Shown here: piece after piece, positions 1-10,867 of the stretch | Numbering within the stretch: position 1 is the first letter of the stretch | Layout: every line of letters begins with the position of its first letter | Assembly: GCA_964244895.1 (NCBI GenBank) | Contig: CAXTKV010000061.1 | Span: 1 to 10,867 of the forward strand | Reading direction: 5' to 3' | Length of the DNA: 10,867 nucleotides | Source: an uncultured Deinococcales bacterium | GTDB taxonomy: Bacteria > Deinococcota > Deinococci > Deinococcales > JAAFIG01 | The notes under the pieces: model-generated | What the model saw: the letters and a program-made list of their open reading frames with translations, nothing else | Told to the model about the DNA's origin: nothing | Databases searched by the model: none | Translations under genes and position numbers: made by a program

Positions 1-220
1 CGTGCGGGCGTTAAAGGCGATCACCGCGAGGGCGGTCGTGATGCCGGGCCGGACGGACTTATACTTCCCGCCCGAGGACAGCGAGATCGAGGTGCAGCAC
101 ATGCCCAACGCTGAACTGGCCATGATTGAGAGCGTCTGGGGTCACGCGGCGGGCGGCAACAGCAATCCCGTGGATTCCGCGTTCATCAACGATCAGATTG
201 CGCGTTTGTTGAACGAATAG
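1..220 (+). CDS. Alpha/beta-fold hydrolase, homoserine O-acetyltransferase-like; 3' end only, truncated by the window edge
   Basis: The frame is open from the edge to TAG at 218-220. ALKAITARAVVMPGRTDLYFPPEDS...IESVWGHAAG matches the acid-Asp (TDLYF) and catalytic-His (WGH) segments of MetX-like hydrolases. Confidence 0.8.
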   Translation, partial: VRALKAITARAVVMPGRTDLYFPPEDSEIEVQHMPNAELAMIESVWGHAAGGNSNPVDSAFINDQIARLLNE

Positions 221-250
221 AACACGCGAAAATGATGCTCGAGAATAGAG

Positions 251-296
251 AACACCGTCCAGCACGCATTCTCGAGATCGTGTGTGGGACGGTGTT
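251..296. repeat. 46-bp palindromic dispersed repeat, copy 1
   Basis: AACACCGTCCAGCACGCATTCTCGAGATCGTGTGTGGGACGGTGTT, with 10-bp perfect terminal arms AACACCGTCC/GGACGGTGTT and CTCGAG in the centre. It lies between two convergent genes. Confidence 0.9.
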
Positions 297-322
297 AATT
301 TAGTTGATCGAAGAAGCGATAC

Positions 323-640
323 TCAAAGAGAGTTCACTTGAAGCATCGAAAGAAGTTCACCAGTCTTGTTTACAAACCACGCTCGAGGACTATCGGGGTC
401 GTTTCCTTCAGAAACGAGCAAGTCGTAGAGTTCTGAAACGAAGGTAGTAATTAATTTTGTATCTTCTTGAGAAAGAAGATACAAGTCTAAATTACCGTAA
501 TGGATTGCATTGGTTAAGGTATCTGCCAAGTCGGAATCTGGTTTGATGTGATCAATTACATATTCCATGACGGCGCTAAACATACTATTGCTTGTTACCC
601 AGACTATATCTGGATCTTCAACGATTGTAAGTGTTGCCAC
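323..640 (-). CDS. Hypothetical acidic 105-aa protein with low GC (about 40%)
   Basis: GTG start preceded by a GAGGT Shine-Dalgarno. A 318-bp open frame in AT-rich DNA is unlikely by chance. No family recognised. Confidence 0.7.
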   Translation of the reverse strand: MATLTIVEDPDIVWVTSNSMFSAVMEYVIDHIKPDSDLADTLTNAIHYGNLDLYLLSQEDTKLITTFVSELYDLLVSEGNDPDSPRAWFVNKTGELLSMLQVNSL

Positions 641-736
641 GTTAGTTACCTCAATAGGTCAACGCTGCAAATGATAGCTTGGAATGCGGAGGCGATATCG
701 GTAACTCAGGCTTCAAGTCGTTGAAATTATCACCTT

Positions 737-2572
737 CTATGACAACCAATCTTCTGCGGATTTCGCTTCCCCTTCTAAATCCTTCACGCTCGAGACTTCA
801 TCTTTGCGCGTGGCCCACGCAGGGAATGGGAAGGTGATCATCACGGGGCTGGGAACCTCGGGTTGCTGCACGATCATCGTACCGGGTTGAAGGATGCCAG
901 CGCGCAAACGGAACGCGCCGGGAAGGAAACGGTACTCGGGGCGTTCGGCTTCGGCAGGGTCCAGGCGTCCGACCACGCGAATGCTCGCGTTGGCCACGAT
1001 GCGGCGCTCGACTTCGGACGCGGTTTGTTGCGCTCCAATCAAAATAATGCCCAGGCTGCGCCCGCGTTCCGCGATGTCCAGCAGCACGTCCTTGATCGGG
1101 CTTTCGCCCTCGCGTGGGGCGTACTTGTTCAACTCGTCCAGCACGACGAACATTTTGCCTCGAGACCCAGATTTTTCCCTGGCCTCAAAGACCTGCTTCA
1201 AAACCACGCCGACCACGAACATCTGCGCGTAACAGTTCAGGCTGTGAATGTCCACGACCGTCAACTGGTTGCGCATCGGGTCGGGTCGGTGCTTGTCGGC
1301 GGTGCTTTCGTCCACGTCGCCGCGCACGAGCGGGTTGAGATGCTTGACCACGCCGCGCAATCGCCGGATGAAGGCTTGCCGCGTGCCCAGGGGTTGCCGT
1401 CCGACCCATTTCGGGTCGCCGTCCTCGCCCTGGTCGATCAGCTTGTATTCGATGTAGGCCACGAGCTGCGTGAAGGTCTGGATGCGCGCCTTGCCGAGTT
1501 GCGTGAACTCGATGCCGGGGTCGATCTCGCGGGCTTCCTCGGGGCTCCAGTCGTCCACCAATAAAAACGGCGCGCTCGAGCCATCGTTGGTCGCCAGCCG
1601 CGCGAGTTTTTCTTCGATCTGCCCGATCAGGAAGCCCAGGTTGAGGCTCGAGTCCCGATCAGAGAAGCAGTAGGGGAGAAGCCTTCCCTTGGCGAATTCT
1701 CGCAGCGTCCACAGGTACGGCGTGATACCCGTCTGCCGTTGCGTGATGCCGTGCGTGATGGTTCTGGAACCCGAATCGTCCATCGCGGGCGGCGCGAGAA
1801 ATTGCACGTCCTGGAAAGGCGTCTTGGGTAAGCCGCAGGCCGTGTACCGATCGGACTTGATGCCGCGCGCCTTCGAGATCGCGCCCTCGCGTTCCTCAAA
1901 TTTGCTGTTAGGTTGATCCAGAAAGAGCAAATCCTGTCCCTTGACGTTGAAGATCACCGCTTTGCTGTTCGCCCGCTCGAGCCCCAACGCATCCGAATTG
2001 AACAGGCTGTACAGCAAGAAGAGCGCGTAGCTCGTTTTGGTCGCCACGCCGGACACGCCGGAGATGTTGACGTGTGCGCCGTTCTCGCCGTTCAGGAACG
2101 CGAAGTTGAGCATGGCGGGCTCGCCGTTGCGCAGCACGCCCGCCGGAAGGGTTTCTTTCATGCGGTCGCGGTAGAGCGCCATCTCGAGATCCTTGCCGAC
2201 CGCCAGGAACACGCTGTCGCCGGGATGTGGGGGAATGAACTCTTCGGGGTCGACCCGCGTCACGATCACGTGCGCGGCGTAAGAGACGTTGACCGGAATC
2301 GTCCCCTCGAGCGCGAGCTTGGTGTCACTGTCGTATTGCACGCCCTCGTGGAGTTTACGAACGCTGTCCACCACGGCGTAAAAGCGGATGAAATGCTCGT
2401 CCTTGGGCTGGAAACGGTCGTTTTCTGGCGTGTTCGGCCTGAGCGTCTTGACGACCACCAGATCGTCGAGTTGCAGCATCATGCCGTCCTCGACGCCGAC
2501 CCAGAATTCCAGTGGTGCGCTGTCGCGCGTCCCTAAAACGATACCGACGTTGGTGGCTGGAATGGCGATCAT
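737..2572 (-). CDS. herA: HerA-family ATPase/helicase (FtsK-HerA superfamily), 611 aa
   Basis: N-terminal HAS-barrel-like segment (VGIVLGT...FWVGV...LQLDDLVVV), variant Walker A HVNISGVSGVATKTS, Walker B VVLDELNKYAP and the ERGRSLGIILIGAQQ motif. AGGAGG RBS present. Lies directly downstream of nurA. Confidence 0.92.
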   Translation of the reverse strand: MIAIPATNVGIVLGTRDSAPLEFWVGVEDGMMLQLDDLVVVKTLRPNTPENDRFQPKDEHFIRFYAVVDSVRKLHEGVQYDSDTKLALEGTIPVNVSYAAHVIVTRVDPEEFIPPHPGDSVFLAVGKDLEMALYRDRMKETLPAGVLRNGEPAMLNFAFLNGENGAHVNISGVSGVATKTSYALFLLYSLFNSDALGLERANSKAVIFNVKGQDLLFLDQPNSKFEEREGAISKARGIKSDRYTACGLPKTPFQDVQFLAPPAMDDSGSRTITHGITQRQTGITPYLWTLREFAKGRLLPYCFSDRDSSLNLGFLIGQIEEKLARLATNDGSSAPFLLVDDWSPEEAREIDPGIEFTQLGKARIQTFTQLVAYIEYKLIDQGEDGDPKWVGRQPLGTRQAFIRRLRGVVKHLNPLVRGDVDESTADKHRPDPMRNQLTVVDIHSLNCYAQMFVVGVVLKQVFEAREKSGSRGKMFVVLDELNKYAPREGESPIKDVLLDIAERGRSLGIILIGAQQTASEVERRIVANASIRVVGRLDPAEAERPEYRFLPGAFRLRAGILQPGTMIVQQPEVPSPVMITFPFPAWATRKDEVSSVKDLEGEAKSAEDWLS

Positions 2573-2693
2573 GGTTTCCTCCTGCGTGATTGCTTTCCCC
2601 CGCGAGCTGGGGGAAGTGTGGCTCGAGCCTCACGGCTGCCGTGACGGGTGATGCGTGCGGATCGAGCTTGCGACTCGAGCCTCGCGCCGCGTT

Positions 2694-3770
2694 TTAGTTG
2701 ACCTCTCGGGCGGCACCGTCCAGCACGGGATCTTTGATTTGCGTCCCAGACGGTGTTTTCGTGATTTCCGGTTGCGCGTACATGGCTTGCAGGTGCGATT
2801 GAATCCGGCGCCGGATGATGCCGGGATCGCCCATGCGCCGACCCAGTTCGGATTCCAGGAACGCGACGGGCATCAGTTGCTGCGGTGCGCGCGGGTCGCG
2901 GAAGGATTTCGCGGCGAATTTGGGCAGGTTCAGGCACGTCCAGTCCGCCACGGCCACCGCCCACTCCTGACCGCGCTCCGCGTAAACTTCCAGCCGCACC
3001 ACACCGGATAGGCCCTGGTGCCAGTCGATGGGGTTGTCGAGGCGCAAGTACCACGAGAAGCGCTCCAGCCGACCGCCGATCAAAAAGACGGGCGAACGCT
3101 GGCCTTTTTGCAGCGCGAAGAGCGTGCGTTGTTCCAGCGGTGGCAACCGGAAATCGTGCAGCGTCTTGACGTACCCGACTGAACTCGGGAAGCTCGCGTC
3201 GAGCGCCAGCGTGCCGTCCACCACCAGCAAACTGGCTCGAGCCTTCAGCCCCTGCGCGGTCTGGGCTTCGGCCTGGCGCATCAGGTTCTGAAGCTTTTGC
3301 TCCAGGGCGTTCTCGCGGTTGTCATAGTTCGGGATCGTCTGGGTGGCGTAAAAAAGATCGCCCAGTTTGCTGCCGGTCGACGGGATCATCACGCCCGGAT
3401 GTTCGATGTCGCCGCCCAGGATCAGCACGCGCCGGGGGTCGGCTTTCTCGACGTGCGCTTTGGCGTCGATCCGGGATACTTTCGCCAGTCCGACCGCGAA
3501 GGTGCCCAGCAATCCGGGCGCGGTGCGGTGGACGGATTTGGCGGTTGCGCCCTCGTCCCATTCGGCAAAGACGCGCTGTTCGATGCGGCGGCGACCGTCG
3601 ATGAAGTACAGGTGATCGAAATCGATCTGCTCGAGCCTGGTCTGGACAGGTTTCCATTCGTCCAGTTCCACGTGCAGATTGACATCCTCGAAGGGCACGG
3701 TCTCGAGGCCCGCGGCGTCGTGCAGGCTGGTGTCGTATTCTGCCGCCCACGGCTCGAGCGTCAGTTTCAC
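2694..3770 (-). CDS. nurA: NurA-family nuclease, 358 aa
   Basis: Motifs YFIDGRRR, LLVVDGTL, VGYVKT, GQRSPVF, RFSWYLRL and DPRAPQQLMPVAFLESEL are typical of bacterial NurA. Adjacent to herA. GTG start. Confidence 0.9.
   Translation of the reverse strand: MKLTLEPWAAEYDTSLHDAAGLETVPFEDVNLHVELDEWKPVQTRLEQIDFDHLYFIDGRRRIEQRVFAEWDEGATAKSVHRTAPGLLGTFAVGLAKVSRIDAKAHVEKADPRRVLILGGDIEHPGVMIPSTGSKLGDLFYATQTIPNYDNRENALEQKLQNLMRQAEAQTAQGLKARASLLVVDGTLALDASFPSSVGYVKTLHDFRLPPLEQRTLFALQKGQRSPVFLIGGRLERFSWYLRLDNPIDWHQGLSGVVRLEVYAERGQEWAVAVADWTCLNLPKFAAKSFRDPRAPQQLMPVAFLESELGRRMGDPGIIRRRIQSHLQAMYAQPEITKTPSGTQIKDPVLDGAAREVN
2712..2757. repeat. 46-bp palindromic repeat, copy 2, inside the nurA 3' end
   Basis: GGCACCGTCCAGCACGGGATCTTTGATTTGCGTCCCAGACGGTGTT. 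Same length as copies 1 and 3, and shares CACCGTCCAGCACG and GACGGTGTT with them. Confidence 0.85.
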
Positions 3771-3806
3771 GCCTGTACCGGTGGCTTGTCGCTCTGGTCG
3801 CCGCTT

Positions 3807-3823
3807 TTACGTTCCATCCGTAA
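3807..3823. promoter_or_regulatory. RDRM-like 17-bp palindrome (putative DdrO operator) upstream of nurA-herA
   Basis: TTACG-TTCCATC-CGTAA has perfect 5-bp arms and a 7-bp spacer, the architecture of the Deinococcus radiation/desiccation response motif. It starts 5 bp downstream of the predicted -10 box. Confidence 0.7.
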
Positions 3824-3827
3824 CGAA

Positions 3828-3856
3828 ACTCTATCGGCGCGCGGCGCTCGAGTCAA
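3828..3856 (-). promoter_or_regulatory. Sigma70-type promoter for nurA-herA
   Basis: On the minus strand, TTGACT (3856-3851), a 17-bp spacer, then TAGAGT (3833-3828). Confidence 0.7.
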
Positions 3857-3869
3857 TGCGATAGCAATG

Positions 3870-3915
3870 AACACCGTCCAGCACGGTGTTCTTGTCTCGT
3901 GTGCTGGACGGTGTT
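3870..3915. repeat. 46-bp palindromic repeat, copy 3 (most perfect copy)
   Basis: AACACCGTCCAGCACGGTGTTCTTGTCTCGTGTGCTGGACGGTGTT. With one flanking base each side it forms 16-bp perfect arms (3869-3884 and 3901-3916). The left part also forms a nested palindrome, AACACCGT-CCAGC-ACGGTGTT. Confidence 0.92.
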
Positions 3916-3928
3916 CCGGGGGACAGCT

Positions 3929-4357
3929 TCACTTCACGAACTTGATCGACCACGGGTAGCGGTACTTTTCGCCTTTGCTGGCCGCGATGGTCGCCAGCAC
4001 GATGAACACGACCTGCGCGACCGCCAGCGCGCCCAGGATCGGCCCGGTCACGATGAACCCCAGACCCAGCGTGACGATGCTGGAGACGATCAGCGCGGCG
4101 CTGATGGTGAACAGGCTGAGCTGGAAGTTGATCGCTTCCTTGCCCTGATCGTCCGCGTAGGCGGATTTGTCCTTCCAGACCAGCCACGCCACCAGCGGCC
4201 CCAGCACCGCGCCCAGGGCGGGCACGACGTAGGCCGCAAGCGCCGACAGGTGAATCACCATGCCGTAGGTGCGCTCCTCGTTGGTGGTCAGGTTGACGCC
4301 GCGTTCCTGTTCGATGCTGCTCGAGCCAAGGTTGCCGGTCAGTTCAGAGTCGTTCAT
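3929..4357 (-). CDS. DUF4870-like (Tic20-like) membrane protein, 142 aa
   Basis: EERTYGMVIHLS...LGPLVAWLVWKDKS...QGKEAINFQLS...AASKGEKYRYP is the typical pattern of this family, with three hydrophobic segments. The start is placed at ATG 4357 because the ORF-track extension to 4564 crosses a hairpin-rich intergenic region. Confidence 0.85.
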   Translation of the reverse strand: MNDSELTGNLGSSSIEQERGVNLTTNEERTYGMVIHLSALAAYVVPALGAVLGPLVAWLVWKDKSAYADDQGKEAINFQLSLFTISAALIVSSIVTLGLGFIVTGPILGALAVAQVVFIVLATIAASKGEKYRYPWSIKFVK

Positions 4358-4512
4358 GGTTTTCAATACGTCAGGTCTGGTCGCGGGGTTCCGAGAATTT
4401 CGAGTCGATCGGTTGCGCCAATCTGAATGGGCCGACCTCAATCGAAGGTCGAGTCGGTGCGACGCGGAACCTCTTTGCTCGAGAAATCCAGCGCCAGATG
4501 CTCGAAGCGAAA

Positions 4513-4541
4513 ACGGGCTTCTCGAAGCTCGAGAAGCCCGT
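4513..4541 (-). terminator. Putative intrinsic terminator after ppa-hsp20
   Basis: 13-bp perfect stem ACGGGCTTCTCGA/TCGAGAAGCCCGT with a 3-nt loop, followed on the minus strand by a short T run. About 27 nt after the hsp20 stop. Confidence 0.65.
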
Positions 4542-4567
4542 GCCGAAGCTCGCGCCTCGCGCATACG

Positions 4568-4975
4568 TCAATCCGCTTCAGTCTCGAGATTGCCCGCCTC
4601 GACCGTGATCGTGCGGTTCAACTTCGAGAACCGCACTTCGAGCTGCCCAGCGCGGTACTGCGCGACCGCTGATCCCGGTTCGACGGGTTCTGGGACGCGC
4701 AGGGTGCGCTGGAACGTGCCCTGTGGTCGTTCCGCCACGAGCGCGTGACCGTATTGCTGGACTTCTCGGGTTCCGACGACCGTGATGTCGTCGCCGTCGT
4801 GCGCGATCTCGAGGCTGGATGCGTCCACGCCGGGCGCGTCGAGGATCAGGATCAGGTCATCGTCGGTTTCAAACCAGTCGGCGGCGGGCGTCCAGGCGCT
4901 CGGGCCTTTGAGCTTCTCGATCCGTTCGCGCACGCCCGCGAGTTCAGTCAAGGGTTTCCAGGTCTGGAGGTCCAT
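4568..4975 (-). CDS. Hsp20/alpha-crystallin small heat-shock protein, 135 aa
   Basis: WTPAADWFET...LDAPGV...ERPQGTFQRTLRVPEPV...AQYRAGQLEVRF. ATG 4975 lies 8 nt after the ppa stop; the ORF-track start at 5011 would overlap ppa. Confidence 0.9.
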   Translation of the reverse strand: MDLQTWKPLTELAGVRERIEKLKGPSAWTPAADWFETDDDLILILDAPGVDASSLEIAHDGDDITVVGTREVQQYGHALVAERPQGTFQRTLRVPEPVEPGSAVAQYRAGQLEVRFSKLNRTITVEAGNLETEAD

Positions 4976-4983
4976 GACGGATC

Positions 4984-5502
4984 TTACTTCGCCGCGGCGC
5001 GTTCGACGCACCGGACGATTTCGGCGTAGGCCGCCTGCCGATCGCGCCAGCCGAGCGTCTCGACGAGCTTGTTTTCCAAGGTTTTGTACTCCAGGAAAAA
5101 GTGTTCGATCTCCGCCAATCGGTGCGACTGAATATCCTCGAGCTCCACGCGATCGTCCCAGCGCGGGTCGCGGGCGGGCACGGCCAGAATCTTCTCGTCC
5201 TCGCCCTTGTCGTCGCGCATGACCAGCATCCCGACGGGGCGCGCCTCGACCAGCACGCCGACCTGGAACGGGTGGGTTGACAGAATGATCACGTCCAAGG
5301 GGTCGCCGTCGCCGCCCAGGGTGCTGGGCATGAAGCCGTAATCGCCGGGGTAGCTCATGCTGGCGTAGAGCACGCGATCCAGTTTGATCACGCCCAGATC
5401 CTTGTCGTATTCGTATTTGTTGGACGTGTTGCGCGGCACTTCGATCACGACGTTGATGATTTCTGGGGACTTGGGGCCGCTGGGCAAATCGTAAAGTTTC
5501 AT
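4984..5502 (-). CDS. ppa: Family I inorganic pyrophosphatase, 172 aa
   Basis: VIEVP, KYEYDK, LDRVLY, YPGDYGF, DGDPLD, DDKGEDEKILAV and IEHFFLEYKTLE. GGAG RBS present. Confidence 0.97.
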   Translation of the reverse strand: MKLYDLPSGPKSPEIINVVIEVPRNTSNKYEYDKDLGVIKLDRVLYASMSYPGDYGFMPSTLGGDGDPLDVIILSTHPFQVGVLVEARPVGMLVMRDDKGEDEKILAVPARDPRWDDRVELEDIQSHRLAEIEHFFLEYKTLENKLVETLGWRDRQAAYAEIVRCVERAAAK

Positions 5503-5557
5503 GCGTCAGTCTCCAATGGGAACGTGAGGCTCGAGCGTGTTCTTCTCGAGCTTCAAG

Positions 5558-5578
5558 AGTGTATCAGGCGTGTACAAT
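5558..5578. promoter_or_regulatory. Back-to-back -10 elements for ppa and miaA
   Basis: Minus strand TG-A-TACACT (extended -10, hexamer 5563-5558) faces ppa. Plus strand TACAAT (5573-5578) lies 7 nt before the in-frame GTG of miaA. Confidence 0.6.
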
Positions 5579-5585
5579 TCCGCCC

Positions 5586-6539
5586 GTGACGCCCCAGTCC
5601 ACAGCCCCGAAGATTCCCATTCTGGCCGGGCCGACCGCCAGCGGCAAGACGGCGCTTTCATTGGAACTCGCCGCGACTTTTCCGCTCGAGATCATCTCGG
5701 CGGACGCGATGATGGTCTACCGGGGCATGGATGTCGGCACGGCCAAACCGACGCTGGCGGAACGCGCGCTCGCGCCGCACCACCTGATCGATCTGGTCGA
5801 GCCGAGCACGGATTTCAGCGTGGCAGAGTGGGTCACGCGCGCCGAGGAAACCATCCAGGACGTGATTTCGCGCGGTCGAATTCCGTTCGTGGTCGGTGGC
5901 ACGGGTTTCTACATCCGCGCCCTCAAGCACGGTTTGCCGACCGCGCCGCCGTCCGATCGGGAGGCCATCGCACGGCTCGAGGCGGAATTGCACGCGCAAG
6001 GTCTGGACGCGATGGTCGCGGAGCTCGAGGATTCGAGTCCCGAGGACGCGGCCCGCGCCGCGCGCAACCCGCGCCGCGTCCTGCGCGCCCTCGAGATTCT
6101 GCGCGGCAGCGGCAGAGCGCCCAAGGATCACCCGAATCGGACGCCCAGATTCGCGTACCGGACGGTCTTGCTGATGCCCGAAAAGACCGTTCTGGACGCC
6201 AGAATAGAGGCTCGAACCCGAAAGATGTTGCAGGACGGGCTGATCGAGGAAGCTCGAGGTCTGATGTCGAGTTTCGTGCGCGATGGTCGGCGCGCGACCA
6301 GCTTTCAGGCCATCGGCTACAAGCAGGCGCTCGACTTTCTGACGGGCGTGTACTTGGAAGACGGCACGCGCCGGGACGTGTCGCTCGAGGAAGTGGAACG
6401 GCGCATCACCCTGGCCACGCGCCAGTACGCCAAGCGCCAGGCGACCTGGTTCAGGCGCGAATCGGACGCGATCACCGTGGAATCGTCCGATGCAGCCCGT
6501 ACTGAACTCGAGCGGATTCTTCGAACCTGGATGCGCTGA
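5586..6539 (+). CDS. miaA: tRNA (adenosine(37)-N6)-dimethylallyltransferase, 317 aa
   Basis: LAGPTASGKT, ISADAMMVYRGMDVGTAKP, PHHLID, VGGTGFY, QAIGYK and TRQYAKRQATWFR. Start moved to GTG 5586 (TACAAT-N7-GTG, inferred leaderless). Confidence 0.97.
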   Translation: MTPQSTAPKIPILAGPTASGKTALSLELAATFPLEIISADAMMVYRGMDVGTAKPTLAERALAPHHLIDLVEPSTDFSVAEWVTRAEETIQDVISRGRIPFVVGGTGFYIRALKHGLPTAPPSDREAIARLEAELHAQGLDAMVAELEDSSPEDAARAARNPRRVLRALEILRGSGRAPKDHPNRTPRFAYRTVLLMPEKTVLDARIEARTRKMLQDGLIEEARGLMSSFVRDGRRATSFQAIGYKQALDFLTGVYLEDGTRRDVSLEEVERRITLATRQYAKRQATWFRRESDAITVESSDAARTELERILRTWMR

Positions 6540-6571
6540 GGGCGCAGATCGCGCCCTCGGGAAGCCCTAGG

Positions 6572-6596
6572 AATACCGTCCAGAACGGTGTTTTTT
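6572..6596 (+). repeat. Half copy (21-bp self-palindrome) of the repeat family with a T tract; probable miaA terminator
   Basis: AATACCGT-CCAGA-ACGGTGTT-TTTT is 19/21 identical to the left 21 bp of copy 3. It lies between the convergent miaA and cyclase genes. Confidence 0.75.
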
Positions 6597-6656
6597 GGTC
6601 GTTCAAAAGAGGTCGAAAAACATGTTCCAAGAGGCCGATATGCGCCCGAAACGCCT

Positions 6657-7091
6657 TCAGTCGGTCCCACCGGGCATGGACGGGATCGCGCCAATTTGGG
6701 CGAATAAAGCGTAAAAGTCCACCTCCGGCCAGTGCTCGACGATCTTGCCCTGATCGAAACGGTAAATGTGGATCTCGGTGAACTTGACGGTTCGGTTGGT
6801 GGCCGGAATGCCGAGCAATTCGTTGGTGTGCGTTCCGGTCGCGGTCGTGCGCTCGATGACTCTGTCGCCATCGGCCAGAAGATCCTCGAGGTTGACGGTC
6901 ACGTCCGGCATCGCGCCGATGACGGCGCTGCCGACGGAGCGAAAGCCCCGCAGGTCGGGTGTCACGCCCGGAAGCCTGAAGTGCGTGATGAAATCCTGGC
7001 TGAAGAGTTCATCGATGACGCGGTGATCGTGTTCGTTCTTGTATTCCTGGACGAAGCGGCGGATGGTGGCCTTGTTTTCTTCGATGCCCAT
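6657..7091 (-). CDS. SnoaL-like ester cyclase (NTF2 fold), 144 aa
   Basis: ENKATIRRF...IDELFSQDF...AMPD...LEDLLADGDRV...GTHTNELLGIPATNRTV...IYRFDQGKIVEHW. AGGAGG RBS present. Confidence 0.92.
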   Translation of the reverse strand: MGIEENKATIRRFVQEYKNEHDHRVIDELFSQDFITHFRLPGVTPDLRGFRSVGSAVIGAMPDVTVNLEDLLADGDRVIERTTATGTHTNELLGIPATNRTVKFTEIHIYRFDQGKIVEHWPEVDFYALFAQIGAIPSMPGGTD

Positions 7092-7102
7092 GGTGCCCTC
7101 CT

Positions 7103-7125
7103 GAGGCTCGAGTGGCTCGAGCCTC
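7103..7125. other. Perfect hairpin built from two CTCGAG sites in the cyclase 5' leader
   Basis: GAGGCTCGAG-TGG-CTCGAGCCTC forms a 10-bp stem immediately upstream of the AGGAGG RBS on the minus strand. Confidence 0.7.
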
Positions 7126-7133
7126 CAGAAGAA

Positions 7134-7172
7134 TGTACCGATTGGTTTGTTATTTCTGTACCTTTTGGTACA
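7134..7172. promoter_or_regulatory. Two tandem putative TetR operators upstream of the cyclase gene
   Basis: TGTACC-TTTT-GGTACA (7157-7172, perfect arms) and TGTACC-GATT-GGTTTG (7134-7149). The second overlaps a minus-strand -10-like TACATT (7137-7132). Confidence 0.7.
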
Positions 7173-7173
7173 C

Positions 7174-7782
7174 TTATGTGGCGTGGGCCTTCAGCGCGAC
7201 CATCGCGCCCTCGAGCGCCAACCGGAGCGGCGCCTCGTGCTTGAGGGTCTTCGAGAGCAGCATTCCACCTTCCAGACTGGCCAACACCATCGTCGCCAAC
7301 GCCTGAACATCGGCCTCGGGGCTGAGTGCGCCGCGCACCTGAAGGTTTCTCAGGCCGTGCGCGATGTGCTCGATCCAGCGCCGAAAAAACGCGTCCAGTT
7401 CCAGACGCAACGGCTCCTCCCGGTCGGCCACCTCGGCGGCCATCGTGCCGAACGGACATCCGCCGACGAAACCCTGAAGGCGCTGATCCTCGAGCGCGAA
7501 GGCGAACCAGGCTTCCACGTCCTCCCAGGTCTCGAGCCCCTCCAGCATCGGCGCGAGCCGTTCCTCGAACGCATTGGCCCGATAAGCCAGCACCTGCCGA
7601 ATCATGTCGTCCTTGTTCTGAAAGTAATGGTAGATCTGGCTTTTTCCCGTGTTGGACGCCTCGATCACGTCGTTCAGACTGGTCGCGGCCACGCTGCGCA
7701 GGTGAACCAGTTCTGCGGCGGTCGAGAGGATGGTTTCTCTGGTTCGCTCCCCTTTGGGTGTCGTCGGTCTCGCGGATGCCAT
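7174..7782 (-). CDS. TetR/AcrR-family transcriptional regulator (NemR/LmrA-like), 202 aa
   Basis: TRETILSTAAEL...TSLNDVIEASNTGKSQIYHYFQNKDD helix-turn-helix and a GGCPFG motif. Start placed at ATG 7782 (TATCAT-N6-ATG). Confidence 0.93.
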   Translation of the reverse strand: MASARPTTPKGERTRETILSTAAELVHLRSVAATSLNDVIEASNTGKSQIYHYFQNKDDMIRQVLAYRANAFEERLAPMLEGLETWEDVEAWFAFALEDQRLQGFVGGCPFGTMAAEVADREEPLRLELDAFFRRWIEHIAHGLRNLQVRGALSPEADVQALATMVLASLEGGMLLSKTLKHEAPLRLALEGAMVALKAHAT

Positions 7783-7788
7783 GCCAAA

Positions 7789-7806
7789 ATGATACCTTTC
7801 GGTACA
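7789..7806 (-). promoter_or_regulatory. tetR -10 box overlapped by a putative autoregulatory operator
   Basis: Minus strand TGTACC-GAAA-GGTATC (7806-7791) matches the 7157-7172 palindrome and overlaps TATCAT (7794-7789). Confidence 0.7.
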
Positions 7807-7843
7807 AAGACCCACGGCTCATTGATGGCGTCCAAGTTGTCAA

Positions 7844-7899
7844 AAGACCGTCCTGCACACGGATTCTCGAACCTCAGATCTTGCGTCCTGGACGGTGTT
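7844..7899. repeat. Palindromic repeat family, 56-bp long variant
   Basis: AAGACCGTCCTGCACACGGATTCTCGAACCTCAGATCTTGCGTCCTGGACGGTGTT has the family arms and the internal ATTCTCGA and TTGCGTC segments. It lies between divergent genes. Confidence 0.8.
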
Positions 7900-7955
7900 A
7901 TTCAATTCTGCCCGAACCGATGAACCGTTTTCGCGTTTCGTGCGTATGCTCAAGT

Positions 7956-9416
7956 ATGAGTGAGATACCGCTCGACCGTCCGCGCACCACCAACCGGAGC
8001 CTTCTCGTGCAGGTCTGGCCCGCGTTGCTGGTCGGCTTCATCTCGAGCGTCGGCGTCAGCCTGGTCGGGATCGTGCTGAGATTGCTGGCCAACGTGCCTT
8101 TCCCCGCCGAAAAGCTCTACAACATCGTTACCTACTGGCTGGGCACGCCCGCGATGTTCCAGCTCGTCCACAGGCTGCTGGGTTTCGGGCAGGGCGGCAA
8201 GGTCGCGGCCTTCGGCGGCGTGCTGCTCGCCTGGCTGGGCGGGCTGACGCTCTTGGGTCTGGCCTCGCCGGTGATCGCCAGCGCCATCGTGCTGGTCGCA
8301 TCGTTCGTTCTGCTGTTGTCGGTCGGCCCGGTTTGGGCGATCCTGCACGCCGCTGGTTACTTCGGGATTCGCTACGCGCTCCAACCGATCCGCGATCAGG
8401 AAGGCAAGCGCGGCACGTTGAACACGCTCGGCTGGGGTTCACTGGCGGTCTTCGGTGCGGGCGCGTTCGGCATCGTCAGGCCGCTCTTCGAGAATGCCCC
8501 GAAAGTGTCCCCGACGGATGTTGCCAAGGGCAACCTGCCGCCCGGCATCACCAGCGTGGACGATTTCTATTACGTCTCGATCAACAACGAAGCGCTCGAT
8601 CCGAAGGTCAACGGCGCGAACTGGAACCTCGAGATCGCGGGCTTGGTCAAGAACCCGCAATCCATCAAGCTGGACGCGTTGCGCTCGGATTTCGCGCCCA
8701 AAGACCTCGAGTTCACGTTCTCCTGCATCTCGAACCCGGTCGGCGGCGAATTGATCGGCAACGCCATCTGGCGCGGCGTGTCCTTCAAGGATCTGGTCAA
8801 CAAGGTCGGCGTCCAGCCCGGCGCGAAATGGGTGATCATCGAGGCCGCCGACGGCTTCTACGAATCCTTACCGCTGGCCGACATGCTCGAGGACGACGTG
8901 ATGCTGGCCTACGACATGAACGGCAAACCGTTGAACAACAAGCACGGCTTCCCGCTGCGCACGATCATTCCGGGTCGCTACGGCATGAAGCAACCGCGCT
9001 GGATCACCAAGATCACCTTTTCCGCCGACGAAAAACCCGGTTACTGGGCCAACCGGGGCTGGTCACGCACGGCCTACGTCATGACCATGAGCCGCATCGA
9101 TTTCCCCTCGGACGGCAAGTCCTTCAAGGCGGGCGAAGCCCTCAACCTGCGCGGTGTGGCCTTCGGCGGTTTGAAACCGATCACCAAAGTCGAGGTCAGC
9201 ACCGATGACGGTCAGACCTGGGCTGAGACCAAACTGACCGCGCCGCGCTCCAAGCACGCCTGGACGCTCTGGCAGTTGCCGTGGACGGCCCAATCGGGAC
9301 GCCACACGCTGATCGTCCGCGCCTATGCCAACGGGGTGTTGCAGAACTCTGAGGAACGCGATTCCCTGCCCGAAGCCGCGAGCGGATTGCACAAGCTTTT
9401 CATCGACGTGGCCTAA
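7956..9416 (+). CDS. Membrane-anchored molybdopterin-dependent oxidoreductase, sulfite oxidase family, 486 aa
   Basis: About five N-terminal hydrophobic segments, then FYYVS, WNLEIAGLV, FSCISNPVGGELIGNAIW (Mo-ligand Cys), MNGKPL..KHGFPLR, PGRYGMKQPRW and the C-terminal dimerisation domain VEVSTDDGQTW...WTLW. Start ATG 7956 (TATGCT-N5-ATG). Confidence 0.92.
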   Translation: MSEIPLDRPRTTNRSLLVQVWPALLVGFISSVGVSLVGIVLRLLANVPFPAEKLYNIVTYWLGTPAMFQLVHRLLGFGQGGKVAAFGGVLLAWLGGLTLLGLASPVIASAIVLVASFVLLLSVGPVWAILHAAGYFGIRYALQPIRDQEGKRGTLNTLGWGSLAVFGAGAFGIVRPLFENAPKVSPTDVAKGNLPPGITSVDDFYYVSINNEALDPKVNGANWNLEIAGLVKNPQSIKLDALRSDFAPKDLEFTFSCISNPVGGELIGNAIWRGVSFKDLVNKVGVQPGAKWVIIEAADGFYESLPLADMLEDDVMLAYDMNGKPLNNKHGFPLRTIIPGRYGMKQPRWITKITFSADEKPGYWANRGWSRTAYVMTMSRIDFPSDGKSFKAGEALNLRGVAFGGLKPITKVEVSTDDGQTWAETKLTAPRSKHAWTLWQLPWTAQSGRHTLIVRAYANGVLQNSEERDSLPEAASGLHKLFIDVA

Positions 9417-9423
9417 ACGAAGA

Positions 9424-9444
9424 GTTGATACAGCTCAACTCAAG
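9424..9444 (-). promoter_or_regulatory. Distal HAIR-like (HspR operator) site
   Basis: The minus strand reads CTTGAGT-TGAGCTG-TATCAAC; canonical HAIR is CTTGAGT-N7-ACTCAAG. One arm is perfect. Confidence 0.5.
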
Positions 9445-9447
9445 CTT

Positions 9448-9478
9448 TCTCGAGAAGATCGATCCGATCTTCTCGAGA
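9448..9478. terminator. Perfect 14-bp hairpin downstream of the oxidoreductase; possible terminator or 3' stabiliser
   Basis: TCTCGAGAAGATCG-ATC-CGATCTTCTCGAGA followed by TTGATTT. Both arms contain CTCGAG. Confidence 0.55.
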
Positions 9479-9587
9479 TTGATTTGATGGGCTGGATCGC
9501 CGCCCATTTTCGAGCGCAGTTCGACTTGCAGATTCGTTTTGAGGACGCAAAGAACCTGAAACTCGATGCAATCTGGCGCTTCACTGA

Positions 9588-9614
9588 CTCGAGAAATGCT
9601 TTCCAGACGGTGTT
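9588..9614 (-). repeat. Half copy of the palindromic repeat family
   Basis: Minus strand AACACCGTCTGGAAAGCATTTCTCGAG aligns to the left half of copy 1 (AACACCGTCCAGCACGCATT-CTCGAG). Similarity ends at the CTCGAG. Confidence 0.65.
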
Positions 9615-9661
9615 CCCGGCTTGGGGCGCGACGGGCGAGCCTCGAAACGTGACCGAAGAGA

Positions 9662-9691
9662 TTGCTTGAGTGCATTGATATCAGGTACAAT
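9662..9691 (+). promoter_or_regulatory. hspR promoter with an overlapping HAIR-like operator
   Basis: TTGCTT (9662-9667), an 18-bp spacer, TACAAT (9686-9691), then 7 nt to ATG. CTTGAGT-GCATTGA-TATCAGG at 9665-9685 covers the spacer. Confidence 0.75.
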
Positions 9692-9698
9692 CTTCACA

Positions 9699-10400
9699 AT
9701 GACCAGGGATACCCGCGACCGACCCGTTTACGTGATCTCCGTTGCGGCGGAACTGGTGGACATGCACCCGCAAACTTTGCGGCTCTACGAGCGCAAAGGC
9801 CTGATTCGTCCTGGTCGCTCGAGCGGCAAGACGCGCCTGTACAGTGAGCGCGACATCGACCACCTCAAGGAAATTCGGCGTCTGACCCAGGAACTGGGCG
9901 TCAACCTGGCGGGCGTCGAGGAAGTCATGAAGTTGCGCTTCGAACTCGACCAGATCGAGGCGCAACTCGAGGCCGATATCACGCGGATCGAGGGCGAGAT
10001 CAAGGGCAAACTCGAGAACCGCGCCCTGCCCGCTTCAGGCGCTCCGAACGACCCGAAAGACCGACCCGTCTACGTGATCTCCGTGGCCGCCGAACTGGTC
10101 GAGATGCACCCCCAAACGCTGCGGCTCTACGAGCGCAAGGGTTTGATCCGTCCGGGACGCTCGAGCGGCAAGACGCGGCTCTATTCGGAACGCGACGTGG
10201 ATCACCTGCGGGAAATCCGGCGTCTGACCCAGGAACTGGGTGTCAACCTGGCGGGCGTCGAGGAGATCATGCGTTTGCGCTACGAACTGGACGGCGCTCA
10301 GGATCGCCTGGAGGGCGAGATCTCGCGGATTCAGGGCGAGTTGACGGATCGCATAGAGGCCTGGAAAGCCCTGCCCGCGCCGTCGGGCGACGACGACTGA
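9699..10400 (+). CDS. hspR: Heat-shock repressor HspR (MerR family), fused tandem-domain type, 233 aa
   Basis: Two copies of [44 protein letters not shown]...[12 protein letters not shown], the HspR signature. The tandem form is known from Deinococcus. Start ATG 9699. Confidence 0.95.
9717..10292 (+). repeat. Intragenic direct duplication in hspR, 342-bp period
   Basis: Units begin GACCGACCCGT at 9717 and 10059. The first 78 aa differ at only 6 conservative positions, with many synonymous changes. Confidence 0.95.
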
Positions 10401-10461
10401 CGCGATCGTCCTCTGGAGAATTGCGACCTTCGGATTCGTACCGTTCGATCATGCTCTCGAG

Positions 10462-10507
10462 AACTCCGTCCCAGACGCAAATTCAAGAATGCGTGCAGGA
10501 TGGTGCT
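10462..10507 (-). repeat. 46-bp palindromic repeat, diverged copy in reverse orientation
   Basis: The reverse complement AGCACCATCCTGCACGCATTCTTGAATTTGCGTCTGGGACGGAGTT shares GCACGCATTCT with copy 1 and ATTTGCGTC with copy 2. Same length as both. Confidence 0.8.
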
Positions 10508-10625
10508 CCCGAGAAATACGCAGGAAACCGTTTGGCTCGCTCGAGTATTATCGAATATTCGCGTTCCGTGAATACCGTGCTCGATGCGCTTTTCGTCCGG
10601 TTCGGGATGCTGGCTCTGCTCGGGC

Positions 10626-10867
10626 ATGACGCCAAAAACCGATTCGGAACGCGCGGCTGACGTTCGGCTCACCCCGCAATGGCTGACGGATCGCCTCGAG
10701 CAGATCGATCTGAATACCGAACTCAGTGAGACGCCGCGGCACCCGTCGTGTACGCCGAATGTCTCGCGGCTGGCCCGGATGCGACTATAGCGCTGAATGA
10801 CGCTGACTATCATCTTCGTGGTGGCAGGCCCGTTGTTGTGGACGCCTCGAGCGAGGCTGTGCGGGCC
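10626..10867 (+). pseudogene. Possible frameshifted hypothetical gene running off the window edge
   Basis: ATG 10626 gives MTPKTDSERAADVRLTPQWLTDRLEQIDLNTELSE. A -1 shift at 10730 continues DAAAPVVYAECLAAGPDATIALNDADYHLRGGRPVVVDASSEAVRA, open to the edge. No family recognised. Confidence 0.3.

What the first reader, a model, noticed from the sequence alone, without database searches (positions are those of the whole stretch)
238..10851. CTCGAG is a highly iterated palindrome (about 5 per kb), a candidate HIP1-like system outside cyanobacteria
Seen: 53 CTCGAG sites by manual count against about 3-4 expected at roughly 62% GC, around 15-fold excess. Leu-Glu codon-pair usage cannot be the whole explanation. 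About 18 sites fall in the roughly 1.9 kb outside confidently called genes, about twice the coding density. Within genes the hexamer occurs in all three frames: CTC-GAG; TCG-AGC as Ser-Ser (789, 4320, 8042, 9818, 10160); and xCT-CGA-G, using the CGA Arg codon (1159, 3236, 6253). Established: cyanobacterial HIP1 (GCGATCGC) shows this frame-independent pattern and has been linked to DNA methyltransferases; restriction sites such as XhoI (CTCGAG) are normally depleted, not enriched. Inference: a methylase-coupled repair or mutation process, or a chromosome-organising protein, creates or maintains the sites. I cannot tell whether this has already been reported for this lineage.
Basis: partly seen in the sequence, partly recalled or inferred. 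Interest (0 to 1): 0.85.

Follow-up and report, generated by a model that had tools for sequence, protein, structure and literature searches.

The report
CTCGAG palindrome, candidate AddAB Chi site
This uncultured relative of Deinococcus carries the six-letter palindrome CTCGAG about every 230 bases, even at the cost of changing its proteins, and across the phylum the excess goes with one DNA-break-processing enzyme (AddAB), which suggests the word is that enzyme's stop signal and offers a testable cause for this kind of unexplained repeat.

Summary
Confirmed: 53 sites in the window (shuffles 5.4) and 21,883 in the genome (4.3/kb). They occur in all three frames, at 3.6, 13 and 7 times a protein-preserving shuffle, and between genes. 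All 19 family genomes carry 4.3-6.8/kb. The scan noted this word before on other genomes (13 notes seen), cause open.

The methylase idea is not supported: no shared DNA methyltransferase, no XhoI nuclease.

New here: the excess tracks one AddB orthologue. Of 70 genomes without it, 68 have at most 0.46/kb; of 74 with it, 71 have at least 0.63/kb. The motif-rich G253 has it; its motif-free sister G197 does not. Two of the three AddB-positive exceptions rank first and second of 251 genomes for a related word, CCAGAG.

Best reading (0.45): a palindromic Chi-type site of AddAB, spread by biased repair or recombination. Against: Thermus-like genomes have AddB without excess, G008 lacks it, CCAGAG is unpolarised, only about three independent losses, no biochemistry.

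The parts
238..10851 (.). 53 CTCGAG palindromes, 4.9 per kb
   Evidence: list, shuffle null; frames
737..2572 (-). 611-aa HerA-like ATPase gene (label from recalled motifs; no Pfam or NCBIfam hit) with 7 sites in all three frames: 789, 1575, 1647 (frame 2), 1159 (frame 1), 1976, 2183, 2306 (Leu-Glu)
2694..3770 (-). 358-aa NurA-like gene (label recalled; no family hit) with sites 3236 (GCT-CGA-G), 3630, 3702, 3753
5559..6539 (+). miaA with 7 sites (six Leu-Glu; 6253 uses the CGA Arg codon)
9699..10400 (+). fused-dimer hspR; Ser-Ser sites 9818 and 10160 at the same place in both halves, Leu-Glu sites 9966 and 10011
238..296 (.). REP-like 46-bp hairpin (251-296) with CTCGAG in its flank (238) and in its loop (271)
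2712..2757 (.). REP-like hairpin; site 2674 lies within 40 bases
3847..3915 (.). site 3847 and REP-like hairpin 3870-3915
10456..10545 (.). degenerate REP-like hairpin starting with CTCGAG (10456), and site 10540

Best explanation
CTCGAG is the recognition (Chi-type) site of the Deinococcota AddAB helicase-nuclease, and it accumulates through biased repair and recombination. Shown: the word is held at DNA level (losses suppressed, gains raised); G000 encodes AddAB outside the window (addB at C128:11522-14110, addA split over the ends of C128 and C123); the excess co-occurs with this AddB orthologue. Established for other bacteria: AddAB degrades a DNA end until it meets Chi, then leaves a 3' tail for RecA. 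Inferred: on a broken chromosome copy or incoming DNA, an allele with the word stops degradation and is kept, while an allele without it is chewed through and replaced from the template. A palindrome does this from both sides, and polyploidy or frequent DNA exchange supplies the unlike templates. That acts like strong selection for the word, needs no methylation, and can swap alleles that differ by several bases. Ordinary selection for shorter resection may add to it.
For: (1) Distribution, 144 genomes tested (densities). Without the AddB orthologue: 68 of 70 at 0.46/kb or less, including 60 of 60 genomes of genus g7. With it: 71 of 74 at 0.63/kb or more, including 18 of 19 family genomes. (2) Sister contrast: G253 (7.0/kb) has addB; G197 (same genus, 95% complete, 5 contigs, 0.3/kb, no strongly enriched word in 80 kb) does not. 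G192, the only f2 genome without it among 29 tested, has 0.29/kb. (3) A test run after the hypothesis was framed: AddB-positive but CTCGAG-poor G195 has CCAGAG and CCCGAG as top hexamers. CCAGAG is 4.5/kb in G195 and 1.6/kb in G243, ranks 1 and 2 of 251, with the next at about 1.3/kb. In G195 it occurs in all frames on both strands, with Pro-Glu 1.83 against Glu-Pro 0.58. (4) In the g4 alignment, loss to CCCGAG is the only well-sampled loss class that is not suppressed (17 vs 17.2 expected; 3 vs 5.4 in the g5 trio). CCCGAG is the most enriched one-mismatch word in G000, G003, G004 and G006 (2.4-3.1x). (5) The protein's best structural relative by sequence is B. subtilis AddB (3u44_B, profile E 1.6e-10). 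The Chi-pocket scaffold of PMC4614115 is kept (P40 and Q42 invariant, aromatic at W73, aromatic or Leu at F210, acid at E217) while T44 and R70 differ; four C-terminal Cys are invariant. (6) Polarised events in coding DNA: one-base losses 90 vs 222 expected; gains 6 vs 1.6 (one base), 3 vs 0.8 (two), 5 vs 0.36 (three). (7) Sites are more evenly spread than all 75 control words at 0.5-2 kb. (8) T. thermophilus AddAB destroys most incoming DNA, and addAB was not identified in Deinococcus (PMC9751324, PMC11143384, passages).
Against: AddB is not sufficient. Five of six AddB-positive g9 (Thermus-like) genomes have CTCGAG at 0.67-1.15 times the reversed word (sixth 1.8). G205 has AddB and 0.29/kb. 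CCCGAG did not mark these genomes either (1.0-1.6 times control in g9). G008 has 5.2/kb but no addB in two searches (94% complete; gap or recent loss not resolved). Known Chi sites are asymmetric and mostly strand-polarised; CCAGAG in G195 is not (89 vs 70 in 40 kb) and CCCGAG in G000 is not (rank 340 of 1207). Pocket residues do not co-vary cleanly with the word: G253 resembles G195/G243 more than the family. The contrast rests on about three independent losses, two in small genomes (2.3 and 2.1 Mb) that have probably lost many genes, so a co-lost gene could be the cause. A second, divergent AddAB-like protein (25-27% to AddB) gave weak hits in 10 of 50 g7 genomes; it was read in 4 loci (G079, G069, G195, G196), so 'no AddAB at all' is not true of those. 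addA is not within about 4 kb of addB in G253, G195, G196 or G012 and was not sought elsewhere in them. One site per 150-230 bases is far denser than E. coli Chi (one per 5 kb, PMC8022716). Gain counts are small, and stepwise intermediates occur.
Confidence: 0.45

Rival explanations
1. Another, unidentified DNA-binding protein (uptake receptor, nucleoid or segregation protein) reads CTCGAG and was lost in the same lineages as addB; the sites are kept by ordinary selection.
For: Loss suppression and even spacing fit selection equally well. The losses of addB are few and partly in small genomes. Thermus-like genomes and G008 break the AddB match. G000 has DprA, and family genomes avoid most other palindromes almost completely, which suggests heavy DNA exchange. 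HIP1 raises transformation (bioRxiv 2024.09.10.611283, abstract).
Against: No candidate was found. The switch to CCAGAG in AddB-positive g34 was looked for because of the AddAB idea. No short-range period was seen up to 300 bases.
Confidence: 0.27
2. An orphan methyltransferase marks CTCGAG or TCGA, and methyl-directed mismatch or very-short-patch repair creates the sites (Elhai's model for HIP1).
For: MutS, MutL and NucS are present in G000. A beta-class methyltransferase is conserved in 9 Meiothermus-like f5 loci. CTCGAG is a known methylated motif in other taxa (PMC8112702, 10.64898/2026.06.24.734251, passages). G000 is only 91% complete.
Against: G000 has no C5 enzyme; single-contig G006 has no PF01555 enzyme. 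Eco57I-, N6- and D12-class hits are in type I, IIG, BREX or paired restriction loci and are not shared. XhoI nuclease 0 of 19. No transition precursor is depleted. NucS does not track. The asymmetric CCAGAG would need a different enzyme.
Confidence: 0.1
3. A mutational process writes the word directly as a multi-base event, for example templated patching of breaks.
For: Three-base gains are 14-fold over expectation against 3.8-fold for one-base gains. 22 of 52 discordant sites between G008 and G017 differ by two or more bases against 22% in background (Fisher p 0.001). AT-rich restriction loci already carry several sites per kb.
Against: Only five events. Stepwise paths are seen in rpoC. Flank divergence around multi-base sites equals that of matched controls. 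Losses are suppressed, which writing alone does not explain.
Confidence: 0.1
4. Codon and dipeptide usage (CTC-GAG, Leu-Glu) or the REP-like repeat explains the excess.
For: 73% of coding sites are CTC-GAG. High-GC genomes of other phyla reach 1-3/kb, but only 1.7-fold over a second-order model. 2,145 of 5,867 intergenic sites lie near REP arms.
Against: The excess is larger in the other two frames and between genes. Leu-Glu is 2.12-fold while Glu-Leu is 0.99. Relatives at 45-53% GC reach 57- to 85-fold over a masked model and lack the REP.
Confidence: 0.02

Closest known systems
HIP1 (GCGATCGC) and alternate HIPs of cyanobacteria (Elhai 2015 PMC4390886; Xu et al. 2018 PMC5861425; passages read)
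   Same: One short palindrome far above all others, in all frames and between genes, dispersed, conserved beyond codon need, in a genome that avoids other palindromes.
   Different: Six bases, another phylum, 4,300-6,800 per Mb against 300-2,700 for HIP1. No conserved cognate methyltransferase found. A non-palindromic variant (CCAGAG/CCCGAG) replaces it in one lineage.
Chi sites of AddAB/RecBCD (B. subtilis AddAB, PDB 3u44/4cej, PMC4614115; Caulobacter PMC5443536; proteobacterial survey PMC8022716; passages read)
   Same: Short over-represented word in genomes that encode the enzyme; AddB keeps the Chi-scanning helices by alignment; lineage-specific change of the word.
   Different: Palindromic, unpolarised, more than 20 times denser than E. 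coli Chi, strong enough to change amino acids. No activity shown.
DNA uptake sequences of Neisseria and Pasteurellaceae (recalled; PMC1939737 seen in a search listing only)
   Same: Thousands of copies that alter protein sequences, explained by biased uptake and recombination.
   Different: Those are 9-10-base asymmetric words read by uptake proteins; this is a 6-base palindrome with no flanking preference (7-mers at 0.9-1.06 of expectation).
XhoI/PaeR7I-type restriction-modification sites
   Same: Same recognition sequence (enzyme specificity recalled).
   Different: Restriction sites are avoided, as GGCC (0.01) and dozens of hexamers are here; no XhoI-family nuclease in 19 family genomes.

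Membership tests
Highly iterated palindromes (HIP class) | A short palindrome is the most over-represented word genome-wide | tested here: met
   Top hexamer by count and by O/E (12.8 order 0, 9.8 order 2, 3.4 order 3)
Highly iterated palindromes (HIP class) | Excess in all reading frames and in non-coding DNA | tested here: met
   3.6, 13.3 and 6.9 over synonymous shuffle; intergenic 6.6/kb, 5.7 away from REPs
Highly iterated palindromes (HIP class) | Conserved between genomes beyond codon constraint | tested here: met
   Synonymous losses 11 vs 47.8 and 58 vs 165 expected
HIP1 proper | Sequence GCGATCGC in a cyanobacterium | tested here: not met
   The word is CTCGAG; CGATCG is under-represented; nearest named relatives are Deinococcales MAGs
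HIP1 proper | Conserved orphan methyltransferase for the internal site | tested here: not met
   No shared enzyme in PF00145, PF01555, PF07669, PF02086 or PF02384 searches; other families not searched; G000 is 91% complete
HIP1 proper | Quasi-periodic spacing | tested here: inconclusive
   No clear period in pair distances up to 300 bases; mild evenness; kilobase periods not tested on this 328-contig assembly
HIP1 proper | Sites are methylated in vivo | not testable with these tools
   No run was listed for the window
Chi site of AddAB | Host encodes AddA and AddB | tested here: met
   G000 addB (ADDB_N E 8.7e-11; 3u44_B profile E 1.6e-10) followed by addA, split over C128/C123. For G253, G195, G196, G012 only addB was located
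Chi site of AddAB | Word over-represented where the enzyme is present and not where it is lost | tested here: inconclusive
   68 of 70 orthologue-negative genomes poor; 71 of 74 positive at 0.63/kb or more; but G008, G205 and Thermus-like genomes are exceptions and kin are not independent
Chi site of AddAB | Intact Chi-scanning pocket in AddB | tested here: inconclusive
   Scaffold residues kept and base-reading residues changed, by sequence alignment only; no structural model was obtained
Chi site of AddAB | Polarised with replication direction | tested here: not met
   Cannot apply to a palindrome; asymmetric variants unpolarised in G000 contigs and in 40 kb of G195
Chi site of AddAB | Attenuates the nuclease and promotes RecA loading | not testable with these tools
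   Needs biochemistry or genetics
Type II restriction site (XhoI type) | Cognate nuclease present and site avoided | tested here: not met
   PF04555 in 0 of 19 family genomes; site enriched

The most novel reading that the evidence does not exclude
CTCGAG is a palindromic, unpolarised Chi site of Deinococcota AddAB that drives itself through the genome by biased break repair and transformation, reaching one site per 150-230 bases and rewriting proteins. The word changes (CCAGAG/CCCGAG) in one AddAB lineage and decays when this enzyme is lost. Highly iterated palindromes, perhaps including cyanobacterial HIP1, would then be by-products of end-resection signals rather than of methylation.
Probability: 0.4. 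Interest if true: 0.92.

Novelty: new variant of a known kind. Interest (0 to 1): 0.82.

Why it matters
HIP1 has lacked an agreed cause for three decades, and Xu et al. 2018 state that high HIP1 abundance had not been seen outside cyanobacteria. This is an independent, denser case, now with a named candidate enzyme, natural loss contrasts and a natural variant word. The passages read on Thermus AddAB name no Chi sequence. Cultured relatives make it testable: named Meiothermus/Calidithermus loci have CTCGAG as top hexamer (4.7-fold, order 2), and Deinobacterium chartae, Deinococcus roseus and D. cellulosilyticus encode AddA or AddB orthologues. It would also suggest a simple way to raise transformation in these bacteria.

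Tried and rejected
Methyltransferase hunt: no shared enzyme. A D12 enzyme shared by G253 and G006 (73%) sits in a two-gene restriction-like locus in G006 and had no close match among the D12 hits of G000, G002 and G004. XhoI nuclease: one hit in 31 genomes, outside the family. NucS: strong hits in motif-poor g7 genomes, none in G253 or in five g5 genomes. Vsr-like signature: transition precursors enriched, not depleted; Vsr itself was checked only by a recalled motif in G000 (none). Neighbours of mutS and mutL: no modifying enzyme among 14 proteins scanned. Short-patch recombination: flank divergence not above matched controls. REP loops as a mutation assay: uninformative. Strand polarity of variants: none. 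CCCGAG as a Thermus variant: not supported, and the control word is itself avoided in many genomes. Sequencing runs: none was listed. Metagenome scan: no strain-level relative of G000. G008's addB gap: flanks not among the 426 kb held. No structural model of AddB was obtained. Genome-scale word spectra for Thermus-like, f2 and G192 genomes were not obtained.
Full report
Observation. The window has 53 CTCGAG sites from 238 to 10851; dinucleotide shuffles give 5.4 on average, at most 10. The genome (5.12 Mb, 328 contigs, 62.7% GC) has 21,883 sites, 4.27/kb. It is the commonest hexamer, with O/E 12.8, 9.1, 9.8 and 3.4 under Markov orders 0-3; the lowest contig has 1.6/kb. The word is exactly six bases: 7-mer extensions are at 0.9-1.06 of expectation. 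Given TCGA, the C..G cell is 4.1-fold over quasi-independence.

Not codon usage. In 4,020 confident genes (my own self-trained gene caller) a within-gene synonymous shuffle gives O/E 3.6, 13.3 and 6.9 for the three frames; intergenic DNA has 6.6/kb. 59% of Leu-Glu pairs are CTC-GAG. Leu-Glu is the top dipeptide (2.12) while Glu-Leu is 0.99. 97% of 2,922 genes of 600 bases or more contain a site. A REP-like hairpin family (702, 311 and 127 elements of 46, 56 and 57 bases) lies near 2,145 of 5,867 intergenic sites, but the rest of the intergenic DNA still has 5.7/kb, and the repeat is nearly absent from the relatives sampled. Spacing is near-random (CV 0.96) with no clear period up to 300 bases. 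It is less clumped than all 75 control words at 0.5-2 kb.

Distribution. Nearest named relatives are 'Deinococcales bacterium' MAGs. All 19 family (f1) genomes have 4.3-6.8/kb; samples at 45-53% GC are 57- to 85-fold over a masked second-order model. In a 251-genome phylum sample, all 92 genomes of genus g7 have 0.27/kb or less, g9 mostly 0.6-1.1, g13-g15 1.4-3.5, f2 0.3-2.6, G196 3.6 and G253 7.0, while G253's congener G197 has 0.3. High-GC genomes of other phyla reach 1-3/kb through codon use but only 1.7-fold at order 2, against 4.7 in named Meiothermus/Calidithermus loci. Family genomes avoid most other palindromes almost entirely (GGCC 0.01).

Evolution of sites. I aligned about 40 kb of six g4 genomes (about 86% identical) and about 57 kb of G008 with G017, G016 and G012 (95, 91, 80%). 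With class-matched background rates in coding DNA, one-base losses are 90 against 222 expected, and gains are 6 against 1.6 (one base), 3 against 0.8 (two) and 5 against 0.36 (three). Synonymous losses are 0.23-0.35 of expectation, non-synonymous losses about 1. In g4, loss to CCCGAG is not suppressed (17 vs 17.2); in the g5 trio it is 3 vs 5.4. Motif-discordant sites differ by two or more bases in 22 of 52 cases against 22% in background, and the same multi-base allele recurs in different genomes. However, stepwise paths are also seen, including amino-acid-changing last steps in RpoC, and flanks are no more diverged than matched controls. Polarisation on near-star trees is imperfect and gain counts are small.

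Methylase and repair candidates fail. G000 holds a type I HsdM, a BREX PglX-like enzyme, a beta-class enzyme in an AT-rich island and a D12 enzyme beside a NotI-like nuclease, and no C5 enzyme; profiles built from fetched enzymes found no further convincing one. Single-contig G006 has no PF01555 enzyme and no orthologue of these. No XhoI nuclease in 19 of 19. Transition neighbours of the word are enriched, mostly 1.4- to 3-fold, rather than depleted (one exception, CTTGAG 0.6 in the small G006 sample). NucS does not track. Families outside the five searched were not tested.

AddAB. G000 encodes AddB (C128:11522-14110; Pfam ADDB_N E 8.7e-11) followed by AddA, whose C-terminal part is at the start of C123. 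A 21-sequence profile finds B. subtilis AddB as best solved relative (E 1.6e-10). I searched 80 genomes with the protein and 78 with the profile, 144 different genomes, chosen by me to span the density range. I counted any hit (two are fragments in incomplete G014 and G018) and hits under 1e-100 as the orthologue. Of 70 without it, 68 have 0.46/kb or less (60 of 60 g7, seven other f3 including G197, and G192); the exceptions are G069 (1.1/kb, equal to its control word) and G008 (5.2/kb, 94% complete, close sisters positive). Of 74 with it, 71 have 0.63/kb or more; the exceptions are G195, G243 and G205. I then asked whether G195 and G243 carry another word. In 49 kb of G195 the top hexamers are CCAGAG (4.2x) and CCCGAG (4.8x). 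Genome-wide, CCAGAG has 22,865 sites in G195 (control 2,571) and 9,548 in G243 (control 3,729), first and second of 251 per kb. It occurs in all frames on both strands and doubles Pro-Glu. CTCGAG, CCCGAG and CCAGAG form a one-step series. G195's AddB is 77% identical to proteins of Deinococcus roseus and D. cellulosilyticus, and AddA orthologues are named from these and from Deinobacterium chartae.

Against AddAB. Five of six AddB-positive g9 genomes show no excess over the reversed word, and CCCGAG does not mark them. The variants are unpolarised. Pocket residues keep the scaffold described in PMC4614115 but do not sort by word. A second AddB-like protein, 25-27% identical, gave weak hits in 10 of 50 g7 and four other f3 genomes; in the four loci read it has the C-terminal cysteines, and in two a UvrD-type gene follows. 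addA is not beside addB in G253, G195, G196 or G012. The independent contrasts are about three, so the counts above are not a statistical test.

Mechanism. Established: AddAB degrades ends until Chi and then makes a 3' tail (PMC4614115, PMC5443536, passages); T. thermophilus is polyploid and its AddAB removes most incoming DNA, deletion raising transformation 100- to 1000-fold; addAB was not identified in Deinococcus (PMC9751324, PMC11143384, passages). Inferred: a site on the broken or incoming molecule survives, a non-site allele is overwritten, so the word spreads; a palindrome works from both ends, and two-ended breaks or transformation need no strand polarity. This fits loss suppression, raised gains at any distance, even spacing and the missing methylase. 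I give it 0.45; an unknown co-lost reader with ordinary selection 0.27; methylase-directed repair 0.10; direct multi-base writing 0.10.

Literature and novelty. Searches for CTCGAG with 'highly iterated palindrom', with Meiothermus/Deinococcus/Truepera, for over-represented palindromes and for AddAB/Chi in this phylum listed no paper that reports this excess or a Deinococcota Chi; most subscription papers are not in the library and no supplements were read, so genome-wide k-mer surveys may hold it. Read as passages: PMC4390886, PMC5861425, PMC8112702, 10.64898/2026.06.24.734251, PMC11143384, PMC9751324, PMC8022716, PMC4614115, PMC5443536. Read as abstract and outline: PMC13756078, 10.1101/2024.09.10.611283 (which already likens HIP1 to Chi). 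This scan noted the same word on other genomes in 13 notes seen, where the lines shown leave the cause open; no note joined it to AddAB. Verdict: a real HIP-class word, not HIP1 itself, that most likely works like a Chi site; membership in Chi is not shown.

Noticed in passing
window 251-296, 2712-2757, 3870-3915, 7844-7899; genome-wide: A REP-like hairpin family with about 1,140 full elements of 46, 56 or 57 bases, nearly absent from sampled relatives. CTCGAG often sits at its ends and in its loop. No Y1 transposase was found by one recalled motif.
   Followed up: partly
G195 (L654, L655, L641) and G243: A non-palindromic highly iterated word: CCAGAG at 4.5/kb plus CCCGAG at 1.7/kb in G195, frame-independent and unpolarised.
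   Followed up: yes
L238-L252 (G003), L164-L179 (G004), L397-L416 (G008): Extreme restriction-site avoidance: GGCC at 0.01 of expectation and many 6-base palindromes at zero in 300-385 kb.
   Followed up: partly
L666-L669 (G195, G196, G069, G079): A second, divergent AddB-like gene of 856-916 codons, followed by a UvrD-type gene in two loci, patchy in g7, a genus inferred to be Deinococcus, which is reported to lack addAB.
   Followed up: partly
window 737-3770: Adjacent 611-aa and 358-aa genes that look like a HerA/NurA pair by recalled motifs but hit no Pfam or NCBIfam model; relatives occur in Thermaceae, Acidobacteriota and Dehalococcoidia.
   Followed up: no
window 323-640: AT-rich 105-aa ORF with no family hit, inserted next to a REP-like hairpin.
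   Followed up: no
G264 (L551, L552): 110-kb complete viral contig with 318 CTCGAG and no GAGCTC, starting with a 15-base-period array of the word at 8-118; host unknown.
   Followed up: no
L039, L040, L042, L045, L047, L048, L050, L052, L054: A roughly 300-aa beta-class DNA methyltransferase conserved across nine f5 g13-g15 genomes; target unknown.
   Followed up: no
L022 1-2000 (G000:C122): LexA-like gene and Y-family polymerase-like ORF (labels from recalled motifs) next to the type I restriction locus.
   Followed up: no
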